Origin: a virus
Lineage: Duplodnaviria; Heunggongvirae; Uroviricota; Caudoviricetes
Strand: one strand, 5' to 3'
IMG/VR virus record: IMGVR_UViG_2529293142_000034
Location: 1 to 10,888 of that record
Length of the DNA: 10,888 bases
Part shown: positions 1 through 10,888 of the stretch, piece by piece
Position numbering within the stretch: position 1 is the stretch's first letter
Layout: each line of letters opens with the position of its first letter
The notes under the pieces: model-generated
Seen by the model: the letters and a program-made list of their open reading frames with translations, nothing else
Database searches by the model: none
What the model was told of the DNA's origin: nothing
Made by a program: the position numbers and the translations under genes

Positions 1-1263
1 ATGAAGCTCACAGCCAGACAGGTCGAGACCGCAAAGCCAAAAGAAAAAACCTACAAAATGGCCGACGGCGGCGGTTTGTATCTCGAGATTTCGGCTAAGG
101 GCTCTAAATACTGGCGCATGAAATACAGACGCCCCTCAGACAAAAAAGAGGATCGCCTCGCTTTTGGTGTTTGGCCTACTGTGACGCTAGCTCAGGCAAG
201 AGTAAAGCGCGATGAGGCTAAAAAGCTGCTAGTGCAGGGCATTGACCCAAAAGCCGAACAGAAAGAAGTTCAGGCCGAGAATTCGGGGGCATATACATTC
301 GAAACCATTGCTCGTGAATGGCACGCCAGTAACAAGCGCTGGAGTGAAGACCATCGATCGCGCGTTCTTCGCTATCTTGAGCTTTATATATTCCCTCACA
401 TTGGTTCGTCCGACATTCGTCAGCTCAAGACTAGCCACCTATTAGCCCCGATTAAAAAAGTTGATGCAAGTGGTAAGCATGACGTCGCGCAGCGTCTTCA
501 GCAGCGTGTCACGGCTATCATGCGTTATGCAGTACAGAACGATTACATCGACTCAAATCCAGCCAGTGATATGGCTGGTGCTCTATCTACAACCAAGGTG
601 CGACATTACCCCGCTTTACCCTCTAGCCGATTCCCTGAGTTTCTTGCACGTCTTGCTGCATATCGTGGCCGTGTAATGACACGGATCGCGGTTGAGCTTT
701 CCTTACTAACTTTTGTGCGTTCCAGTGAGTTGCGTTTCGCGCGTTGGGATGAATTCGACTTCGATAAATCTCTATGGCGCATACCTGCAAAACGAAAAGA
801 AATTAAGGGTGTGCGTTATTCGTATCGTGGTATGAAGATGAAAGAGGAGCATATCGTTCCGCTGAGTCGTCAGGCGATGAATTTGTTAGACCAGTTAAAG
901 CAGATTAGTGGTGATAAAGAGCTGCTTTTCCCGGGGGATCATGACGCAACTAAGGTTATGAGTGAAAACACAGTGAATAGCGCATTGCGTGCGATGGGAT
1001 ATGACACAAAAACCGAAGTCTGCGGGCATGGGTTTAGGACGATGGCACGTGGTGCGCTGGGTGAGTCAGGGTTATGGAGTGATGATGCTATAGAACGCCA
1101 ACTGAGCCATTCAGAACGTAATAATGTTCGGGCTGCCTACATTCACACTTCAGAGCATTTAGATGAGCGTAGGCTGATGGTGCAGTGGTGGGCTGATTAT
1201 TTAGATATAAATAGAATGCAATATGTGACACCGTATGACTTCGCAAAGGAAGAAAATCTGTAG
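1..1263 (+). CDS. int: Tyrosine recombinase, P4-type integrase (420 aa)
   Basis: Intact 420-aa ORF starting at ATG position 1. N-terminal region (LYLEISAKGSKYWRMKYR...) is typical of P4-family integrases; C-terminal catalytic region has HGFRTMARG (His-x-x-Arg) and a downstream Tyr (VRAAYIHTSEH). Confidence 0.93.
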   Translation: MKLTARQVETAKPKEKTYKMADGGGLYLEISAKGSKYWRMKYRRPSDKKEDRLAFGVWPTVTLAQARVKRDEAKKLLVQGIDPKAEQKEVQAENSGAYTFETIAREWHASNKRWSEDHRSRVLRYLELYIFPHIGSSDIRQLKTSHLLAPIKKVDASGKHDVAQRLQQRVTAIMRYAVQNDYIDSNPASDMAGALSTTKVRHYPALPSSRFPEFLARLAAYRGRVMTRIAVELSLLTFVRSSELRFARWDEFDFDKSLWRIPAKRKEIKGVRYSYRGMKMKEEHIVPLSRQAMNLLDQLKQISGDKELLFPGDHDATKVMSENTVNSALRAMGYDTKTEVCGHGFRTMARGALGESGLWSDDAIERQLSHSERNNVRAAYIHTSEHLDERRLMVQWWADYLDINRMQYVTPYDFAKEENL

Positions 1264-1302
1264 AAATTATATGCTAACAATATATAAAACTCTTATAGTA
1301 AT

Positions 1303-1332
1303 AAACCATCCATTATTTTTAATGGATGGTTT
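1303..1332. terminator. Perfect 12-bp inverted repeat (AAACCATCCATT / AATGGATGGTTT) with a 6-nt loop, between the convergent int and cargo genes; putative bidirectional terminator
   Basis: Palindrome read directly at 1303-1314 and 1321-1332, between the int stop (1263) and the cargo gene stop (1362-1364). The stem is AT-rich and there is no clean U-tract, so terminator function is uncertain. Confidence 0.4.
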
Positions 1333-1361
1333 AAGATGAATTACTAGTTTTATGATTGAAT

Positions 1362-3657
1362 TTAAATTACTTCGACATTTTGATCATCATTAGCACTTTG
1401 CTGAACGTCGACATTAATGTCATCATCATTCGGCAGAGCCTTATAATATTCTCCCATCATCATTTTATAATGTGCAGCATTATCGCTGTATTCAAATATT
1501 TTCTGGAATATATTGAGATTTTTACTAACCGAGTTTTGGTCTAGAGCAATGTAAAGATCGTCATTTGAATGATGTGAACCGTCATTAATCCAAGATATCA
1601 ATGAATTAAATGCTATTTTTTCATCACCATCAAAATGTTTTTCGAGTTTCCATACATTAAATCCACCTAAAATTTTAAAGTAATTTTCAAGAATTCTTCT
1701 CATTGTGTTTTGTACTGTTGTGCAATTAATATCAGGGCGCCTTATCTCACTCCATAGTAAATCATATGAAGTTTTAATTGGATTGCATGCATGGCTTTCA
1801 ATGAACGATAATTTATCCTTTTTCCTAATGACCCAAAATGTTTCATCAGGACGAGCAGTATCTAAATTTCTATTCATATCGAAAGTTAACTCTTTATGAA
1901 AATAAATATTGTGAGTTAGGAAAAAGACCTGTTTTATACGGCCATTATTGTCTCTAATGTCTTTTATAAGTTTTTTCATTAATGAGCTAACTATAAACAG
2001 AATATCACTATCTAAACTTGATATAGGATCATCAAAGACAACTACTCGATCGTTCATTACACCAGATGTTGAATTACTTCCTTTGATGAGATTATAGAAA
2101 TATAGGAATGTGATAAAAGTTTTCTCACCCTCACTGAGTGTGCTTAGGGCATTATCACCATTTTCACGTACGATTCTATAGCTAAACGAATCGGATGTCG
2201 GTGCAAGGCTAAAATTTTTGAAGCCAAATGATAAAAGTATCTTATTTATAGCAGTGATTGTTGGCGTGACACTGGTTCTTTTAGATTCCTCGCTGGATAT
2301 ATTTTCAATGATATCATCTAATCTGACTTTGTCTTTTTCTAAACCCTTAATTAACCCTTCCTTAGCTCTATTTAACTGTTCCTTATCAGTATTATATTTA
2401 TTTATTTTATCAGCCAGTTCAACTTTAACTATATAATGCCATATTTCTTTTGTTAGTTTTTCTCTTTCCATGCTCCTGTTTTTGTATAGTTCATTATTTT
2501 CAAAAACTTGATTGTTAGCTGCAAGAATGATGTCTAATAATTCTTTGCCAGGCTCTAGAAGTCCTGTCATAGCGACAGGTGTACTTAATTCAGCCAATTT
2601 TCTTTTTGCTTCATCTATATTCCTTGATAATATTGATAGAATTAATTTGGATTTTGTGTTAAACAAATCCAAATCAAGGAAGGCATAGTTCCCTTCATTT
2701 ATTTTCGCAACATATTCATCAAATAAACGATACTCATGAGTATAATTTTTTAGTAATACATTAATGCTTTCTGTTTTTTCTAAATATTTTGTGTCAAAGT
2801 AACTTTCTAAATCCGATTTCAAACTACTGGGCGTATTTTGTTGGCAAAATGGACATTTGGTTTCAAGGTTATCATAGTACTTTATCCCTTCTTTAACCCA
2901 GTCACTGTTATCTAGTTGCCTTATGATTTCGGCAACGCTTGCATCTTCTTTTCCAAGAATTTTCTCTTTCCATATTTCATCGTCAACTATTTTTTTATGT
3001 TGCTAAAATTTGGTAAGGGAATTATATTGTGAACTGTTAGCGAGTCTGAGTAAACACTACCAGCCTTCGATATTAAGTATGGTAACTGGTGTAAATCTAC
3101 TTCTTTTGAATATAGCTCCTCTAATACCTTTGATTTGAATTTTTCCTGGCTGCTTCTTAAACCTTCAAATGCTTTATAGAAGTAATCATCATGTTTTTCT
3201 TTTGATTCCAGCAATCATTTTTGAAATCCAATTCAATTTTTTCAAGTTTTTGATAGATACCTAAATTTGCATTATCATTGTTATTTAAATTTCTTTTCTT
3301 GGAATCTATTGAGCTTTGCTCTTTATCCCTTTGTTGTATCAATTTGTCTATGTTATCTGTGAGCTCTTTTGTTTCTTCACCTAAAGTAAAAATACCTTTA
3401 ATACTATCTCCAGAAAAATTATTTACAACAAAATCCCTGTTGTAGACATAAGGAGTTAATTGATTGTTGTTTTTCCATTTAATCTGGCAAGTTGGAAAGC
3501 CTAAAGCATTATGAATTATTTTGCTAATTGTAGTTTTTCCAGCACCATTTGAGCCATATATGTAATTGATTTTCATTAGAGGCATCATATATTGAACGTC
3601 ATTTCCATATGAACCGGCTTGAGAAACGCTTATAGACTCTATCATTATCTTTTTCAT
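1362..3657 (-). CDS. Cargo gene: RloC/PrrC-like ABC-type ATPase with central CPFC motif and C-terminal putative nuclease domain (about 765 aa when joined); interrupted in this sequence by two homopolymer frameshifts
   Basis: Three adjacent minus-strand ORFs (3157-3657, 2987-3214, 1362-2822) join into one frame if one base is added at the T5 run 3194-3198 and at the T7 run 2990-2996. Walker A YGSNGAGKTT is at 3535-3558; reading the 1362-2822 frame upstream of its TTG start gives ...KYYDNLETKCPFCQQNTPSS (CPFC at 2844-2855). Signature-like LSEGEK, Walker B/D-loop VVVFDDPISSLD (about 2025-2045) and H-loop FFLTHN follow. Family assignment (AAA_13 / RloC-PrrC-like) is from motif recall, not a search. 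Confidence 0.7.
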
Positions 3658-3736
3658 CCTTTAGCTTTGTGTGAGGGGCGTGTCAGTCACGGATTACTAT
3701 TGCAGAATATCCATTTGTTTCAAGATATGTTTTTAT

Positions 3737-3780
3737 ACAGTGGTAAATAAACACAGTGGTAAATAAACACAGTGGTAATC
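3737..3780. repeat. Tandem direct repeat, 16-bp unit ACAGTGGTAAATAAAC x about 2.7, lying 80-125 bp upstream of the cargo gene start
   Basis: Exact copies at 3737-3752 and 3753-3768, partial third copy at 3769-3780 (ACAGTGGTAATC); a related CAAGTGGTTTAGTG follows near 3791. Confidence 0.8.
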
Positions 3781-3880
3781 ACAAAATATTCAAGTGGTTT
3801 AGTGTCATAGAAAGTGAGCATCTACGCAAGAATGTACTAACTCTGAGTTTACAAAATTAAATAATTAATATGCGCGCGCA

Positions 3881-3899
3881 GTGCTTTCCCCGCCTCGCC
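3881..3899 (-). other. cos site: P2/P4-type 19-nt cohesive-end sequence GGCGAGGCGGGGAAAGCAC
   Basis: Reverse complement of 3881-3899 is exactly GGCGAGGCGGGGAAAGCAC, followed on that strand by CTGCGCGCG..., matching my recollection of the P2/P4 genome left end. It sits between the cargo locus and psu, as expected for an integrated P4. Confidence 0.8.
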
Positions 3900-3999
3900 C
3901 GCCCGCTTTGCGGGGCGGTTTTAATGCAGTTGCACTGACACGCTCAGACCGCGCCGGGAATGGCGCGGTTTGCAGAAAATGAGGCAGGGAAACGCATGC

Positions 4000-4033
4000 A
4001 AAGCCATGCACCTTATCGATGCATGGCTTTTTT
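4000..4033. terminator. Intrinsic terminator-like hairpin (10-bp stem AAAGCCATGC / GCATGGCTTT, 11-nt loop) with a 3-prime T-tract on the plus strand and an A-tract on the other side; probably bidirectional, just downstream of psu
   Basis: Stem pairs 4000-4009 with 4021-4030, followed by TTT at 4031-4033 (T-run 4028-4033). Lies about 30 bp beyond the corrected psu stop (4064-4066). Confidence 0.5.
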
Positions 4034-4063
4034 CAGTAAAAACGGGCGGATTTTCGGGGAATT

Positions 4064-4635
4064 TTACACTGACTGACGTGATGCCAGTTGCGCACTTTTA
4101 CGCGAAAAAATCATGTTCTGCGCAGGGGTGAATTTTTCACGGCTGTCATCCACCGAAGCCGCGTCAGGCCTGAATCCGATGGTCGTTAAAATGTCGCTAT
4201 CCTGTGCGGAATAATTAATTTTTCCCCCTTCGCAAGCCAGGACAGAAGGGCTTCACGCAGGGCATCTGTGGCACGCTGTATGGCACAGTTTCGGGCAATG
4301 GCCGTCAGCTCACTGTATCCCATCAGCTCCGGTGCCAGTGCCGCCGCCAGTGCTGTGCCGTGCTGCTGCATAAAATCATTCAGCCGGTCGCGGATGCTGA
4401 TGTGCTGAACGGCTTCATGCGAACGAATATAACGACCGGCGGCCTGATTCACCTGCCATTTTCTGACTTCGATAATATTGCGTAATTCGTCCAGGCGACT
4501 GACGTTTCTGCCTTCCCCGGACAGAAGCCGCAGATATTCCTGTTCGGCCGCAGCCAGCTCATTTTTGCGTTGCAGCCATGCTGCTTTGTTATTCTGACAG
4601 GTGTCAAAGGCCTGCTGTAAGGCTGTGCTTTCCAT
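4064..4635 (-). CDS. psu: Psu polarity-suppression / capsid-decoration protein (190 aa after a one-base correction); C-terminus out of frame here because of a homopolymer indel
   Basis: ORF 4186-4635 (149 aa) ends ...LSWLAKGEKLIIPHRIATF*. The adjacent frame reads KINYSAQDSDILTTIGFRPDAASVDDSREKFTPAQNMIFSRKSAQLASRQSV* to a stop at 4064-4066. The join needs one extra T in the T5 run 4219-4223 and gives 139+51 = 190 aa, the length of P4 Psu as I recall it. Confidence 0.85.
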
Positions 4636-4707
4636 CGTTATCTCTTTCTCATCATGCTGAAGAATAAAATACGGTGTGCGGCGACGGCCGGTGTTAACCG
4701 GCAGCCC

Positions 4708-5208
4708 TCATTCCAGACGCAGCGAATATGATTGTGTTTTTAAGCGTACTGGCGGCAGTTCCTGTTTTTCATGCAGGCTTTCTGCCAGTTCGTCCGGCGT
4801 GACCGGGCGGACAATGAAACGGTTGATGGTCTGAAGCGTTTTAAACACCAGACCACAGCCCGGATCCGTGCACACATAAAAACGCTCGGTGACTTCCTGA
4901 GACAGACGCCTCGATGTTCTTGACAGTGCAAGGCCTTTACATCTCCGACAACAATATCCGGTAACAAGCATTCTTTTCGGGCGTTTCATACTGCCGGAGG
5001 CTGACGTCAGTGAATCGCGGTATCTCTGTTTGCCTGAAATGTATTCCATTCCTGAATCTTTACTGTCAGAGAAAAAGCTTTCACTCGCTTCAAATGTCGC
5101 AGAGCAATAAATATTCCGGCACTGTGCAATCATTATCTTGGTGCCATCGTCCATGAAATGTGCGCGGCGGGTGTGAGCAACATGTCCACACGACGGGCAG
5201 TAAATCAT
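4708..5208 (-). CDS. delta: Delta late-gene transcription activator with two tandem Ogr-type zinc-finger domains (166 aa)
   Basis: Intact 166-aa ORF with two C-x2-C-x22-C-x4-C modules (CPSCGHVAHTRRAHFMDDGTKIMIAQCRNIYC and CCRRCKGLALSRTSRRLSQEVTERFYVCTDPGC). Its ATG (5208-5206) overlaps the sid stop as ATGA. Confidence 0.9.
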   Translation of the reverse strand: MIYCPSCGHVAHTRRAHFMDDGTKIMIAQCRNIYCSATFEASESFFSDSKDSGMEYISGKQRYRDSLTSASGSMKRPKRMLVTGYCCRRCKGLALSRTSRRLSQEVTERFYVCTDPGCGLVFKTLQTINRFIVRPVTPDELAESLHEKQELPPVRLKTQSYSLRLE

Positions 5209-5938
5209 GACAGCAGTCCTCTGGCCTTAAGCTCTGCTCCCTGCTGGTCTATTTTGTCCTGCCACACCTTGCGCTGTGCCGGTGTGCCTGCCACCTCATA
5301 ATCCATGTGCGGGAGTGTTGCCGCTGACAGTCCGGTCAGCCGGAGAACCGGCTCACCGGTGAGGCTGATTTGCATCTGTTTTATTTTCTGTTCCAGCGAT
5401 GATTTCACCTGCTGCATGACAGCCTTTTCCGGTGCGACGTAGCCCTGATGGCCGGTGGCGTTGGCGAGCGGATTTTCCTGTACCAGAATGCTCAGATGCA
5501 TTGCCCGGACAAGCGCCTCACAGGTTTCATTCAGGGCGTGTTCCAGCTCATGCTCTGCATACAGACTCAGCAGGTGATGATGTGCCTTCCGGTAGGCGGT
5601 GGCCGTGCTGTCACACGCCCCTTTCAGGCGTTCACGTTCAAAATTCAGCACCACGGCCAGATTGTCATATTCCTGTACCAGCTCCCGGCGTGCCACGCGC
5701 TCAATGTGGCGCTGTTTCAGCTCGTCGCTCAGGACACCACCGGCTGCACGAAAGGCTGTGCGCCAGTCATCAGCGTCATTTCCGTCGGCCTGCGCCAGCG
5801 CATTTTTTCCTGCTCTGCCCGTTCAATGGCCTTGACGGTCTCATCCATCAGTCGGGCGTTCTCAAGGTGGGCGGCTCTGGCCTTTTCCAGTTGTGCCAGT
5901 GCGGGTTGCAGATATTCAGGGATGGTGTTGTCAGACAT
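5205..5938 (-). CDS. sid: Sid capsid size-determination (external scaffold) protein (244 aa after a one-base correction); split in this sequence by a homopolymer indel
   Basis: ORFs 5729-5956 and 5205-5696 join if one T is added to the T6 run 5803-5808: ...AIERAEQEK + NALAQADGNDADDWRTAFRAAGGVLSDELKQRHIER + VARRELV.... Starting from ATG 5938 (GAGGAG Shine-Dalgarno 7 nt upstream) gives 45+36+163 = 244 aa, the P4 Sid length as I recall it. Confidence 0.85.
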
Positions 5939-5972
5939 TTTCCGGCTCCTCGTCACTTCAGGTTAAGAAAAT

Positions 5973-6028
5973 TGTGACGTACACCGGACAACAACACGAC
6001 GCATTGCAGATGTGCCAGTCCTGACACA
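5973..6028 (-). promoter_or_regulatory. Candidate late promoter for sid-delta-psu with two TGT-N12-ACA activator sites of the Ogr/Delta type, centres 38 bp apart
   Basis: TGT-N12-ACA read at 5973-5990 and 6011-6028. If the distal site is centred near -55, the start of transcription falls about 5964 and the proximal site near -18, leaving a roughly 25-nt leader before sid ATG 5938. The -55/-18 arrangement is recalled for P4 late promoters. Confidence 0.55.
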
Positions 6029-6106
6029 GGAGACTCATCCTCAGACCGGCAAGCCAGGAAAAGGTCGCAGGAAAAACCGGCTTACTGTTTGTTTTTTTAT
6101 ATTTTA

Positions 6107-6220
6107 CTGTTCACCTCTGTTCACCATAAGAAAAAAGATAAGTAATACAGTAAGTTAAAGGGTGAACAATCGCAGTAATGACTGTTCACCGTCTGTTCAC
6201 CACTGTTCACCCGTTCATGG
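6107..6220. repeat. Phased 9-mer repeats CTGTTCACC (five direct copies, one inverted, one degenerate) in the divergent control region between sid and alpA
   Basis: Direct copies at 6107-6115, 6117-6125, 6182-6190, 6193-6201 and 6203-6211 (10-11 bp spacing within each cluster); inverted copy GGTGAACAA at 6161-6169; degenerate CGTTCATGG at 6212-6220. Existence is certain; function is inferred. Confidence 0.8.
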
Positions 6221-6295
6221 ACTTTTTGTGCTGTTTATTACTTTTTATTTTTATTAATTAACTGAAATAAATAAGAAAAACAATTTGTATTTCAC

Positions 6296-6301
6296 TATAA
6301 T
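6296..6301 (+). promoter_or_regulatory. Consensus -10 hexamer TATAAT facing alpA; candidate early promoter element
   Basis: TATAAT at 6296-6301 in an AT-rich stretch; no convincing -35 at 17 bp spacing, so this is weak. Confidence 0.25.
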
Positions 6302-6490
6302 TTTTTCCAGCTCCTTCCAGAGCGTTTTTAAAAGCTATCTGGCGCTGATGTGCAAAAAACACACAGCCATTGTAAGGCTGCCGGAACAAATCCCCCCTGT
6401 TGCGTCTGCCAAAAATATTCACAAAATAAAGCGCTACCCCGAAGCCGGACGGACTTATCCGGTGCTGTATGGACATTACGAGGTAGCCCG

Positions 6491-6760
6491 ATGCTAAGCC
6501 TGTTTTTTCTCCCCGTCTCCTGCCCCTGTGACGCCACTGATGCCGCTGCCGGACATCACGCAGGTAGCGTTTTTTTACGCTGCCGGAAGTGATGCACCTG
6601 TGCGGCCTGTCACGCTCGACCATCTATGAACTCATCCGTAAGGGGGAATTTCCGCCGCAGGTGAGTCTTGGCGGTAAAAAATGTGGCCTGGCTGCACTCT
6701 GAAATCACCGCATGGATGGCCGGGCGCATTGCCGGACGCAAACGGGGGTACGACGCATGA
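6491..6760 (+). CDS. alpA: AlpA-family (Vis/excisionase-like) helix-turn-helix regulator; reading frame broken twice at homopolymers in this sequence
   Basis: Core at 6580-6702 reads [34 protein letters not shown]...; removing one A from the A6 run 6676-6681 continues as ...[29 protein letters not shown] (stop 6758-6760), a close fit to the AlpA-family pattern. No in-frame start precedes the core unless one T is added to the T7 run 6570-6576, which joins it to ATG 6491 (GAGG 7 nt upstream). N-terminal boundary is uncertain. Confidence 0.65.
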
Positions 6761-7158
6761 TGATGCCCGCTCTGCAAAAAGTCCCTTTTTCTGGCTTGCC
6801 TTTTTCCGGCATTTGCGGATATAGTTTTTCTGCTGCCGCAAAATCGGCAGCCGGGCGTGGAAACCCGAGCAATTCACAGGCGGCATATGACGCGCCATGC
6901 GTCTTTTTTTGTGTCGCAATCAACGCCACAGAGCGCCAGATTATGGTGTGGTGTGTGGTCAGTCGTGCAGATGGCATTCCGTGCATCCTGCCCGCGTCCG
7001 CTCATTATGCCGCAGAGTCAATGGTAGCTCAGGCGGGGCAGCCTCCGGGCTGGCCGGTATCCTGTGAAGCCGGTATTTCCACCCCCGTCTGGGCTATCGC
7101 CATCGAGCGTGGAAACTCCGGCGATAGCGTTATTTGCTATTCACAGGAGGCTGCCATC

Positions 7159-7356
7159 ATGGCTACAACCCTCACCCCCTCACACCCTGAATTTGTCTTT
7201 GTGTTTGCGGCTGTCCGTCGCGCAGACCGTCATCCCCGTATCTGCATGCTTCGCACCGTCGCCGGTGATGAACGCAGTGCCCGCCGTTCCCTTGTCCGTG
7301 ACTATGTGCTCTCCCTTGCTGCCCGTCTGCCGGTGGTGGAGGTGTCCCGTGCGTAA
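7159..7356 (+). CDS. Small early protein (65 aa), possibly an Icd-like cell-division inhibitor
   Basis: ATG 7159 preceded by AGGAGG at 7145-7150 (8-nt spacer); sequence [65 protein letters not shown]. The stop overlaps the next gene start. The Icd-like label is from weak recall of prophage annotations. The same frame is open upstream to 6757, so the true start could lie further upstream. Confidence 0.4.
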
Positions 7357-7636
7357 TAAAAAAGCCCCTCAGACCGTCTCAGCGCGTCATGACGCCCGTG
7401 AACACCTCAGCATTGAGGCTTACCATAAGCTCAACCGCGCCAGCGCCGTATCCCAGTTTGTTGGGGGTGATTTGATTCACCGTGAACTCTCCGGCCTGCA
7501 TCAGCTCTACATTCCGCATATTTTCAGCTACCTGAATGAAGATATTGATTTTGTGCTGAATGAGCTGAAAGCCAAAGGCCTGTGCCGCGATTTTCTCGCC
7601 CAGCAGAAAGACCGGGGAGACAGGACGCATGTTTGA
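7349..7636 (+). CDS. Small early protein (95 aa), possibly the epsilon (derepression) homologue
   Basis: GTG 7349 with GGAGG at 7338-7342; no in-frame ATG exists downstream, so the GTG start is required. It overlaps the upstream stop (GTGCGTAA) and the downstream start (ATGTTTGA). The epsilon assignment is by position and size only. Confidence 0.5.
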
Positions 7637-8084
7637 TTTTCCCCAGCCCGGTGAGATTTACCGTTCTGCCGGTTTTCCCGATGTGGCCGTGGTCGGCATT
7701 CTGGAAGACGGTATTCCGTGGGAAATGCCGTACCGCTGCCCGGACATTGTCTGGAACCCGTACCGCCGTAAATTCAGTATCCTTGTGCGTATCCTCGCTG
7801 ACGGGCGCACCACAGACATCCCGCTGGGGCGTTTTCTGCGGGAATTTACCTGTGACCGTCCTGACCTGTTTAAACGCAGCCCCGTAAACCGGCATGCGGT
7901 ACTGAAAGAAATGGCCGGAGACCCGGAATTACAGAAATGGCGGGAGAAATATCTGGATATTTACCCGCAGGCCCCTGTTCCGGTCAGCCGGGCGGCACCG
8001 GTGGCGCGGGAATGGCGGGAAATTCCCCGCACGGAGCCTGACCCGGAAATCACCCCGGATAACAGTTACCGCAATTATCTGTAA
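7629..8084 (+). CDS. Conserved early-operon protein, 151 aa (orf151-like)
   Basis: Intact ORF whose ATG overlaps the stop of the preceding gene; its size and position before alpha match the P4 left-operon layout as I recall it. Function unknown. Confidence 0.65.
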   Translation: MFDFPQPGEIYRSAGFPDVAVVGILEDGIPWEMPYRCPDIVWNPYRRKFSILVRILADGRTTDIPLGRFLREFTCDRPDLFKRSPVNRHAVLKEMAGDPELQKWREKYLDIYPQAPVPVSRAAPVAREWREIPRTEPDPEITPDNSYRNYL

Positions 8085-8219
8085 TTAAAAAACGACCCCC
8101 GAAAAATTAAATGTGCGTATTCGCGCAGGGATACGCACGTCTTCAGGAGACGCAGATATGCCTTATCAGTTAATGCAACCGGCACGGAATGCAGTCATCT
8201 GTCACAGGGAGGAAAACAA

Positions 8220-8540
8220 ATGAAAACACCCTTACCGCCCGTCTTACGCGCTGCCCTTTACCGTCGCGCTGTCGCCTGTGCCTGGCTGACCGTGTGCGAA
8301 CGTCAGCACCGCTACCCGCATCTCACCCTTGAGTCACTGGAGGCGGCCATCGCCGCTGAGCTGGAAGGCTTTTATCTGCGCCAGCACGGTGAGGAAAAAG
8401 GGCGTCAGATAGCCTGTGCCCTGCTGGAAGATTTAATGGAATCCGGCCCCCTGAAGGCCGCGCCGTCGCTGTCCTTTCTCGGGCTGGTTGTGATGGATGA
8501 ACTCTGTGCCCGTCACATAAAAGCGCCGGTACTGCACTGA
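8220..8540 (+). CDS. Conserved early-operon protein, 106 aa (orf106-like)
   Basis: Intact ORF with GGGAGG upstream of ATG 8220; it ends 14 bp before the alpha start. Function unknown. Confidence 0.65.
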
Positions 8541-8554
8541 AGGAGAACAACACC

Positions 8555-10888
8555 ATGAAAATGAACGTAACCGCCACCGTCAGCCATGCACTCGGCCACT
8601 GGCCGCGTATCCTCCCGGCGCTGGGGATTCAGGTGCTGAAGAACCGTCATCAGCCCTGTCCGGTCTGTGGCGGGAGTGACCGCTTCCGTTTTGATGACAG
8701 GGAGGGGCGCGGCACCTGGTACTGCAATCAGTGTGGTGCCGGTGACGGCCTGAAACTGGTTGAAAAGGTGTTTGGTGTTTCCCCGTCCGATGCGGCCGCA
8801 AAGGTGGCTGCCGTGACCGGCAGCCTGCCCCCGGCTGACCCGGCAGTGACGGCTGCCGCCGGTGCTGAAACAGACGCTGCCCGGAAGAACGCCGCCGCAC
8901 TGGCACAAACCCTGATGGCGAAAACCCGTCCCGGAACCGGTAACGCCTACCTGACCCGCAAGGGCTTTCCCGGCCGGGAATGCCGGATGCTGACCGGCAC
9001 ACACAGAGCCGGTGGCGTGAGCTGGCGTGCCGGTGACCTTGTGGTGCCACTGTATGACGACAGCGGCGAACTGGTTAACCTTCAGTTAATCAGTGCTGAC
9101 GGCCGTAAGCGCACCCTGAAAGGCGGACAGGTCAGGGGCACCTGTCACACCCTTGAAGGACAGAATCAGGCCGGAAAACGTCTGTGGATAGCGGAGGGAT
9201 ACGCGACCGCACTTACCGTGCATCACCTGACCGGTGAAACGGTGATGGTGGCGCTTTCTTCCGTGAATCTCCTTTCTCTGGCCAGCCTTGCCCGGCAGAA
9301 GCATCCGGCCTGTCAGATTGTCCTTGCTGCTGACCGTGACCTCAGCGGTGACGGCCAGAAAAAAGCCGCCGCAGCCGCAGATGCGTGTGAAGGTGTTGTT
9401 GCCCTGCCGCCGGTCTTCGGTGACTGGAATGATGCCTTCACGCAGTACGGCGGGGAAGCCACCCGTAAGGCCATTTATGATGCCATCCGGCCACCGGCTG
9501 AAAGCCCGTTCGACACCATGAGCGAAGCGGAGTTTTCCGCCATGAGTACCAGCGAAAAGGCCATGCGTATCTATGAGCATTACGGCGAGGCGCTCGCGGT
9601 CGATGCCAACGGCCAGCTTCTGTCCCGCTATGAAAATGGTGTCTGGAAGGTGCTGCCGCCACAGGACTTTGCCCGGGATGTGGCCGGGCTGTTTCAGCGT
9701 CTGCGCGCGCCGTTCTCCTCCGGGAAGGTGGCCTCCGTGGTGGACACCCTGAAGCTGATTATTCCGCAGCAGGAAGCCCCCTCCCGCCGCCTGATTGGCT
9801 TTCGTAACGGCGTGCTCGACACGCAGAACGGCACGTTCCACCCGCACAGTCCGTCACACTGGATGCGCACCCTGTGTGATGTGGATTTCACCCCGCCAGT
9901 GGAAGGGGAAACGCTGGAAACCCACGCCCCCGCGTTCTGGCGCTGGCTTGACCGTGCCGCCGGTGGCCGTGCGGAAAAACGCGACGTGATTCTGGCCGCA
10001 CTGTTTATGGTGCTGGCAAACCGCTACGACTGGCAGCTCTTTCTGGAGGTGACCGGTCCCGGCGGCAGCGGCAAAAGTATCATGGCCGAAATAGCCACCC
10101 TGCTGGCCGGGGAGGATAACGCCACATCGGCCACCATTGAGACGCTGGAATCCCCGCGTGAACGTGCCGCGTTAACTGGCTTCTCACTGATACGCCTGCC
10201 GGACCAGGAAAAATGGAGCGGCGACGGTGCCGGACTCAAGGCCATCACCGGCGGCGATGCGGTGTCCGTTGACCCGAAATACCGGGATGCGTACTCCACG
10301 CACATCCCGGCGGTGATTCTGGCCGTGAACAATAACCCGATGCGCTTCACCGACCGCAGCGGCGGCGTGTCACGCCGGCGGGTGATTATTCACTTCCCTG
10401 AACAGATAGCCCCGCAGGAGCGCGACCCGCAGCTTAAGGACAAAATCACCCGCGAGCTGGCGGTCATCGTGCGTCACCTGATGCAGAAATTCAGCGACCC
10501 GATGCTCGCCCGGTCACTGCTTCAGTCCCAGCAAAACTCAGACGAGGCGCTGAACATCAAACGGGATGCCGACCCGACGTTTGATTTTATCGGCTATCTG
10601 GAAACCCTGCCGCAGACCAGCGGCATGTATATGGGGAACGCCAGTATCATCCCGCGCAATTACCGTAAATACCTCTATCACGCCTATCTGGCCTACATGG
10701 AGGCAAACGGCTACCGGAACGTACTCAGTCTGAAAATGTTCGGGCTGGGGCTGCCGGTGATGCTGAAGGAATACGGACTGAATTACGAGAAGCGCCATAC
10801 CAAACAGGGGATACAGACCAACCTGACGCTGAAAGAGGAAAGCTACGGCGACTGGCTGCCAAAATGTGACGACCCTGCAACAACCTGA
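8555..10888 (+). CDS. alpha: Alpha protein: P4-type primase/helicase (zinc finger + Toprim primase + D5-like NTPase), 777 aa, complete
   Basis: AGGAG 9 nt upstream of ATG 8555. N-terminal zinc-binding motif CPVCGGSDRFRFDD...CNQCG, Toprim-like acidic region (EGYATAL ... LAADRDLSGDG) and Walker A GPGGSGKS at 10055-10078. The 777-aa length equals that of P4 alpha as I recall it. Confidence 0.93.
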   Translation: MKMNVTATVSHALGHWPRILPALGIQVLKNRHQPCPVCGGSDRFRFDDREGRGTWYCNQCGAGDGLKLVEKVFGVSPSDAAAKVAAVTGSLPPADPAVTAAAGAETDAARKNAAALAQTLMAKTRPGTGNAYLTRKGFPGRECRMLTGTHRAGGVSWRAGDLVVPLYDDSGELVNLQLISADGRKRTLKGGQVRGTCHTLEGQNQAGKRLWIAEGYATALTVHHLTGETVMVALSSVNLLSLASLARQKHPACQIVLAADRDLSGDGQKKAAAAADACEGVVALPPVFGDWNDAFTQYGGEATRKAIYDAIRPPAESPFDTMSEAEFSAMSTSEKAMRIYEHYGEALAVDANGQLLSRYENGVWKVLPPQDFARDVAGLFQRLRAPFSSGKVASVVDTLKLIIPQQEAPSRRLIGFRNGVLDTQNGTFHPHSPSHWMRTLCDVDFTPPVEGETLETHAPAFWRWLDRAAGGRAEKRDVILAALFMVLANRYDWQLFLEVTGPGGSGKSIMAEIATLLAGEDNATSATIETLESPRERAALTGFSLIRLPDQEKWSGDGAGLKAITGGDAVSVDPKYRDAYSTHIPAVILAVNNNPMRFTDRSGGVSRRRVIIHFPEQIAPQERDPQLKDKITRELAVIVRHLMQKFSDPMLARSLLQSQQNSDEALNIKRDADPTFDFIGYLETLPQTSGMYMGNASIIPRNYRKYLYHAYLAYMEANGYRNVLSLKMFGLGLPVMLKEYGLNYEKRHTKQGIQTNLTLKEESYGDWLPKCDDPATT

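Follow-up and report, generated by a model that had tools for sequence, protein, structure and literature searches.

The window analysed here is the whole 10,888-nucleotide stretch covered by positions 1 to 10,888 of IMG/VR record IMGVR_UViG_2529293142_000034. Between the stop codon of the integrase gene (1263) and the cohesive-end site cos, no long reading frames occur other than three collinear minus-strand ORFs, and 1264-3880 is occupied by a single minus-strand gene (1362-3645) together with its own promoter region. The elements that define the locus are the following:

1-1263, plus strand: int, an intact P4-type tyrosine integrase gene of 420 codons (Pfam Arm-DNA-bind_3, Phage_int_M and Phage_integrase)
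1362-3645, minus strand: RloC-like (AAA_13 / PDC-S06) gene, 761 codons when intact, here with two -1 frameshifts
3657/3645-3157, 3214-2987 and 2822-1362, minus strand: the three ORFs, as given in the ORF listing of the window
3881-3899, minus strand: P2/P4 cos cohesive-end sequence GGCGAGGCGGGGAAAGCAC, an exact 19-mer match (0 expected by chance)

The int gene forms the left border of the hotspot and is convergent with the cargo gene; its stretch is 99.9% identical in DNA to the int annotated beside tRNA-Leu in WL164, BEN5202 and RM10740. No tRNA gene was found within the window, the attachment tRNA-Leu lying outside it in related genomes. The right border is cos, with backbone homology beginning at ∼3874. 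A first-pass annotation of this DNA had placed the region at the int-cos variable locus of a P4-like satellite and had read it as one minus-strand gene plus its upstream region. The identification of int, psu, delta and the alpha primase as satellite neighbours, along with cos and the positions of the homology breaks, bears out the first assignment; the ORFs, their AAA_13 matches and the cos match agree with the second. Homology breaks at 1264 and at ∼3874, the latter across 952 genomes, and the common cos-psu backbone is present in 952 of 5426 complete E. coli genomes compared to only 3 of 5426 for this cargo; therefore, 1264-3880 delimits the variable cargo correctly. The G+C content is 29-34% in the cargo region against ∼50% in the flanks. 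The cargo gene was flanked by int and psu in all loci examined, and 1264-3880 thus holds a variable gene set between psu/cos and int, which is what characterizes cargo of the P4-like psu-int defence hotspot. No hsd genes flanked the cargo gene, either in the window or at the related loci examined.

Re-insertion of the two missing bases yielded a 761-residue protein identical to database protein P0001, which is one residue apart from WP_001615855, a protein encoded intact on 158 public contigs. A single Pfam model, AAA_13, is matched in succession by the first ORF (positions 3-142) and the last (271-713). With E. coli WL164 and BEN5202 as intact-allele references for the DNA comparison, the window differed by two single-nucleotide deletions, a SNP at 3507 and a repeat array upstream of the gene that is shorter by one 16-bp unit. 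The deletions, which on the plus strand convert T8 to T7 at 2990-2996 and T6 to T5 at 3194-3198, are placed as follows in the gene:

3194-3198, minus strand: frameshift site A at codon 151, sense-strand A5 versus A6 in intact alleles; seen only in this strain
2990-2996, minus strand: frameshift site B at codon 219, sense-strand A7 versus A8 in intact alleles; a recurrent A7/A8/A9 length polymorphism

The 75-residue middle ORF, which requires both frameshifts, was found on a single other contig (Logan run SRR057628). The broken frame leaves a 162-residue P-loop fragment, and the copy in the window is probably not a working effector. The earlier suggestion that the window encodes a functional anti-phage enzyme is thus not sustained for this copy, with its two frameshifts, of which the one at codon 219 is a natural allele.

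The first-pass annotation had suggested profile searches of the joined translation, and these returned both AAA_13 and PrrC. Residues 11-719 aligned to positions 3-713 of the 713-position AAA_13 model (E = 2.8e-159), and the best PADLOC profile, PDC-S06, aligned from residue 1 to 736 over positions 1-727 of 732 (E = 6.4e-259). The PADLOC PrrC model aligned to residues 487-727 (E = 3.6e-10), and the LmuB model matched at 3e-18. We found 1805 homologues; those ∼43% identical over 97% of the length carry the JGI name 'wobble nucleotide-excising tRNase', and for distant homologues in Streptococcus prophage records the annotation reads 'translation-disabling ACNase'. Among NCBIfam models, no family-level model matched the joined protein, which gave only weak P-loop hits. 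Conservation was scored in an alignment of 63 homologues reaching down to 40% identity, and the columns that were invariant in all 63 mark out the following parts:

3532-3555, minus strand: Walker A (P-loop) GSNGAGKT, residues 31-38, with G31, N33, G36 and K37 invariant
2844-2855, minus strand: predicted zinc-hook motif CPFC, residues 265-268, at the coiled-coil apex, with C265, P266, F267 and C268 invariant
2010-2138, minus strand: ABC signature LSEGE (residues 504-508) and Walker B / D-loop VVVFDDPISSLD (residues 535-546), in invariant columns
1911-1913, minus strand: switch histidine His579, invariant
1428-1850, minus strand: C-terminal anticodon-nuclease-type domain, approximately residues 600-740, defined by the PrrC model alignment and the invariant triad
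1698-1700, 1686-1688 and 1572-1574, minus strand: putative triad R650, E654 and H692; R650, R651, E654 and H692 are invariant

In an AF2 model (pLDDT 83), CPFC is flanked by long helices at residues 93-152 and 286-455, and a coiled-coil insert of ∼370 residues that includes this motif separates Walker A from the signature motif. Rad50/SMC heads were the top structural matches, with the LmuB, AriA and retron PtuA ATPases among the structural neighbours. These matches and the motifs support the ABC/SMC-like head, long insert and extra C-terminal domain that had been read from the joined protein. The C-terminal domain gave no significant match to solved structures; no solved structure of a relative was found by sequence or profile, and the PDB holds no RloC or PrrC structure. 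The RloC C-terminal domain has been described as a HEPN-superfamily fold (Anantharaman et al. 2013). Judged from its sequence, the intact protein has the layout of RloC and not that of PrrC: a Rad50-like ABC head, a zinc-hook coiled coil, a C-terminal Arg-x3-Glu...His, and no restriction-modification (R-M) linkage. Of the RloC/PrrC type proposed at first, the RloC half stands through the zinc-hook insert and the absence of R-M linkage, whereas the hsd genes and compact ABC domain of the PrrC layout were not found. The link to the Geobacillus and Acinetobacter RloC proteins runs via profiles, motif spacing and database names.

Several signals lie on either side of the gene:

1302-1333, minus strand: strong hairpin on the 3' side of the cargo gene, flanked by the two convergent stop codons, with a 14-bp stem (-20.1 kcal/mol, z = -7.3 versus shuffles)
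3696-3723, minus strand: predicted sigma-70 promoter of the cargo gene from a consensus scan, with -35 TTGAAA, a 16-nt spacer and extended -10 TGcAATAGT
3737-3778, no strand assigned: perfect tandem repeat of a 16-bp unit, ACAGTGGTAAATAAAC, in 2.6 copies, close upstream of the promoter (TRF score 84)

The hairpin is probably a transcription terminator, which was missed by a consensus terminator scan because its stem is A+T-rich. Both promoter hexamers are invariant upstream of orthologues from E. coli and Serratia aquatilis (78% and 84% identity). The 16-bp repeat is absent from the orthologue loci; it occurs in 3.6 copies in three loci (L001, L002 and L012) and in 2.6 copies in the other repeat-spanning loci, independent of the SNP haplotype. 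A LexA/SOS box upstream of the cargo was an attractive idea because RloC responds to DNA breaks. This region held no match to the 20-mer consensus at ≤3 mismatches, and CTGT-N8-ACAG at ≤1 mismatch was absent from 3640-3880; only half-like CTGT-N8-ACmA motifs were present upstream. SOS control through such a box was rejected on this basis.

The orthologues in other E. coli and in S. aquatilis occupy the same psu-int position, and 52%-identical paralogues are found at the cos-proximal hotspot of P2-like prophages. WP_001615855 is itself listed as P4-hotspot cargo (Rousset et al. 2022, Table S1A), and the P2-prophage paralogues belong to the family of AAA_13 system #5 of the P2 hotspot, labelled 'RloC-like' with 420 occurrences (Rousset et al. 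2022, Table S5B). The literature already contains the family, the idea of the hotspot and the position of this accession in it. AAA_13 does not appear in the supplementary list of cloned and tested systems of Rousset et al. 2022, and we found no paper testing PDC-S06.

We examined how widely the frameshift alleles are distributed. At site B, three tract lengths (A7, A8 and A9) are spread over three or more SNP haplotypes in independent assemblies, and A7 is present in NCBI Pathogen Detection, ENA metagenomes and Logan assemblies of unrelated runs. No hits came from scanning JGI metagenome contigs and IMG/VR with the poly-A tract and its flanks. The 486-residue downstream product was located on 15-28 contigs and the 219/221-residue upstream products on ∼17, compared to ∼170 for the intact protein; ∼10% of copies are off. 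Other lesions among copies of the gene include an IS3 insertion, the Walker A substitution G36E and other truncations. Since all three lengths of the poly-A run turn up on several haplotypes and in independent assemblies, the frameshifts appear for the most part real, and site B is best regarded as a genuine natural allele.

This pattern raises the idea of a contingency (phase-variation) switch in the poly-A run, by which the satellite or its host would toggle a costly suicide nuclease through slippage and from which off alleles might leak full-length protein by ribosomal or transcriptional slippage. Three tract lengths on at least three haplotypes contrast with only ∼10 SNPs in the whole 2.5-kb locus, and the promoter-proximal 16-bp repeat likewise varies in copy number independent of haplotype. 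The A7 allele reads A_AAA_AAA followed by an in-frame TAG, and a -1 slip at this point would restore exactly the wild-type NIKKIVDD; A7 could for this reason yield a trace of full-length enzyme. The run is not conserved, however, with orthologues having GAAAAT or GAAAAG in its place; a lysine-rich gene of 31% G+C would be expected to contain A-runs, and A8 is kept in ∼85-90% of copies. The irreversible lesions listed above, with the second frameshift of the window among them, are easier to reconcile with sporadic loss than with a maintained switch. We thus regard phase variation as unlikely. Somewhat greater doubt attaches to the specific form in which poly-A8 at codon 219, perhaps with the 16-bp repeat, is a genuine expression switch of a satellite-borne suicide tRNase, A7 and A9 being reversible off states and A7 giving trace full-length enzyme. 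If true, this would make abortive infection a phase-variable trait of E. coli mobile elements.

Alternatively, the gene might be intact in the real strain, with both frameshifts being homopolymer under-calls of the sequencing platform. The five indels found relative to relatives in the well-conserved left 6 kb are all single-base contractions of A/T runs, and longer runs were hit more often (8-mers 1/1, 7-mers 1/1, 6-mers 2/12, 5-mers 1/30, 4-mers 0/73). Such -1 changes are also the signature of homopolymer sequencing error, but genuine frameshift mutations favour homopolymers too. Site A and the 75-residue ORF are confined to the data of this strain, and the one matching run has a low accession number, suggestive of an early-generation data set. 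By contrast, the A7 allele of site B is found in many independent assemblies, on three SNP haplotypes and beside A9 alleles, and exact-protein look-ups placed the psu frameshift allele of the window (149 residues) on 56 contigs and its sid frameshift alleles on 13 and 21 contigs. These results led us to reject sequencing error as the full cause of the frameshifts; it may apply to site A only, and an intact gene in the real strain is quite improbable.

We conclude with considerable confidence that the cargo represents a defence module of the RloC family consisting of one gene, the copy in the window being turned off by slips at codons 219 and 151. We infer the trigger, tRNA targets and anti-phage phenotype of the RloC-like protein by analogy with the published Geobacillus and Acinetobacter RloC work. 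GkaRloC has been described as a tRNase that excises the wobble nucleotide, is inhibited by Zn2+ and is activated by DNA-dependent ATP hydrolysis. On this model, the RloC-like protein would be made at a low level in the lysogen from its own conserved promoter, its nuclease being held silent by the zinc hook and ATPase. DNA ends or breaks made during infection would stimulate ATP hydrolysis and release the nuclease, which would then cut tRNA anticodon loops with excision of the wobble base. Translation would halt and the infection would abort, to the protection of the clonal host, the satellite and the helper. In the window, this pathway would presumably be interrupted by a -1 slip in poly-A8 (codon 219), the recurrent natural allele, and a further -1 slip in poly-A6 (codon 151), confined to this strain.

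Two other functions were weighed against this assignment. The protein could be a Rad50/SMC-like DNA-sensing ATPase devoid of RNase activity that acts on DNA, or through a nuclease encoded elsewhere, in the manner of LmuB, AriA or PtuA; the structural neighbours, the LmuB profile match and the lack of a recognizable solved fold in the C-terminal domain are compatible with this function. We consider it very improbable, given that the locus comprises one gene only and that the C-terminal R-x3-E...H is invariant across the 63 homologues and lies inside the part aligned by the PrrC profile, the same residues being described as essential for tRNA cleavage in RloC and PrrC (Davidov and Kaufmann). PrrC-like behaviour, in which a host type I R-M enzyme acting in trans would both silence the protein and be required by it, with a phage anti-restriction protein as the trigger, has in its favour the PrrC match to the C-terminal half and the in-trans interaction of RloC with R-M systems proposed as possible by Davidov and Kaufmann, but is highly unlikely in view of the missing linked hsd genes, an internal zinc-hook/ATPase switch that PrrC does not have, the reported activation of AbaRloC by inducers of double-strand breaks even in an R-M-deficient host, and the mobility of the satellite, which cannot depend on one particular host R-M system.

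The finding alone adds little, as the cargo is of a known kind and the copy in the window is inactive. The one new element is modest: recurrent inactivation of the gene at a single poly-A run among natural E. coli, a hint that its carriage comes at a fitness cost. The sequence comparisons confirm that both the P2 helper and the P4 satellite hotspots carry RloC-type anticodon nucleases as single-gene cargo, and WP_001615855, the intact allele, would be a sensible choice for a phage plating assay.

Among known systems, the RloC proteins (GkaRloC and AbaRloC) are among the closest to the cargo protein. Its 761 residues are within the family range of 658-897, and the Walker A, signature, Walker B/D-loop and switch-His motifs are all present. 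Both have a CXXC zinc hook in a coiled-coil insert that splits the ATPase domain (C288/C291 in GkaRloC, C265/C268 here), and both have R-x3-E in the triad (R692/E696/H737 in GkaRloC, R320/E324/H356 in EcoPrrC and R650/E654/H692 here), a match at the level of motif and spacing. The anatomy agrees with how RloC is defined and with the mutagenesis of these GkaRloC positions. The cargo gene also stands alone, as do RloC genes, which are rarely linked to R-M systems, and its homologues bear the RloC-specific tRNase name. It differs in being carried by a P4-like satellite next to cos and in an E-to-H spacing of 38 residues rather than 41. The 'RloC-like' AAA_13 system #5 of Rousset et al. occupies the hotspot of the helper phage, between gpQ and gpA, and not that of the satellite, and is far commoner than this allele. 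The PDC-S06 profile of PADLOC matches the cargo protein end to end, but is a computational candidate label that states no mechanism. Rad50/SbcC/SMC heads likewise have an ABC head fold interrupted by an antiparallel coiled coil whose apex bears a CXXC hook; unlike the cargo protein, they have no C-terminal RNase domain and work on DNA with a separate Mre11/SbcD nuclease. EcoPrrC similarly fuses an ABC-type NTPase to the same kind of triad-bearing C-terminal anticodon-nuclease domain. PrrC is about half the size. As described by Davidov and Kaufmann, PrrC has no counterpart of the coiled-coil/zinc-hook insert found here and is always encoded inside a type I R-M locus that silences it. Its cleavage is one nick on the 5' side of the wobble base.

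The window (10,888 bp) corresponds to a P4-like satellite running from the start of the integrase gene to the stop of the primase gene and has the following layout.

Features of the satellite (coordinates, strand, description)
1-1263, plus: int, intact
3881-3899: 19-nt P2/P4 cohesive-end sequence (cos)
4186-4635, minus: psu fragment, 149 aa, shortened by a T6 to T5 change at 4219
4708-5208, minus: delta, intact
5205-5956, minus: sid fragments, gene split by a T7 to T6 change at 5803
8555-10888, plus: alpha primase-helicase, intact

With psu and sid broken and int, delta, and alpha intact, the satellite looks partly decayed. No tRNA genes were found within the 10,888-bp window; a tRNA-Leu gene adjoins the same element in three complete Escherichia coli genomes. 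Compared with the element of strain BEN5202, the most diverged stretch is 6000-7200 (the immunity/cI-like region together with the small ORFs that precede alpha), which holds 75 of the 141 substitutions along with many small indels and appears to form a second region of variability or recombination.

Between int and cos, G+C drops from ∼50% to 29 to 34%, and the only long frames are three collinear minus-strand ORFs, the first and last of which match positions 3-142 and 271-713 of a single Pfam model (AAA_13). A second search, against E. coli genomes, placed the start of homology to the common cos-psu backbone at ∼3874; this backbone is present in 952 of 5,426 complete E. coli genomes, and the cargo was found by megablast in three. 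The gene is intact (2,286 nt) in strains WL164 and BEN5202, where it is annotated as "AAA family ATPase" (WP_001615855.1), and is interrupted by an IS3 element in strain RM10740 (8722-9929 of locus L003). Base-by-base comparison with the intact allele of WL164 and BEN5202 revealed four differences.

Differences between the window and the intact allele
2990-2996: 1-nt deletion in a T8 run (site B)
3194-3198: 1-nt deletion in a T6 run (site A)
3507: single SNP
Upstream of the cargo gene: one unit fewer of a 16-bp repeat

With both bases re-inserted, the translation is 761 aa long and matches database protein P0001 at every residue. Given the intact-allele comparison and the homology break at ∼3874, the first-pass annotation was correct both in delimiting the cargo to 1264-3880, from int to the cos-psu homology, and in joining the ORFs into one gene. 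Other E. coli and Serratia aquatilis carry orthologues (78% and 84% identical) at this psu-int position, and P2-like prophages have paralogues (52% identical) in their cos-proximal hotspot, where these adjoin the portal gene. In that hotspot of an E. coli D7 P2-like prophage (L004, 11801-13921), the RloC-like paralogue adjoins a KAP-family P-loop NTPase gene, which may be a second defence candidate.

A sigma-70 promoter of the cargo gene is predicted at 3723-3696, with hexamers that are invariant upstream of the orthologues from another E. coli and S. aquatilis, and a strong hairpin lies 3' of the stop codon. An invariant block, ACTGTATAAAwwCATAyCTTGAAACAAAT-N5-TTCTGyAATAGT (window 3696-3735), is kept in the E. 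coli and Serratia upstream regions (L008 and L009; alignment A2) and spans the promoter plus ∼15 bp upstream of the -35 element. Motif scans upstream of the gene found no LexA box; CTGT-N8-ACmA motifs near the promoter resemble half of one, the canonical box being absent. Directly upstream of the predicted promoter, at 3737-3778, lies a perfect 16-bp tandem repeat (ACAGTGGTAAATAAAC), present at 2.6 copies in the window; some other strains have 3.6, with no relation to SNP haplotype, and orthologue loci are without it.

Five indels fall in the window's conserved left half, all of them -1 changes in A/T runs, with the longest runs most often affected; psu (4219) and sid (5803) are disrupted by them as well. 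This pattern suggests sequencing error, but exact-sequence look-ups in independent assemblies argue against it for the site B, psu, and sid changes. Downstream of site B (codon 219, sense A7 here versus A8 in intact alleles), the 486-aa product is present on 15 to 28 contigs, which derive from unrelated NCBI, ENA, and Logan samples, and the upstream products of 219 aa and 221 aa correspond to A7 and A9. Run lengths of A7, A8, and A9 were seen across 16 loci, distributed over at least three SNP haplotypes in independent assemblies, with only about ten SNPs in the whole 2.5-kb locus. A -1 slip at A_AAA_AAA, ahead of TAG, would restore the wild-type peptide from the A7 allele. The psu frameshift allele of the window is common to 56 contigs, and its sid alleles occur in 13 and 21 contigs for the fragments; the site A change (codon 151, A6 to A5) appears in this strain's data only, as does the 75-aa middle ORF. 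Intact protein variants number ∼170 contigs (158 + 2-4 + 8), so about one copy in ten (∼10%) is off at site B. Further natural loss-of-function alleles include a Walker A G36E change, a 532-aa N-terminally truncated product, and a 204-aa fragment with another frameshift (P0144, P0140, and P0143).

Because the site B run is not conserved in the orthologues, we take its variation to reflect repeated loss at a mutation-prone site; a switch maintained at the poly-A run, for which the A7 to A9 variation might be taken, seems improbable. A cost of carrying the gene may drive this loss. The proposal of an anti-phage effector is unlikely to hold for the copy in the window, which carries two frameshifts, the site B allele being present in many assemblies, and is very probably inactive.

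The psu-int locus is a hotspot of anti-phage systems, occupied by gop-beta-cII in P4 itself (Rousset et al. 2022, PMC9122126); the interpretation of the int-cos interval as a variable locus with anti-phage cargo is right and had already been published there. Table S1A of that paper labels WP_001615855 as AAA_13 and has a split "AAA_13 + AAA_13" entry, and in Table S5B AAA_13 appears as system #5 of the P2 hotspot (420 occurrences, "RloC-like"). AAA_13 is absent from its supplementary file of cloned systems and so seemingly fell outside the testing in that study. Prophage-borne ABC-HEPN proteins have been described as likely phage-exclusion factors (Anantharaman et al. 2013, PMC3710099).

Profile searches, as the first-pass annotation had suggested for the joined protein, gave a full-length match to Pfam AAA_13 (E 2.8e-159), a match to PADLOC candidate family PDC-S06 (E 6.4e-259), and a match of residues 487-727 to the PADLOC PrrC model (E 3.6e-10); an NCBIfam search returned no specific model. 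A search of 5.8 billion proteins yielded 1,805 homologues. JGI names those with ∼43% identity across 97% of the length "wobble nucleotide-excising tRNase", the activity of RloC, and Streptococcus prophage records contain distant homologues with the annotation "translation-disabling ACNase". Among 63 aligned homologues (40-85% identical), the invariant residues were G31, N33, G36, and K37 of the P-loop, C265-P-F-C268, LSEGE (504-508), D539-D540-P541, D546, H579, R650, R651, E654, and H692. A HEPN assignment has been published for the C-terminal domain (PMC3710099) and is taken here as putative; a model of that domain on its own (pLDDT 84) had no significant neighbour among solved structures, and no RloC or PrrC structure was found in the PDB.

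By extension from published RloC work, the zinc hook and DNA-dependent ATPase of an intact protein would most probably serve as a built-in switch holding the nuclease inactive, and DNA breaks or ends would activate it. [quoted passage not shown]

RloC is defined by ABC motifs, a coiled-coil insert with a CXXC zinc hook, and a catalytic triad (Davidov and Kaufmann, PMC2610378); in GkaRloC, these are the hook C288/C291 and the triad R692/E696/H737, which corresponds to R320/E324/H356 of PrrC (PMC2610378). The invariant residues of the cargo protein are exactly this RloC-defining set. PrrC, in contrast, is defined by linkage to an hsd locus and by the lack of a large insert, whereas the cargo protein is without hsd linkage and has the insert. 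As two defining features of PrrC fail, the protein belongs with RloC, and the earlier RloC/PrrC-like call, itself right, is sharpened to RloC-type.

Follow-up and report, generated by a model that had tools for sequence, protein, structure and literature searches.

The AT-rich stretch at positions 1196–3871 of the window (the whole 10,888-nt piece of DNA that was analysed, from a P4-like satellite) is in all likelihood the exchangeable cargo module of the defence hotspot that such satellites are known to carry between int, cos and psu, and the gene that it holds encodes an RloC-like protein. The layout is that of the hotspot, with int at 1–1263, the cargo gene at 1362–3657, cos at 3881–3899 and psu at 4064–4635. 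This int–psu locus adjoining cos was described by Rousset et al. (2022, Cell Host Microbe, PMC9122126) and figures again in de Sousa and Rocha (2022, PMC8628076) and in a 2026 NAR study (PMC13586616). There is no essential difference between the known hotspot and the present locus: the position is the same, the flanks are conserved, each satellite holds one variable cassette and the cos-proximal junction is a few bases away. The cassette also codes for an anti-phage system that is known or at least a candidate, as judged by the PADLOC profiles PDC-S06 and PrrC and by Table S1A of PMC9122126, in which WP_001615855, the protein encoded by the intact relatives of our cargo, is the P4 hotspot 'AAA_13' system. 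Table S5B of the same study gives 'RloC-like' AAA_13 as the fifth most frequent system of the P2 hotspot (420 occurrences); neither 'AAA_13' nor 'RloC' was found in its main text. Both the AT-rich slot and its RloC-like cargo are already known and catalogued, and what is added here is an int-side junction placed 50–65 nt inside int, a quantified GC step (the GC content of the P4 hotspot is not stated in PMC9122126, PMC8628076 or PMC13586616) and a frameshifted copy of the cargo gene.

The compositional step

The initial annotation had described the cargo locus as much more AT-rich than the P4-like core, and the GC comparison that it proposed bears this out: GC is 0.310 over 1264–3880 and 0.311 over the cargo gene, clearly below int (0.481), the psu–delta–sid region at 4064–5938 (0.538) and alpha at 8555–10888 (0.609). 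Its picture of GC-rich flanking genes holds for the last two but not for int, whose 48% is close to the chromosomal flank (0.49–0.54). It was right about the dominance of A/T-rich codons, since AAA and AAT lead the commonest codons of the cargo (with GAT, GAA, ATA and TTA) and codons made purely of A and T amount to 33.5%, versus 11% in the core. A maximum-likelihood fit of two change points to positions 1–6000 delimits the low-GC block as 1196–3871 (2-lnL support intervals 1188–1204 on the int side and 3867–3874 on the cos side), with GC of 0.49 in int, 0.308 in the block and 0.54 in the segment of cos, psu, delta and sid. A chance origin of the step is ruled out by the gain in log-likelihood, which is 144.4 for the real sequence, whereas 100 base shuffles give 3.4 on average and at most 7.7.

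An exchangeable slot and its junctions

The limits of this block, which comprises the int tail, a terminator-like hairpin, the cargo gene and its promoter region, coincide with breakpoints of homology. On the cos side, homology of the conserved core begins again at 3874. The P2/P4 cohesive-end sequence of 19 nt follows 7 nt further on (3881–3899); it is the reverse complement of GGCGAGGCGGGGAAAGCAC and corresponds to P4 nt 1–19, P4 nt 11624 aligning to window position 3900. When a cos–psu probe was used, 2,260 records matched, and most among the matches listed start at window 3874. On the int side, alignments with P4 int and with sampled matches of 630 related int genes mostly end at ~1198–1213, and only a few reach ~1238–1247; identity to P4 int is 89.5% over 1–1211 only. 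Judged from these alignments, the int-side junction lies 50–65 nt inside int rather than at its stop codon (1263), where the cargo had initially been taken to begin, while the limit proposed at cos stands. The end of int homology matches the change point at 1195/1196, as well as a drop in GC from 0.49 in the int core to 0.32 in the int tail (1195–1263), which indicates that the last 17–22 int codons travel with the variable block. The integrase (plus strand, 420 aa, tyrosine type, Pfam Arm-DNA-bind_3, Phage_int_M and Phage_integrase) can accordingly be divided into a conserved core up to ~1195 and a variable C-terminal tail from ~1196.

That the cargo was acquired separately, as had been proposed on composition, is upheld by evidence that is independent of composition, namely near-identical cores linked to different cargos. 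Window 3900–10888 is 97.7% identical to phage P4, and the E. coli satellites whose cores are 97.7–98.1% identical to that of the window (from 3874 in four of them, from 3900 in P4) hold in the int–cos slot a SIR2 protein with an ATPase, a HAD hydrolase with a metallophosphoesterase, a KwaB-like protein, a DEAD helicase with a hypothetical protein or, in P4 itself, gop–beta–cII. Comparison of related satellites, which the initial annotation had suggested, therefore finds a slot whose content varies beside a core that stays constant. We considered that int and cargo might have diverged together as one block, because two relatives align continuously with 1–3968; this is not supported, since their int cores are ~86–87% identical to ours, the same as int genes linked to other cargos.

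How modules are replaced has been modelled in PMC9122126, which describes the hotspot together with a mechanism combining cos ends and homologous recombination. In the reading favoured here, recombination replaces the modules; one junction is fixed a few bases outside cos and the other is in the conserved 3′ part of int, so that each cargo brings its own int tail, probable terminator and candidate promoter. The cassette in this way supplies the C-terminal tail of the integrase. The composition step is a cheap and reliable marker of P4 cassettes, whose junctions can be placed to within ~10 nt, and it could help automatic cargo delimitation in satellites.

The non-coding parts of the block contain candidates for such elements. 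Between the convergent int and cargo genes, a repeat search found an inverted repeat (1302–1333) with perfectly matching 14-bp arms around a loop of 4 nt, whose RNA fold has an energy of –18.7 kcal/mol (z = –6.0 versus shuffles) and which is probably a bidirectional terminator; the hairpin, which is not followed by a T tract, was not flagged by the terminator scan. Upstream of the cargo gene, a consensus scan yielded a candidate sigma-70-like promoter on the minus strand at 3696–3723 (TTGAAA, a 16-nt spacer and TG-AATAGT), in a region where such sites are no more numerous than expected from shuffles, so that support for it is weak. Just upstream of this candidate promoter lies a 16-bp tandem repeat, ACAGTGGTAAATAAAC (3737–3784, two perfect copies and a degenerate one, TRF score 84), whose copy number depends on the strain, three relatives having one more copy.

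The RloC-like cargo protein

The cargo gene (minus strand, 1362–3657), as read from ORFs and a three-frame translation, encodes a protein of the AAA_13 family that is 761 aa long when intact. In the window it is split into fragment A (3657–3157, 166 aa, with the Walker A motif), fragment B (3214–2987, 75 aa) and fragment C (486 aa, an ORF at 2822–1362 in a frame that is open from ~3004). The RefSeq start of intact copies is the ATG at window 3645, and gene callers likewise use the second ATG of fragment A, which is why a 162-aa form of it is found rather than the 166-aa one. Pfam AAA_13 matches fragment A (E = 4e-29), fragment C (E = 1.2e-101) and, over its full length, the intact orthologue (E = 2.8e-159). 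The PADLOC profile PDC-S06 matches with E = 6e-259, and PrrC matches the C-terminal region (residues 487–727, E = 3.6e-10).

The motifs expected of RloC were all located, and they are invariant in an alignment of 31 homologues, several of which are named 'wobble nucleotide-excising tRNase' by JGI. The Walker A or P-loop motif GSNGAGKTT is at 3529–3555 (G31, N33, G34, G36, K37 and T39 invariant), the ABC signature LSEGE at 2124–2138 (L504, S505, E506, G507, E508) and the Walker B aspartates at 2028–2033 (D539, D540, followed by P541), all on the minus strand, where these ABC ATPase motifs fall in different reading frames of the window. VVVFDDPxSSLD and T578-H579-N580, which includes the switch histidine, are invariant too. 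A CPFC motif of the CxxC zinc-hook type (TGT CCA TTT TGC, 2844–2855, minus strand; C265-P-F-C268-Q-Q invariant) is at the tip of the helical insert, and the candidate anticodon-nuclease triad is formed by R650 (1698–1700), E654 (1686–1688) and H692 (1572–1574), also on the minus strand, with R651 equally invariant; the R-x3-E...H arrangement matches that of GkaRloC and EcoPrrC. In the AF2 model (pLDDT 80), long helices span residues 276–455, and the best structural matches in the PDB are Rad50/SMC heads (E = 8.7e-9, Rad50 on top), with Foldseek TM-scores that are low (0.2–0.25) because the coiled coil is flexible. A sequence search of the PDB with the cargo protein gave no match, and a search of NCBIfam gave only a sub-threshold match to a RecF P-loop.

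On these motifs, the cargo is an RloC-like protein with a Rad50-like ABC ATPase, a predicted CPFC zinc hook and a candidate R-x3-E...H anticodon-nuclease triad. RloC is a wobble-nucleotide-excising anticodon nuclease (Davidov and Kaufmann, 2008, PMC2610378; Klaiman et al., 2012, PMC3458546), with which the cargo, compared by motifs, shares a length of ~760 aa, the AAA_13 Pfam domain, the ABC ATPase motifs, a coiled-coil insert with an invariant CxxC (for which zinc binding is predicted) and the C-terminal R-x3-E...H. It differs in sitting in a satellite hotspot without restriction–modification (R-M) genes nearby, although its more distant homologues are, like RloC, linked to R-M loci, and in the spacing of the triad, whose histidine comes 38 residues after the glutamate versus 41 in GkaRloC (R692/E696/H737 in PMC2610378, which gives R320/E324/H356 for EcoPrrC). 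PrrC of the E. coli prr locus also resembles the cargo, in its ABC-type NTPase N-domain, in the C-terminal nuclease region that matches the PADLOC PrrC profile and, by analogy, in an abortive-infection logic. PrrC is, however, described as a protein of ~400 aa, without a coiled-coil/zinc-hook insert and always in a type Ic R-M locus; the 761 aa of the cargo, its zinc-hook insert and its neighbours (int and cos/psu, with no hsd genes) rule out that it is a PrrC.

The N-terminal part of the protein is a Rad50-like head of the ABC ATPase type, into which a coiled coil with the predicted CxxC zinc hook at its tip is inserted, and the C-terminal part is an anticodon-nuclease domain of the PrrC/RloC type. 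The analogy with characterised RloC suggests that the intact protein would detect a DNA- or restriction-related perturbation while a phage is infecting and respond by cleaving tRNA anticodon loops, so that translation stops and the infection is aborted. The tRNase activity, the trigger and the anti-phage role that we infer for the cargo are all transferred from that analogy.

Origin of the AT-richness

The cargo is rare, being present in 3/5,426 complete E. coli genomes, and its nearest homologues are found in the same kind of place. Those at 61–84% amino acid identity, from Serratia, E. coli and a metagenome, are in this P4 slot too, and those at 49–55% identity lie in the cos-adjacent P2 hotspot of P2-like prophages. 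These latter cassettes are alike over their full length and in their GC (30–33%), but their carrier is the helper phage, in which they lie between gpA and the portal gene, instead of a satellite, and their ~69% nucleotide identity, over parts only, is too low to indicate recent exchange between P2 and P4. Homologues at 43–44% identity lie within R-M loci, of type I and of a type III-like kind.

Three other explanations of the low GC were weighed. That it merely reflects the amino acid make-up of a coiled coil rich in Lys, Asn, Ile and Glu, with no separate origin, is highly improbable. The protein is indeed biased (FYMINK residues 38% versus 21% in core proteins, GARP residues 13% versus 30%, long helices in the AF2 model), and the second codon position has a GC of only 0.28; however, GC1 is 0.39 and it is the third position that is most AT-biased (GC3 of 0.26 versus 0.47 in int, 0.56 in psu, 0.62 in sid and 0.71 in alpha). 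Synonymous choice is shifted as well, CTG making up 4% of Leu codons versus 59% in the core (TTA/CTA 63%), AGA/AGG 76% of Arg codons versus 13%, and ATA 48% of Ile codons. Non-coding DNA of the block is also AT-rich (0.20 in the spacer, 0.33 in the upstream region), and the homology breakpoints fall at the composition step; GC3 and the spacer together rule out amino acids as the sole cause. Even less credible is a decaying pseudogene whose GC was lowered by AT-biased mutation after inactivation. The gene is frameshifted here, with one extra non-synonymous change (T47A at 3507), and an IS3 element disrupts the copy of strain RM10740, but GC is likewise 0.311 in intact copies, which share 99.3% identity with it, only one or two substitutions separate these copies from the window over 2.6 kb, and the exact intact protein is found on 158 contigs, so that decay is ruled out as the cause.

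A very recent import from a low-GC donor (such as a Firmicute), not yet ameliorated, would account for the classical foreign-DNA signature of a 20-point GC deficit with rare codons and for the scarcity of the cargo among E. coli genomes. It is nevertheless unlikely, since every one of the nearest homologues is enterobacterial and sits in a P4 or P2 hotspot, no closer homologue from a low-GC donor is among the best 120 of 1,804 (E <= 1e-10), and the unrelated cargos of the slot are just as AT-rich (31–36% GC in five other cargos and in gop–beta–cII of P4). Above all, the homologous cargos of the P4 slot and P2 hotspot have diverged to 84, 78, 61 and 49–55% amino acid identity and are still at 30–33% GC, because of which low GC is neither a date stamp nor the mark of a very recent import. 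The 31% GC and the E. coli-rare codons are instead a stable property of this gene lineage in the mobile gene pool of P2 and P4 (rare-codon usage of RloC ORFs was noted in PMC2610378). Homologues from GC-rich hosts have a GC of 48%, which implies that part of the composition tracks the host, and AT-richness is probably linked to a toxic gene being weakly expressed or silenced.

Frameshifts in the cargo gene

The region 1362–3657, initially read as one cargo gene, does not contain an intact ORF in the window. One-nucleotide contractions in two A/T runs cause two –1 frameshifts that split it over three frames (ORFs of 166, 75 and 486 aa), and this copy, inactive as written, cannot make the full protein. 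Site A is a T7 run at 2990–2996 (A7 on the coding strand) that is T8 in intact copies and T7, T8 or T9 among independent assemblies; site B is a T5 run at 3194–3198 that is T6 in all relatives, the contraction being found only in the window and in one identical Logan contig. There is one 1-nt homopolymer contraction each in psu (T5 at 4219–4223) and in sid (T6 near 5803).

An alternative is that these frameshifts in cargo, psu and sid arose in sequencing or assembly, through under-called homopolymers, and that the RloC-like gene of the strain is really intact; we rate the chance of this a little short of even. All five window-specific indels in the closely aligned part of the window (1–6000) are 1-nt contractions of A/T runs of 5–8 nt, with no expansions, and the affected fraction rises with run length (1/55, 1/19, 1/3 and 1/1, the fifth contraction, at 4225, being uncounted). 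Every aligned relative, P4 included, lacks all five; site B, with its 75-aa middle ORF, is on a single contig, and the sole identical sequence comes from re-assembling a single early run, SRR057628. On the other hand, the T7 allele of site A recurs in many independent assemblies and metagenomes, beside T9 and on different SNP backgrounds, and a truncated 149-aa Psu is on 56 contigs, which implies that at least the site A and psu changes exist in nature.

The T7, T8 and T9 alleles are spread across 14 loci and at least two SNP backgrounds. Fragments of 219 aa produced by T7 are on 9+4 contigs, the 221-aa fragment of T9 is on 4, and 15 have the 486-aa C-terminal fragment that the alleles share (24 contigs read, 28 index blocks), while the exact intact protein is on 158 and other intact E. 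coli variants are on ~11. By these rough counts of contigs with diagnostic fragments, ~10% of public copies, on several backgrounds, have T7 or T9 in place of T8. It is conceivable, if rather doubtful, that slippage in the A8 run (codons ATA AAA AAA ATA, at 2990–2996) turns a toxic, satellite-borne abortive-infection nuclease on and off. What is found, as in phase variation, is a homopolymer tract within an ORF whose length polymorphism among isolates switches the frame. The tract is not conserved in homologues, which encode GAA AAG or GAA AAT at this position and have A7–A8 runs of their own elsewhere. Were the switch real, AT-rich composition would represent a built-in reversible silencing for hotspot cargos. 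Repeated frameshifting of the RloC-like cargo at one A8 run, together with one disruption by an IS, contrasts with the reported rarity in P4 of pseudogenes recognisably similar to defence genes (<1% of pseudogenes; PMC13586616), and this recurrent disruption agrees with frequent switching-off of a toxic effector.

The conserved core

Beyond cos, the core consists of the psu–delta–sid module (minus strand, 4064–5938), identified by Pfam Psu and Ogr_Delta and by the annotation of relatives, and of the intact 777-aa alpha primase–helicase (plus strand, 8555–10888; Pfam Zn_Ribbon_Prim, Toprim_3, D5_N, DUF5906 and Pox_D5), the exact protein being found on 526 contigs. A second, smaller AT-rich dip at ~6000–6450 (GC 0.36–0.40) is the P4 replication origin and not cargo.

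A low-GC block between int and cos

The P4-type integrase gene int (1-1263, + strand) opens the window, which is closed by the stop of the alpha primase-helicase gene (8555-10888, + strand). In sliding windows, GC goes from ~0.49 to ~0.30 across ~1200 to 3870, and then lies at 0.52-0.63. The initial annotation, which had described an AT-rich, separately acquired cargo locus in a GC-rich core of conserved satellite genes, is correct in its finding and essentially right in its interpretation. The cargo locus (1264-3880) is clearly lower in GC than its neighbours, with 0.310 vs 0.481 in int, 0.538 in 4064-5938 and 0.609 in alpha. The core is indeed GC-rich over 4064-5938 and alpha, but not in int, whose 48% is near the 0.49-0.54 of the chromosomal flank. 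A maximum-likelihood fit of two change-points to 1-6000 places the low-GC block at 1196-3871 (2-lnL support intervals 1188-1204 and 3867-3874), with a log-likelihood gain of 144 vs at most 7.7 in 100 shuffles. The dominance of A/T codons claimed for the cargo is equally clear: 33.5% of its codons consist of A and T only (vs 11% in the core), ATA, AGA/AGG and TTA/CTA are the predominant choices within their codon families, and the bias is greatest at synonymous sites (GC3 of 0.26 vs 0.47-0.71 in core genes). Non-coding parts are AT-rich too (GC of 0.20 in the spacer and 0.33 upstream of the cargo). Since change-point gain, GC3, codon and non-coding composition all agree, the block is genuine and well outside chance expectation.

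A second, smaller AT-rich dip (~6000-6450, GC 0.36-0.40) is the P4 replication origin, with type-2 iterons (10-11-bp repeats) at 6180-6211 and also at 6107-6125. The core section diverging most from the closest relative is 6000-7500. Rfam matches over the gathering score, c4-a1b1 and isrK at 6819-6909 and C4 antisense RNA at 7017-7104, are the P4 CI-RNA immunity region.

An exchangeable slot and its junctions

Phage P4 is 97.7% identical to the window over 3900-10888 and its int is 89.5% identical over 1-1211, with no match between 1211 and 3900 in this alignment. The reverse complement of the 19-nt P2/P4 cohesive end occupies 3881-3899, and position 3900 pairs with the last base of P4. A probe of cos and psu found 2,260 matching records in complete E. 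coli genomes, the alignments beginning at 3874 in most matches listed. In all four of the loci examined, the core shares 97.7-98.1% identity with the window and the genes between int and cos differ: (i) SIR2 and an ATPase, (ii) a HAD hydrolase and a metallophosphoesterase, (iii) a KwaB-like set and (iv) a DEAD/DEAH helicase and a hypothetical protein, while P4 itself carries gop-beta-cII. These five cassettes all have a GC of 0.31-0.36 vs 0.54 in the adjoining core. The same locus in related satellites thus combines a near-identical core with a different cargo each time, and the block is the P4 defence hotspot of Rousset et al. (2022; PMC9122126).

These authors proposed that exchange occurs via the cos end and a second, homologous recombination event, a model that both junctions fit. 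On the cos side, the boundary of the initial annotation is confirmed, the junction being 7 nt outside cos. On the other side, the boundary is not the int stop but falls inside the conserved 3' part of the gene: 630 related int genes were matched, and sampled alignments mostly stop at 1198-1213 (few reach ~1238-1247), an end of homology that coincides with the compositional change-point. The last 17-22 codons of int, a perfect 14-bp hairpin (1302-1333, -18.7 kcal/mol, z = -6) and the cargo promoter region therefore move with the cassette.

An RloC-like cargo

The cargo had been annotated as a single gene at 1362-3657 (- strand), but in the window this region is three ORFs in three frames, at 3657-3157 (166 aa), 3214-2987 (75 aa) and 2822-1362 (486 aa, in a frame open from ~3004). 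The same locus is found at tRNA-Leu in three complete E. coli genomes, and BEN5202 and WL164 encode an intact, single 761-aa 'AAA family ATPase' (WP_001615855). In RM10740, an IS3-family element within the cargo gene (L003 8615-9965) is an independent inactivation. The satellite of WL164 (L001 11469-13442) is defective but keeps its defence gene: large deletions have truncated delta and removed most of sid to alpha, and the cargo next to this core is intact.

The intact protein matches Pfam AAA_13 over its full length (E=2.8e-159) and the PADLOC candidate PDC-S06 (E=6e-259); its residues 487-727 also fit the PrrC profile (E=3.6e-10). JGI gives homologues at 42-44% identity the name 'wobble nucleotide-excising tRNase'. 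Invariant in an alignment of 31 homologues are Walker A (G31...K37, T39), C265-P-F-C268-Q-Q, the LSEGE signature, Walker B (D539-D540), H579, and R650/R651, E654 and H692. Davidov & Kaufmann (2008; PMC2610378) defined RloC by this set: ABC motifs, a coiled-coil/CxxC zinc hook and an Arg-x3-Glu...His anticodon-nuclease triad. Because of these matches and motifs, the intact gene is filed as RloC-like by sequence-defined criteria; we infer tRNase activity, a trigger and an anti-phage effect for its product. An AlphaFold model (pLDDT 80) has long helices at 276-455, and the PDB entries that match it best are Rad50 and SMC heads (E down to 8.7e-9), the coiled coil keeping TM-scores low; a sequence search against solved structures gave no match. 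The cargo gene is already known to the field, 'AAA_13 WP_001615855' being listed among P4 hotspot systems (PMC9122126, Table S1A) and a system labelled 'RloC-like' being the fifth commonest in the P2 hotspot, with 420 occurrences (Table S5B). The feature is an ordinary case of a well-described system with an already catalogued cargo.

Immediately upstream of the candidate promoter of the cargo, a 16-bp tandem repeat, ACAGTGGTAAATAAAC (3737-3784), has two full copies in the window and three in some relatives (L001 of WL164, L002 and L019), and may be an operator or expression tuner.

What the low GC means

The drop in GC sets apart a module of separate history, which is established because cargos are swapped, so that composition is not the sole support for separate acquisition. 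It is no evidence for recent import from a low-GC donor, since divergent enterobacterial homologues stay at 30-33% GC. The closest homologues all occupy comparable sites: P4-like satellites in Serratia aquatilis, E. coli and a metagenome carry those with 84, 78 and 61% aa identity, between psu/delta and int, and P2-like prophages carry those with 49-55% in their cos-adjacent hotspot, flanked by gpA and the portal gene. All have 30-33% GC vs 48-60% in their surroundings; they have therefore diverged widely in enterobacterial P2/P4 elements without drifting to host composition. R-M-linked homologues in GC-rich hosts have 48% GC vs 56-62% in neighbours. Two inspected members of the JGI-named group, at 43-44% identity, are embedded in R-M loci of type I and of a type III-like kind, hsdM-hsdS-AAA_13-M78 peptidase-DUF4411-Abi_C-hsdR (L028 2199-12241) and SNF2 helicase-DUF2130-AAA_13-N6_N4 methylase-RhuM-ResIII (L029 762-12241), a restriction-linked setting that is classical for RloC. 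Lasting AT-richness and rare codons would be consistent with a toxic effector that is weakly expressed or silenced; rare codons have been remarked in RloC ORFs as well (PMC2610378).

Frameshifts in A/T runs

Over 1-6000, where the window aligns closely, five A/T runs are each exactly one base shorter than in all relatives, P4 included: 2990-2996 (T8 to T7) and 3194-3198 (T6 to T5) in the cargo, 4219-4223 (T6 to T5) in psu, ~4662-4665 (A5 to A4) in an intergenic region and ~5803-5808 (T7 to T6) in sid. No window-specific expansion was found there, and the share of runs contracted increases with run length, a pattern that suggests homopolymer under-calling. One early run, SRR057628, re-assembled in Logan (L021), gives the only sequence identical to the window. 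The four contractions besides 2990-2996, which break the cargo a second time, psu and sid, are peculiar to the window among aligned relatives and may be a sequencing artefact. However, not every contraction can be one, because T7 and T9 alleles of run 2990-2996 recur in other independent loci (six, including L021, and three, respectively) and a 149-aa truncated Psu is recorded on 56 contigs. This run is T8 in intact copies and T7, T8 or T9 across assemblies and metagenomes (L018-L027, L001-L003), T7 and T9 each occurring with two or more SNP backgrounds.

The exact intact protein is found on 158 contigs, 219-aa (T7) fragments on 9+4, a 221-aa (T9) fragment on 4 and the 486-aa C-terminal fragment on 15 in the cluster table (24 carrying contigs read, 28 blocks in the index); about one in ten public cargo copies is therefore out of frame at 2990-2996. 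Such a frequency differs mildly from P4 satellites in a 2026 NAR study (PMC13586616), where recognisable defence pseudogenes are rare. The run (ATA AAA AAA ATA) is not conserved in homologues, whose A7-A8 runs sit elsewhere, and is no conserved switch; that it acts as a contingency switch is improbable. We take it to be a side effect of AT- and Lys-richness, which leaves such cargos frameshift-prone.

The sole substitution between the window cargo and other aligned copies, C instead of T at 3507, changes residue 47 of the 761-aa protein from Thr to Ala and is common only to L021. Four other loci (L018, L019, L020 and L027) have an additional G in int, equivalent to window ~165, for which gene callers give a 366-aa integrase, a sign that int is inactivated in the lineage also carrying T7 or T9 cargo alleles.

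What the first reader, a model, noticed from the sequence alone, without database searches (positions are those of the whole stretch)
2844..2855. CPFC motif inside the long Walker A to Walker B insert: possible Rad50-like zinc hook
The roughly 500 residues between Walker A and the signature/Walker B region are rich in K/E/L and look like coiled coil, and a CxxC motif (KCPFCQ) sits inside them. This is how the zinc hook of Rad50 and RloC is arranged, and in RloC it has been proposed to couple a DNA-damage signal to nuclease activation. If so, the effector might be triggered by DNA damage during infection rather than by a specific phage protein.
Basis: partly seen in the sequence, partly recalled or inferred. 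Interest (0 to 1): 0.6.

Follow-up and report, generated by a model that had tools for sequence, protein, structure and literature searches.

The report
RloC-type zinc-hook motif, P4 satellite
The CPFC motif is real and strictly conserved, and it matches the already described "zinc hook" of the RloC family of DNA-break-sensing tRNA-cutting defence enzymes, here carried as the only cargo gene of a P4-like satellite phage, so it is a new family member and not a new kind of system.

Summary
Window 2844-2855 on the minus strand reads Cys-Pro-Phe-Cys, which is C265-C268 of a 761-aa protein. In this window the gene is broken by two 1-nt homopolymer deletions. It is intact in two other E. coli genomes.

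The protein matches Pfam AAA_13 over its full length and PADLOC PDC-S06. Several homologues carry the source name "wobble nucleotide-excising tRNase" (RloC). CPFCQ is essentially invariant in 472 homologues (27-100% identity), as conserved as Walker A, Walker B and the proposed Arg-Glu-His nuclease triad. No other Cys or His in the insert is invariant.

The motif aligns with the published zinc-hook cysteines of Geobacillus RloC (C288/C291).

AlphaFold2 and coevolution place CPFC at the turn of a short helix-knuckle-helix hairpin. That hairpin appears to cap the head-distal end of the helical protrusion. The protrusion is more complex than a plain two-stranded coiled coil, and the hairpin module has no significant solved structural match.

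The Rad50-like hook and DNA-damage trigger were proposed and partly tested for RloC in 2008-2014. Zinc binding and dimerisation are untested for this clade.

Verdict: real feature, interpretation largely right, a new member of a known kind, modest interest.

The parts
1362..3645 (-). RloC-family (Pfam AAA_13, PADLOC PDC-S06) ABC-ATPase/anticodon-nuclease gene. The intact allele encodes 761 aa; in the window it is split into three frames.
   Evidence: Pfam AAA_13 2.8e-159 over residues 11-719. PADLOC PDC-S06 6e-259 and PrrC 3.6e-10 over the C-terminal part. 99.9% identical intact copies in E. coli WL164 and BEN5202.
3194..3198 (-). Frameshift 1: an A5 run where intact alleles have A6
   Evidence: Alignment of the window with WL164 and BEN5202.
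2990..2996 (-). Frameshift 2: an A7 run where intact alleles have A8
3532..3555 (-). Walker A, GSNGAGKT (aa 31-38)
   Evidence: Translation. G31, G36 and K37 are each present in 99.6% of 472 homologues.
2283..3369 (-). Helical insert (aa 93-455): two-helix stalk, junction, three-helix bundle and hook hairpin
   Evidence: AlphaFold2 secondary structure. Antiparallel coevolution bands. Composition.
2775..2966 (-). Hook module (aa 228-291): helix (..NSDWVxxG..), CPFCQ knuckle, helix (..L..YFD)
   Evidence: The two strongest couplings in the whole protein are 228-291 and 258-272. The antiparallel band i+j~528 is centred on residue 264/265. AlphaFold2 shows helices 239-245 and 248-258, a knuckle at 259-275 with bridges at 264 and 271, and helix 276-283.
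2841..2855 (-). CPFCQ (C265 P266 F267 C268 Q269), the putative zinc-hook cysteines; the finding itself covers 2844-2855
   Evidence: Conservation in 472 homologues: C265 99.8%, P266 100%, F267 93.6% (Y 6.1%), C268 100%, Q269 99.8%.
2124..2138 (-). ABC signature LSEGE (aa 504-508)
   Evidence: S505 and G507 are 100% conserved.
2028..2045 (-). Walker B VVVFDD (aa 535-540)
   Evidence: D539 and D540 are 100% conserved.
1362..1790 (-). C-terminal PrrC/RloC-like anticodon-nuclease region (aa ~620-761) with the candidate triad R650 (1698-1700), E654 (1686-1688) and H692 (1572-1574)
   Evidence: The PADLOC PrrC model matches aa 487-727. Conservation: R650 99.8%, E654 98.5%, H692 93.4%. The R-x3-E spacing and a His 38 residues downstream compare with R692/E696/H737 of Geobacillus RloC and R320/E324/H356 of PrrC (PMC2610378).
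1..1263 (+). P4-type integrase, one border of the cargo hotspot
   Evidence: 96.6% identity to phage P4 over 75% of the window; the unmatched part is the int-psu interval. Annotation of the equivalent loci.
4186..4635 (-). psu (polarity suppression) gene, the other border of the hotspot; also broken in the window

Best explanation
The CPFC motif is the RloC-type zinc hook of an RloC-family enzyme, which fuses a Rad50/SMC-like ABC ATPase to a C-terminal PrrC-like anticodon nuclease. The gene is the single cargo gene in the int-psu hotspot of a P4-like satellite prophage. The ATPase head carries a helical protrusion of about 360 residues. CPFCQ forms a knuckle at the turn of a short helix-knuckle-helix hairpin, and coevolution places that hairpin at the end of the protrusion farthest from the head. 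Each chain offers only two conserved metal ligands, so the most likely arrangement is that two protrusions share one zinc ion through four cysteines, as in Rad50. Following the published RloC work, this joint would keep the nuclease silent. Binding of DNA ends to the heads, together with ATP hydrolysis, would release it. The nuclease would then cut tRNA anticodon loops and stop translation in an infected or DNA-damaged cell. Shown here: the motif and its conservation, homology to the RloC hook, the family assignment, the topology inferred from AlphaFold2 and coevolution, and the mobile-element context. Inferred: zinc binding, dimerisation through the hook, the regulatory role, the tRNA target and the trigger.
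For: The motif is present and invariant. The protein matches AAA_13 over its full length and PDC-S06, and the PADLOC PrrC model matches its C-terminal part. Several homologues are named 'wobble nucleotide-excising tRNase' by their source. CPFC aligns with Geobacillus RloC C288/C291, and a CPFCQ-type protein sits in that column of the 2008 alignment. That paper lists an E. coli APEC O1 protein of 738 aa, flanked by phage replication and capsid genes, as an RloC orthologue; a 49-52% identical relative has the same kind of flanks in a P2-like prophage. No other Cys or His in the insert is invariant: position 145 is Cys in 86% and otherwise F, V or A. The head is closest to Rad50 and SMC heads. 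In the coevolution analysis, couplings 228-291 and 258-272 are the strongest in the protein. The antiparallel bands give one coherent topology that puts the hairpin at the distal end. The hairpin has fewer couplings to the rest of the protein than expected, 11 against 27. Couplings that fit AlphaFold2 beta-strand pairs in the head serve as positive controls. The fragment model of aa 220-396 is confident (pLDDT 87, pTM 0.76). The only solved sequences resembling the hook profile are CP-x-C zinc knuckles, and the P. furiosus Rad50 hook ranks 12th-13th of 177,635. Literature on other orthologues: hook mutations activate the RloC nuclease, only the wild type is zinc-sensitive, the ATPase is DNA-dependent, and double-strand-break inducers activate RloC in vivo (PMC2610378, PMC3458546, PMC3874168).
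Against: There is no direct evidence of zinc binding or dimerisation for this clade. The N-terminal flank is a set of short helices, not one long coiled-coil arm. pLDDT around the knuckle is only 62-78. The hook-plus-bundle fragment has no significant structural match, Rad50 hooks included (best E=3.5), and the profile hit to 1L8D is not significant (E=1.4). The alignment to Geobacillus RloC is weak outside the hook core (25% identity) and uses a machine-read partial sequence. A 2025 preprint describes a different E. coli PDC-S06 protein (WP_032269946.1) as predicted antiphage only by PADLOC, which suggests that DefenseFinder does not call such proteins RloC. The copy in this window is frameshifted twice.
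Confidence: 0.65

Rival explanations
1. The CPFCQ knuckle is a structural or sensor element within a single chain. It might hold a metal with non-Cys/His ligands or water, or hold no metal, and stabilise a cap domain that binds DNA ends, a phage protein or the enzyme's own nuclease domain. It would not join two protrusions.
For: The motif lies in a compact conserved module (invariant W250 and G254; D249 98.7%; F284 and D285 at least 95% in the 265-sequence set) and not between two long helices. The module has no structural match to solved hooks. Invariant acidic residues are nearby.
Against: No third or fourth Cys or His is conserved. The module has few couplings to the rest of the chain, including the head and the nuclease domain. 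In Geobacillus RloC, the zinc sensitivity depends on the hook cysteines (PMC2610378).
Confidence: 0.17
2. The CxxC is a redox-active dithiol/disulfide switch, of the thioredoxin or Dsb type, that gates the nuclease.
For: CP-x-C resembles oxidoreductase active sites. A Dsb protein and a thioredoxin appear among the weak profile hits (E 0.6-1.8).
Against: The model shows no thioredoxin fold around the motif. The protein is cytoplasmic. Most profile hits are zinc knuckles. Published RloC data point to zinc.
Confidence: 0.04
3. In this particular genome the gene is a dead pseudogene, so the motif is present but has no function here.
For: Two frameshifts split the reading frame.
Against: Up to position 6000, every 1-nt indel relative to BEN5202 is a deletion at or next to a homopolymer run. 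These deletions also break psu and sid, which the satellite needs. That pattern is typical of assembly errors. Apart from the two 1-nt deletions there are only 1-2 mismatches across the 2.45-kb stretch that contains the gene (99.9% identity).
Confidence: 0.2
4. The CxxC is a chance occurrence in a Cys-poor protein.
For: The chance probability in one sequence is about 0.04.
Against: C265 is present in 471 of 472 and C268 in all 472 homologues down to 27% identity.
Confidence: 0.005

Closest known systems
RloC (wobble nucleotide-excising anticodon nuclease; Geobacillus kaustophilus and Acinetobacter baylyi orthologues; Davidov & Kaufmann 2008, Klaiman et al. 2012 and 2014)
   Same: Same domain order: ABC-ATPase head, helical insert with a central C-x-F-C, signature, Walker B, H-loop, then a C-terminal nuclease region with an Arg-x3-Glu...His triad. 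The hook core aligns (WV-x-x-G ... C-x-F-C ... L-x-x-[HY]F). The gene travels as a single cargo gene of integrated mobile elements without a linked restriction-modification system.
   Different: Identity to Geobacillus RloC is low outside the motifs (about 25% over the aligned insert). The motif is CPFCQ, not CAFCG. The protein is shorter (761 against 804 aa). A subfamily-specific Cys145 is present. A 2025 preprint describes another E. coli PDC-S06 protein as called by PADLOC only, not DefenseFinder. No biochemistry exists for this clade.
Rad50 / SbcC / T4 gp46 zinc hook
   Different: The insert is much shorter and is not a continuous two-stranded coiled coil. It contains a junction and a three-helix bundle. 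There is no Mre11/SbcD partner; the nuclease is fused and acts on RNA. Similarity of the hook module to solved hooks is not significant.
PrrC anticodon nuclease
   Same: Shares the ABC motifs and the C-terminal nuclease region (PADLOC PrrC model E=3.6e-10).
   Different: PrrC has no helical or hook insert and is always embedded in a type Ic restriction-modification locus. Neither applies here.
PADLOC candidate system PDC-S06
   Same: Full-length match to model PDLC04890 (E=6e-259). Single-gene system.
   Different: PDC-S06 is only a bioinformatic candidate label. Its 13 models span proteins of 693-862 residues and appear to cover the wider AAA_13/RloC family.
Lamassu LmuB, retron/Septu PtuA, PARIS AriA
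   Same: SMC/Rad50-like ABC ATPases with helical inserts used in phage defence; weak HMM and fold matches.
   Different: These act with separate effector subunits (LmuA, PtuB, AriB). No such partner gene is present here, and they lack the fused PrrC-like domain.

Membership tests
RloC family | ABC-ATPase motifs shared with PrrC (Walker A, signature, Walker B/D-loop, H-loop) | tested here: met
   GSNGAGKT 31-38, LSEGE 504-508, VVVFDD 535-540 and H579 are all at least 99.6% conserved.
RloC family | Long, largely helical insert that splits the ATPase domain and carries a central CXXC | tested here: met
   The insert spans aa 93-455 and is 72% helical. CPFC at 265-268 lies about 172 residues from its start and 187 from its end.
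RloC family | CXXC alignable with the experimentally studied hook of Geobacillus RloC (C288/C291) | tested here: met
   BLASTP aligns 246-268 with DLQEWVREG...CAFC, E=0.003 for the single comparison. The published alignment puts a CPFCQ protein in the same column. The Geobacillus sequence was a machine-read partial sequence.
RloC family | C-terminal anticodon-nuclease region with an Arg/Glu/His catalytic triad | tested here: met
   R650-x3-E654 and H692 are 99.8%, 98.5% and 93.4% conserved. The PrrC HMM covers aa 487-727. I could not align the triad directly to Geobacillus RloC or PrrC because I had no full sequences.
RloC family | tRNA anticodon cleavage with excision of the wobble nucleotide | not testable with these tools
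   Needs biochemistry.
RloC family | Zinc-responsive nuclease activated by hook mutations; DNA-end-dependent ATPase | not testable with these tools
   Known only for Geobacillus RloC (PMC2610378, PMC3458546).
RloC family | Usually unlinked to a restriction-modification locus; often the single cargo of an integrated element | tested here: met
   It is the only gene between P4 int and psu. Relatives sit in the P2 gpA-portal hotspot.
Rad50-type zinc hook | CXXC at the apex of an antiparallel coiled coil protruding from the ATPase head | tested here: inconclusive
   CPFC is at the turn of an antiparallel helical hairpin (band i+j~528) whose base couples to the head-distal turn 351-359. However, the protrusion is a stalk, a junction and a three-helix bundle. 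No coordinates were available, and the bands were chosen post hoc.
Rad50-type zinc hook | Four cysteines from two chains coordinate one zinc ion | not testable with these tools
   Indirect support only: no further conserved Cys or His in the insert.
Rad50-type zinc hook | Hook region resembles solved Rad50 hooks | tested here: not met
   Foldseek of the fragment model found nothing better than E=3.5 and no Rad50 hit. In the profile search 1L8D and 6ZFF scored E=1.4-1.7.
Rad50-type zinc hook | Rad50/SMC-like ATPase head | tested here: met
Rad50-type zinc hook | Works with an Mre11/SbcD nuclease partner | tested here: not met
   No such gene is present in the window or in the equivalent loci.
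PrrC | No helical insert; embedded in a type Ic hsd locus | tested here: not met
   A 360-residue insert is present and there are no hsd genes nearby.
PADLOC PDC-S06 | Match to the PDC-S06 profile; single gene | tested here: met
   PDLC04890 at E=6.4e-259, profile positions 1-727 of 732.

The most novel reading that the evidence does not exclude
The conserved module WV-x-x-G / CPFCQ / L-x-x-YFD may not be a Rad50-style joint between two chains. It may be a distinct sensor cap on a three-helix bundle, with no solved structural counterpart. It could read a phage-specific or DNA-end signal and pass it down the stalk to the fused tRNase. P2 prophages and P4 satellites could then use it as a portable single-gene abortive-infection switch.
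Probability: 0.15. Interest if true: 0.55.

Novelty: new member of a known kind. Interest (0 to 1): 0.3.

Why it matters
This result identifies a PADLOC "candidate" defence gene (PDC-S06) in an E. coli P4-like satellite as a relative of RloC that retains the hook and the nuclease triad. That gives a concrete, testable mechanism for a cargo gene found repeatedly in P2 and P4 hotspots: sensing of DNA ends or damage, coupled through a cysteine hook to tRNA cleavage. It also refines the cartoon of the RloC "coiled-coil/zinc-hook". The predicted protrusion is a stalk, a junction and a three-helix bundle, capped by a strictly conserved helix-knuckle-helix module. This should guide mutagenesis and structural work, since no RloC structure has been solved. 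It does not reveal a new principle.

Tried and rejected
- **PDB sequence search, full protein:** no hit at E<=1.
- **Foldseek against afdb50:** the library was not available.
- **First full-alphabet coevolution run:** timed out. I switched to a 10-class alphabet.
- **Stripe-sum statistic for helix pairing:** it did not discriminate, because short corner stripes dominated and the null set contained true contacts. I replaced it with counts of top-200 couplings per band. Those bands were still chosen after inspection.
- **Scattered medium-strength couplings:** pairs such as 167-349, 100/101/119-331 and 117-281 fit no consistent topology. I treated them as hub or noise artefacts. Contacts between chains cannot be excluded.
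- **An intramolecular zinc site using C145 or C53:** rejected. Both are replaced by hydrophobic residues or Ser in 14-20% of homologues, and C53 lies in the head.
- **Literature search for a solved RloC structure, or for RloC in P4 hotspots:** nothing relevant found.
- **Confirming that APEC O1 YP_852004 belongs to this clade:** The link rests on matching length and flanking genes.
Full report
**1. The observation**

Window 2844-2855 read on the minus strand is TGT CCA TTT TGC, which translates to C-P-F-C within ...ETKCPFCQQNT....

The gene runs from 3645 to 1362 on the minus strand. In the window it occupies three reading frames. Three complete E. coli genomes hold near-identical DNA:
- WL164 and BEN5202 are 99.9% identical and encode one uninterrupted 761-aa protein, WP_001615855.1, annotated "AAA family ATPase".
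- RM10740 is 99.7% identical, but its copy is split by an IS3 insertion.

The window differs from the intact copies by single-base losses in two A-runs: A5 at 3194-3198 against A6, and A7 at 2990-2996 against A8.

Relative to BEN5202, every 1-nt indel up to position 6000 is a deletion at or next to a homopolymer run. Besides the two above, they lie at 4225 (in psu), 4669 (intergenic) and 5808 (in sid). Breaking three genes of a small satellite in this way looks like assembly error more than biology. I therefore worked with the intact protein.

In the intact protein:
- CPFC is C265-C268.
- Walker A is GSNGAGKT at 31-38, the signature LSEGE at 504-508, and Walker B VVVFDD at 535-540.
- The intervening region 93-455 is 35% K+E+L, against 18% elsewhere, and 72% helical in the model.

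A CxxC would arise by chance in about 4% of shuffles of the six cysteines. Conservation rules chance out, as shown next.

**2. Conservation**

The word-indexed search found 1805 homologues. All 120 listed, including the 85 that are 40-44% identical, carry CPFCQ. A profile search of 1.84 billion representative proteins found 6907 clusters at E<=1e-3 and 1871 at E<=1e-30. Scans of genome, metagenome and viral collections added 240 loci. These come from many bacterial phyla and one archaeal metagenome-assembled genome (MAG).

I assembled 472 distinct full-length sequences, 27-100% identical to the query:

| Position | Conservation |
|---|---|
| C265 | 99.8% (one MAG has Tyr) |
| P266 | 100% |
| F267 | 93.6% (Tyr in 6.1%) |
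| C268 | 100% |
| Q269 | 99.8% |
| W250, G254 (upstream) | 100% |
| K37 (Walker A) | 99.6% |
| D539, D540 (Walker B) | 100% |
| H579 (H-loop) | 100% |

The hook motif is therefore as conserved as the catalytic residues. No other Cys or His in the insert is invariant. C145 is 86% conserved and is replaced by F, V or A. C53, in the head, is 80% conserved and is replaced by Ser. If the two cysteines bind a metal tetrahedrally, the other two ligands are not conserved in the same chain.

**3. What the protein is**

- Pfam AAA_13 matches residues 11-719 (E=2.8e-159).
- PADLOC PDC-S06 matches over the full length (E=6e-259). The PADLOC PrrC model matches residues 487-727 (E=3.6e-10). LmuB and AriA hits are weaker.
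- NCBIfam gives nothing specific.
- Several homologues carry the JGI name "wobble nucleotide-excising tRNase", which means RloC.
- R650-x3-E654 and H692 are 99.8%, 98.5% and 93.4% conserved. Their spacing is like the catalytic triads R692/E696/H737 of Geobacillus RloC and R320/E324/H356 of PrrC (PMC2610378).
- No RloC-family structure has been solved.

**4. Homology of the motif to the published RloC hook**

The supplement of Davidov & Kaufmann 2008 prints Geobacillus RloC residues 121-540 aligned with homologues. I rebuilt the Geobacillus fragment from that text. BLASTP aligns our DNSDWVKEGIKYYDNLETKCPFCQ with DLQEWVREGLGLHKGLE--CAFCG. CPFC therefore corresponds to C288/C291, with E=0.003 for that one comparison.

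The last row of the published alignment (Q369M3) reads ...NNDWVNQGRNYGSDSRCPFCQN... and clearly belongs to our clade. Proteins of this type were thus already counted as RloC in 2008.

The same paper lists E. coli APEC O1 YP_852004 (738 aa) as an RloC orthologue flanked by "phage replication initiation, capsid" genes. I found that a 49-52% identical relative lies in P2-like prophages between the gpA replication endonuclease and the portal gene. This holds in E. coli D7 and in 12-18 viral contigs.

**5. Where the motif sits**

I had secondary structure and confidence values for the model but not coordinates. The elements are:
- helices 93-120 and 130-152;
- short helices 167-178, 188-198, 215-221, 239-245 and 248-258;
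- a non-helical stretch 259-275 with two beta-bridges at 264 and 271 that enclose CPFC (pLDDT about 72);
- helices 276-283, 287-318, 326-352, 364-410 and 412-455.

To obtain topology I ran mean-field direct-coupling analysis on the 472 sequences, using a reduced alphabet (effective sequence number 344). Controls behave as expected. Couplings 3-58, 18-56, 491-499 and 606-619 fit beta-strand pairs of the model's head.

The two strongest couplings in the whole protein are 228-291 and 258-272. Among the top 200 couplings, the antiparallel bands are:

| Segments | i+j | Observed / expected |
|---|---|---|
| 95-160 with 395-452 | ~556 | 10 / 0.66 |
| 130-156 with 158-180 | ~311 | 6 / 0.21 |
| 203-230 with 355-392 | ~588 | 4 / 0.32 |
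| 287-320 with 324-356 | ~647 | 5 / 0.26 |
| 324-352 with 356-392 | ~700 | 5 / 0.25 |
| 226-260 with 270-293 | ~528 | 5 / 0.40 |

I chose these bands after seeing the top couplings, so their P-values are optimistic. Even so, they combine into one coherent fold:
- a two-helix stalk;
- a junction where 167-178 folds back along the stalk;
- a distal bundle formed by 205-229 (running away from the head), 287-318 (towards it), 326-352 (away) and 364-395 (towards), with the 353-363 turn at the far end.

Residues 227/229 and 292/296 couple to 351-359. The base of the 228-291 hairpin therefore sits at the far end of the bundle. The centre of that hairpin (528/2 = 264) is the CPFC knuckle.

The hairpin has fewer couplings to the rest of the protein than expected, 11 against 27. 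None of them forms a consistent set with the head or the nuclease domain.

A second AlphaFold2 run on residues 220-396, taken directly from the window, gave pLDDT 87 and pTM 0.76. It reproduced the same elements, with the lowest confidence (68-78) around the knuckle.

**6. How far "Rad50-like" holds**

The fragment model has no significant match among solved structures. The best Foldseek E-value is 3.5, all hits are generic helical bundles, and no Rad50 hook appears.

A profile of the hook module searched against all PDB sequences returns only weak hits. Most are CP-x-C zinc knuckles: FANCL and RNF125 RING domains, ribosomal protein eL42, the WRNIP1 UBZ domain and endonuclease VII. The P. furiosus Rad50 hook entries 1L8D and 6ZFF appear at E=1.4-1.7. 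They rank 12th-13th of 177,635 sequences and align over 32 positions. This is suggestive but not significant.

The fair statement is as follows. The motif is a zinc-knuckle-type CP-x-C at a helical-hairpin tip, at the far end of a protrusion from a Rad50-like head, with only two conserved ligands per chain. That is what a hook needs. The protrusion itself is not a simple two-stranded coiled coil, and similarity of the hook to Rad50 at the structural level is unproven.

**7. Context**

The window is 96.6% identical to satellite phage P4 over 75% of its length. The unmatched quarter is the interval between int and psu. Rfam finds the P4 immunity RNAs: C4 at 7017-7104, isrK and c4-a1b1.

The low-GC interval (30% against 50-60% elsewhere) holds this one gene. 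A promoter-like site lies at 3723-3696 on the minus strand.

An 84% identical copy in Serratia aquatilis lies next to genes matching P4 int, psu and sid. The gene is thus a single-gene cargo of P4 and P2 hotspots. This agrees with the remark in PMC3458546 that rloC is often the only cargo of integrated elements.

**8. Mechanism**

Shown here are the architecture, the conservation and the homology to RloC. The mechanism is inferred from the RloC literature:
- In Geobacillus RloC, hook mutations activate the nuclease and make it independent of the ATPase.
- Zinc inhibits only the wild type.
- The ATPase needs linear DNA.
- Double-strand-break inducers activate RloC in heterologous hosts and in its natural host Acinetobacter (PMC2610378, PMC3458546, PMC3874168).

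The most likely reading for this protein is the same switch. The hook-joined state would keep the nuclease silent. DNA ends plus ATP hydrolysis would release it, and tRNA cleavage would stop translation.

It remains untested for this clade.

**9. Verdict**

The motif is real, non-random and functionally constrained. The main refinement is that the hook is a short conserved helix-knuckle-helix cap on a more elaborate helical protrusion.

This is a new, uncharacterised member of a known family, which PADLOC lists only as candidate PDC-S06. A 2025 preprint describes a different E. coli PDC-S06 protein (WP_032269946.1) as predicted antiphage by PADLOC, in a passage on proteins its DefenseFinder-trained language model scores highly. 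I did not run DefenseFinder on the present protein. Interest is modest.

Noticed in passing
window 4225 (psu), 4669 (intergenic), 5808 (sid): Further 1-nt deletions at or next to homopolymer runs, relative to E. coli BEN5202, truncate psu (149 aa in place of 190) and sid (163 aa in place of 244). Together with the two in the ATPase gene, this suggests systematic homopolymer errors in the assembly the window comes from.
   Followed up: partly
window ~3778: A 16-nt deletion relative to BEN5202 lies between two copies of ACAGTGGTAA, in the intergenic region upstream of the ATPase gene. It looks like a direct-repeat slippage.
   Followed up: no
L243 (E. coli D7) 4212-9265; viral loci L163-L176: A 49-52% identical paralogue clade sits in the P2-like prophage hotspot between the gpA replication endonuclease and the portal gene. 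In strain D7 it lies next to a KAP-family P-loop NTPase gene. The same gene family is therefore cargo of both the helper-phage (P2) and satellite (P4) hotspots.
   Followed up: partly
E. coli RM10740, hit H3 (NZ_CP043821.1 4993862-4997665): In this strain the same gene is split by an IS3-family transposase insertion.
   Followed up: no
L001 (E. coli WL164) 3023-7021: A second, degraded P4-like element lies in tandem next to the intact one. It has a frameshifted integrase and partial primase, delta and DUF5375 genes.
   Followed up: no
L014 (Nitrosomonas MAG): This is the only one of 472 homologues without the first hook cysteine (YPFCQ). It could be a sequencing error or a natural hook mutant.
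   Followed up: no
window 6819-7104 (+): Rfam matches to c4-a1b1 (6819-6871), isrK (6832-6909) and C4 antisense RNA (7017-7104), which together mark the P4 immunity region.
   Followed up: no
protein residues 100-119, 156-167, 331, 344-354 (window about 2590-3350, minus strand): Medium-strength coevolution couplings (167-349, 100/101/119-331, 111-354, 165-344) do not fit the single-chain topology. They may be noise from hub columns, or contacts between chains in an oligomer.
   Followed up: partly

Follow-up and report, generated by a model that had tools for sequence, protein, structure and literature searches.

A putative anticodon-nuclease domain in an RloC-family protein encoded in the int-psu hotspot of a P4-like satellite

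RloC and PrrC are the systems against which the gene described here is best read. The RloC signature is Arg-X3-Glu-X36-52-His, often with Ser before the His, and in the protein of G. kaustophilus an Ala placed at each residue of this triad abolished both activity and toxicity (PMC2610378). Counterparts of Arg349 and Asn352 of PrrC have been reported as conserved in RloC (PMC3025547), while the nuclease domains of both proteins were assigned to the HEPN superfamily by Anantharaman et al. 2013 and an association with restriction-modification (R-M) genes has been reported for both (PMC3710099). As for nomenclature, the PADLOC model PDC-S06 and the DefenseFinder model 'RloC' label identical proteins (PMC11811056 supplement). 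The int-psu interval of P4-like elements, for its part, is an established defence hotspot (Rousset et al. 2022, PMC9122126), and two papers on the P4 and P2 hotspots, that study being one of them, nowhere name an RloC-like gene explicitly.

In the window, by which we mean the whole stretch of 10,888 nucleotides that was analysed, a gene of this type occupies the int-psu interval of a P4-like satellite, and its product is probably an RloC-family protein carried as hotspot cargo, with the C-terminal region as its anticodon-nuclease (ACNase) domain. The locus is laid out as follows, with delta, sid and alpha following psu.

1-1263, plus strand: int, the P4-type tyrosine integrase gene and one edge of the hotspot, adjoining tRNA-Leu (annotation of a near-identical locus)
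1362-3645, minus strand: the whole rloC-like gene, 761 aa when intact (E. coli BEN5202 WP_001615855.1), in three ORFs here
2989-2996, minus strand: frameshift 1, a coding-strand A-run one base short (on the plus strand T7, against T8 in the intact copy)
3189-3193, minus strand: frameshift 2, a coding-strand A-run one base short (on the plus strand T5, against T6 in the intact copy)
3696-3778, minus strand: upstream region, with a sigma-70-like promoter match (3723-3696) and a tandem repeat (3737-3778)
4186-4760, minus strand: psu, the polarity suppression gene and other edge of the hotspot, with 1-nt homopolymer deletions in the window

The tandem repeat, which precedes the promoter match, has a 16-bp unit in 2.6 copies, and the BEN5202 copy has one unit more. 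A paralogue of the gene, 70% identical, lies in a P2-like prophage, and a third E. coli copy is interrupted by an IS3 element. In other species, type I or III R-M genes adjoin 16 of 80 relatives and RhuM adjoins five. We looked for a link to the 'APECO1_4465' ABC-HEPN family (Anantharaman et al. 2013) and found APEC O1 absent among the genomes with the gene or its P2 paralogue. Public annotation names the protein 'AAA family ATPase'.

Relative to the intact BEN5202 allele, two 1-nt deletions leave three ORFs in place of one, 166, 75 and 486 aa long. If these frameshifts were real, the gene would be a dead pseudogene here, no full-length protein would be made and the C-terminal domain would persist at best in a 486-aa fragment without Walker A; the copy disrupted by IS3 shows that inactivation does occur. 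Against this stands the character of the differences themselves. Across the first 5.8 kb, which align well with BEN5202, every 1-nt difference is a deletion within a homopolymer run (T8 to T7, T6 to T5, T6 to T5, A5 to A4 and T7 to T6), a pattern typical of sequencing error; such deletions also break psu and sid, which are core satellite genes, and from start to stop the rloC-like gene otherwise departs from BEN5202 by just two substitutions. We consider the two deletions in the gene probable sequencing errors, and a truly dead gene rather unlikely. The C-terminal 486 codons (1362-2822), with the region of interest, are undamaged.

The N-terminal two-thirds of the protein carry the hallmarks of an ABC ATPase with a zinc-hook motif, all on the minus strand.

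3529-3555, minus strand: Walker A, GSNGAGKTT (translation, conservation)
2844-2855, minus strand: CPFC, residues 265-268, a CxxC zinc-hook motif halfway along the helical insert, invariant in homologues
2121-2138, minus strand: ABC signature, LSEGEK (translation, conservation, alignment with PrrC)
2010-2033, minus strand: Walker B and D-loop, DDPISSLD, aligning with FIDDPVSSLD of PrrC
1908-1925, minus strand: H-loop or switch of the ABC ATPase, FFLTHN, with T578, H579 and N580 invariant

Conservation of the ATPase motifs and of the hook was assessed in 74 homologues, in which C265, P266, F267 and C268 are each invariant, and alignment finds an identical CPFC in three distant RloC-like proteins. 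A tblastn search of plasmids returned matches named 'AAA family ATPase' only, and yielded distant relatives for later alignment. Pfam AAA_13 matches the whole gene (E 1e-101) and, through its model positions 572-713, the 181-residue tail alone (E 9e-33), and PDC-S06 does likewise for the whole gene (E 3e-168) and the tail (E 2e-62). The PADLOC PrrC model gives a weak match (E 2e-9) whose envelope runs through the C-terminal domain. Furthermore, homologues of 41-44% identity, together with a second clade, bear the JGI or NCBI name 'wobble nucleotide-excising tRNase', and the clade to which the protein belongs is large, its cluster representatives at E <= 1e-30 numbering over 450. An NCBIfam search gave no match for the C-terminal part, and a sequence search of the PDB with the full protein returned nothing at E <= 1.

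The features of the C-terminal region are these.

1365-1907, minus strand: the C-terminal region under study, full-length residues 581-761, following the H-loop and matched by AAA_13 and PDC-S06
1791-1844, minus strand: beta-hairpin, residues 602-619, joining the H-loop to the helical domain and aligning with the PrrC hairpin 'CYMLESFEDGTFALTEK'
1443-1790, minus strand: residues 620-735, the putative anticodon-nuclease domain's all-alpha core, five to six helices by AlphaFold2
1686-1700, minus strand: R650-R651-I-L-E654, candidates for the catalytic Arg and Glu, corresponding to R320/E324 in PrrC and R692/E696 in G. kaustophilus RloC
1572-1595, minus strand: S685-W-I-N688-D-G-S691-H692, candidate catalytic His loop (conservation and alignment)
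1569-1577, minus strand: S-H-H (Ser 1575-1577, His 1572-1574, His 1569-1571)
1470-1472, minus strand: H726 of the AHYKMMMG motif in the last helix, an additional invariant His that the first-pass annotation of this DNA did not include

That annotation had described a domain of about 180 residues after the H-loop, bearing MRRILENYF and, 38 residues on, SHH, and had likened the arrangement to the Arg-x3-Glu...His motif of PrrC and RloC. Minus-strand translation gives 181 residues between FFLTHN and the stop at 1362-1364, and places MRRILENYF at 1677-1703 on the minus strand, with Arg at 1698-1700 and Glu at 1686-1688; the first His lies 38 positions beyond the Glu (R-x3-E-x37-H), so both coordinates and spacing were right. 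The likeness is supported too, as R-x3-E-x37-S-H fits the published RloC signature and its residues show little or no variation within the family. SHH as a motif holds in part: the first His (His692) is conserved, the second is variable and mostly F, S, N or Y.

Taken bare, the R-x3-E...H pattern is weak and not beyond chance: in 20,000 shuffles of the 181-residue tail, R-x3-E-x36-52-H arose in 12%, and in 1% with Ser required before the His. The motif is significant because its residues are conserved across relatives. The Arg, Glu, Ser and first His do not vary at all among 121 full-length homologues, whose identity spans 40-100%. A broader set of 152 sequences, made up of 150 representatives of 50%-identity clusters plus two others, bears out the conservation of the candidate residues, the lack of which had been named as refuting the original claim: R650 and H692 are present in all 152, S691 in 151 and E654 in 148, the remainder having Asp. 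Additionally, N647 and H726 are present throughout, the latter aligning with a near-invariant His close to the C-terminus of PrrC, position 651 is Arg in 147 sequences, and position 688 is N or H in 148. Given such conservation over diverse relatives, the idea that R-x3-E...H is a chance pattern devoid of functional meaning is effectively refuted; the same residues also align with ones proven essential by mutagenesis in RloC and PrrC.

The predicted structure gives these residues a setting. In AlphaFold2 models the C-terminal domain (pLDDT 78, pTM 0.71) has helices at 627-636, 642-660, 665-669, 675-693, 704-720 and 724-734; the loop past His692 is of low confidence in the full-length model, where about 400 residues of helical insert also separate Walker A from the signature motif. 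The best structural match to the full-length model is Rad50 (E 2e-8), and PtuA, AriA and LmuB match as well (E < 1e-3). A match that would confirm a HEPN fold was sought for the C-terminal domain and none was found; the HEPN motif Rx4-6H is likewise absent, His692 being preceded by W-I-N-D-G-S with no Arg 4-6 residues before it.

Remote homology, which had been suggested as a check, gave a mixed outcome: the C-terminal domain matches that of the second clade named 'wobble nucleotide-excising tRNase' (hhalign, Prob 99.9%, E 1e-33), while PrrC is not reached significantly. Our E. coli PrrC query was checked against 35 published landmark residues; its best database match is 93% identical and in a family that NCBI names 'anticodon nuclease'. 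Whether this sequence or a 30-sequence PrrC profile served as query, the C-terminal domain gave a non-significant hhalign E of 0.14-0.15, and adding the 150 cluster representatives to our own profile made the match no better. The C-terminal domain of an intermediate clade reached E 0.066, with its best local alignment in the expected register. The sole part that aligns significantly with PrrC is the ATPase (hhalign E 7e-6). An alignment to E. coli PrrC through intermediates, to which no statistical test is attached, brings TH, SY, RxxxE, INxxSH and the C-terminal His into common columns, and pairs N688, S691 and H692 with N352, S355 and H356 of PrrC. As a counterpart of PrrC His295, His619 had been a candidate by ungapped extension; it was rejected, the alignment placing S293-Y294 of PrrC on the invariant S627-Y628.

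The same alignment sets S685 against the essential Arg349 of PrrC, and it is this apparent loss of a second catalytic arginine that raises the alternative of an RloC-homologous domain which is no longer a nuclease and serves the ATPase as a module for regulation, oligomerisation or nucleic-acid binding. The position is Ser in 124 of the 152 relatives and Arg in just four, and none of the PrrC mutants R349A, R349K and R349Q is active (PMC3025547); the lack of a literal Rx4-6H motif and the existence of non-catalytic HEPN domains (PMC3710099) would sit well with it too. Yet across a wide phylogeny Arg650, Glu654, His692, His726 and Asn647 vary little or not at all, which is unexpected of a decayed active site, and Arg651 is not only widespread but co-varies with the loss of the other Arg: relatives with Arg directly after the first catalytic Arg have Ser seven residues before the His, and those with Asn or Gln there have Arg at the latter position. 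This co-variation suggests that the arginine was relocated, not lost, and we regard a non-nuclease domain as improbable. The sister clade named wobble nucleotide-excising tRNase has R-x2-N-x2-S-H.

We thus favour a nuclease domain, and can take the reading one tentative step further, to a combination that we hold possible but not likely: a clade with a rearranged active site, its second Arg moved, which is at the same time a stand-alone anti-phage RloC with a different trigger. The second Arg would have passed from seven residues before the His, where PrrC and the Enterobacter-type and Rahnella-type RloC have it, to a place beside the first Arg, giving Arg-Arg...Ser-x6-His. If so, the rearranged site could alter cleavage chemistry or tRNA specificity, and the gene's standing as sole cargo in P4-satellite and P2-phage hotspots would imply a trigger unlike the DNA-break response of the G. 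kaustophilus and A. baylyi proteins.

How the protein might work can be pictured by analogy with those two. It would consist of a Rad50-like ABC ATPase head, a helical insert within the head bearing the CPFC zinc hook, and a helical domain of about 115 residues attached through the beta-hairpin, with a candidate catalytic site of Arg650, Glu654 and His692 and with Asn647, Arg651, Asn688, Ser691 and His726 as probable helpers. The ATPase and zinc-hook module would silence the nuclease until ATP and DNA ends, or some other infection-linked cue, were bound; the nuclease would then cleave tRNA near the wobble nucleotide of the anticodon loop, through a transesterification that needs no metal, which would stop translation and abort the infection. 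The first-pass annotation had proposed that the C-terminal domain makes the protein a toxin as well as an ATPase; the RloC-type architecture and the family names speak for this, and we infer the nuclease activity itself, its tRNA target, the cue that would set it off and the effect on phages. Since the gene is cargo of the int-psu hotspot, its likely role would be the exclusion of competing phages.

The general picture of anticodon-nuclease defence is left unchanged by these results. What they offer is an identity for the cargo in the satellite's defence slot, a putative tRNA-cutting toxin of the RloC type, beyond its annotation as an ATPase, and three or four residues as targets for mutation. 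In the published work on RloC biochemistry that we found, no phage test is reported. To our knowledge, no phage of A. baylyi, a natural RloC host, was known as of 2013. An E. coli allele residing on P4 and P2 elements is directly testable with standard coliphage panels, and the Arg/Ser swap relative to PrrC poses a small testable question on nuclease mechanism.

Set beside other known systems, the N-terminal two-thirds share a fold with Rad50/SbcC and with the insert-bearing defence ABC ATPases retron PtuA, AriA and LmuB, all of which are without the C-terminal Arg/Glu/His domain, their effectors being separate proteins or other nuclease folds. With HEPN RNases the protein has in common a small all-alpha domain, a conserved His where a helix ends, a conserved Arg/Glu pair, a link to defence and, as the expected chemistry, metal-independent transesterification; PrrC itself has R-x6-H rather than the HEPN Rx4-6H.

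PrrC, the E. coli tRNA-Lys anticodon nuclease from the prr/EcoprrI locus, shares with it Pfam AAA_13, a homologous region of signature, Walker B, D-loop and H-loop, and, past the H-loop, the same order of landmarks (hairpin, S-Y, R-x3-E, I-N-x2-S-H, C-terminal His), the Arg320-Glu324-His356 triad pattern being present and collinear in an alignment made via intermediates and free of any statistical test. From the PrrC peptide that recognises the lysine anticodon, KYGDSNKSFSY, only the terminal S-Y aligns. PrrC differs in having 396 aa and neither coiled-coil nor zinc-hook insert, against 761 aa here, about 400 of them in an insert; in lying within a type Ic hsd operon, whereas this gene sits between int and psu with no hsd in the window; in its regulation by EcoprrI, Stp, GTP and dTTP; and in pairing Arg349 with Asn321 where Ser685 and Arg651 stand here.

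Likeness to the RloC proteins already characterised, from G. kaustophilus and A. baylyi ADP1, was set by the published signature and residue numbers (PMC2610378, PMC3025547). Walker A, signature, Walker B/D-loop and H-loop of the ABC ATPase are all present; the CxxC hook in the helical insert, with predicted zinc binding, has C265/C268 for C291 in G. kaustophilus and C314 in A. baylyi; the C-terminal signature is Arg-X3-Glu-X37-Ser-His, with R650/E654/H692 of 761 aa for R692/E696/H737 in G. kaustophilus; and the gene is mostly stand-alone, R-M linkage being occasional among relatives. The differences are Ser685 at the position of PrrC Arg349, with the Asn counterpart kept as Asn688, Arg-Arg in place of Arg-Asn at the first motif, and carriage in the hotspot of a P4 satellite, a P2 prophage having a paralogue. 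The protein resembles RloC more closely than PrrC, and with its tail of conserved Arg, Glu and His the gene is therefore an ordinary member of the known RloC/PrrC phage-defence family (COG4694; DefenseFinder 'RloC', PADLOC 'PDC-S06').

The candidate nuclease motif lies in a 486-codon minus-strand open reading frame that also holds three of the expected ATPase motifs, as seen from an ORF listing and a three-frame translation, while the N-terminal part of the rloC-like gene, with its Walker A motif, is read in a different frame and a small intervening segment in the third.

3529-3555, minus strand: Walker A motif GSNGAGKTT, N-terminal part, in the ORF at 3157-3657
1362-2822, minus strand: 486-codon ORF
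2121-2138, minus strand: ABC signature LSEGEK, within the 486-codon ORF
2010-2033, minus strand: Walker B/D-loop DDPISSLD, within the 486-codon ORF
1908-1925, minus strand: H-loop FFLTHN, within the 486-codon ORF
1677-1703, minus strand: MRRILENYF (Arg at 1698-1700, Glu at 1686-1688)
1569-1577, minus strand: Ser-His-His, its first His 38 positions from the Glu of MRRILENYF

The first-pass annotation had proposed a PrrC/RloC-like nuclease site, namely R-x3-E followed 38 residues later by SHH, in a tail of about 180 residues after the H-loop. Its description, coordinates and spacing agree with the ORF listing and translation, and the tail from FFLTHN to the stop codon (1362-1364) measures exactly 181 residues.

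Of 5,426 complete E. coli genomes, only three have the rloC-like gene. Strain BEN5202 has it as a single 761-aa CDS (WP_001615855.1, annotated 'AAA family ATPase'), and in RM10740 (comparison locus L002, 2722-3929) it is interrupted by an IS3-family element, leaving two fragments, both annotated 'AAA family ATPase'. Coding-strand A-runs at ~2989 and ~3193 are each one base shorter in the window than in BEN5202; indeed, all 1-nt differences from the near-identical BEN5202 locus over the first 5.8 kb are homopolymer deletions (2989, 3193, 4218, 4665, 5802), which put two frameshifts in the rloC-like gene and also disrupt the frames of psu and sid. These deletions look like sequencing error in the source assembly rather than decay. 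Adding 275 to the ORF numbering gives that of the intact protein, in which the motif residues are Arg650, Glu654, Ser691, His692 and His693.

On its own, the bare R-x3-E-x36-52-H motif is no more than chance: shuffling the 181-residue tail produced it in 12% of cases, and in 1% when a Ser had to precede the His. It rises above chance because the catalytic-candidate residues are conserved across relatives. Arg650, Glu654, Ser691 and His692 are invariant among 121 full-length homologues of 40-100% identity, and a search of 1.84 billion cluster representatives with a profile built from the last 181 residues matched 1,285 proteins at E <= 1e-3 (454 at E <= 1e-30). Counted over 152 sequences, the best 150 of these matches plus two others, Arg650, His692, Asn647, Tyr628, Trp632 and His726 are each present in 152/152, Ser691 in 151/152 and Glu654 in 148/152, the remainder being Asp. 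The second His of SHH, His693, is not conserved among relatives. His726 (window 1470-1472, motif AHYKMMMG) is an extra invariant histidine in the last helix of the C-domain, outside the published triad, and aligns with a near-invariant His close to the PrrC C-terminus.

Several lines of comparison point to RloC. The R-x3-E-x37-S-H of the window is an exact fit to the published RloC signature, Arg-X3-Glu-X36-52-His, in which the His frequently follows a Ser (PMC2610378), and in Geobacillus kaustophilus RloC replacing Arg692, Glu696 or His737 with Ala abolishes tRNA cleavage and toxicity (PMC2610378). The 486-aa ORF matches Pfam AAA_13 at E 1e-101; taken by itself, the 181-residue tail does so at E 9e-33, covering model positions 572-713 of 713. 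Among PADLOC models, PDC-S06 matches the gene at E 3e-168 and PrrC weakly, at E 2e-9, with an envelope that starts at the signature motif and takes in the C-domain; in a Bacillus cereus genome survey, the proteins called PDC-S06 by PADLOC are the ones called RloC by DefenseFinder (PMC11811056, supplementary file 6). Homologues with 41-44% full-length identity bear the JGI name 'wobble nucleotide-excising tRNase', as does, at JGI and NCBI, a distant enterobacterial plasmid clade whose C-domain is 27% identical to that of the window and whose C-domain profile aligns with the window clade's over 160 columns (hhalign probability 99.9%, E 1e-33). Signature fit, conservation, the PDC-S06 match and the names of relatives support the proposed nuclease reading, and the family is RloC rather than PrrC.

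The predicted architecture agrees with this assignment. What sets RloC apart from PrrC is a coiled-coil/zinc-hook insert, which gives it a Rad50-like ATPase (PMC2610378, PMC3458546). Modelled with AlphaFold2 (mean pLDDT 81), the intact protein has an insert of ~400 residues, mostly helical, that separates Walker A from the signature motif. A putative zinc hook, CPFC (residues 265-268, window 2844-2855), does not vary among 74 aligned homologues and recurs in three distant relatives. The best solved-structure match of the full-length model is Rad50 (E 2e-8), followed by SMC heads and the defence ATPases PtuA, AriA and LmuB. Downstream of the H-loop, AlphaFold2 models predict a beta-hairpin (602-619) followed by a set of five to six helices (627-734). 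Arg650 and Glu654 are on helix two and His692 is at the end of helix four; the loop after His692 is of low confidence in the full-length model.

For comparison with E. coli PrrC we used a query sequence of the right length in which each of the 35 residues that PMC3025547 names is correctly placed. Its best database match is 93% identical, with relatives called 'anticodon nuclease' at NCBI. With this query, profile comparison was significant for the ATPase signature-to-H-loop region only (E 7e-6); no significant C-domain alignment between the window clade and PrrC was found (E 0.14-0.15). The enterobacterial intermediate clade against PrrC was likewise not significant (E 0.066), yet its register was exactly as expected, MRNILEYYF lying on LRNLYEKTA and YRAINRHSH on SRIINFTSH. 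A descriptive multiple alignment of four RloC-like tails and PrrC, carrying no test, has the H-loop, S-Y, R-x3-E, I-N-x2-S-H and a C-terminal His as common columns. PrrC/RloC nuclease domains have been placed in the HEPN superfamily by Anantharaman et al. (PMC3710099). Our comparisons did not reproduce that placement: the literal Rx4-6H HEPN motif is absent from the C-domain, Pfam HEPN models do not match the protein, and a Foldseek search returned nothing at E <= 0.001 from a PDB copy apparently lacking a PrrC or RloC structure.

PrrC Arg349 and Asn352 (R-x2-N-x3-H356) are essential and reported to be conserved in RloC (PMC3025547). The Asn352 counterpart, Asn688, is present in the window protein, whereas the Arg349 position is Ser685 (window 1593-1595; Ser in 124/152, Arg in 4/152) and that of the essential PrrC Asn321 is Arg651 (window 1695-1697; Arg in 147/152). 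In a small sample, the position after the first Arg and the position seven before the His co-vary: they are Arg and Ser in the window clade (120/152) and a Rhizosphaericola plasmid protein, Asn and Arg in E. coli PrrC and an Enterobacter plasmid protein, and Gln and Arg in a Rahnella plasmid protein. The second catalytic arginine may have been relocated in the window clade. One could also read the serine as a loss of part of the active site; since the remaining site residues are invariant, we favour relocation.

The window is a P4-like satellite with integrase (1-1263), rloC-like gene, psu, delta, sid and alpha primase; in related genomes it is integrated beside tRNA-Leu. Its int-psu interval is a known hotspot of anti-phage systems (PMC9122126), and the P4/P2 hotspot papers we searched, PMC9122126 included, contain no mention of RloC. 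In 23 of 5,426 complete E. coli genomes there is a paralogue whose C-terminal third is 70% identical at the nucleotide level; the strain D7 copy (comparison locus L003, 7868-10204; 778 aa) belongs to a P2-like prophage, where it is flanked by the portal gene and a KAP-family NTPase gene. Satellite and helper phage type thus both carry the RloC-like gene family.

Scanning one genome per species turned up 512 relatives from many phyla, and 80 of their loci were kept for neighbour counts. Type I or type III R-M genes lie beside 16 of the 80 and RhuM beside five. A co-oriented DUF2130 gene occurs within 4 kb in 13 of the 80 other-species loci (L006, L026, L033, L037, L043, L052, L053, L056-L058, L078, L081 and L082; 14 copies, 12 upstream and two downstream), only three of which also have R-M genes nearby; in a subclade, DUF2130 may be a partner that has so far been overlooked. 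No universal neighbour was found among the 80, which fits a single-gene system with occasional restriction-linked placement, the origin of the RloC name.

Around the rloC-like gene, a promoter-like site for it (3723-3696, minus strand) is closely preceded by a perfect 16-bp tandem repeat (ACAGTGGTAAATAAAC, 2.6 copies, 3737-3778); BEN5202 has one unit more, so the repeat copy number is strain-variable. The spacer that separates psu from the rloC-like gene has a GC-rich hairpin with a T-run after it (3899-3918, plus strand; CCGCCCGCTTTGCGGGGCGG TTTTAATGCA); this resembles a terminator, but both genes are on the other strand. Directly downstream of the rloC-like stop codon, between that codon and the end of int, a perfect 12-bp inverted repeat (AAACCATCCATT / AATGGATGGTTT, 6-nt loop, 1295-1330) is a likely terminator, not called by a consensus terminator scan because its stem is AT-rich.

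An RloC-type mechanism appears most likely by analogy: a Rad50-like ATPase/zinc-hook sensor would keep the C-terminal anticodon nuclease in check until an infection-linked DNA cue releases it, and tRNA cleavage around the wobble position would then shut down translation. While our analysis establishes sequence and context, together with conservation as read from alignments and architecture as modelled, we infer activity, target, trigger and phage exclusion from G. kaustophilus and A. baylyi RloC and from PrrC. An RloC-like nuclease would be cargo of the P4 satellite int-psu hotspot, under a public annotation of merely 'AAA family ATPase'. The resemblance to PrrC is real for motif order and family, but the window protein is twice as long as PrrC and carries a helical insert, and its gene lies outside any hsd operon, which argues for RloC rather than PrrC membership; judged by its sequence, it is a known kind of protein, RloC, with a minor active-site variant.

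Follow-up and report, generated by a model that had tools for sequence, protein, structure and literature searches.

P4-like satellites carry a defence hotspot between int and psu (PMC9122126, PMC8628076). In Enterobacteria phage P4 (X51522 / NC_001609) the cargo is gop-beta-cII, and other P4-like elements have different cargo at the same int-psu site. Here, we analyse a stretch of 10,888 nucleotides, called the window throughout, which, judged by its gene content and order, is a P4-like phage satellite carrying a PDC-S06/AAA_13 ATPase as cargo gene. It has the gene order of P4 (int, cargo, psu, delta, sid, ori, alpA, icd/ash, epsilon, orf151, orf106, alpha), and the core set of integrase, psu, delta, sid, alpA, epsilon and alpha primase is present in this order; psu, sid and alpA fit once single-base repairs are applied. 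From psu to alpha, the alignment with the annotated P4 record gives 97.8% DNA identity over 6989 bp. The integrase type differs from that of P4 and is about 89% identical to an IHE3034-type copy. The cargo is a 2.3-kb AT-rich segment (31% GC) at 1362-3645, with int on one side and psu on the other. In the RefSeq complete E. coli genomes, the window occurs in none; the best matches reach 98.4% in the core and 99.8% in int-cargo.

The genes are as follows, AFDY02 being contig AFDY02000006.1 of E. coli STEC 031/H.I.8:

1-1263, plus strand: P4-type tyrosine integrase, 420 aa, intact (open reading frame; length as WP_000778550.1, same place in WL164 and BEN5202)
1362-3645, minus strand: cargo PDC-S06/AAA_13 ATPase, 761 aa when intact, here open reading frames of 162, 75 and 486 aa (Pfam, PADLOC, repair)
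4064-4635, minus strand: psu, one base short; the frame stops at 149 aa, without the rho-binding helix alpha7 (open reading frames, homologues, repair)
4708-5208, minus strand: delta, 166 aa, intact (open reading frame and comparison with P4)
5205-5938, minus strand: sid, one base short, open reading frames of 69 and 163 aa (open reading frames, homologues, repair)
6491-6760, plus strand: alpA (P4 ORF88/vis type HTH), seven single-base indels, net +3 nt (relatives; a normal 88-aa protein in AFDY02)
6757-7356, plus strand: Icd-like/ash, intact (this and the following by open reading frame and comparison with P4 and AFDY02)
7349-7636, plus strand: epsilon, intact
7629-8084, plus strand: orf151, intact
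8220-8540, plus strand: orf106/DUF5375, intact
8555-10888, plus strand: alpha primase, intact; the protein is identical to a variant in 994 collection blocks

An earlier note on this DNA took all six frame breaks that it listed, both cargo breaks included, for sequencing errors and every gene for intact. We consider a mixed statement probable: the core indels are draft errors, position 2990 is a slippage hotspot, and the cargo gene is probably a real OFF allele or pseudogene.

Origin of the sequence

Positions 1-4217 of the window are 100% identical to AFDY02 (locus L023), and because of this identity the window very probably stems from the same strain. Over the whole length of the window, the alignment with this contig has 5 mismatches and 15 gap positions, none of which lies before 4218. 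Positions 1-3903 are also 100% identical to Logan contig SRR057628_352. The genome of STEC 031/H.I.8 was sequenced with 454 Titanium reads and assembled with Celera (PMC3491183). The window thus very probably represents an early draft consensus, since superseded, of this strain's P4-like satellite, and we infer that it is the AFDY01 version of the assembly. The satellite site in strain 031 (H.I.8) adjoins tRNA-Leu and ahr.

Inventory of single-base indels

The six breaks lie exactly where the earlier note had placed them, each in a homopolymer run and each one base off the intact homologues, but its list is incomplete. Runs of at least five make up 4.1% of the window bases, and six of six breaks would fall in such runs by chance with a probability of about 5e-9. 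The true states are T8, T6, T6 and T7 at the first four sites, where one base has to be added, and T6 and A5 at both alpA sites, where one has to be removed; this makes four additions and two removals instead of the five and one described before. Altogether, we count 17 single-base indels. Comparison with relatives and AFDY02 places seven of them in alpA, where two had been reported, and six are non-coding and had gone unlisted (4666, 6276, 6329, 6330, 6437, 6478). About half of the 17 are in runs of at least five, and several lie outside homopolymers. The sites outside alpA are:

2990-2996, minus strand: cargo run T7 (A7 on the sense strand), in frame at A8 as ATA AAA AAA ATA; kept in AFDY02 and the Logan contig
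3194-3198, minus strand: cargo run T5, T6 in all other strains; a second frameshift, private to the data of this strain (locus comparison)
4219-4223, minus strand: psu run T5 followed by C5, true state T6 (as in AFDY02); very likely an assembly error in the window
4666-4669: non-coding private indel between psu and delta, A4, true state A5 (A5 in 27 of 27 other loci and in AFDY02)
5803-5808, minus strand: sid run T6, true state T7 (AFDY02 and 29 of 30 loci); very likely an assembly error in the window
6276-6478: five non-coding private indels upstream of alpA, all absent from AFDY02

The upstream changes are A6 to A5 at 6276, T4A3 to T5A4 at 6325-6333 (two events), C3 to C4 at 6437 and AA to A at 6477/6478. 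Four of the five are found in none of 16-31 other loci, and L009 shares A5 at 6276. Within alpA, we find +T at 6495, +C at about 6500, -T at about 6510, +T at 6565, T6 to T7 at 6570-6576, -T at about 6580 and A5 to A6 at 6676-6681, three of which (6495, 6565, about 6580) are at no repeated base. In-silico repair yields the 190-aa Psu and 244-aa Sid that had been predicted. The repair proposed for alpA, in contrast, leaves an 89-aa frame with its first 29 residues out of frame relative to the real AlpA.

Frame disruptions in psu, sid and alpA

AFDY02 is without all 15 indels of 4218-6681 and encodes Psu, Sid and AlpA of 190, 244 and 88 aa, respectively. Against this contig, the window has 15 indels for 5 substitutions, whereas among natural relatives 82-101 substitutions come with 1-7 indels (82:7, 101:1). 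Such an excess of indels is an error signature and thus supports sequencing error in psu, sid and alpA. Moreover, 11 of the 15 core indels are absent from other P4-like loci (0 of 16-31 loci per site; about 30 loci). Together with the 454 platform, this is in good agreement with the earlier reading of these three genes, and we regard their breaks as errors with high confidence. The core at 4218-6681 would then be a poor-quality consensus, in which 15 single-base indels and 3 private substitutions have no counterpart in the DNA, and psu, sid and alpA would be intact in the strain. Scored naively from this sequence, the three genes are called dead. For psu, the call would remove the helix alpha7, residues 170-186 (PMC11718236).

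The three window-private substitutions of 6757-10888 are at 6883, 7173 and 10720. The Icd-like protein with the private exchange T43A has no record among about 15 billion proteins, and exact look-ups likewise return no record of the 33-aa alpA fragment, the 214-aa and 199-aa Icd-like variants or the 75-aa sid variant. An exact 34-mer across the alpA 5' indels has no match in the genome or viral contig collections.

The opposite extreme, a decaying prophage remnant in which all breaks are genuine, is in our judgement scarcely credible. Degraded P4-like elements do exist, e.g., WL164, and the 149-aa psu, 69-aa sid and 486-aa cargo fragments are each encoded exactly in other assemblies. Against decay stand a contig that is identical over 1-4217 and yet lacks 15 of the 17 indels, the ratio of three indels to one substitution with insertions outside homopolymers and 12 indels in about 400 bp, and the 11 indels that are unique among the compared loci. 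Moreover, int and the 4.2 kb from icd to alpha are indel-free, and there are no large deletions or IS elements. The integrase gene in particular shows no indel against any relative except one clade with +G at 165.

The psu allele T5C5 is also present in other assemblies; it is found in 56 contigs, and T6 in sid in 21, so that real alleles of this kind are conceivable, which counts against the error reading. We had considered that an allele shared elsewhere is real, as the 149-aa Psu and the 69/163-aa Sid occur on many contigs, and dropped this rule with AFDY02 intact in this very strain. Several other carriers of the 149-aa Psu or the 69/163-aa Sid fragments have extra frameshifts. Three of these carriers are drafts of the DEC collection, which we take to date from the 454 era. 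A mismatch-repair-deficient lineage was rejected as well: AFDY02 and the window agree throughout the 3.9 kb of int-cargo, the events are concentrated in 400 bp, and several insertions are outside runs.

The pattern resembles known 454 draft consensus errors in that over- and under-calls are enriched in runs, indels far exceed substitutions, and the events are gone in a later assembly version. It differs from run-length miscalling in that runs of at most three, or no run at all, account for about half of the events, and 12 of the 15 indels cluster within 400 bp. Both differences suggest that the consensus is poor locally or derives from repeats, and that miscalled run lengths are not the whole cause. 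One such source would be paralogous P4-like copies that were collapsed or mixed in the assembly, in place of homopolymer miscalls in single reads. E. coli genomes have up to 6 P4-like places, the Logan contig of SRR057628 ends at 3903, the exact start of the conserved P4 core, and all differences from AFDY02 are within this core. At 5459, the window allele is common to 7 of 31 loci, and at 10884 the window has the majority allele; with both alleles known from other elements, one of these assemblies may be mixed from paralogous copies in its core. On the other hand, 11 indels and 3 substitutions match no known copy, which mixing of real alleles cannot create, and a second copy from this genome was not recovered. 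We hold paralogue mixing as the source of the core errors to be unlikely, albeit worth considering. Errors in psu, sid and alpA, by whichever route, remain our reading.

The cargo gene

After in-silico repair, the cargo protein has 761 aa and is one residue off WP_001615855.1. Profile searches were done with the intact allele, which differs by 1 aa from the repaired window protein. It matches the PADLOC profile PDC-S06 (PDLC04890) practically end to end (E=6.4e-259, residues 1-736) and Pfam AAA_13 (PF13166) over residues 11-719 (E=2.8e-159). By these profile matches, it is a candidate defence ATPase, PADLOC PDC systems being candidates themselves; we found no anti-phage experiment on this protein.

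Both cargo breaks, T7 at 2990 and T5 at 3194, are identical in the window, AFDY02 and the independently made Logan assembly of SRR057628. T5 at 3194 occurs only in L017 and L023, with T6 in 11 other loci, and the 162-aa fragment is on only 2 contigs. An exact look-up of the 166-aa N-terminal cargo fragment gave no record. The earlier note's attribution of both breaks to error is not supported, in view of their retention in AFDY02 and Logan and of the natural occurrence of T7 and T9 in assemblies with intact flanking genes. Its warning that a dead cargo would be a false result of open reading frame calling is thus unproven, and about as likely wrong as right.

Several observations speak for errors in the cargo as well. 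Run lengths are miscalled by 454 pyrosequencing; the tract at 2990, T8 in its intact state and A8 on the sense strand, is the longest homopolymer of the element; T7 in sid was miscalled as T6 in the same window; and intact T8 outnumbers T7 and T9 about 10 to 1 in the population. Since AFDY02, the Logan contig and the window presumably come from one set of 454 reads, the agreement of the three assemblies is compatible with a systematic undercall of T8 and T6. On the other side, AFDY02 dropped 15 other indels yet retained both cargo ones. Its chromosomal flank shows no indel against three other strains, with about 100 runs of at least five outside the cargo, and the only two anomalies fall within the cargo's 25 runs (Fisher p ~0.04). 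Furthermore, clean assemblies document T7 as a natural allele. Altogether, a window with errors at all six sites and every gene intact is possible, but we would not expect it.

The breaks are in unique sequence and reproduced by every available assembly of the strain's data, and there is a somewhat better than even chance that at least one of them is real in the strain. The cargo is plausibly a real pseudogene or OFF allele here, and T5 at 3194 would be a second, private hit besides the OFF allele at 2990. A blanket repair of homopolymer frameshifts would then be wrong, too, as it resurrects a gene that is possibly really off.

Natural length variation of the poly-T tract

Besides the window, the tract at 2990 is T7 in 7 loci, T8 in 4 and T9 in 3, and the flanking genes are all of normal length. 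On the sense strand, A7 leads to an immediate TAG and A9 to a TGA two codons later. At the protein level, the intact 761-aa form counts 158 + 11 contigs, the 219-aa fragments (T7) 9 + 4 and the 221-aa fragment (T9) 4. A natural T7/T8/T9 polymorphism between E. coli strains is thereby shown. The tract is incompatible with 4 of 6 informative sites, one of them 12 bp away, while these six are mutually compatible; it has undergone at least five independent changes, compared with 13 other variable columns in 3766 bp. These data point to a slipped-strand hotspot, at which A8 has repeatedly turned into A7 or A9 in nature, each time bringing a stop at most two codons downstream.

Homopolymers attract real frameshift mutations as well, as the T7/T8/T9 alleles show, and for this reason the argument that chance decay would not hit only homopolymers is unsound. 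That a frameshift lies in a homopolymer does not tell error from mutation. What separates the two is the indel-to-substitution ratio against the nearest relative, the presence of indels in non-coding sequence and outside runs, and independent assemblies.

The tract invites comparison with contingency loci and phase-variable restriction-modification genes, which it resembles in its ±1 length differences among near-identical strains, the switch of frame and the repeated change. It differs in having 8 nt only, in not being conserved in homologues and in having mostly ON alleles, and it fits recurrent pseudogenisation as well as a contingency locus. A second likeness, to -1 frameshifting of the dnaX type or transcriptional slippage, is purely hypothetical: in the A7 allele, an A_AAA_AAA heptamer lies in frame just ahead of a stop, and slipping back by one base would bring back the full reading frame, but nothing has to be recoded in the intact A8 allele.

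A true phase-variation switch, or expression of the A7 allele by -1 ribosomal or transcriptional slippage on A_AAA_AAA before TAG, appears improbable to us. The independent length changes arose in near-identical backgrounds and produced both -1 and +1 alleles, and the heptamer A AAA AAA of the A7 allele lies in the zero frame directly before the stop. On the other hand, about 90% of the copies are ON, and a Serratia homologue with 84% identity lacks the tract. Eight residues are short for efficient switching in mismatch-repair-proficient E. coli. Conservation of the tract was looked for in this homologue, from Serratia aquatilis, which reads ATT GAA AAG ATT at the site.

Stated in its strongest form, the A8 tract in the PDC-S06 ATPase of this satellite lineage would be a hypermutable ON/OFF switch whose length changes at about a thousand times the surrounding per-site rate, and the A7 allele might leak full-length protein by -1 slippage on A_AAA_AAA-TAG. 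We regard this as doubtful; if true, hosts could lose and then regain a costly defence gene of the abortive-infection type. A slippage hotspot that produces OFF alleles or pseudogenes remains our preferred reading of the tract. Insertion sequences have disrupted the cargo too, IS3 in RM10740 and an IS10 end in L021, and such irreversible destruction by IS elements argues against a switch. Inactivated repeatedly, by slippage to T7 and T9 as well as by IS3 and IS10, this candidate defence gene of the P4 hotspot behaves in a way that fits a costly gene.

Layout of the element and its cargo gene

The window is bounded by two genes:

1-1263, plus strand, tyrosine integrase (int); the window begins at its ATG
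8555-10888, plus strand, P4 alpha primase; the window finishes at its stop codon

From about 3900 to its end the window shares 97.8% identity with phage P4 (X51522/NC_001609), and the genes follow in the P4 order: psu, delta and sid, all three on the minus strand, followed by ori, alpA (ORF88), icd/ash, epsilon, orf151, orf106 and alpha. In P4-like satellites the interval between int and psu is a known defence hotspot (PMC9122126). Here it holds one gene of 31% GC on the minus strand, referred to as cargo. The intact form of its product, WP_001615855.1 (761 aa), is present in strains BEN5202 and WL164 and matches Pfam AAA_13 (E=2.8e-159) as well as the PADLOC candidate system PDC-S06 (E=6.4e-259), with a weak PrrC-like match in the C-terminal part.

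The non-coding DNA from the cargo start to the P4 core carries a 16-bp direct repeat, ACAGTGGTAAATAAAC. Two copies are found in the window (3737-3768) and in AFDY02000006.1 (AFDY02), a near-identical contig of E. coli STEC 031/H.I.8, and one copy more in BEN5202 (locus L004, about 11737-11784). Five P4-like loci (L013, L016, L034, L035 and L038) encode a single-domain Delta of 81 aa, not the 166-aa P4 Delta, with psu directly after.

Single-base indels in the window

The earlier note had listed six frame disruptions at homopolymer runs, namely T7 2990-2996 and T5 3194-3198 (cargo), T5 4219-4223 (psu), T6 5803-5808 (sid), and T7 6570-6576 and A6 6676-6681 (alpA). All six runs are found there, and each differs by one base from intact relatives. 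Since runs of at least five hold just 4.1% of the window bases, the placement of all six breaks in runs is not due to chance. In-silico repair with an extra T at both 2990 and 3194 yields a 761-aa cargo product one residue off WP_001615855.1, while a T added at 4219 restores Psu (190 aa) and one at 5803 restores Sid (244 aa).

The list leaves out many indels, and some of it is incorrect. Comparison with five relatives, later extended to about thirty, gave 17 single-base indels, including seven in alpA instead of two.

Indels in alpA and in non-coding DNA, window versus relatives
alpA: +T 6495
alpA: +C ~6500
alpA: -T ~6510
alpA: +T 6565
alpA: T6 to T7, 6570-6576
alpA: -T ~6580
alpA: A5 to A6, 6676-6681
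Non-coding: 4666, 6276, 6329, 6330, 6437, 6478

Three of the seven alpA indels occur at no repeated base whatever. Both listed alpA sites are insertions, so the six repairs amount to four additions and two removals rather than five and one. With the alpA repair proposed before, an ORF of 89 aa results that is out of frame over its first 29 residues; the real 88-aa AlpA requires all seven edits in silico. Neither int nor the 4.2 kb of 6700-10888 shows any indel against the relatives.

Origin of the psu, sid and alpA breaks

Contigs of the same strain came to light mainly through exact protein look-ups with the products of the broken ORFs. The 162-aa N-terminal cargo fragment requires T5 at 3194; just two contigs carry it, Logan SRR057628_352 and AFDY02. 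The former is 100% identical to window positions 1-3903; the latter differs from the whole window by 5 mismatches and 15 gap positions, all past 4217. AFDY is the 454 Titanium genome of E. coli STEC O174:H21 strain 031 (H.I.8), a Celera 6.0 assembly (PMC3491183). Probably the window belongs to a version of it that has since been replaced. Its Icd-like protein with a private T43A is nowhere on record by exact protein look-up, and the window was not found in the RefSeq complete genomes, species-representative or viral collections.

AFDY02 encodes Psu, Sid and AlpA of 190, 244 and 88 aa and is free of all 15 window indels between 4218 and 6681. Against AFDY02 the window shows 15 indels to 5 substitutions, whereas AFDY02 and its real relatives differ by substitutions and gaps in ratios of 82:7 (UTAK-5) and 101:1 (L020). 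Eleven of the 15 indels are absent from every one of 16-31 other P4-like loci, and 3 of the 5 substitutions are private to the window. On these sequence comparisons, the breaks in psu, sid and alpA are very probably errors that the DNA of the strain does not have. The sequencing-error reading thus stands for these three genes, by the indels absent from AFDY02 and the indel-dominated spectrum, with eleven further errors beyond those first listed; for cargo it is unproven. Real decay as the cause of all breaks is extremely improbable, as it disagrees with AFDY02 and with a spectrum both indel-dominated and clustered. The argument first advanced against it, that breaks from decay would not all fall in homopolymers, fails, since frameshifts that arise in nature also gather in such runs.

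Twelve of the 15 indels cluster in 6276-6681, the Logan contig of run SRR057628 ends at 3903, exactly where the conserved P4 core starts, and several P4-like copies are often held by one E. coli genome. The errors in 4218-6681 therefore probably arose from a consensus that was poor or derived from repeats. Paralogue mixing as their source is rather unlikely, since alone it cannot create 11 indels without a match in any known copy.

The truncated Psu of the window would lack helix alpha7 (residues 170-186), which binds rho (PMC11718236), but the strain itself does not have this truncation. The same psu T5C5 allele is encoded in other assemblies (56 contigs), as is the sid T6 allele (21 contigs), some carriers having more frameshifts and some being otherwise clean. 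Both runs are slippage- or error-prone in general, and an allele common to other assemblies does not decide the status of psu or sid in the window.

The sister drafts AIGS01 and AIGR01 (L008, L009) carry the same P4-like element with different broken genes, one with a 141-aa delta product and a split int, the other with a 72-aa alpA product, and both with a 149-aa psu allele; this suggests that these genomes, too, contain noise from draft assembly. An unrelated element (L042, Logan SRR21973083; 97.5% identity to the window core) combines the sid T6 and psu T5C5 breaks with a shortened Icd-like gene, which points either to noise in the data or to one more element with several hits.

As first stated, the finding is mostly artefact. 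Homopolymer and low-coverage errors are ordinary in 454 drafts, and so is homopolymer-driven pseudogenisation.

The cargo breaks and the tract at 2990

The breaks at 2990 and 3194 are the same in the window, AFDY02 and the Logan assembly. For AFDY02 the collection has a cargo product of 542 aa on record (L023 10656-12284), where the DNA is that of the window; this product would need an ATA start at window position 2990, and the longest ORF with a standard start has 486 aa.

Length of the 2990 run among P4-like loci
T7: L013, L015, L019, L020, L022, plus L017 and L023 (the strain's own data)
T8: L002, L003, L004, L021
T9: L014, L016, L018

The samples and metagenomes behind these loci differ, and their flanking ahr, yjgR and idn genes are all of normal length. 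The sense-strand tract reads ATA AAA AAA ATA; A7 leads to an immediate TAG (219-aa fragment) and A9 to a TGA two codons on (221 aa). Exact-protein contig counts are 158 + 11 for the intact 761-aa form, 9 + 4 for the 219-aa fragments and 4 for the 221-aa fragment. In 3766 bp of int and cargo, the 14 sequences have only 13 variable columns outside the tract. The six informative sites among them are mutually compatible, and the tract conflicts with four, one of which is 12 bp away. On the tree given by these sites, tract length changed at least five times, at a per-site rate about a thousandfold that of the remaining int and cargo DNA. As the tract is polymorphic and repeatedly changed in loci with normal flanks, T7 at 2990 is a real, recurrent OFF allele in nature. 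It is quite unlikely that the tract serves as a functional switch or that the A7 allele is recoded; nor is the tract kept in the 84% identical Serratia aquatilis homologue, where the site reads ATT GAA AAG ATT.

T5 at 3194 is private to the strain 031 data. The chromosomal flank of AFDY02 shows no indel versus three other strains, and about 100 runs of at least five lie outside cargo in AFDY02. Of all the runs, T8 is the likeliest to be under-called, and the three agreeing assemblies probably share one 454 read set, which speaks for error at all six breaks, a possible yet doubtful reading. The chance that at least one of the cargo breaks is real in strain 031 is thus put at roughly even to slightly favourable.

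In RM10740 (L002 2310-5946) the PDC-S06 cargo gene is interrupted by an IS3-family element, and in SRR3987671 (L021 1-27) it abuts a terminal repeat, reverse complement CTGATGAATCCCCTAATGATTTTGGTA, which we take to be of IS10 type. Both events are knock-outs independent of the tract changes. That slippage of the tract and insertion of IS elements have repeatedly inactivated this candidate defence ATPase of the P4 hotspot is a lead of modest weight.

Within the integrase, at about 165-167 of the window, GG is changed to GGG in four independent assemblies (L013, L014, L016 and L022), with int called at 366 aa. They form a clade in which the satellite integrase is probably frameshifted and which holds both T7 and T9 cargo alleles.

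Follow-up and report, generated by a model that had tools for sequence, protein, structure and literature searches.

Why should a short sequence just upstream of the single cargo gene of a phage satellite be present in several head-to-tail copies, and does the number of these copies have any meaning for the expression of that gene? The question arises from a window of 10,888 nt (the whole stretch of DNA analysed, positions 1 to 10,888 of the IMG/VR virus record IMGVR_UViG_2529293142_000034), in which an earlier note, made from the sequence alone, had described about 2.7 tandem copies of a 16-bp unit in the interval between cos and the cargo gene, with a related sequence nearby, and had offered three explanations for them, namely an operator, an UP-like promoter element or a product of slippage. 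In our view the array is probably a slippage-generated VNTR that arose from the distal of two boxes, spaced 16 bp apart, upstream of the sigma-70 promoter of an RloC gene.

The DNA analysed is a satellite prophage of the P4 type, and in its annotated relatives the gene order is tRNA-Leu, int, a gene labelled ‘AAA family ATPase’, psu, ogr/delta and sid, on to the primase. On the psu side, positions 3900–4640 match the right end of phage P4 at 98.8% identity; the end of the P4 genome maps to 3899/3900, P4 position 1 corresponding to 3899, which therefore fixes the cohesive end as given in the table below. Homology of the backbone to other P4-like elements starts at about 3858, two database matches covering 3858–3900 only, and the array is 103–162 bp away from the cohesive end. 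Its location between cos and the cargo gene is thus borne out, both by the alignment of the P4 end and by a cargo start at 3645. Variable cargo between int and cos-psu-delta-sid, beside the tRNA attachment site, is what is found here, and in P4-like satellites the stretch from psu/cos to int is a known defence hotspot (Rousset et al., 2022, PMC9122126; PMC13586616).

Other elements of the satellite can be recognized in the same DNA. The P4 CI immunity RNA region is identified by Rfam, and the replication repeats of the TGTTCACC type (tandem CTGTTCACC-type) correspond to the type I, alpha-protein repeats of the P4 ori and are separate from, and unrelated to, the array of the cargo promoter. GC-rich hairpins are present around cos, at 3899–3918 and 4110–4150 (minus strand): one is formed by CCGCCCGCTTTGCGGGGCGG, with a run of T after it on the plus strand; the other, GCCATGCA...TGCATGGC followed by TTTG, stands after psu on the minus strand and could end the sid-delta-psu late transcript ahead of the cargo gene.

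Table 1. Features of the window around the tandem array and elsewhere in the satellite.
Feature	Position	Strand	Description and basis
Integrase gene	1..1263	+	
Cargo gene, predicted RloC-type anticodon nuclease	1362..3645	-	ABC ATPase with zinc-hook coiled coil and C-terminal ACNase
Shine-Dalgarno sequence	3657..3662	-	AAAGGA, 3662-3657
Predicted sigma-70 promoter	3696..3723	-	-35 TTGAAA 3723-3718; 16-nt spacer; -10 AATAGT 3701-3696, TG 3704-3703
Proximal box and spacer CTGTATAAAAACATATC	3724..3740	-	Stops 1 nt short of the -35; shares the array's first 4 nt
16-bp tandem array	3737..3778	- (gene direction)	2.6 perfect copies of plus-strand ACAGTGGTAAATAAAC; gene-direction reading GTTTATTTACCACTGT
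Block TGTGATTA (gene direction)	3776..3783	-	Adjoins the array; common to Serratia, L124 and L009 orthologues (anchored promoter alignment)
Degenerate related sequence CAAGTGGTT (gene direction AACCACTTG)	3791..3799	-	Sequence and orthologue alignment
P4-type cos cohesive end	3881..3899	.	GGCGAGGCGGGGAAAGCAC on the minus strand; alignment to the ends of P4 NC_001609/X51522
P4 ori type I repeats	6107..6125 and 6180..6211		TGTTCACC repeats
P4 CI immunity RNA region	6819..7104		Rfam
c4-a1b1	6819..6871		Rfam
isrK	6832..6909		Rfam
C4 antisense RNA	7017..7104		Rfam, 76.6 bits

RloC is defined by the motifs of ABC ATPases, a coiled-coil insert with a CX2C zinc hook and a C-terminal Arg-X3-Glu-X36-52-(Ser)His triad (PMC2610378). 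The cargo protein, which matches Pfam AAA_13 (E = 2.8e-159) and PADLOC PDC-S06 (E = 6e-259), conforms to this definition, with Walker A at G31-T39, C265-P-F-C268 and R650-x3-E654-x37-S691-H692, all invariant in 14 homologues, and it is a predicted anticodon nuclease; homologues are labelled ‘wobble nucleotide-excising tRNase’ in some sources. The intact protein, of 761 aa, is found in the elements of WL164 and BEN5202, with respect to which the gene in the window is broken into three ORFs by single-base deletions at about 2989 and 3193. Compared with near-identical relatives the window carries four such deletions, the other two, at about 4218 and 4665, falling in psu, which is cut to 149 aa; the relative L004 is otherwise 99.9% identical. 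The pattern suggests indel errors of sequencing or assembly, or else an early decay of the element. In RM10740 an IS3-family element (L001 3073–4280) lies inside the RloC gene, and the intergenic region is 100% identical to that of the window. The translation start is assigned to the ATG at 3645 (MIESISV...) in orthologues and in the RefSeq annotation, and the first ATG of the ORF, at 3657, is missing in several orthologues. The array, which had been placed 80–125 bp upstream of the start codon, lies at that distance from the first ATG, but at 92–135 nt from the likely start at 3645.

The repeat itself is real and far above chance expectation. Tandem Repeats Finder reports a period of 16 with 100% matches and a score of 84 at 3737–3778, and a separate repeat search delimits copies at 3737–3752 and 3753–3768, plus a third at 3769–3784 with a 75% match. 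The longest perfect self-match of the window at offsets 7–40 measures 26 nt, at offset 16 and starting from 3737; in 100 shuffled windows preserving dinucleotides the corresponding value had a mean of 9.0 and a maximum of 12. The 2.6 perfect copies agree with the earlier count, and the related sequence CAAGTGGTT is also present, as had been stated; it is kept in the Serratia sister lineage, and its equivalent in more distant orthologues is CTGAAC. Read in the direction of the gene, the array contains three CCACTGT boxes (CTGTGT at 3772-3767, CTGTGT at 3756-3751 and CTGTAT at 3740-3735), i.e., one box per repeat unit, of sequence TTACCACTGT(G/A)T and general form TTAC-N2-CTGT-R-T. The pattern TTACCACTGTRT has exactly three matches in the window, all within the array, and a pattern search of the satellite backbone in the window detected no repetition of the box above chance. 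A sequence identical to the distal box of Serratia aquatilis, TTATCGCTGTAT, occurs at 1480–1491 on the plus strand, in the 3′ end of the cargo ORF and on the opposite strand; about one match of this type, with two mismatches, is expected by chance in the window. The order on the minus strand is AACCACTTGAATATTT TGTGATTA CCACTGTGTTTATTTA CCACTGTGTTTATTTA CCACTGTATAAAAACATATC TTGAAA CAAATGGATATTCTGC AATAGT ...AAAGGA-N11-ATG, and each unit added takes the block TGTGATTA 16 bp farther from the promoter.

The earlier note had regarded the repeat as the only obvious regulatory candidate for the cargo gene, which proved wrong, since the repeat is separated from the gene by a conserved sigma-70-like promoter (3723-3696). 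This promoter, TTGAAA-N16-TGcAATAGT, scores nine matches out of 12 plus the TG in a promoter scan, and its sequence, TTGAAACAAAT...TTCTGYAATAGT, is conserved in orthologous satellites. In the direction of the gene the array is directly upstream of the -35, at about -48 to -91 from the inferred transcription start, the last CTGTAT starting exactly 17 nt before the -35; the region of this proximal box is the most conserved upstream element. The scan of the intergenic region gives the TTGAAA/AATAGT site alone, and divergent or extra promoters created by the units were rejected on this ground; a structured RNA was likewise rejected because Rfam has no match in 3600–3900.

The origin of the 16-bp period becomes clear when the same interval is compared in related satellites. 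In each of five lineages whose RloC is 78 to >90% identical, the CTGTAT boxes number exactly two and are spaced by 16 bp: Serratia bockelmannii/marcescens (P0122; RloC in the same 90% cluster), with distal CTGTATTTATTTACAA and proximal CTGTATAAAAACATAC, and four lineages in which the proximal box begins CTGTAT and the distal box is CTGTATGCCTTTACAA (L124, RloC 85%), CTGTATGTCTTTACAC (L121, 82%), CTGTATGTATTCACAA (Serratia aquatilis, L009, 84%) or CTGTATACCTCTACAA (a second E. coli lineage, L006, 78%). The ancestral layout in these five is TGTGATTA-[CTGTAT-N10]-[CTGTATAAAAACATAYC]-TTGAAA, although the block TGTGATTA itself is not kept in L006, nor in the P2 clade described below. The 16-bp periodicity is therefore older than the perfect array. 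With respect to the Serratia sister, the distal box of E. coli has two substitutions, CTGTAT>CTGTGT and ACAA>ACCA, which yield a 10-bp direct repeat without mismatch, TTACCACTGT, with a spacing of 16 bp; slipped-strand duplication and deletion would readily act on such a repeat.

The proximal box is conserved well beyond these close relatives. CTGTA(T/C) stands exactly 17 nt before TTGNAA in 16 RloC lineages, including P2-like phages (loci L157, L159, L160, L093 and L095), in which RloC homologues 49–55% identical occupy the P2-like defence hotspot, flanked by gpA and the portal gene and beside the P2 cos. In these, as in a 61% homologue in another P4-like element, the arrangement is (T)TAC(AG)-CTGTA(T/C)-N11-TTGNAA with the spacing unchanged, and the rest of the leader cannot be aligned. 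The distal box is missing in the P2-type loci L099, L101 and L160 and in L125, and from this comparison it appears dispensable in some contexts. The earlier note had proposed comparing the interval in satellites with the same or with different cargo: satellites with the same cargo keep the proximal box, and no such motif was found in P4 itself, which carries gop, or in a P4-like element with SEC-C cargo. A scan of IMG/VR with CTGTATAAANNNNCANNTTGWAA gave 27 matches, every cos-linked one being an RloC promoter and the others resembling chance matches. Among genome contigs with RloC homologues, the scan gave one close relative, Serratia aquatilis; the distant homologues there (at most 45% identity), which lie outside P2 and P4, are without the motif. 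The motif would thus seem to belong to the cargo and to travel with RloC between P2-like helpers and P4-like satellites; among the 78–90% lineages, its conservation could in part reflect recent common ancestry rather than constraint.

In E. coli the number of boxes is not fixed. Only three of 5,426 complete E. coli genomes contain the intergenic region, and further copies were recovered from draft genomes, read-set assemblies and metagenomes, giving 12 independent E. coli records, the window included, that show hardly any other difference in this region. Two of them (L127 and L283) have two boxes (1.6 units), seven (the window, RM10740 (L001), L004, L005, L282, L284 and L285) have three and three (WL164, BEN5202 (L002, L003) and L126) have four; the WL164 satellite is degraded, its delta and primase genes being truncated. 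The alleles differ by exact 16-bp indels, and the cargo-side flank (3194–3860, about 650 bp) has only five SNPs among seven sequences. The copy number conflicts with the haplotypes of the cos/psu side: within haplotype B, RM10740 has three boxes and WL164 and L126 four, and among records with an A-like cos-proximal haplotype, L127 has two and the window and L004 three. The number of boxes must therefore have changed independently at least two to three times. An artefact of assembly was rejected because 11 independent records carry the repeat. Perfect head-to-tail units and whole-unit differences that are homoplasious on the flanking haplotypes are the marks of a slippage-type VNTR, and the slippage option among the three original explanations finds direct support in the occurrence of two, three and four units in near-identical elements. 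The earlier note had also held that copy number varying freely among otherwise identical elements, with no effect on expression, would speak against a regulatory role; variation in copy number among such elements, from two to four boxes, was found.

A mechanism that accommodates these data can be outlined as follows. The 10-bp repeats would allow 16-bp units to be gained or lost, by replication slippage or by unequal exchange, and the boxes would be candidate sites for a DNA-binding factor acting at about -40 to -70, the proximal one, beside the -35, presumably being the functionally important one. The expanded unit of E. coli is a mutated box, with CTGTGT where CTGTAT is otherwise invariant, and the added CTGTGT copies may be poor or non-functional sites. 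Each additional distal unit would contribute a weak copy of the site and move the upstream DNA by about 1.5 helical turns, at most tuning promoter strength and perhaps remaining nearly neutral; judging from sequence comparisons, these units probably either modulate expression or are close to neutral, and any effect of copy number on expression is conjecture. The operator option finds partial support: the proximal box keeps a constant distance of 17 nt to the -35 in 16 lineages, with a second copy 16 bp upstream in all five close lineages, but the unit that has expanded is the mutated box and no regulator can be assigned by motif comparisons.

If the boxes are operators, LexA has to be considered, although we regard it as unlikely that they are head-to-tail LexA operators multiplied beside the -35, which would place RloC under DNA-damage control. 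The unit is as long as the core of a LexA box, 16 bp, and its conserved half is an exact LexA half-site, CTGTAT; the proximal boxes of the P2 clade retain CA at positions 14–15, and a dimer bound to the proximal box, which abuts the -35, could block it. RloC activity, moreover, is tied to DNA breaks (PMC3874168). The difficulty lies in the second half of the box. The near-invariant G at position 16 is found in none of 16 lineages, the scan with the CAG version has no cos-linked match among the 120 matches listed, the half-sites of some distal boxes are incorrectly spaced (CTG-N9-CAG in L095 and L103), and direct repeats of a half-site are unsuited to a dimer that binds a dyad. Scores were calculated with a provisional position weight matrix made from about 26 E. 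coli LexA sites, the random control set consisting of A/T-rich 100-mers: with this matrix, known sites reach 13.8–24.3 bits and the random 99th percentile is 10.5, to be compared with only 3.0 for the repeat unit of the window (7.7 on the opposite strand), 9.6 for its proximal box and about 7–14 for proximal boxes overall. The distal boxes of the outgroups, CTGTAT-N6-TACAA, are one base from CTGT-N8-ACAG and score 11–14 bits with the same matrix, the best of them, at 13.1–13.8, being borderline with respect to the known ones. Neither the unit of the window, CTGTGTTTATTTACCA, nor its proximal box, CTGTATAAAAACATAT, contains the dyad CTGT-N8-ACAG, their likeness to it being almost all in the CTGTAT half, and with scores below the range of known sites and G16 absent in all 16 lineages a LexA box was rejected for the window. 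A DinI-like protein (PF06183, E = 1e-22), SOS-related, is encoded at 136–441 of L095, a P2-like phage contig, about 1 kb upstream of RloC and near LexA-like boxes. Repeats upstream of promoters are known to switch expression in other bacteria, e.g., the TAAA tract of nadA in Neisseria, and with this precedent the array might be a contingency switch, in which steps of 16 bp (about 1.5 turns) rephase upstream activator or bending sites such as TGTGATTA and create heritable variation in the level of a toxic nuclease of the abortive-infection type. At least two to three independent changes of copy number in almost identical elements, the displacement of the conserved block TGTGATTA by the array and a cargo that is a potentially self-toxic tRNase (PMC2610378) are in line with such a switch; yet only three states are seen, one of them dominant (seven of 12 records), the mutation rate of a 16-bp unit at two to four copies is far below that of classical simple-sequence contingency loci, and TGTGATTA is not kept in L006 or in the P2 clade, all of which makes the switch quite unlikely.

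The A/T-rich repeat might instead enhance transcription in the manner of an UP element or of curved DNA, through contacts with the alpha C-terminal domains of RNA polymerase. The consensus of the UP element, at -59 to -38, comprises a distal AWWWWWTTTTT and a proximal AAAAAARNR subsite, and the non-repeated sequence AAAAACATA, just upstream of the -35 at about -46 to -38, matches the latter in eight of nine positions (by eye). The repeated units do not follow it: they lie upstream of about -53 and do not match the distal subsite, only a minority of positions agreeing by eye, their invariant bases are CTGTA with no A/T tract pattern, and with a period of 16 bp successive units fall on opposite faces of the helix, where bends would not be additive. 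The UP-like explanation thus suits the unrepeated segment and, as an account of the array, is very unlikely. Proximity to cos, the direct repeats that P4 has at ori and crr and a plus-strand sequence, ATAAACACA, that matches the P2 cox-box consensus in eight of nine positions by eye could speak for a role of the repeat in the machinery of the satellite, as a recognition sequence for cos/terminase, alpha-protein iterons, or sites for Ogr/Delta or for Int/Vis/Cox. Set against these, the homology of the backbone ends at about 3858, the motif is absent from P4 and from the other cargo type and does not recur in the backbone of the window above chance, TGT-N12-ACA is present in none of 15 promoters tested, the alpha-binding repeats are TGTTCACC and map elsewhere (6107–6211), and the box also accompanies RloC in P2-like phages, so that it travels with the cargo. 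A backbone function appears largely excluded, and we consider it most improbable.

Individual regulators fared no better. P2/P4 late promoters activated by Ogr/Delta have a TGT-N12-ACA dyad near -55 and a poor -35; a regular-expression search of the 15 orthologous promoters gave no such dyad, the -35 is a good TTGAAA, and this class was rejected. The array is without the TGTTCACC octamer of P4 alpha-protein iterons. In comparisons with consensus sequences by eye, CRP was rejected as only a TGTGA half-site is present, the cox-box match of eight positions out of nine is at chance level, and none of CpxR, PhoP, ArcA, TyrR, ArgR, Fur and MarA is compatible with the conserved columns or with a spacing of 16 bp. 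A literature search for the strings TACAGCTGTA, ACAGCTGTAT and CAGCTGTATAAA returned irrelevant papers only, and the RloC papers PMC2610378 and PMC3874168 contain nothing on this promoter or on the repeat.

We therefore prefer to read the array as a VNTR that slippage produced from the distal box, and as such it is a familiar and ordinary kind of polymorphism: taken by themselves, short VNTRs ahead of promoters are common and well understood. The interest of the locus would lie in the boxes, which, if they are true operators, offer a handle on the transcriptional control of RloC defence genes borne by satellites and phages. The hotspot defence systems were cloned with their ‘native promoters’ (PMC9122126; PMC13586616), and current surveys of the hotspot leave the control of the RloC promoter aside; searched by term, the text of these two papers has no mention of RloC, of PDC-S06 or of a tandem repeat in a hotspot promoter. 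The natural alleles with two, three and four units form a ready test series, and the fact that one promoter motif goes with RloC in P2-like helpers as well as in P4-like satellites supports the view that cargo moves with its own regulatory DNA. A bolder extension, in which the CTGTAT-box promoter is a portable RloC module that senses, for instance, DNA damage or helper induction through a factor with a LexA-like half-site, and its expansion in E. coli is a heritable rheostat or contingency switch for a self-toxic nuclease, is distinctly unlikely.

Several known systems help to place the array. The architecture of the window is identical to that of the P4-like satellite defence hotspot (PMC9122126; PMC13586616). 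Like the type I repeats of the P4 ori and crr and the operators of P2 Cox and C repressor, which are protein-binding arrays, it consists of short direct repeats in a P2/P4 element, but it differs from the ori/crr repeats (TGTTCACC, 6107–6211) in sequence, location and backbone conservation, being cargo-specific and absent from P4. Tandem or abutting LexA boxes reportedly occur, e.g., in colicin operons and in the lexA and recN promoters (Lewis 1994; Fernandez de Henestrosa 2000); with these the array shares the CTGTAT half-site, the length of 16 bp, the head-to-tail arrangement and a last box touching the -35, whereas its boxes never have the CAG second half and are direct repeats rather than dyads, and the units of the window score far lower. 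The VNTRs in the promoters of genes for surface proteins of Neisseria and Haemophilus are likewise made of perfect head-to-tail units by the core promoter, with differences in copy number among otherwise identical strains and the same origin by strand slippage. In comparison with them, the unit here is long (16 bp) and present in two to four copies, so that switching should be rare, and it derives from a pre-existing two-site promoter element in the defence cargo of a phage satellite.

Follow-up and report, generated by a model that had tools for sequence, protein, structure and literature searches.

The window, by which we mean the whole stretch of 10,888 nt analysed here, is an entire P4-like satellite that runs from the start codon of int to the stop codon of alpha, the limits used for P4-like elements by de Sousa and Rocha (PMC8628076). 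Its genes and signals follow one another in the order int, cargo, cos, psu, delta, sid, vis, CI RNA, epsilon, orf151, orf106 and alpha. [quoted passage not shown] Positions 3900-10888 are 97.7% identical to the reverse complement of P4 (11624-4636) and positions 1-1211 are 89.5% identical to P4 int, while 1212-3880 is without a counterpart in P4. The att sites and the cis replication region crr are located outside the window, and the element within it carries no large deletions or IS insertions.

A P4-type tyrosine integrase of 420 aa is encoded at 1-1263 (plus strand), with 95% identity to residues 5-414 of P4 Int and the same length as the gene annotated in BEN5202 and WL164. Similarity to P4 int stops about 50 nt before the int stop codon (1211-1263), and the last residues differ from those of P4; this point marks where the hotspot is bounded on the int side, within the 3' end of the gene. 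Also intact are delta, the activator of helper late genes (4708-5208, minus strand; 166 aa, 98.2% identity to P4), epsilon, the helper derepression protein (7349-7636, plus strand; 95 aa, 98.9%), and the alpha primase-helicase (8555-10888, plus strand; 777 aa, 99.2%), as are orf151 and orf106. If int is left aside, these intact genes (delta, epsilon, alpha, orf106 and orf151) share 98-100% protein identity with P4. The P4 immunity RNA (CI; Rfam C4 antisense RNA) is intact at 7017-7104 (plus strand) and exceeds its Rfam gathering score, as do isrK at 6832-6909 and the c4-a1b1 targets at 6819-6871, and the immunity circuit appears intact. The exact 777-aa alpha is found in 994 blocks of public assemblies, whose carriers hold many different cargos (loci L139-L148), all distinct from the one seen here, and occupy several integration sites (ssrA/smpB, tRNA-Leu and others). 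Identical alpha proteins accompanied by many cargos illustrate rapid swapping of cargo on an identical backbone.

The cargo of this element (1362-3657, minus strand) is a candidate single-gene defence system, PDC-S06, with a Pfam AAA_13 ATPase domain; it measures 761 aa in an intact relative and lies in three frames here. Its orthologue in BEN5202 is recognised by PADLOC as PDC-S06 (E = 6e-259) and by Pfam as AAA_13 (E = 3e-159). In the window, the gene is split by 1-nt deletions in T runs at 2990 (T8 to T7) and 3194 (T6 to T5), with tblastn matches in three frames. The cargo occupies the psu-int hotspot, which starts 7 nt beyond the cohesive end, and a defence hotspot between psu and int, adjoining cos, was described together with a cos signal common to P2 and P4 by Rousset et al. 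2022 (PMC9122126). A gene with a defence-type domain is found between int and psu, adjoining cos, but in broken form. By the P4 map convention the mature left end lies at 3899 and the cargo comes first, its start codon some 243-255 nt from that end; in P4, gop begins at 247. This bears out the expectation, from a preliminary description of this DNA, that the cargo would sit at the extreme left end of the linear genome, next to cos.

The cargo is rare, being carried by 3 of 5426 complete E. coli genomes (best identity 99.0-99.4%). It is intact in BEN5202, intact within a decayed satellite in WL164 and interrupted by IS3 in RM10740. The cargo reading frame as shortened here was not on record in an exact-protein look-up. 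Upstream of the cargo gene, the variable left-end flank (3658-3873, minus strand) forms the start of the psu-int hotspot and departs from P4 once 7 nt past the cohesive end. It contains, between cos and the start codon of the cargo, 2.75 copies of a 16-nt tandem repeat, ACAGTGGTAAATAAAC (3737-3784), of which BEN5202 has one unit more; the repeat may have a regulatory role in the cargo promoter region or be a site prone to slippage.

The cohesive-end site and its flanks

A search of the whole window found one exact match to the cohesive-end 19-mer GGCGAGGCGGGGAAAGCAC, at 3881-3899 of the minus strand, with the cargo (1362-3657) on one side and psu (4064-4635) on the other. It was still the sole match when up to 3 mismatches were allowed, with 0.01 expected from 200 shuffles, and simple arithmetic puts the chance of an exact match in 2 x 10888 positions at ~8e-8. 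The same bases are the annotated cosL of P2 (NC_001895 1-19) and the first 19 bases of the P4 record (NC_001609), so that the exact cohesive end reported earlier between the cargo and psu is indeed there. In phage 186 the cohesive end is a variant with 2 substitutions, and its annotated cuts lie at the 5' end of the top strand and the 3' end of the bottom strand, giving 5' overhangs. Because the site is annotated in this way in 186, P2 and P4, we predict by analogy that staggered terminase nicks would fall at 3900/3899 on the minus strand and at 3881/3880 on the plus strand, again leaving 5' overhangs.

The 19-mer is embedded in a 55-bp block (3874-3928, minus strand) common to P2-like helpers and P4-like satellites. 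Read in P4 orientation, the junction consists of 29 nt of right-end flank, TGCATTAAAACCGCCCCGCAAAGCGGGCG, followed by the 19-mer and then by TGCGCGC (29 + 19 + 7 = 55 bp), and an alignment shows it to be common to P4, P2, 186 and five E. coli P4-like elements. We scanned IMG/VR with the exact 19-mer and retained 118 loci with full flanks, 14 P4-like and 104 P2-like; at every strongly conserved column, 3874-3928 agrees with the consensus of 14 P4-like and 100 P2-like IMG/VR sequences. In the passage of PMC9594776 that cites Ziermann and Calendar 1990, the P2/P4 homology at cos is given as 55 bp, equal to the size of the block in the window. Matches to P2-type prophages in E. coli likewise cover just query positions 4 to about 58-70 of 3871-4029.

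On the right-end side, similarity to P4 extends much further. The right flank at 3900-4190 is 99.3% identical to the P4 right end (291 nt), and the 159 bases at 3871-4029 match the cos region of the E. coli P4-like element JNE23-001 with 100% identity over 156 nt. The blastn match to 3881-3955 is phage fiAA91-ss (locus L002), not P4. Among the 14 P4-like IMG/VR loci, the psu side is conserved throughout and the cargo side is variable from +8 onward. Because P4-like elements vary freely there, the cargo side beyond +7 is probably dispensable for packaging. According to papers that cite Ziermann and Calendar 1990, transduction becomes more efficient when the cos flanks are longer.

Could the 19-mer be a chance match, or have another role, for example as part of a transcription terminator? 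On the plus strand, a predicted terminator-like hairpin with a T-run behind it (3899-3918) overlaps the edge of the site, as such a role would have it, but the expectation for a chance match is ~1e-7, the site stands between psu and the hotspot exactly as it does in P4, and a flank of ~150 bp is conserved with functional P4 and with helpers. The comparative data effectively refute this explanation, and we consider its probability negligible. Since the 19-mer, the 55-bp shared block and the distal TGCAT motifs described below are all present, we take 3881-3899 to be a genuine and complete P2/P4-type cos in an ordinary P4-like E. coli satellite, at which terminase would be expected to cut. In this reading the satellite is integrated in a chromosome of E. 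coli type, and 3881-3899 forms the core of a cos region of ~150 bp (roughly 3874-4023). The alignment with the P2 and P4 cos regions that had been proposed as a check leads to the same view, with the 19-mer identical and the block complete. The flanking packaging sequences, whose absence had been named as a reason to reject the site, are present as the block at 3874-3928 and four TGCAT motifs, and a test for such sequences can now be made concrete in these terms, as the 55-bp block plus TGCAT at fixed offsets.

Two inverted structures near the site are of less certain meaning. The repeat search returned a GC-rich inverted repeat, CAGACCGCGCC / GGCGCGGTTTG, at 3945-3972 (about -46 to -73 from the nick), while P2-like flanks have another GC-rich dyad (CGCCAG..CTGGCG) at a similar distance, with moderate information content at -66 to -50. 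We also considered a conserved hairpin at -19 to +1 (CCGCCCC..GGGCGG) as a structural element and rejected it: P2-like variation falls in the bulge or loop and also breaks some pairs, and no covariation was seen by eye.

Variant cohesive ends occur as well. The element of E. coli M19 (locus L011, NZ_CP010221.1) and similar records (H67-H80) have the sequence GGCGAGGCGGGGAGAGCAT, which differs by 2 substitutions, one of which (C to T at the last base) gives the GCAT ending of the 186 type. In M19-type P4-like elements this variant may be an adaptation to a different helper terminase.

TGCAT motifs at fixed distances from the nick

On the psu side of the site, four TGCAT motifs stand at defined distances from the nick. 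The nearest, at 3924-3928 (-29), lies within the 55-bp block. Three distal motifs (3996-4023, minus strand) appear on the plus strand as ATGCA at 3996-4000, 4006-4010 and 4019-4023, which correspond to -101, -111 and -124, and this region is the densest ATGCA cluster of the window. To compare helpers, the P2-like right-end flanks were reduced to 74 clusters with less than 80% mutual identity. In these divergent flanks a TGCAT starts at -29 in 69 of 74, at -101 +/-1 in 62, at -111 +/-1 in 57, and between -124 and -120 in about 50, while the stretch between -96 and -40 carries only ~0.1 bit per column. The offsets found in the window (-29, -101, -111 and -124) are the modal positions of the P2-like flanks, and TGCAT at fixed distances is also found in all P4-like elements examined. 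The distal-TGCAT criterion is an empirical one derived in this analysis and is not taken from a published definition.

Because the offsets are conserved in flanks that have otherwise diverged, we infer that the TGCAT array may be a terminase-recognition element with a cosB-like role. In the satellite, the array overlaps a perfect 11-nt inverted repeat, AAAGCCATGCA / TGCATGGCTTT (4000-4030), located just 3' of the psu stop codon and holding two TGCAT motifs within its arms, which looks like the psu terminator hairpin. A more specific proposal, which we put forward tentatively and think rather doubtful in its full form, is that phages of the P2 family have, as part of their packaging signal, a cosB-like TGCAT array. 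Its motifs would lie on the right-end side, 100-125 bp from the nick and roughly one turn of the helix from each other, at a distance that stays fixed in helper flanks that are otherwise unrelated, and P4-like satellites would copy the array by placing two of the motifs within the psu terminator hairpin.

The functional analogy would be with lambda cos (cosN + cosB), where a nick site also has repeated short motifs on one side. In lambda these repeated motifs bind the small terminase subunit. The analogy does not extend to sequence, since the lambda and P2/P4-type sites are unrelated and the lambda overhang is 12 nt.

In the searchable literature we found no published account of TGCAT motifs at the P2 cos. 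The fixed-distance array common to helpers and satellites might be the sole new item in this analysis, and the window is just one ordinary carrier of it. If the array is undescribed and is a binding site for the terminase small subunit, it defines what a satellite must mimic in order to be packaged. Such a role, if true, would also account for the opposite placement of the P2 and P4 hotspots relative to cos. P2-like phages have their conserved backbone on the left-end side (portal gene Q) and their hotspot on the right-end side, past the TGCAT array, whereas P4-like elements have the reverse arrangement around cos.

Packaging would then proceed as follows. The satellite would excise and undergo alpha-dependent replication. 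On the circular satellite, the terminase of a P2-like helper would recognise the conserved right-end flank, that is, the 29 nt by the nick and TGCAT at -101, -111 and -124, then nick 19 nt apart and package the DNA, so that the cargo ends up at the left and psu at the right. P2 terminase reportedly uses monomeric circles as its substrate.

Frameshifts and the mobility of this copy

The preliminary description had treated delta and alpha as intact and sid and psu as nearly so. The first part holds (166 and 777 aa), but sid and psu are each frameshifted by a 1-nt deletion in a T run. In psu (4064-4635, minus strand) the change is from T6 to T5 at 4219 and leaves 149 aa instead of 190, and in sid, the capsid-size determinant (5205-5938, minus strand), it is from T7 to T6 at 5803, after codon 45 of 244. 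That description did not remark that two further genes are broken, namely the cargo and vis/alpA (P4 ORF88, the excisionase; 6491-6760, plus strand). The latter is a pseudogene as read, with insertions at 6495 (T), 6565 (T) and 6676 (A5 to A6), a call that we based on three-frame translation and alignment with P4 and BEN5202, and on tblastn matches in three frames.

Because vis/alpA, sid and the cargo are frameshifted, excision of this copy is doubtful, small capsids could not be produced by it as read, and what would spread with the element is a cargo gene broken by two frameshifts. At best, the copy as read would be excised with help in trans, be packaged in P2-size heads and carry a broken cargo.

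The psu gene is dispensable for P4 growth, and psu mutants are viable. Mutants in sid are reportedly packaged as multimers in P2-size heads. Vis is required for excision of the P4 prophage according to the part of PMC2669165 that cites Cali et al. 2004, and the same article describes other E. coli prophages that excise without an excisionase at a low level, or with help in trans. De Sousa and Rocha 2021 (PMC8628076) find alpA pseudogenes to be frequent in P4-like elements that they deem probably functional, so a broken vis may be less important than assumed.

An intact cos does not settle the question of mobility, because clearly decayed relatives retain it. The WL164 element, which carries the same cargo, no longer has sid or epsilon and retains delta and alpha only as fragments, and it still keeps the exact 19-mer and the full block; the exact 19-mer is likewise preserved in the element at locus L016, whose sid is truncated and which is without alpha. 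Satellite mobility can therefore not be diagnosed from an intact cos, which is unusable as evidence of it, and the earlier reasoning from an intact site to an element that can still be packaged does not follow. Of the suggestion that the element is a mobilisable satellite and not a decayed remnant, the half that concerns the site stands, as cos looks competent in cis, and the half that concerns the rest of the element is put in doubt by four genes that are frameshifted as read. Our preferred reading, in which we have considerable confidence, is that the cos site would be competent in cis, that the mobility of this copy is compromised as read by the frameshifts in vis/alpA, sid, psu and the cargo, and that these frameshifts may be sequencing errors.

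Whether the cargo could spread hinges on whether the indels are real. The window has about 13 more indels than any comparable element. We count 14-24 indel events between it and each of seven other backbones, which differ among themselves by 0-13 events at similar substitution distance. Five of the indels alter the length of an A/T run of 5-8 nt by one base, and the frequency of change climbs with the length of the run (none of the 129 runs of four bases, 1 of 42 runs of five, 2 of 15 of six, 1 of 2 of seven and the single run of eight). A per-gene homopolymer comparison was also made, in which alpha has only 6 runs of at least 5 nt, too few for power. The region 6260-6680, which spans part of the P4 ori, the late leftward promoter region and vis, differs from that of IHE3034, the closest backbone, by 11 single-base indels and 4 substitutions, and this ratio is unusual for natural divergence. 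Two DNA patterns spanning the private indels of the vis region had zero exact matches in IMG/VR, and none of 5426 complete E. coli genomes matches 5700-7300 at more than 97.9% identity. In addition, the cargo has two frameshifts relative to the intact BEN5202 gene in an int-plus-cargo segment (1-3880) with just 4 substitutions, and defence pseudogenes are rare among P4-like satellites (PMC13586616).

All of these observations speak for a fully functional seven-component satellite in which most of the private single-base indels, in the cargo, sid and vis, would be errors of sequencing or assembly, and the view taken in the preliminary description would then be essentially right. Several points speak against such an explanation. 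The T5 allele of psu is real, since 73 blocks of independent public assemblies encode the identical 149-aa Psu (4186-4635), on elements whose cargos differ from this one; frameshifted alpA pseudogenes are frequent in nature (PMC8628076); two of the vis insertions lie outside homopolymer runs; and the indels are clustered and not evenly spread. Weighing both sides, we place a fully functional satellite somewhat below an even chance, and the narrower question of whether most private indels are artefacts is roughly evenly balanced. The carriers of the 149-aa Psu (loci L012-L017) have methylase, helicase, retron or gop-beta-cII cargos, and this form of the protein is either a recurrent slippage allele or one that has spread by recombination.

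If the indels are taken at face value, the element could instead be a decaying, immobile remnant, which has kept cos because decay is recent and which no longer uses it. Four genes, including the excisionase, are frameshifted as read, the decayed relatives in WL164 and at locus L016 also keep an exact cos, and the same cargo is interrupted by IS3 in RM10740, all of which would agree with decay. Set against this are the intact state of int, delta, epsilon, alpha, orf106, orf151 and the CI RNA, the absence of large deletions or IS insertions, and a size that matches P4. In P4 genetics, sid and psu are reportedly dispensable for transduction. Other E. coli prophages can also be excised with help in trans or, at a low level, with no excisionase at all (PMC2669165). 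We regard the remnant explanation as unlikely, and we retain the reading of a site competent in cis on a copy whose mobility is compromised as read.

Relation to other P2 and P4 elements

The closest known relative is the BEN5202 element at tRNA-Leu (NZ_LR740758.1, about 4937229-4948865), which has the same int and PDC-S06 cargo, with 4 substitutions in 3.9 kb, and a cos block that differs from that of the window by 3 substitutions in 159 nt. Its genes are all intact, with a cargo of 761 aa, Psu of 190, Sid of 244 and Vis of 88, and its immunity region differs in allele from 6200-7200 of the window. In BEN5202 the attL core is exact, the attR core has a 1-nt deletion, crr is present, and ~11.6 kb separate the cores, compared to 11,624 bp in P4. 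The element in the window would be 9 nt shorter than that of BEN5202, which is compatible with a genome of P4 size.

These features are those of a widespread family. A full P4-type cos region is present in 1069 of 5426 complete E. coli genomes and a full-length alpha in 1065 (~20%), and a further ~1,180 complete genomes have the P2-type match of 55-60 bp alone. The P4-like family as described previously (PMC8628076, PMC9122126, PMC13586616) has the same seven components, the same order, the same int-alpha limits and the same cos-adjacent defence cargo. Within this family a frameshifted alpA pseudogene is recurrent and a frameshifted cargo is rare; in the window, sid and psu are frameshifted as well. 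The architecture of the site is already known (Ziermann and Calendar 1990; Rousset et al. 2022; de Sousa and Rocha 2021), and the cargo adjacent to cos falls in the published defence hotspot, so that beyond correct annotation the significance of the site in this element is small.

Compared to P4 itself (NC_001609 / X51522), the window has the same 19-mer, all four TGCAT motifs, the psu terminator hairpin and the same position between psu and the non-essential left end. The base that follows the 19-mer is T here, as in P2, 186 and most P4-like elements, and C in P4. Owing to the different cargos, PDC-S06 here and gop-beta-cII in P4, the left flank follows P4 for 7 nt and then departs from it. 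The 55-bp block is also common to P2 (NC_001895), 186 (NC_001317) and other Peduoviridae, with 2-3 differences at -12 to -10. The 19-mer of P2 is identical to that of the window and that of 186 differs at 2 positions, and the TGCAT distances are the same.

What the first reader, a model, noticed from the sequence alone, without database searches (positions are those of the whole stretch)
5973..6028. Two TGT-N12-ACA activator sites 38 bp apart upstream of sid: late-promoter architecture of the P4 type
The Ogr/Delta family recognises TGT-N12-ACA. Two copies with centres 38 bp apart, placed to sit near -55 and -18 of a leftward promoter, fit the two-site arrangement recalled for P4 late promoters. 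The capsid-hijacking genes would then still be under helper or self (Delta) late control. A single TGT-N12-ACA occurs by chance a few times per 10 kb, so it is the pairing and position that carry the weight.
Basis: partly seen in the sequence, partly recalled or inferred. Interest (0 to 1): 0.45.

Follow-up and report, generated by a model that had tools for sequence, protein, structure and literature searches.

The report
Satellite phage P4 sid late promoter
The two TGT-N12-ACA motifs are real and are the already characterised late promoter (Psid) of satellite phage P4, copied almost base for base in a P4-like prophage, so the finding is correct but ordinary.

Summary
Both TGT-N12-ACA motifs are at the stated coordinates. 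A pair this close is uncommon by chance: 97 of 3000 dinucleotide shuffles have a pair within 60 bp, and 16 of 3000 have one 33-43 bp apart. The window is a P4-like satellite prophage. Region 5900-6260 is 98% identical to phage P4, and the only difference inside either motif is the centre base of the distal dyad (6019).

This is therefore P4 Psid. The distal dyad lies at -64..-47, the -10 is CACAAT (5976-5971), the predicted start is A5964, and the proximal dyad lies at -26..-9. The distal geometry matches the annotated site-to-start distance of phage P2 promoter PO.

In 176 related loci the distal dyad (TGTGyCA-N4-TGsCACA) is conserved in every clade. The exact proximal motif occurs only in the P4 clade. 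All non-P4-type loci recovered have TGT-N12-AGA there, and the conserved bases can be explained by the -10 hexamer.

The delta activator gene is intact. sid, psu and vis carry single-base indels in the window as given, probably sequence-quality artefacts.

Verdict: already known, low interest.

The parts
6011..6028 (.). Distal TGT-N12-ACA dyad of Psid. On the transcribed (minus) strand it reads TGTGTCAGGACTGGCACA and lies at -64..-47 from the predicted start. It is the main Delta/Ogr activator site.
   Evidence: match. (identical to P4 except centre base 6019). (TGTGyCA-N4-TGsCACA conserved in all clades, central 4 nt variable, position fixed). (same distance to the start as P2 PO).
5973..5990 (.). 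Proximal TGT-N12-ACA dyad. On the minus strand it reads TGTCCGGTGTACGTCACA and lies at -26..-9, overlapping the -10 hexamer. It is the secondary Delta site of P4 Psid, and its role is probably modulatory.
   Evidence: identical to P4. (same 18-mer in all 140 P4-type loci). (ACA is AGA in all non-P4-type loci; TGT is invariant).
5971..5976 (-). -10 hexamer CACAAT (family form CAnAAT) of Psid.
   Evidence: Read. C, A, A, A and T are invariant in 18 of 18 unique promoters. No consensus sigma-70 promoter with a -35 was found, as expected for an activator-dependent promoter.
5964..5964 (-). Predicted transcription start (an A, 7 nt after the -10 hexamer). It was not mapped here.
   Evidence: The A is invariant in 18 of 18 unique promoters. 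This start puts the distal dyad at -64..-47, exactly as in P2 PO.
5946..5950 (-). Shine-Dalgarno sequence AGGAG of sid, 7 nt before the ATG at 5938.
   Evidence: Read. X02534 annotates a potential Shine-Dalgarno sequence at the equivalent place.
5205..5938 (-). sid (capsid size determination), first gene of the late operon. In the window the frame is broken after codon 45 by a 1-bp deletion in an A/T run at 5803.
   Evidence: The gene is intact (244 aa) in relatives BEN5202 and RM10740.
4708..5208 (-). delta, 166 aa, with two Ogr/Delta zinc-finger domains. It is the cognate activator and is intact.
   Evidence: ORF. (PF04606, 2 stretches, E = 6.9e-22). The protein is identical to the commonest Delta variant among related loci.
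4064..4635 (-). psu, last gene of the operon. In the window it is truncated to 149 aa by a 1-bp deletion at 4219. The left end coordinate is approximate.
   Evidence: PF07455, profile positions 1-136 of 182. The protein is 190 aa in relatives.
6371..6388 (.). TGT-N12-ACA dyad of the divergent late promoter PLL, which reads rightward towards vis/alpA. The putative -10 is CAAAAT at about 6423-6428.
   Evidence: In P4-type loci TGTAAG...GAACA is constant while the spacer varies.

Best explanation
The 56-bp interval is the core of Psid, the late promoter of satellite phage P4, carried by a P4-like prophage integrated next to a tRNA-Leu gene in its close E. coli relatives. Transcription runs leftward from about A5964 through sid, delta and psu.

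The promoter has a usable -10 (CACAAT) but no recognisable -35, so it needs an activator. The distal dyad, centred at -55.5, is the site where zinc-finger activators of the Ogr/Delta family bind. These are the satellite's own Delta or the helper phage's Ogr. By established knowledge of P2 and P4 they recruit RNA polymerase through the alpha subunit C-terminal domain.

The proximal dyad, centred at -17.5, covers the spacer and the -10 hexamer. In P4 it is, as I recall, a second Delta footprint. From its position I infer that it tunes or limits expression rather than providing the activation.

Shown here: sequence identity with P4, the geometry, family-wide conservation of the distal dyad, and an intact delta gene. 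Inferred or recalled: activator binding, the exact start point, and the role of the proximal site.
For:: window 5600-6700 is 93.6% identical to P4 (X51522); 5900-6260 is 98% identical, and both motifs match P4 except base 6019; this 122-bp promoter occurs at 95% identity or more in 982 of 5426 complete E. coli genomes; the P2 record annotates activator sites and starts, and the P2 PO site lies at -64..-47, the same as the window's distal dyad if the start is A5964; in 18 unique promoters from genera such as Klebsiella, Raoultella, Citrobacter, Enterobacter and Scandinavium (Sid 57-66% identical), TGTG-CA and T-CACA are invariant (two further half-site positions vary in a few sequences), the four central bases vary freely, there are no indels between the dyad and the -10, and CAnAAT and the +1 A are invariant; no consensus sigma-70 promoter is present; delta is intact with two Ogr_Delta domains; a paper in the library confirms TGT-N12-ACA as the consensus of Ogr-dependent P2 late promoters; a 2026 paper cites Reiter et al. 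1998 for psu-delta-sid being contiguous genes under one promoter.
Against: No transcription start was mapped for this element, so A5964 is a prediction. The primary papers on Delta footprints were not readable here, so the claim that Delta binds at -18 is from memory. The proximal motif is not conserved as TGT-N12-ACA outside the P4 clade, which weakens any claim that it is a general feature of satellite sid promoters. In the window as given, sid and psu are frameshifted, so the operon's function in this copy is uncertain.
Confidence: 0.93

Rival explanations
1. Both dyads are cooperating activator sites. The two-domain Delta, or two Delta molecules, would occupy -55 and -18 together, and both contacts would be needed for full activation.
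For: Both are exact TGT-N12-ACA matches. All 140 P4-type loci keep the proximal 18-mer unchanged. Most of these loci encode the 166-aa two-domain Delta.
Against: The proximal site covers -26..-9, including the -10 hexamer, where a bound protein would normally compete with sigma-70. The centres are 38 bp apart, about 3.6 helical turns, so the sites face different sides of the helix (inference). All non-P4-type loci recovered have AGA instead of ACA there. Thirteen loci combine the P4-type two-site promoter with an 81-aa single-domain Delta, so the second site is not tied to the double activator. P2 late promoters work with one site. My recollection of Reiter et al. 1998 is that the -18 site is not required for activation.
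Confidence: 0.15
2. Only the distal dyad is a protein site. The proximal TGT-N12-ACA is a by-product of promoter core sequence: a conserved TCGTGTTGTTGT block plus a CAnAAT -10 hexamer that happens to read ACA in the P4 clade.
For:: A(-11) and A(-9) of the 'ACA' belong to the invariant -10 hexamer, and the middle base is G in 16 of 18 unique promoters. The TGT is part of a 12-nt block (-35..-24) that is invariant or nearly so in all clades. The interior of the proximal site varies freely.
Against: From memory and unverified here, Delta footprints this region in P4. The PLL dyad, a recognised late-promoter site, shares no more than the TGT and ACA triplets with the distal Psid dyad either, so the proximal site is as good a match as a site regarded as functional.
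Confidence: 0.2
3. The pair is a chance co-occurrence of a short degenerate motif.
For: The total count of motifs in the window (4 against 2.3 expected) is not significant.
Against: A pair within 60 bp occurs in 3.2% of shuffles, and a pair 33-43 bp apart in 0.5%. The sequence is that of the P4 sid promoter. The distal dyad is conserved across clades at a fixed position.
Confidence: 0.01

Closest known systems
Psid, the sid (late) promoter of satellite bacteriophage P4 (X51522 / NC_001609)
   Same: The sequence is the same. Window 5900-6260 is 98% identical, both TGT-N12-ACA motifs have the same spacing and the same distance to the sid ATG, and the same Shine-Dalgarno sequence and sid-delta-psu operon follow.
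   Different: One base differs at the centre of the distal dyad (6019 is T here and C in P4). That column varies freely across the family, and 9 related loci share the window's variant. In the window as given, sid and psu carry 1-bp deletions.
Late promoters PP, PO, PV and PF of helper phage P2 (NC_001895)
   Same: They are activator-dependent promoters with a dyad centred about 55 bp upstream of the start and no good -35. The P2 PO site occupies -64..-47, exactly like the distal dyad here. The same activator family (Ogr/Delta) acts on them.
   Different: P2 promoters have a single annotated activator site, and none of them is an exact TGT-N12-ACA (PO and PF read TGT-N12-CCA). They have no second dyad over the -10. 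The sequence between the site and the -10 is unrelated.
sid promoters of P4-like satellites that encode a single-domain Delta (67-87 aa; phiR73-like by my recollection)
   Same: The distal dyad, the distance to the -10, the CAnAAT hexamer, the +1 A and the conserved blocks CnGCAA and TCGTGTTGTTGT are all the same.
   Different: The proximal element reads TGT-N12-AGA, not ACA, and no exact TGT-N12-ACA lies at the PLL position. Sid is only 57-66% identical.
PLL, the second P4 late promoter (window 6371-6388)
   Same: It has an exact TGT-N12-ACA about 55 bp upstream of a CAAAAT -10-like hexamer, divergent from Psid. The triplets are conserved while the spacer varies in P4-type loci.
   Different: It has a single exact dyad with no second one over the -10. 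It drives vis/alpA and the replication operon rather than the capsid-size genes.

Membership tests
Ogr/Delta-activated late promoters of P2 and P4 | A dyad of the TGT-N12-ACA type centred about 55 bp upstream of the transcription start. | tested here: met
   The dyad at 6011-6028 lies 35 bp upstream of the CACAAT hexamer (5976-5971). With the start at A5964 it spans -64..-47, identical to the annotated P2 PO site and start. The start itself is predicted, not mapped.
Ogr/Delta-activated late promoters of P2 and P4 | A sigma-70 -10 element with a poor or absent -35, so the promoter depends on an activator. | tested here: met
   The consensus scan finds no sigma-70 promoter in 5700-6800. CAnAAT is invariant across 18 unique promoters. 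The -35..-30 sequence TCGTGT matches TTGACA at only 2 of 6 positions (read).
Ogr/Delta-activated late promoters of P2 and P4 | A cognate Ogr/Delta-family zinc-finger activator encoded by the element or its helper. | tested here: met
   delta (4708-5208, minus strand) is intact at 166 aa, with two PF04606 stretches and two CX2CX22CX4C motifs. Whether a helper is present could not be assessed from the window.
Ogr/Delta-activated late promoters of P2 and P4 | Transcription depends on Delta or Ogr and on the RNA polymerase alpha C-terminal domain. | not testable with these tools
   This needs a reporter fusion with and without Delta or Ogr, and an rpoA109-type host.
P4 Psid specifically | Sequence orthology with P4 Psid, immediately upstream of sid-delta-psu. 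| tested here: met
   98% identity over 361 bp and the same gene order.
P4 Psid specifically | A second dyad centred near -18. | tested here: met
   TGTCCGGTGTACGTCACA at -26..-9 is identical to P4 and to all 140 P4-type loci. Binding by Delta was not testable here.

The most novel reading that the evidence does not exclude
The exact -18 dyad may be an innovation of the P4 clade. A single base change, G to C at -10, turns TGT-N12-AGA into TGT-N12-ACA. This could give Delta negative feedback on its own operon, since delta lies downstream of Psid. Satellites of the other clade would lack that feedback. Natural mosaics that pair the two-site promoter with a single-domain Delta would be ready-made test cases.
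Probability: 0.25. Interest if true: 0.3.

Novelty: already known. Interest (0 to 1): 0.08.

Why it matters
It matters little as a discovery. Psid and its Delta/Ogr sites were characterised in the 1980s and 1990s, and this copy is nearly identical. The result is useful for annotation. It fixes the orientation and regulatory layout of the element (Psid, ori, PLL) and shows that the late-control circuit (promoter plus delta) is intact in this copy.

The comparative result adds a small point. The -55 dyad is universal among P4-like satellites sampled from several enterobacterial genera. The exact -18 dyad and the exact PLL dyad are confined to the P4 clade.

Tried and rejected
1. I tried to read the primary papers: Julien and Calendar 1995 (PMC177091), Reiter et al. 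1998 (PMC107552), the Lindqvist 1993 review (PMC372931), Christie and Dokland 2012 (PMC3518693) and the 2016 P2 review. None is held. Full-text searches found only citations. The -55/-18 footprint and the function of the -18 site are therefore stated from memory.

2. I tested whether the exact second dyad goes together with the tandem two-domain Delta. The first 19 genome loci fitted this perfectly. With 176 loci, 13 have the P4-type promoter with an 81-aa single-domain Delta, so a strict link is rejected.

3. I asked whether the sid, psu and vis frameshifts mean a decaying prophage. Against the closest allele (Ec1120), 446 bp differ by about 11 indels and 1 substitution. The other indels sit in homopolymer runs. 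Sequence-quality artefact is therefore the likelier reading, though decay is not excluded.

4. I looked for phiR73 in the phage collection to name the second clade. It is not there.

5. X02534 annotates a 'consensus -10' inside what is now known to be the distal activator site. I treated this as an outdated guess.

Full report
**Observation.** The pattern TGT-N12-ACA occurs four times in the window: 5973-5990, 6011-6028, 6371-6388 and 10865-10882. Shuffles give 2.3 +/- 1.5, so the count is unremarkable. The first two are 38 bp apart. In 3000 dinucleotide-preserving shuffles, a pair within 60 bp appeared in 97 and a pair 33-43 bp apart in 16.

**What the region is.** Window 5600-6700 matches phage P4 (X51522, NC_001609, X02534) at 93.6% over its full length. 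The gene order is that of a P4-like satellite:
- integrase, 1-1263;
- a hotspot gene;
- psu, delta (4708-5208) and sid (start codon at 5938), all on the minus strand;
- an intergenic region holding the P4 ori type-1 repeats;
- vis/alpA and the operon that ends with the alpha primase, 8555-10888.

An alignment of 5900-6260 with P4 is 98% identical. Inside the two motifs the only difference is base 6019 (T here, C in P4), the centre of the distal dyad. The finding is therefore the P4 sid promoter, Psid. The same 122 bp occur at 95% identity or more in 982 of 5426 complete E. coli genomes.

**Geometry.** On the transcribed strand the sequence reads TGTGTCAGGACTGGCACA - 20 nt - TGTCCGGTGTACGTCACA-AT-TTTCTT-A..., followed by AGGAG - 7 nt - ATG.
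- CACAAT (5976-5971) is the only -10-like hexamer at a sensible distance, and it places the start at A5964.
- The distal dyad then spans -64..-47 (centre -55.5) and the proximal one -26..-9 (centre -17.5).
- The P2 genome record annotates activator sites and transcription starts for its late promoters. The P2 PO site occupies exactly -64..-47.
- A consensus scan finds no sigma-70 promoter with a -35 in 5700-6800, which fits an activator-dependent promoter.

**Comparative evidence.** I collected Sid homologues and aligned 19 of them. With that alignment I fetched 19 loci from species-representative genomes, 80 from IMG/VR and 80 from metagenomes. Among 18 unique promoters from the genome set (Sid 57-66% identical outside the P4 clade), searches show the following.
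- The distal dyad reads TGTGyCA-N4-TGsCACA throughout. TGTG-CA and T-CACA are invariant, two further half-site positions vary in a few sequences, and the four central bases vary freely.
- There is no indel between the dyad and the -10.
- CAnAAT and the +1 A are invariant.

This is the signature of a protein-binding dyad held at a fixed distance from the core promoter.

The proximal motif behaves differently. Its TGT is invariant but sits inside a 12-nt block that is invariant or nearly so (TCGTGTTGTTGT, -35..-24). The two A's of its ACA belong to the -10 hexamer. The middle base is G in 16 of 18 unique promoters, giving TGT-N12-AGA. Over 176 loci, the exact proximal motif is found in all 140 P4-type loci, with an invariant 18-mer, and in none of the others. 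Within the P4 clade the only polymorphisms inside the distal dyad are at -60 (one locus) and at the centre, -55. Ten sequences in that set, the two E. coli relatives among them, share the window's variant there.

**The activator.** The window's delta is intact at 166 aa, with two Ogr_Delta zinc-finger stretches. It is identical to the commonest variant among related loci. The non-P4 clade encodes single-domain Deltas of 67-87 aa. I tested whether the exact -18 dyad is tied to the two-domain Delta. It is not strictly tied, because 13 loci combine the P4-type sid and promoter with an 81-aa single-domain Delta.

**Mechanism.** By established knowledge of P2 and P4, Ogr/Delta-family zinc-finger proteins bind the -55 dyad and activate through the alpha subunit of RNA polymerase. 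Either the satellite's Delta or the helper's Ogr can do this, which couples sid-delta-psu expression to the helper's late phase. A paper in the library confirms the TGT-N12-ACA consensus and Ogr dependence for P2. Another cites Reiter et al. 1998 for psu-delta-sid being contiguous genes under one promoter. As I recall, Julien and Calendar 1995 reported Delta footprints at -55 and -18 of Psid, and Reiter et al. 1998 analysed them further. I could not read either paper.

I infer that the -18 site modulates or limits expression rather than activating, for three reasons. It covers the -10 hexamer. It lies about 3.6 helical turns from the distal site. It is not conserved as ACA outside the P4 clade. 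This is the least certain part of the account.

**Surroundings.**
- The third motif (6371-6388) is the PLL dyad, about 55 bp upstream of a CAAAAT hexamer and reading towards vis. In P4-type loci TGTAAG...GAACA is constant while the spacer varies. The other clade has no exact motif there.
- The CTGTTCACC repeats at 6100-6215 are the P4 ori type-1 repeats.
- The window as given has 1-bp deletions in homopolymer runs that break the hotspot gene (2990, 3194), psu (4219) and sid (5803), and a cluster of indels that break vis.
- Both close relatives have all these genes intact.
- Against the closest allele of 6255-6700, the differences are about 11 indels and 1 substitution. This points to sequence-quality artefacts rather than decay.
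- No indel falls inside 5939-6060.

**Verdict.** The feature is the well-known P4 Psid late promoter in a P4-like prophage. Novelty: already known. Interest is low.

Noticed in passing
window 5803 (sid, 5205-5938, minus strand): A 1-bp deletion in an A/T homopolymer run shifts the sid frame after codon 45. Sid residues from about 82 to 244 continue in another frame (ORF 5205-5696). Close relatives have an intact 244-aa Sid.
   Followed up: yes
window 4219 (psu, about 4064-4635, minus strand): A 1-bp deletion in a T run truncates Psu to 149 aa instead of 190. Another 1-bp deletion lies at 4666, between psu and delta.
   Followed up: partly
window 6437-6676 (vis/alpA, about 6491-6760, plus strand): A cluster of single-base insertions and deletions breaks the 88-aa AlpA-family vis gene, giving a stop after about 32 codons. 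Against E. coli Ec1120, region 6255-6700 differs by about 11 indels and only 1 substitution. That pattern looks like sequencing or assembly error rather than natural divergence.
   Followed up: partly
window 1362-3657, minus strand: The gene in the hotspot between int and psu is a 761-aa AAA_13 ATPase in relatives and matches the PADLOC candidate defence family PDC-S06 (E = 6e-259). In the window it is split into 486-aa and 166-aa ORFs by homopolymer deletions at 2990 and 3194. A 16-bp segment present in BEN5202 is also missing at 3737, in the hotspot-psu intergenic region.
   Followed up: partly
window 6100-6215 and 6296-6345: Six CTGTTCACC repeats are the P4 ori type-1 repeats. The segment that carries the three ori type-2 repeats in P4 is replaced here by unrelated sequence. 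This is a natural allele also present in E. coli Ec1120.
   Followed up: partly
window 6371-6388: This third TGT-N12-ACA is the PLL late-promoter dyad. Among about 130 P4-type loci the outer TGTAAG and GAACA stay constant while the spacer varies. Loci of the single-domain-Delta clade have no exact motif at this position.
   Followed up: partly
loci L087, L107, L111, L113, L118, L135, L137, L150, L159 and others (13 in all): These mosaic satellites have a P4-type sid (98-100% identical) and a P4-type two-dyad Psid, followed by an 81-aa single-domain Delta instead of the 166-aa two-domain Delta. This implies recombination at the sid-delta boundary.
   Followed up: partly
window 5988-5999 and 6004-6009 (-35..-24 and -45..-40 of Psid): The blocks TCGTGTTGTTGT and CnGCAA are invariant or nearly so across all satellite clades sampled, as conserved as the activator half-sites. 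They are absent from P2 late promoters, and their function is unknown.
   Followed up: no
window 10865-10882: The fourth TGT-N12-ACA lies in the last codons of the alpha primase gene. It is identical in relatives as coding sequence and is probably a chance match.
   Followed up: partly
locus L023 (phage P2) 3057-3087, 10239-10266, 17555-17583: None of the annotated P2 late-promoter activator sites is an exact TGT-N12-ACA. PO/PP and PF read TGT-N12-CCA, and PV fits TGT-N11-ACA. All five exact matches in the P2 genome lie elsewhere, so an exact-pattern scan would miss the real P2 sites.
   Followed up: no

Follow-up and report, generated by a model that had tools for sequence, protein, structure and literature searches.

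A repeat block in a P4-type satellite prophage that very probably represents its replication origin

The element and its genes

The window, by which we mean the whole stretch of 10,888 nucleotides analysed here, is 96.6% identical to phage P4 (X51522) across 75% of its length. Its genes follow the order int, cargo, psu, delta and sid, then vis, the cI region, epsilon, ORF151, ORF106 (cnr) and alpha, and judged by its sequence the window is a P4-type satellite prophage. The features outside the repeat block to which the following sections refer are these:

5973-5990 and 6011-6028, unstranded: two TGT-N12-ACA sites, late promoter Psid, upstream of sid; left boundary of the origin spacer
6371-6388, unstranded: TGT-N12-ACA site, late promoter PLL, upstream of vis; right boundary of the origin spacer
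6491-6760, plus strand: homologue of vis / ORF88 (AlpA family), disrupted; tblastn with P4 Vis finds it in three different frames
8220-8540, plus strand: ORF106 = cnr, copy-number regulator; 100% identical to P4 ORF106
8555-10888, plus strand: alpha gene, primase / SF3 helicase / origin-binding protein, the putative binder of the iterons
10565-10864, plus strand: alpha C-terminal winged-helix origin-binding domain (residues 671-770)

The alpha, cnr, epsilon, ORF151, delta and int genes are intact. A frameshift lies near codon 45 of sid (5208-5939) and another near codon 140 of psu (4067-4635), and vis carries three +1 insertions relative to P4, with no intact ORF listed for it; frameshifted alpA pseudogenes are common in the P4-like family, and the same source names the cnr gene family (PMC8628076). 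Relative to P4 there are 15 indels between 3900 and 10888, 11 of them in 6265-6680 and none in 6681-10888, and several fall outside homopolymers. The window's homopolymer lengths occurred in 0 of the 344 E. coli genomes that share its allele of the short cassette described in the last section. The pattern looks like local prophage decay more than uniform sequencing error, an assembly with indel errors also being possible. The cargo between int and psu, a known P4-like defence hotspot, consists of one candidate defence gene (AAA_13 / PADLOC PDC-S06) on the minus strand (1362-2822 and 3157-3657). This gene is split into two ORFs, one of 166 aa from its N-terminal part, which covers profile positions 1-146, and one of 486 aa from its C-terminal part, which covers positions 271-727; what lies between them is out of frame.

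A repeat block between two divergent late promoters

A motif search of the window found five exact direct copies of the 9-mer CTGTTCACC, starting at 6107, 6117, 6182, 6193 and 6203, and an unbiased repeat scan gave start-to-start spacings of 10, 65, 11 and 10 bp, confirming the two clusters with 10-11 bp phasing that a preliminary description of this DNA had reported. The inverted copy of that description, TTGTTCACC at 6161-6169, is exact at the level of the 8-mer TGTTCACC and has one mismatch when read as a 9-mer. The octamer TGTTCACC occurs six times (five direct copies, one inverted), always within 6108-6211 and nowhere else in the window; this count compares with 0.27 expected, and at least six copies were reached in 0 of 200 dinucleotide-preserving shuffles. 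The true repeat unit is the octamer. Its copies, which we call type 1 iterons after the P4 annotation discussed below, and the A/T-rich DNA beside them are arranged as follows:

6108-6115, plus strand: type 1 iteron 1, TGTTCACC, exact octamer; aligns with P4 X51522 'ori type 1 repeat' 9406-9413
6118-6125, plus strand: type 1 iteron 2, TGTTCACC, 10 bp after iteron 1; aligns with P4 9396-9403
6126-6160, unstranded: A/T-rich spacer from the iteron pair to the inverted iteron, GC 25-30%, with a conserved block within
6161-6168, minus strand: type 1 iteron 3, inverted, GGTGAACA on the plus strand; aligns with P4 9353-9360
6183-6190, plus strand: type 1 iteron 4; aligns with P4 9331-9338
6194-6201, plus strand: type 1 iteron 5, 11 bp after iteron 4; aligns with P4 9320-9327
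6204-6211, plus strand: type 1 iteron 6, 10 bp after iteron 5; aligns with P4 9310-9317
6212-6300, unstranded: very A/T-rich flank of the three-iteron cluster, candidate DNA-unwinding element

The iterons adjoin A/T-rich DNA on this measure: in 60-bp windows, GC is 13-25% at 6210-6300 and 25-30% at 6090-6180. The flank at 6212-6300 lies within the rep_origin feature of P4, and its sequence varies among relatives. In the spacer at 6126-6160, a block (AATACAGTAAGTTAAAG / AAAAAGATAAGTAATACAGTAAGTTAAAG) shows by eye a strong conservation for DNA outside the iterons, over a range that runs from Escherichia to Pantoea and Serratia; it could be a host-factor site or a priming or melting site.

A further, degenerate copy had been proposed at 6212-6220 (CGTTCATGG), and we considered this segment as a seventh iteron. 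It matches the 9-mer at about 6 of 9 positions, its P4 counterpart differs (CGTTGATGG), and the alignments revealed neither an annotation for it in P4 nor conservation in relatives. The segment was rejected on these grounds and is probably not a genuine repeat unit. Lone copies of the 7-mer core stand at 7398-7404 and 10325-10331. The latter (TGTTCAC on the minus strand, at about nucleotide 1771 of alpha) falls within the coding sequence of alpha, and 46 of 80 species loci have a copy at the matching position; it was rejected as an iteron and is probably a by-product of conserved codons, read as GTG AAC AAC.

Psid and PLL, the two divergent late promoters, flank the spacer that the iterons occupy, and the sid start codon is at 5939 on the minus strand. 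The promoters were placed by their TGT-N12-ACA dyads, which we take to be Delta/Ogr activator sites of P2/P4 late promoters, and no such dyad occurs within 6107-6220. The repeats had been assigned to a divergent control region between the late promoter and the early operon, which is nearly right: the interval is bounded by two late promoters and not, strictly speaking, by one of them and the early operon.

Alignment with the P4 origin

Positions 5700-6800 of the window align with P4 8724-9822 at 93.4% identity, and the features annotated in P4 under the aligned stretch are an 'origin of DNA replication', six copies of 'ori type 1 repeat' and three of 'ori type 2 repeat'. In a pairwise alignment the six octamers pair one-to-one with the six type 1 repeats of P4, all of them identical, and the block at 6107-6211 differs from P4 by only two bases, the spacer bases 6126 and 6130. 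The octamers thus follow the arrangement of the P4 origin, with two direct copies, one inverted and three direct, and the rep_origin feature of P4 (9086-9809) spans the aligned region, which in the window is flanked by the sid and vis homologues.

From this alignment to the annotated P4 ori and its type 1 repeats, we conclude with high confidence that the repeat block serves a P4-type satellite as its replication origin (ori), the octamers being type 1 iterons bound by alpha. The window agrees with the P4 ori (X51522; PDB 1KA8; Ziegelin et al. 1993; Yeo et al. 2002) in the octamers themselves and in their order, orientation and spacing, and shares its neighbours, sid on one side and vis on the other. 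Unlike P4, the window has unrelated sequence in place of the ~45-bp segment of type 2 repeats, and it carries frameshifts in vis, sid, psu and the cargo gene. The finding is already known in kind, as the P4-family origin was described in the 1980s-90s and is annotated in GenBank.

Alpha as the likely iteron-binding protein

The alpha proteins of the window and P4 are identical at 770 of 776 residues (99%), and the Pfam domains found on a protein identical to that of the window are Zn_Ribbon_Prim, Toprim_3, D5_N and Pox_D5. Residues 671-770 are 100% identical across all 100 residues of PDB 1KA8 (E = 4e-66), P4 alpha's winged-helix DNA-binding domain (PMC2777425, PMC4234260), and the origin repeats have been assigned to this winged-helix domain of the alpha primase-helicase (PMC4234260). 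For P4 itself, binding by alpha and the start of replication at this origin are known from published work (PMC4234260). On these comparisons alpha, and not Vis/AlpA, likely binds the iterons of the window. The unit that alpha recognises is presumably the type 1 octamer specifically, a point for which we draw on the GenBank annotation and one secondary source. The preliminary description was right in its general idea of protein sites on phased repeats, having named the wrong protein and the wrong function.

After induction, the element's own alpha would bind the octamers, and as neighbouring sites lie one helical turn apart, the bound domains would sit on one face of the DNA. Alpha would also bind a second octamer cluster, crr, just downstream of the alpha gene, and we take it to bridge ori and crr. 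It would then open adjacent A/T-rich DNA, prime and start theta replication, and we infer that melting takes place in the flank at 6210-6300 or in the spacer at 6126-6160. Cnr (ORF106) would modulate alpha binding and so limit copy number, presumably by tightening it. In this scheme alpha binding, flank melting, the ori-crr interaction and the role of Cnr come from the literature or from inference. With several of its genes frameshifted, the window copy may be unable to complete the cycle even with an intact ori.

The motif clusters at ori and crr across species

In X51522, crr (4291-4590) carries ten annotations of 'ori type 1 repeat'; the feature table names this stretch 'cis required region for replication', and it directly follows the alpha terminator. 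Exact octamers occur in the P4 genome in ori and crr only. The stop codon of alpha is the last codon of the window, whose own crr would lie past that end. Its closest E. coli relative (L003) has an identical ori set and five exact copies 51-314 bp after alpha, with none elsewhere, and contigs that encode exactly the window's alpha have 4-5 exact octamers in the 450 bp past the stop. An iteron cluster 55-320 bp past the alpha stop is common to P4, L003, the contigs with identical alpha and most species loci.

For the species scan, one genome per species was searched with the alpha protein as query, which yielded 80 P4-like loci with alpha identities of 57-100% from Escherichia, Enterobacter, Klebsiella, Citrobacter, Pantoea, Serratia, Pectobacterium, Rahnella, Yersinia and Rosenbergiella. 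Counted per locus and per 250 bp over these 80 loci, the core TGTTCAC clusters in two places only, ori and crr: between -1.5 and -2.75 kb relative to the alpha start its density rises to at most 1.81 copies, and the initial 250 bp past the alpha stop hold 2.45, against a background of ~0.02-0.04. The top repeated 8-mers found de novo upstream of alpha were CTGTTCAC[C/T] or near variants in most elements, and they recurred downstream. When 45 origins from other species were aligned, the iteron columns were 88% identical to the window, compared with 56% for the columns between them (Mann-Whitney p = 2e-11), and the layout of two direct copies, A/T spacer, one inverted copy and three direct copies was kept throughout the alignment, down to 57% alpha identity. 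The motif that the preliminary description had found in this one element is thus conserved in related satellites, where it is clustered at ori and crr. Taken with the match to the P4 ori and the identity of the 1KA8 domain, this conserved distribution is what the sequence comparisons made here support directly.

Pantoea-type elements have CTTCAC-type iterons at ori and also at crr. CTTCAC-type sites made up 27 of 44 crr sites in Pantoea-type elements versus 31 of 174 in other elements (Spearman 0.55, p = 3e-4), a statistic that is uncorrected for phylogeny and comes from essentially one clade, so that the Pantoea shift amounts to about one evolutionary event. If both sites are read by one protein, the variants at ori and crr should change together. 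Conserved across Enterobacterales, the two-site signature offers a simple means of finding the ori and crr sites of P4-like elements, more than a thousand of which are unannotated; these comparative results add modest value, and the re-identified origin itself adds very little. Four short contigs with alpha 98-100% identical to the window's (L009-L011 and L045) came from bins labelled Clostridiales, Ferruginibacter, 'bacterium' and Ruminococcus, and are most likely mis-binned enterobacterial contigs.

Other readings of the repeats

The repeats had previously been read as operators for the AlpA/Vis regulator encoded downstream, through which the divergent late promoters would be controlled cooperatively. 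Several observations fit this reading, as the repeats sit between two late promoters and a Vis homologue lies ~280 bp downstream; nearly all related elements have Vis intact and in synteny. Polo and colleagues are also said to have reported in 1996 that Vis regulates PLL and Psid in P4. However, the P4 record labels these octamers origin repeats, and the second motif cluster, in P4 as in other species, lies in crr downstream of alpha and away from the promoters. Vis reportedly acts at attP and is needed for excision (a 2004 finding of Cali and colleagues), and yet TGTTCACC is absent from the P4 attP (3915-4174; searched from 3900 to 4200). Moreover, vis has three frameshifts in the window, which therefore holds no intact copy of it, whereas all six octamers are intact, and published work assigns the ori repeats to alpha (PMC4234260). 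Since Vis was intact in nearly all of the 62 loci examined, its presence or absence among relatives does not by itself discriminate between Vis and alpha as the binder. On the origin annotation, the crr copies, the absence from attP and the broken vis gene, we regard Vis as a very unlikely binder of the repeats.

The other suggestion, that the repeats are RNA-level targets of the immunity antisense RNA, like seqA/seqC of P4, fits the use of short repeated RNA sequences in P4 immunity and the non-coding nature of the region. In a scan with Rfam covariance models, 6107-6220 gave no match, and the hits were the C4/CI antisense RNA (7017-7104), isrK (6832-6909) and the c4-a1b1 targets (6819-6871); the C4/CI and a1b1 elements thus map to 6819-7104, away from the repeats. 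With up to one mismatch allowed, neither strand of the window holds a copy of the 9-mer outside the origin, so that the early operon contains no complementary partner for it. Both late promoters, as judged by the TGT-N12-ACA sites, have the repeats on their upstream side, and transcription across the repeats from either promoter would not be expected. With the known RNA elements elsewhere, no complementary 9-mer and this position relative to the promoters, the suggestion is refuted for practical purposes. A third reading is compatible with the origin: iteron-bound alpha might have a further, modulating effect on late transcription, by which replication would be coupled to expression of the late genes. 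The argument for it is one of geometry, the iterons lying 80-160 bp from the Psid and PLL activator sites and keeping their place between these sites across species. To our knowledge, no literature supports a modulation of Psid or PLL by alpha at the iterons. The placement may, however, merely reflect the conserved gene order of the family (PMC8628076), and we consider such dual use improbable.

Comparison with other origin systems

Iteron plasmid origins (F, P1, R6K and pPS10, with Rep/RepA) resemble that of P4 in having phased direct repeats beside an A/T-rich region, a winged-helix initiator and a second iteron cluster elsewhere on the replicon. P4 differs from the plasmid systems in that its initiator is itself a primase and SF3 helicase, its crr is needed in cis for replication and is not only an incompatibility or copy-control locus, and its iterons are only 8 bp long. 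The PICI/SaPI satellite origins (PMC6092414) belong to elements and proteins unrelated to those of P4; the PICI ori adjoins the pri-rep genes, whereas the P4 ori lies 2.4 kb upstream of alpha, with crr downstream.

A polymorphic cassette beside PLL

The type 2 repeats of P4, read on the other strand, are TTAAAGCAA, TTAAAGCCA and TTAAAGTCA, with 10-bp spacing (X51522 9176-9205). They fit the consensus TTAAA(G/C)NC(A/C) and on this basis are P2 Cox boxes; P2 Cox binds upstream of P4 PLL and activates this promoter, whereas P4 is not activated by WPhi Cox, which uses another repeat, 12 nt long (PMC3936717, PMC5009727). Like the iterons, the Cox boxes at PLL form an array with ~10-bp phasing in the same intergenic region, and they are bound cooperatively by a small winged-helix protein, Cox (PMC3936717, PMC5009727). 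They differ from the iterons in sequence and lie ~100 bp to their right.

In the alignment, the window has at 6301-6347 an unrelated ~45-bp allele in place of the type 2 repeats of P4, with two 10-bp TTCCAG repeats and a palindrome at 6317-6342. No cox-box-like 9-mer scoring at least 8/9 occurs in the window's cassette, which accordingly holds no type 2 repeat of the P4 kind. A third allele is present in another relative (L006), so that at least three unrelated alleles occupy the cassette, just upstream of the PLL activator site, in elements that are otherwise >95% identical. The alleles examined by eye have short repeats of their own with a period of ~10 bp. Among ~1215 ori-region places in 1008 E. 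coli genomes, the window allele was found at 365 and the P4 allele at 480, and across species the region beyond the iterons is variable. Because the type 2 repeats are replaced in the window, 365 places share the window allele and the region is variable, these repeats do not count among the conserved features of the origin and seem instead to be part of the control of PLL.

Comparison of the window's cassette with phage genomes gave chance-level matches only (E > 1), and no resemblance to the Apl sites of phage 186 was seen. A likeness to the WPhi Pe-Pc region was also considered and rejected, the best match being 11 of 14 bases (CTAGAAGGGACTGG versus CTGGAAGGAGCTGG), about what chance gives in an all-against-all comparison of short stretches. 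Elements with different alleles share 98-100% identity in Vis, alpha, Cnr and epsilon, and among Vis, alpha, Cnr, epsilon, the cI region and the integrase we found no protein that co-varies with the cassette allele. We suggest, as a tentative idea that has the odds against it, that the cassette is an exchangeable helper-sensing module, each allele docking a Cox/Apl-type protein of a different P2-like helper and thereby deciding which helper derepresses the element. If true, a polymorphic cassette of this kind would bear on the helper specificity of P4-like satellites, and the Cox-box cassette, as the only non-textbook feature here, may deserve more work. In the window, the non-P4 cassette occurs together with a cI region and an integrase that are both P4-like. 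The window's cI region is 98.6% identical to that of P4 over ORF137, compared with only 82-84% for its closest relatives by ori sequence, a contrast that points to a mosaic of immunity type, cassette allele and integrase.

What the first reader, a model, noticed from the sequence alone, without database searches (positions are those of the whole stretch)
6757..7158. Unassigned 400 bp between alpA and the small early gene: open frame starting ATGATGATG on the alpA stop, low-complexity translation
A frame starting with three consecutive ATG codons overlaps the alpA stop (GCATGATGATG) and stays open into the 7159 gene, but its translation is Ala/Gly/Pro/Ser-rich and does not look like a folded protein. 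In P4 the equivalent position holds the immunity RNA and small genes such as kil. This stretch may hide a small RNA, a frameshifted gene, or an N-terminal extension of the downstream protein.
Basis: inference. Interest (0 to 1): 0.35.

Follow-up and report, generated by a model that had tools for sequence, protein, structure and literature searches.

The report
Phage P4 RNA immunity region, eta/kil
The "unassigned" 400 bp is the well-studied immunity region of satellite phage P4: a promoter, two small regulatory RNAs (the seqA/IsrK-like leader and the CI/C4 antisense RNA) and their target sites, all lying inside the long reading frame eta, whose last 65 codons are the kil gene. It is real but already known.

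Summary
ATGATGATG (6757-6765) overlaps the TGA at 6758-6760, and the frame stays open through the ATG at 7159 to a stop ending at 7356 (199 codons).

The stretch is not unassigned. Window 6500-7700 is 97.8% identical to phage P4 itself, with no indels between 6757 and 7356. The ORF is P4 eta (three start codons, 197-199 aa). Its last 65 codons are kil, an Icd-like protein.

Inside eta lie:
- the PLE promoter (6796-6825);
- an IsrK/seqA-type leader RNA with intrinsic terminator t1 (6832-6909);
- the C4/CI immunity RNA (7017-7104);
- the seqC target covering the kil ribosome-binding site (7140-7155).

All three Rfam families score above their gathering thresholds. In 21 sequences (this window, P4 and 19 related loci) from Escherichia, Klebsiella, Kluyvera, Pantoea, Erwinia and Mixta, the CI loops and both target sites co-vary three ways.

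The eta frame is always open and every length difference is a multiple of 3. The 134 eta-specific codons nevertheless show no codon periodicity, with dN/dS of 0.6-1.5 against about 0.3 in kil. This fits the published model: ribosome transit through eta, not its peptide sequence, prevents Rho-dependent termination of late-promoter transcripts, while CI RNA shuts down PLE transcripts.

Verdict: already known, low interest.

The parts
6371..6388 (+). TGT-N12-ACA motif, the likely Delta/Ogr activator site of the late promoter PLL. It lies about 400 nt upstream of PLE. Transcripts starting here carry vis and the full eta frame.
   Evidence: Motif found at 6371. Its assignment to PLL rests on my memory of the P4/P2 late-promoter consensus and on the roughly 400-nt PLL-PLE spacing in Forti 1999; it is an inference.
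6492..6760 (+). vis/alpA (P4 ORF88, excisionase and regulator). In this window it is frame-broken by private indels. Its ancestral stop TGA 6758-6760 overlaps the eta start codons.
   Evidence: P4 annotation and alignments. Indels at 6495, 6510, 6565, 6570, 6580 and 6676 against E. coli L65. No intact ORF across it.
6757..7356 (+). eta reading frame: 199 codons with three consecutive ATGs at 6757-6765. It contains everything listed below and ends as kil.
   Evidence: No indels against P4 across this frame. Annotated as one CDS in RefSeq E. coli. Open in 20 sequences (this window and 19 related loci) with all indels multiples of 3. Literature summary in PMC10111431.
6796..6825 (+). PLE promoter (TTGCCT, 18-nt spacer, TATAGT), internal to eta. 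Transcription should start near 6832.
   Evidence: It is the only sigma-70-like site in 6200-7700. It is identical in P4, and a -10 is annotated at the corresponding place in X02534. The IsrK model starts at 6832.
6832..6909 (+). Leader RNA carrying seqA (IsrK family). It has two 5' hairpins, a single-stranded box and the intrinsic terminator t1 (stem 6889-6903 followed by a U run).
   Evidence: Rfam RF01394, 74.9 bits against a gathering score of 50; RF03163 c4-a1b1 at 6819-6871, 49 bits against 46.7. Terminator scan. 4 pairs with compensatory changes in 22 sequences. IsrK is equated with P4 seqA in PMC3632133 and PMC4825925.
6857..6880 (+). seqA target boxes: box A GTGGAAA (6857-6863) and box B TTCACAGG (6873-6880), both complementary to CI RNA.
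   Evidence: Exact complementarity. Three-way covariation in 21 sequences.
6910..7016 (+). Variable spacer between t1 and CI. It is translated as part of eta and serves as the 5' leader from which CI is processed.
   Evidence: It is the most divergent segment. The IsrK-start to C4-start distance across it falls in three classes (185, 176 and 140 nt), all in phase.
7017..7104 (+). cI gene, encoding the CI immunity RNA (C4 antisense RNA family). The paired core is about 7022-7099. The seqB boxes lie at 7037-7046, 7060-7068 and 7076-7082.
   Evidence: Rfam RF01695, 76.6 bits against a gathering score of 45. MFE -49.3 kcal/mol in the same fold. 28 pairs, 4 with compensatory changes. Differs from P4 CI at only 2 nt, both in box A.
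7093..7141 (+). Hairpin (stem arms 7093-7101 and 7120-7128, loop carrying box A) followed by a U-rich tail. It is a candidate for the terminator t4 described between cI and timm.
   Evidence: 9-nt complementarity and a fold of -18.9 kcal/mol. The identification with t4 is an inference from my memory of Briani et al. 2000.
7109..7155 (+). seqC target: box A GTGGAAA (7109-7115) and box B TTCACAGGAGGCTGCC (7140-7155). Box B covers the kil Shine-Dalgarno sequence AGGAGG.
7159..7356 (+). kil: a 65-aa Icd-like cell-division inhibitor. It is the first gene translated from PLE transcripts and forms the C-terminal part of eta.
   Evidence: NCBIfam NF033153, 76.1 bits against a cutoff of 25. Coding signature present: pos3/pos1,2 ratio 2.2-2.3 and dN/dS about 0.3.
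7349..7636 (+). epsilon (helper derepression protein), the next gene. Its GTG start overlaps the kil stop.
   Evidence: Pfam PF25738, 170 bits. P4 annotation.

Best explanation
This is the immunity and early-control region of a P4-type satellite prophage. It differs from the P4 type sequence by a few substitutions.

Two overlapping layers share the same DNA.

Layer 1, RNA. The constitutive promoter PLE (6796-6825) lies inside the eta frame. It makes a leader RNA that carries seqA and the intrinsic terminator t1 (6832-6909). Read-through transcripts continue into cI (7017-7104) and are processed to the stable, cloverleaf-like CI RNA. Exposed segments of CI pair with seqA upstream and with seqC downstream. 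seqC (7109-7155) overlaps the kil ribosome-binding site. Pairing blocks kil translation and causes premature termination at t1, t4 and the Rho-dependent timm inside kil. As a result, the replication genes downstream (epsilon, the alpha primase) stay off in the lysogen.

Layer 2, translation. Transcripts from the activator-dependent late promoter PLL, upstream of vis/alpA, carry the eta start codons (6757-6765), which overlap the vis stop. Ribosomes translating eta run across seqA, cI and seqC and on through kil. This makes the late transcripts insensitive to immunity and prevents Rho-dependent termination.

What is shown here: identity to P4; the RNA family matches and their structures; CI-target complementarity with three-way covariation; conservation of an open, in-phase frame without protein-level constraint in its first 134 codons; and the coding signature of kil.

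What is taken from the literature or inferred: processing of CI, Rho dependence, the positions of t4 and timm, PLL activation, and the killing activity of Kil.
For: Identity to P4: window 6500-7700 is 97.8% identical to P4 (NC_001609 7824-9023, minus strand). There are no indels from 6757 to 7356.

RNA families: C4 scores 76.6 bits (gathering score 45), isrK 74.9 (50) and c4-a1b1 49 (46.7). The same isrK plus C4 pair appears in all 20 related loci scanned. Compensatory pairs occur in both structures.

CI-target pairing: CI 7076-7082 pairs with GTGGAAA at 6857-6863 and at 7109-7115. CI 7060-7068 together with 7037-7046 pairs with TTCACAGG(AGGCTGCC) at 6873-6880 and at 7140-7155, over the kil SD. 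Across 21 sequences there are 4 box-A and about 10 box-B variants. CI and both targets change together apart from single-base differences in three loci (a G-U wobble in L011, one base in L013, one base at each target in L023).

kil: Icd-like, 76 bits.

eta frame: zero stops in frame 0 in 20 sequences (this window and 19 loci), against 1-8 stops in each other frame. All spacing classes are congruent mod 3 (75/69/51, 185/176/140, 142/139).

Coding signature: codon-position ratio is 0.6-1.2 in the eta-specific segments and 2.2-2.3 in kil. dN/dS is 0.57-1.53 against 0.27-0.30.

Literature: PMC10111431 summarises Forti 1999 (promoter internal to eta; CI and seqA; Kil as truncated Eta; eta translationally coupled to the alpA homologue; Eta translation prevents termination). 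PMC4825925 and PMC3632133 equate IsrK with seqA and C4 with CI and describe CI-dependent termination through seqA and seqC.
Against: Nothing contradicts the assignment, but several caveats apply.
- The primary P4 papers (Forti 1999, Sabbattini 1995, Briani 2000) could not be read here. Details such as t4, timm and RNase P processing rest on secondary summaries and my memory.
- The promoter match is a consensus hit no better than chance in number: 1 found against 1.2 expected.
- In this copy vis/alpA is frame-broken. The vis-eta translational coupling described for P4 may therefore not operate, and the element may be partly decayed or the sequence imperfect.
- Box A of CI and of both targets differs from P4, so cross-immunity with P4 is untested.
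- No expression data are available.
Confidence: 0.93

Rival explanations
1. The 134 eta-specific residues form a genuine protein domain (Pfam 'Ash' family, placed by some authors in the Bro network) with its own biochemical function, such as a regulator. On this view the ORF is conserved because the protein matters, not merely because it must be translated.
For: Pfam PF10554 Phage_ASH matches at 83-92 bits against a cutoff of 26. The ORF is intact across several genera. RefSeq names it as a protein. PMC10111431 treats eta as a Bro-network gene.
Against: There is no third-position excess (ratio 0.6-1.2) and dN/dS is 0.57-1.53 in all five eta-specific segments, while kil in the same alignment shows 2.2-2.3 and about 0.3. 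The conserved 'peptide' blocks coincide exactly with the IsrK and C4 RNAs. The variable 'residues' are the co-varying antisense boxes. The spacer differs by 45 nt and is barely alignable between groups. The composition is 45% A/G/P/S. The Pfam model spans about 6820-7195, which is the RNA region itself.
Confidence: 0.12
2. The long open frame is an accident of G+C-rich, structured RNA genes. Only the RNAs and kil are functional, and the region upstream of 7159 is never usefully translated.
For: No protein-level constraint in the first 134 codons. The old 'ash/cI protein' annotation in this same frame was superseded when P4 immunity was shown to be RNA-based.
Against: Frame 0 has no stop in 20 sequences, against 1-8 stops in the other frames. 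At least five independent length changes are all multiples of 3. The start overlaps the upstream gene's stop (ATGA or similar) in most loci. Only 0.7% of shuffles are open. Published nonsense-mutant and suppression data, cited through, show that eta translation prevents termination.
Confidence: 0.04
3. The stretch is the remnant of a frameshifted or decayed gene.
For: Neighbouring genes in this window (vis, psu, sid, the AAA_13 cargo gene) do carry frame-breaking indels.
Against: From 6757 to 7356 there is not one indel relative to P4 or to E. coli L65, and the frame is intact.
Confidence: 0.01

Closest known systems
Bacteriophage P4 immunity region (PLE - seqA/t1 - cI - seqC - kil, nested in eta; Deho, Ghisotti, Forti and colleagues, 1992-2002)
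   Same: It is essentially the same sequence: 97.8% identical with no indels in eta. It has the same three ATG starts overlapping the vis stop, the same 65-aa kil, the same CI RNA apart from 2 nt, and the same promoter and terminator t1.
   Different: Box A of CI and of both targets reads GTGGAAA rather than P4's GTGAGAA, a coordinated 2-nt change at three sites. This may alter immunity specificity. The upstream vis/alpA is frame-broken in this copy. The cargo between int and psu differs from P4.
immI operon of phages P1 and P7 (c4 antisense RNA - icd - ant)
   Same: A C4-family RNA is processed from the transcript it regulates. It has upstream (a1/b1) and downstream (a2/b2) target sites, the downstream one covering the RBS of an Icd-type small gene. 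Repression of translation leads to transcription termination. P1-like phages (RCS47, D6, JL22) match window 7013-7198 at 69-72%.
   Different: In P1 the regulated product downstream is an antirepressor (Ant). Here it is the satellite's replication operon. As far as I recall, P1 has no eta-like long frame or second upstream promoter that overrides immunity by translation.
Gifsy-1 IsrK - orf45 (STnc1160) - anrP locus of Salmonella, and the CB RNA systems of N15-like phages
   Same: The IsrK family leader with an intrinsic terminator exists in short and read-through isoforms and is followed by a C4-like processed RNA. phiKO2 and PY54 match the CI segment.
   Different: In Gifsy-1 the short IsrK acts in trans as an activator of translation of the long isoform. 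Its output is an antirepressor-like protein and an antiterminator, not a replication operon.

Membership tests
P4-type RNA immunity module (seqA - cI - seqC - kil within eta) | CI RNA: C4-family cloverleaf-like RNA between promoter and first translated gene | tested here: met
   RF01695 scores 76.6 bits against a gathering score of 45 at 7017-7104. Consensus fold has 28 pairs, 4 of them compensatory.
P4-type RNA immunity module (seqA - cI - seqC - kil within eta) | Two target sites complementary to CI, one upstream (seqA) and one downstream (seqC) | tested here: met
   Exact 7-10-nt complementarities lie at 6857-6880 and 7109-7155. Three-way covariation is seen in 21 sequences.
P4-type RNA immunity module (seqA - cI - seqC - kil within eta) | seqA carried on an IsrK-type leader ending in intrinsic terminator t1 | tested here: met
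   RF01394 scores 74.9 bits against 50. Terminator hairpin at 6889-6903 followed by T7.
P4-type RNA immunity module (seqA - cI - seqC - kil within eta) | 65-aa kil (Icd-like) as first translated gene, with its RBS inside seqC | tested here: met
   NF033153 scores 76.1 bits. AGGAGG at 7145-7150 lies within box B.
P4-type RNA immunity module (seqA - cI - seqC - kil within eta) | eta: a long frame starting upstream of PLE with three candidate ATGs, in frame with kil | tested here: met
   6757-7356, 199 codons. Conserved and in phase in relatives.
P4-type RNA immunity module (seqA - cI - seqC - kil within eta) | eta start translationally coupled to an intact upstream vis/alpA | tested here: not met
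   The start-stop overlap is present (6757-6760), but vis is frame-broken in this window by indels at 6495-6676. It is intact in P4 and in E. coli L65.
P4-type RNA immunity module (seqA - cI - seqC - kil within eta) | CI produced by processing (RNase P and others); CI-dependent termination at t1, t4 and the Rho-dependent timm; eta translation prevents termination | not testable with these tools
   Known only from the literature (and my memory of Forti 1999 and Briani 2000).
Pfam PF10554 Phage_ASH ('Ash protein family') | Score above the Pfam gathering threshold | tested here: met
   83.2 bits for 6757-7158 and 92.5 bits for 6712-7356, against a cutoff of 26.
Pfam PF10554 Phage_ASH ('Ash protein family') | Behaves as a protein under purifying selection (third-position excess, dN/dS below 1) | tested here: not met
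   pos3/pos1,2 ratio is 0.6-1.2 and dN/dS is 0.57-1.53, against 2.2-2.3 and about 0.3 in kil.
P1/P7 immI (c4 - icd - ant) | C4 RNA plus an Icd-like gene whose RBS is a C4 target | tested here: met
P1/P7 immI (c4 - icd - ant) | Antirepressor gene (ant) translationally coupled downstream of icd | tested here: not met
   The downstream genes are epsilon (Pfam Derepression family), ORF151, DUF5375 and the primase.

The most novel reading that the evidence does not exclude
The eta-specific 134 codons may be a 'ribosome track'. On this reading, selection keeps them stop-free and in phase so that ribosomes can override RNA immunity and Rho, but their amino-acid sequence is free to drift.

The apparent protein conservation behind Pfam PF10554 and the names 'ash family protein' and 'transcriptional repressor' would then be a shadow of two overlapping RNA genes.

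The variable 'residues' would be two independently assorting antisense specificity boxes. At least 4 box-A and about 10 box-B types are seen, reassorted even among E. coli copies whose eta regions are otherwise about 91-99% identical. They would define a combinatorial immunity code for P4-like satellites.
Probability: 0.55. Interest if true: 0.3.

Novelty: already known. Interest (0 to 1): 0.1.

Why it matters
Little changes for biology. This is the textbook P4 immunity switch, present in about a fifth of complete E. coli genomes (1008 of 5426).

Its practical value is for annotation:
- A reader or pipeline that sees only 'alpA, gap, small gene' misses two RNA genes, a promoter, up to three terminators and a nested long ORF.
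- Public records still label the frame 'transcriptional repressor' or 'ash family protein'.
- PGAP sometimes splits the frame into a pseudogene although it is open.

Two modest additions could seed a small comparative study: the codon-level evidence that the eta-specific part is constrained only to stay open, and the table of co-varying specificity boxes.

Tried and rejected
- RNAduplex scanning of CI against the transcript gave long, loop-ridden duplexes that ignore CI's own fold and was uninformative. I replaced it with a search for exact antiparallel runs.
- I tried to read the primary papers (Forti 1999 by DOI and as PMC94026; Sabbattini 1995 as PMC176756). None are held, so I relied on open-access papers that summarise them.
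- Minus-strand ORFs 6632-6919 and 6705-6986, and the alternative + frames 6857-7027 and 6897-7067, match no Pfam family. They are treated as spurious.
- The weak Rfam hit BaMV_CRE on the minus strand (15 bits against a gathering score of 100, E 1.9) is noise.
- 'Frameshifted gene' is rejected from the indel-free alignments.
- Structure prediction of Eta was not run. Only a single-sequence job would have been accepted, and a low-confidence model would not discriminate between explanations.
- Large protein-database searches were not used, because the identification did not depend on them.
- My first automated 'kil ATG' finder sometimes picked an earlier in-frame ATG (spacings 127 and 124). The alignment shows that the true kil ATG column is conserved.

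Full report
**1. The observation**

The sequence reads GCATGATGATG at 6755-6765. ATGATGATG occupies 6757-6765, and TGA at 6758-6760 ends the C-terminal frame of AlpA/Vis. The frame starting at 6757 has no stop before the ATG at 7159 and continues to a stop ending at 7356, giving 199 codons. The mechanical ORF list reports it as 6712..7356, 214 aa.

The other two + frames carry 3 and 4 stops in 6757-7158. Only 0.7% of mononucleotide shuffles of the 402 nt stay open. The first 134 residues are 45% Ala/Gly/Pro/Ser, against 29% for the last 65.

**2. What the stretch is**

A distant BLAST of 6500-7700 against phage records hits satellite phage P4 itself. Identity is 97.8% over the full length (NC_001609 7824-9023, minus strand; also X51522 and X02534). 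The pairwise alignment shows substitutions only, with no indels, from 6757 to 7356.

P4 records annotate a 137-aa 'ash' or 'cI gene product' CDS, which RefSeq calls 'transcriptional repressor'. It lies in the same frame, starting at the internal ATG near 6943. RefSeq E. coli genomes annotate the whole 196-199-aa frame as one CDS named 'host cell division inhibitor Icd-like protein'. That CDS overlaps the stop of the upstream helix-turn-helix regulator by 4 nt.

The 65-aa product of 7159-7356 matches NCBIfam NF033153 (Icd-like) at 76 bits. The translation of 6757-7158 matches Pfam PF10554 'Ash protein family' at 83 bits. The next gene (7349-7636) is the P4 epsilon 'Derepression' family.

An open-access paper summarises the primary work (Forti et al. 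1999, J Bacteriol 181:5225). A constitutive promoter lies inside eta. Its transcript is terminated early through RNA interactions at CI and seqA and is processed to the CI immunity RNA. Kil is a truncated form of Eta. Full-length Eta is translated only from an upstream late promoter and is translationally coupled to the alpA homologue. Eta translation prevents termination (PMC10111431).

From memory of the Forti abstract, which I could not re-read: kil encodes 65 aa, and 'three likely start codons predict 197-199 aa' for Eta.

**3. The RNA layer**

Rfam covariance models give three hits above their gathering scores, all on the + strand:
- c4-a1b1 (RF03163) at 6819-6871: 49 bits against 46.7.
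- isrK (RF01394) at 6832-6909: 74.9 bits against 50.
- C4 antisense RNA (RF01695) at 7017-7104: 76.6 bits against 45.

Two papers state that IsrK and C4 are the structural homologues of what the P4 literature calls seqA and CI RNA. They also state that CI causes premature termination by pairing with seqA upstream and seqC downstream (PMC3632133; PMC4825925).

The only sigma-70-like site in 6200-7700 is TTGCCT, an 18-nt spacer, then TATAGT at 6796-6825. This places the start near 6832, where the IsrK model begins. The only + strand terminator-like site is the hairpin 6889-6903 followed by a T run. I take it to be the t1 terminator described between PLE and cI (from memory of Briani et al. 2000).

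An exact-complement search found these pairings:
- CI 7076-7082 (UUUCCAC) pairs with GTGGAAA at 6857-6863 and again at 7109-7115. I call this box A.
- CI 7060-7068 (UCCUGUGAA) pairs with TTCACAGG at 6873-6880 and at 7140-7148. I call this box B.
- CI 7037-7046 extends the downstream pairing to 7155, so the duplex covers the kil Shine-Dalgarno sequence (AGGAGG, 7145-7150).

A further hairpin (stem arms 7093-7101 and 7120-7128, -18.9 kcal/mol, with a U-rich tail) is a candidate for terminator t4. This is an inference.

**4. Comparative evidence**

A scan of one genome per species recovered 22 related loci. They come from Escherichia-like MAGs, Klebsiella, Pseudescherichia, Atlantibacter, Kluyvera, Mangrovibacter, Pantoea, Erwinia, Mixta and Apirhabdus, with Eta identity from 98% down to 48%. 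All 20 loci scanned carry isrK followed by C4 on the same strand.

RNAalifold on 22 sequences reproduces the C4 fold: 28 pairs, 4 with changes on both sides, none systematically broken. It also reproduces the IsrK fold: 16 pairs, 4 compensatory.

The antisense boxes co-vary three ways:
- Box A appears as GTGGAAA, GTGAGAA, GTAGGAA or TTTGCAG. It is identical in seqA, in the complement of CI, and in seqC in every locus.
- Box B appears in about ten versions, including TTCACAGG, GTTATCGG, TCCATCG, TCTAACGG, CTTATTGG, CTTCAAGG, AACTATGG, CTCAATGG, AACCTTGG and AACAAAGG. It is matched at all three sites apart from single-base differences in three loci (a G-U wobble in L011, one base in L013, one base at each target in L023).

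E. coli copies whose eta regions are otherwise about 91-99% identical to this window carry different combinations of boxes. The window differs from P4 only in box A, by a coordinated 2-nt change at all three sites. This is the expected signature of a functioning antisense immunity system with diversifying specificity. As I recall, the concept was established for P4 versus phiR73.

**5. The translation layer**

The eta frame is open from a start at or overlapping the upstream gene's stop through kil in the window, in P4 and in 19 of the 22 related loci. Of the other three loci, L021 has a 1-nt deletion. L003 is broken near its 3' end on a short MAG contig. L022 covers only the C-terminal part.

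Frame 0 has no stops, whereas the other frames have 1-8 each. All distance classes keep the phase, so every length change is a multiple of 3:
- start to IsrK: 75, 69 or 51 nt;
- IsrK to C4: 185, 176 or 140 nt;
- C4 to the kil ATG: 142 or 139 nt.

The eta-specific part nevertheless shows no protein-coding signature. Mean pairwise differences at codon position 3, relative to positions 1 and 2, are 0.6-1.2 in the five eta-specific segments and 2.2-2.3 in kil. Nei-Gojobori dN/dS is 0.57-1.53 against 0.27-0.30. The protein-guided alignment, if anything, biases these values downward.

The conserved 'peptide' blocks ([23 protein letters not shown]) are the translations of the IsrK and C4 stems. The variable 'residues' are the boxes. 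The simplest reading is that selection keeps the frame translatable rather than preserving a protein fold. This agrees with the published finding, cited through, that translation of eta is what prevents termination.

It suggests that Pfam PF10554 mainly reflects RNA-level conservation. That last point is my inference, not an established result.

**6. Mechanism**

In the lysogen, PLE fires constitutively. CI RNA is processed from its own transcript and pairs with seqA and seqC on nascent transcripts. This stops them at t1, t4 and timm and occludes the kil RBS, so kil, epsilon and the alpha primase stay silent.

On activation of the late promoter PLL, transcripts include vis and the eta start. 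A TGT-N12-ACA activator-type motif lies at 6371-6388, about 400 nt upstream (its assignment to PLL is an inference). Ribosomes then traverse the whole leader, and the operon becomes immune-insensitive.

Shown here: the parts, their complementarity and covariation, and the frame conservation. Taken from the literature or inferred: RNA processing, Rho dependence, the terminator assignments, and the Kil phenotype.

**7. This particular copy**

Relative to P4 and to E. coli L65, the window has private indels in vis/alpA at 6495, 6510, 6565, 6570, 6580 and 6676. These break its frame. Of the 18 indels against L65 between 4100 and 10888, 14 lie in 6260-6680 and none lie beyond 6680. No complete E. 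coli genome exceeds 97.2% identity over 6230-6770.

psu (149 aa against 190) and sid (split) carry single-base deletions in T runs. The AAA_13 cargo gene is split into pieces. Either the element is decaying or the sequence is error-prone in places.

The immunity region itself is intact. vis-eta coupling, however, may not work in this copy.

**8. Verdict**

The feature is real and functional, but it is the classical P4 immunity/eta-kil region and so is already known. Its refutation criterion (a conserved ORF) is met without refuting the RNA reading, because the RNA genes and the ORF overlap.

Interest is low. The only mildly new points are the codon-level evidence that the eta-specific part is a translated but unconstrained track, and the catalogue of co-varying specificity boxes.

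Noticed in passing
window 6492-6760 (indels at 6495, 6510, 6565, 6570, 6580, 6676); cluster 6260-6680: vis/alpA is frame-broken here, whereas it is an intact 88-aa gene in P4 and in E. coli L65. Of 18 indels against L65 over 4100-10888, 14 fall in 6260-6680 (ori, PLL and vis). No complete E. coli genome exceeds 97.2% identity over 6230-6770. This is either real decay or local sequencing error.
   Followed up: partly
window 4186-4635 (psu), 5205-5956 (sid): psu is truncated to 149 aa (190 in relatives) by a 1-nt deletion in a T run at 4219. sid is split into 163-aa and 75-aa ORFs by a 1-nt deletion in a T run at 5803.
   Followed up: partly
window 1362-3657, minus strand: The cargo between int and psu, which is the P4 defence hotspot, is an AAA_13 (PF13166) ATPase gene split into pieces. 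ORF 3157-3657 covers model positions 3-142, and ORF 1362-2822 covers positions 270-713. A 75-aa ORF (2987-3214), in a different frame from ORF 1362-2822, lies in the gap between them. It is probably a frameshifted anti-phage gene. E. coli L65 carries a different cargo at the same place, an ATP-dependent nuclease plus a UvrD helicase.
   Followed up: partly
L025-L029 and L004 (E. coli and relatives), aligned to window 6757-7356: Copies 91-99% identical to this window carry different combinations of antisense box A (GTGGAAA, GTGAGAA, GTAGGAA) and box B (TTCACAGG, TCTAACGG, GTTATCGG, CTTCAAGG), always matched at seqA, CI and seqC. This suggests modular reassortment of immunity specificity.
   Followed up: partly
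L026 (E. coli Ec-FL1-1X) 413-1012: PGAP annotates an 'ash family protein' pseudogene plus a separate 65-aa Icd-like CDS, although the 184-codon eta frame is open from 458 to 1012. RefSeq P4 still names the internal 137-aa frame 'transcriptional repressor'. Both are legacy or inconsistent annotations.
   Followed up: yes
window 6371-6388: TGTAAGGCTGCCGGAACA fits the TGT-N12-ACA activator-site pattern of P2/P4 late promoters (recalled from memory). It lies about 400 nt upstream of PLE, where PLL is expected.
   Followed up: no
window 6910-7016, against the short-spacer loci (L008-L011, L013-L020, L023, L024, L026): The spacer between terminator t1 and CI comes in a long form (IsrK-to-C4 distance 185 or 176 nt) and a form 45 nt shorter (140 nt). 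The two forms share almost no sequence, yet both keep the eta frame open. What the extra 45 nt does, if anything, is unknown.
   Followed up: no

Follow-up and report, generated by a model that had tools for sequence, protein, structure and literature searches.

Comparison with related satellites identifies the 21-codon open reading frame (ORF) in front of cnr as the leftover of a 75- to 86-amino-acid gene that most relatives of phage P4 still carry. The explanation that accounts best for the region as a whole, and to which we assign a probability of about 70%, is that the short ORF is a vestige and that the hairpin 5′ of it is a separate, conserved stem-loop of the plus strand, a candidate element for setting RNA ends.

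The stretch of DNA that was analyzed (10,888 nucleotides, hereafter the window) is, judged by its sequence, a P4 prophage. Positions 7600 to 8700 are 99.1% identical to satellite phage P4 (X51522/NC_001609), and coordinates convert as P4 position = 15524 − window position. The integrase gene (1 to 1263) lies at the left end of the window; a low-GC hotspot, the minus-strand genes psu/delta/sid, and the immunity region follow in this order between the integrase and epsilon. On the plus strand, epsilon is located 5′ of orf151 (7629 to 8084; phrog_10748, function unknown), whose homologues in other lineages are 50 to 76% identical. Together these two genes form one module, the 3′ boundary of which is the spacer. 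From the stop of orf151 to the hairpin this spacer is A-rich on the plus strand (8085 to 8110), a composition that is kept among lineages with only 60 to 80% conservation of the sequence. It is followed on the same strand by cnr, or orf106 (8220 to 8540; DUF5375, PF17345, E = 2.9e-63), and alpha (8555 to 10888). P4 is the reference satellite phage, and the cnr-alpha segment controls its replication and plasmid copy number.

The short ORF occupies positions 8158 to 8223 of the plus strand. Its Shine-Dalgarno (SD) sequence, AGGAGA (8145 to 8150), lies 7 nt before the ATG and within the invariant block CAGGAGAC; the stretch TCAGGAGA shows no variation in 14 distinct lineage sequences. Its TGA (8221 to 8223) overlaps the ATG of cnr (8220 to 8222) in the four bases ATGA (8220 to 8223), an overlap that feeds cnr, and the SD sequence of cnr, GGGAGG (8207 to 8212, plus strand), is contained in its last codons and is recorded as a potential ribosome-binding site in X05623. 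The initial annotation had described this ribosome-binding site, the 21 codons and the stop on the cnr start codon, and each was found where it had been placed. None of the sequence records compared, including GenBank X02534 and X05623, annotates the short ORF. The motif ggagg is found 7 nt 5′ of the cnr ATG in almost all of 80 loci. The reference P4 sequence (positions 2613 and 2617 of that locus) has GGGAGA AAAGC where the region of window positions 8212 and 8216 reads GGGAGG AAAAC; G at 8212 is the majority allele among 151 sequences, and the cnr SD of laboratory P4 is therefore weaker than that of most natural copies.

The relationship to a longer gene is clearest in the element of Escherichia coli TW10598 (locus L004), where the same hairpin, AGGAGAC and ATG CCT lead into an 86-amino-acid ORF (1671 to 1931 of that locus) that ends in ATGA on cnr. 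In the pairwise alignment P4 has a gap of 195 nt, which is exactly 65 codons and keeps the frame. Nucleotide searches (blastn) aligned the spacer and approximately the first 11 codons of this element to P4-type DNA of about 970 E. coli genomes with 82% identity (E = 2e-16), and the last codons of the P4 ORF (TGT CAC AGG GAG GAA AAC AAA TGA) align with the end of the full gene (TGY AAY CAR CGC TGG CTG ACC GGG GAG GGC AAC GTA TGA). The cnr SD is the ortholog of the G-E codons in the C-terminus of the full gene, ...GEGNV*. It is this orthology of start and stop with a real gene, and not the length, that sets the short ORF apart from a random one.

Other E. coli elements carry a homologue of 73 to 75 amino acids at the same place. 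A scan with one genome per species, based on alignment of Cnr, gave 73 loci, 72 of them analyzable; among these P4-like loci a full gene for 73 to 86 amino acids lies directly 5′ of cnr in 65, and overlaps it by ATGA in 63. The encoded family is phrog_10110, of unknown function and represented by no Pfam or NCBIfam model; the proteins of L004 and of two further loci (L007 and L008) match its profile at E values of 5e-40 to 2e-46. When the 21-amino-acid product was compared with family profiles, phrog_10110 included, no family was matched. The P4 ORF has the placement of phrog_10110, being 5′ of cnr with the ATGA overlap and the cnr SD in its last codons, and its initiation region and start codon context (hairpin, CAGGAGAC, ATG CCT) are those of the N-terminally extended 86-amino-acid form of orf151-bearing elements. 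It differs in that only about 11 to 14 codons of the N-terminal extension and about 7 to 9 degenerate C-terminal codons are kept, and in that the conserved domain of the family (LEHLRNVGQ...IYLMTAQLDGVVERC) is wholly gone. On these alignments the P4 ORF is the remnant of a phrog_10110 member, and not itself a member.

In the survey of Moura de Sousa and Rocha (2021, PMC8628076) the 75-amino-acid family was found in 61% of P4-like elements and was called “absent from P4”; the P4 stub is not described there. What our analysis adds is that the gene is deleted in frame in P4, with both ends and about 20 degenerate codons retained.

The basal layout of P4-like elements explains where the two ends of the stub come from. 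It consists of an icd-like gene, the 75-amino-acid gene and cnr, with an ATGA overlap at every junction. In elements that lack orf151, the icd-like gene ends on the start of the 75-amino-acid gene (44 loci with a gap of −4), and we read 11 further such loci, scored with a gap of +2, as having the same overlap with a misassigned start. The chaining of the three genes by ATGA (or TGATG) overlaps is seen in these 44 loci and, for example, at 1290 to 1293 in L007 and at 1248 in L009. This arrangement suggests a fixed ratio of synthesis for the 75-amino-acid protein and Cnr, which may act together. In the lineage with epsilon-orf151 the gene gains an N-terminal extension of 11 residues, and the start of the resulting 86-amino-acid form is a new initiation region, made of the hairpin, CAGGAGAC and ATG CCT, that comes from the spacer. 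P4 has kept this spacer-derived start and the original end with the cnr SD and ATGA, and the 195 nt between them are gone.

The fate of the gene was followed in 212 hairpin-bearing loci, which came from scanning IMG/VR by means of orf151 and metagenomes by means of the hairpin pattern. The 21-codon stub is present in 177 of them and the full 86-amino-acid gene in 26. A different stub of 24 codons (MPYKQNNDAINHNNPCSLTGEVNI*) occurs in two loci (L160 and L269), and in two others (L063 and L222) cnr is joined directly to the hairpin-proximal SD and ATG. Single loci carry a nonsense allele (L162), a frameshift (L167), a stub without its ATG (L145), a stub with its SD mutated to ACGAG (L231), and a 21-codon stub next to a cnr that has lost its start (L207). 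One more frameshift case was found (L032), and it terminates early, as do L167 and L162. The 86-amino-acid gene has therefore been lost repeatedly, as the 24-codon stub, the fusion to cnr, the nonsense allele and the frameshifts attest. Among 5426 complete E. coli genomes, about 919 to 1000 have the P4-type stub, and only 16 have the hairpin with the full gene.

Several of these loci deserve closer description. The 24-codon stub (1948 to 2100 in L160, and L269) begins with MPY as in P4, carries LTGE.N as in the C-terminus of the full gene, and has the same ATGA overlap. In the two fused loci (2428 to 2503 in L063, a Scandinavium metagenome-assembled genome, and approximately 3095 to 3175 in L222, a metagenome contig) the 86-amino-acid gene is wholly deleted, and the hairpin-proximal SD and ATG (MPV...) drive Cnr itself. 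The orf151 genes of these two loci belong to different clades, which implies recombination across the spacer. In the orf151 tree the 21-codon, 24-codon and L063-fusion forms cluster, and one deletion, followed by further in-frame change, may lie behind both the 21- and the 24-codon stub. Such a history, with one old loss and then a change that kept the frame, would be a weak hint of selection for an open frame that ends on the cnr start. In E. coli CFSAN027346 (L005, 1448 to 1606), and also in H45 and H46, an IS66-family element (ISCro1) borders on a P4-like remnant within the 5′ arm of the hairpin, at approximately 8118 in window numbering; the remnant has lost all sequence 5′ of this junction and keeps the stub, cnr and alpha.

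The peptide itself does not appear to be maintained. Segregating changes in 151 P4-type sequences number 1 synonymous and 8 nonsynonymous for the stub (pN = 0.156), compared with 24 synonymous and 10 nonsynonymous for cnr (pN = 0.043, pS = 0.295; Fisher p = 0.002 for the difference between the two). Purifying selection is therefore not acting on the peptide. An intact ORF is seen in 177 of 181 P4-type copies, but with at most 2% difference between copies this says nothing about selection on the open frame. The density of segregating sites over 8085 to 8219 is approximately 0.14 (0.12 to 0.15 per site in spacer and stub), with no codon pattern, versus approximately 0.30 at the synonymous sites of orf151 and cnr; the halved density in spacer and stub could reflect a mild constraint at the nucleotide level or an effect of recombination.

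These observations bear on the proposal of the initial annotation, that the short ORF is a translationally coupled leader peptide, or micro-protein with a function, and that the hairpin gates expression of cnr and alpha. The strong SD and ATG, the overlap with cnr, the nearby hairpin, the intact copies and the lowered site density all speak for it, but we consider it very unlikely. In relatives the place of the peptide is taken by an 86-amino-acid protein, by a different 24-amino-acid stub or by nothing, and L063 and L222 dispense with the ORF entirely; conservation of the amino acid sequence in related elements had been the check proposed for a functional peptide, and its failure is the outcome that had been named in advance as counting against one. 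The excess of nonsynonymous polymorphism points the same way. Moreover, the ORF is an in-frame deletion remnant with no terminator or alternative structure 3′ of it, and the hairpin stands 5′ of the ORF and, in the predicted fold, pairs with neither SD nor either start codon, so that neither the leader peptide nor the gating structure holds up. Leader-peptide attenuators of the trp, his and pheA type likewise have a short ORF with its own SD, 5′ of a gene and beside a hairpin; unlike them, P4 has the hairpin ahead of the ORF and has no terminator/antiterminator pair, no U-tract and no run of regulatory codons. Positions 8158 to 8540 are without a terminator-like site except for weak matches within coding sequence at 8522 to 8538 on the minus strand, and a match at 8669 to 8684 is similar.

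The suggestion of translational coupling agrees with the anatomy: the strong SD and ATG of the short ORF are the ones from which relatives make a real protein, the SD of cnr falls within the ORF, and stop and start overlap in ATGA. Coupled cistrons with an ATGA overlap are known from trpE-trpD and trpB-trpA of E. coli. The P4 junction resembles them in the four-base overlap and in the downstream SD lying inside the upstream frame, and basal satellites have a chain of such overlaps, from the icd-like gene through the 75-amino-acid gene to cnr. It is unlike them in that the upstream partner is a non-functional stub and the cnr SD is predicted to be free. Because an identical initiation region drives real proteins in relatives, we infer that the stub is still translated. 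Ribosomes terminating at the UGA (8221 to 8223) would sit on the cnr AUG and could reinitiate there. With the stub translated, only 73 of the 135 nt separating orf151 from cnr would remain untranslated, which would limit Rho-dependent polarity on cnr-alpha, and the peptide made would itself have no function. Dependence of cnr on the stub is probably at most partial, given that the cnr SD is strong and unpaired in the centroid fold, and that natural variants interrupt the stub. Indeed, the variants without the stub ATG (L145) or SD (L231) and those with early termination (L162, L167, L032) indicate that uninterrupted translation into cnr is not obligatory. A possible sequestration of the cnr SD by the C-run at 8096 to 8100 was rejected, since it appears in the minimum free energy fold but not in the centroid, and the C-run is polymorphic; the fold of the 176-nt region has a z-score of −0.22.

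The hairpin has a history of its own. Its core arms, GTGCGTAT (8113 to 8120) and ATACGCAC (8131 to 8138), are perfectly complementary with 10 nt between them, which confirms the 8-bp perfect stem reported initially. As plus-strand RNA the conserved stem-loop extends over 8111 to 8140, with a 12-bp stem (8111 to 8122 paired with 8129 to 8140, including two G·U pairs) and the loop GCGCAG (8123 to 8128). The predicted fold has a ΔG of −17.5 kcal/mol and a z-score of −4.9, and 1 of 200 shuffled sequences folds as well. Inverted repeats of 8 bp are common in themselves, with 48 pairs in the window (exact seed of at least 8 nt, within 20 nt), and the hairpin stands above chance because it is conserved and not because of the repeat as such. 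The dyad was already listed in the 1984 GenBank record X02534 as an “imp. region of dyad symmetry” (approximately window positions 8109 to 8143). A second copy of GTGCGTAT at 7786 to 7793, inside orf151, was set aside as a chance occurrence, because by our reading its Val codon changes in relatives.

Conservation of the hairpin in related satellites, another check proposed at the outset, was borne out. In nine lineages, 28 to 30 of its 30 positions are identical to P4, next to third codon positions of orf151 and cnr that are 51 to 67% identical. This indicates that the hairpin, its loop included, is functional and strongly held by purifying selection. It is found only in orf151-bearing elements, always at a distance of 26 to 29 nt from the orf151 stop and with 4 nt separating it from the invariant CAGGAGAC. 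The variable pairs are those of 8121/8122 with 8130/8129, which appear as U·G plus C-G, C-G plus U·G, or U-A plus C-G, and position 8138, where G-C becomes G·U. In the main lineages all of the variation keeps the pairing of the plus-strand RNA, and several of the changes give A·C mismatches on the minus strand. Across lineages 94% of pair cells are paired, and the changes are exclusively one-sided and wobble-compatible; a covariation test of the hairpin found no double compensatory changes, and the shuffle control was not significant. In the most divergent lineages (L062 and L066) 3 to 4 of the 12 pairs are broken without compensation and the helix is lost. Loop and stem are conserved to the same degree, a pattern that argues for recognition of a specific sequence and not of structure alone.

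Searches for a known class of signal at this site were negative within their scope. On the plus strand no U-tract comes after the stem, where P4 reads GUCUUCAGGAG and relatives read GUCCUC, GUGCUC or GACCUC, and the terminator scan did not report the hairpin, which is not what is expected of an intrinsic terminator. The scan of positions 8000 to 8220 gave no promoter-like or terminator-like sites, Rfam covariance models gave no match at the hairpin at E ≤ 1, and a blastn search of 8085 to 8160 against phages at E ≤ 10 returned only P4 records. A cnr-alpha promoter in the gap, for which Lin had proposed a “−10” at approximately 8080 to 8085 in 1984, was rejected on the same scan; the hexamers that come into question, TTAAAA-16-TTAAAT, are weak and differ from lineage to lineage. 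Duplex energies of the CI (C4) RNA with 8085 to 8160 and with 8150 to 8230 were within 1 standard deviation of shuffled sequences, by a method that also missed the known a1b1 target.

Two other readings of the dyad were weighed against a plus-strand RNA element. The A-rich stretch at 8085 to 8110 would give, on the opposite strand, a U-rich tail (AUUUAAUUUUU) directly after the stem, and its U-richness is kept in all main lineages despite variation of the sequence. Together with a minus-strand fold of −10.7 kcal/mol (z = −2.3), this would suit an intrinsic terminator that keeps antisense transcription arriving by way of alpha and cnr out of epsilon and the immunity region. Such a terminator would, however, have an 8-bp stem and a 10-nt loop and fails the terminator scan; TC/CT at 8121 to 8122 and C8138T pair only on the plus strand, and no minus-strand promoter-like site was found in 6000 to 9000, a scan that ended within alpha. 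We regard this reading as decidedly unlikely. Slightly better placed, and still unlikely, is a site in double-stranded DNA, either a protein operator or a linker for recombination of modules. In favor of it, loop and arms are conserved at the level of primary sequence and show no compensatory pairs, the helix is lost from L062 and L066 whereas their 5′ arm and loop persist, and the orf151 and cnr phylogenies disagree across the spacer, with L222 and L063 sharing the fused cnr and differing in orf151 clade. A dimeric operator, though, would neither conserve the 10-bp spacer between its arms nor tolerate loss of a half-site, and no binding protein is known; 93 to 100% identity beside saturated synonymous sites exceeds what a passive recombination linker needs. 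The variable positions are exactly those at which G·U wobble preserves the RNA helix.

Hairpins between cistrons are known to set the ends or the stability of transcripts, as in the RNase III sites of the early T7 RNA, the RNase E processing of papB-papA, and the REP sequence of malE-malF. The P4 hairpin is like these in its stability and conservation, in its position in the one untranslated gap of notable size in the polycistronic operon, in separating gene groups of different roles, and in having AU-rich single strand 5′ of the stem. Within this class the fit to particular enzymes varies: the 12-bp stem is short for RNase III, and the RNase E motif RNWUU fits P4 and, by our own reading, is missing in L004 and L160. 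The class also requires no conservation of the loop, in contrast with the conserved loop found here. An intercistronic element for RNA ends, processing or stability is the likeliest assignment, a tentative one that we hold at somewhat less than even odds.

As an RNA-end element, the hairpin would place an end between the genes for helper exploitation (epsilon, orf151) and those for replication (cnr, alpha). A shorter transcript could have its protected 3′ end here, or the hairpin could protect the 5′ end of a processed cnr-alpha mRNA; either type would uncouple the expression levels of epsilon-orf151 and cnr-alpha. The relevant transcript would start far upstream. A sigma-70-like promoter (TTGCCT-18-TATAGT, 6796 to 6825, plus strand) lies just 5′ of the matches to c4-a1b1/isrK and C4 RNA and, by inference, is probably PLE. 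From its expected start at approximately 6832, coordinates give 1.31 kb to the 3′ end of the hairpin and 4.06 kb to the alpha stop. Early Northern work on P4 reportedly found PLE transcripts of 1.3 and 4.1 kb, and this match is a lead only, not evidence.

A more far-reaching proposal combines both parts of the region: the 30-nt stem-loop, including GCGCAG, would be a previously undescribed cis-acting RNA element confined to orf151-bearing satellites, bound by a sequence-specific factor that splits the early operon into one transcript for helper exploitation (epsilon-orf151) and one for replication (cnr-alpha), and selection would have kept the mini-ORF open and in frame, once the 75-amino-acid gene had gone, as a device that delivers ribosomes to cnr-alpha and counters polarity. 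We consider this combination doubtful. If it were true, copy-number control in P4 would be tied to translation of a functionless peptide.

The vestige and the separate stem-loop add a minor detail to a genome that is already well studied; they do not make up a new regulatory device and leave the general picture of P4 biology unchanged. A translatable stub of a family-wide gene explains the odd 135-nt gap in the early operon of P4. The 75-amino-acid gene is dispensable, having been lost repeatedly in the lineage that gained epsilon-orf151, and the stub offers a handle on what its protein does with Cnr. Few non-coding stretches of these elements are conserved as well as the hairpin, and a role for it in setting RNA ends, if real, would account for unequal expression of the helper-derepression and replication genes within one operon.

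Some features elsewhere in the window were recorded as well. The only Rfam matches are C4, c4-a1b1 and isrK, all within 6819 to 7104. The isrK match (6832 to 6909; 74.9 bits) overlaps c4-a1b1 (6819 to 6871), with C4 antisense RNA at 7017 to 7104, and the start of the isrK model at 6832 coincides with the start expected from the promoter at 6796 to 6825. The “IsrK” family of Salmonella thus seems to be the counterpart of the PLE leader and immunity region in P4.

The hotspot between int and psu has a GC content of 0.29 to 0.34 over 1200 to 3600. Within it an AAA_13 (PF13166) ATPase is split between two minus-strand ORFs approximately 330 nt apart, one of 486 amino acids (1362 to 2822; profile positions 270 to 713) and one of 166 amino acids (3157 to 3657; profile positions 3 to 142), and is probably a disrupted anti-phage defence gene in this known P4 hotspot. 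Perfect inverted repeats are found just 3′ of the int stop (1302 to 1315 with 1320 to 1333; 14 bp, 4-nt loop) and near the 3′ end of psu (4000 to 4010 with 4020 to 4030; 11 bp, 9-nt loop), and these two hairpins are likely terminators at the hotspot edges. The Psu ORF at the edge of the hotspot (4186 to 4635, minus strand) encodes 149 amino acids that cover positions 1 to 136 of the 182 in the Pfam Psu profile, and may be truncated at its C-terminus relative to the reference Psu.
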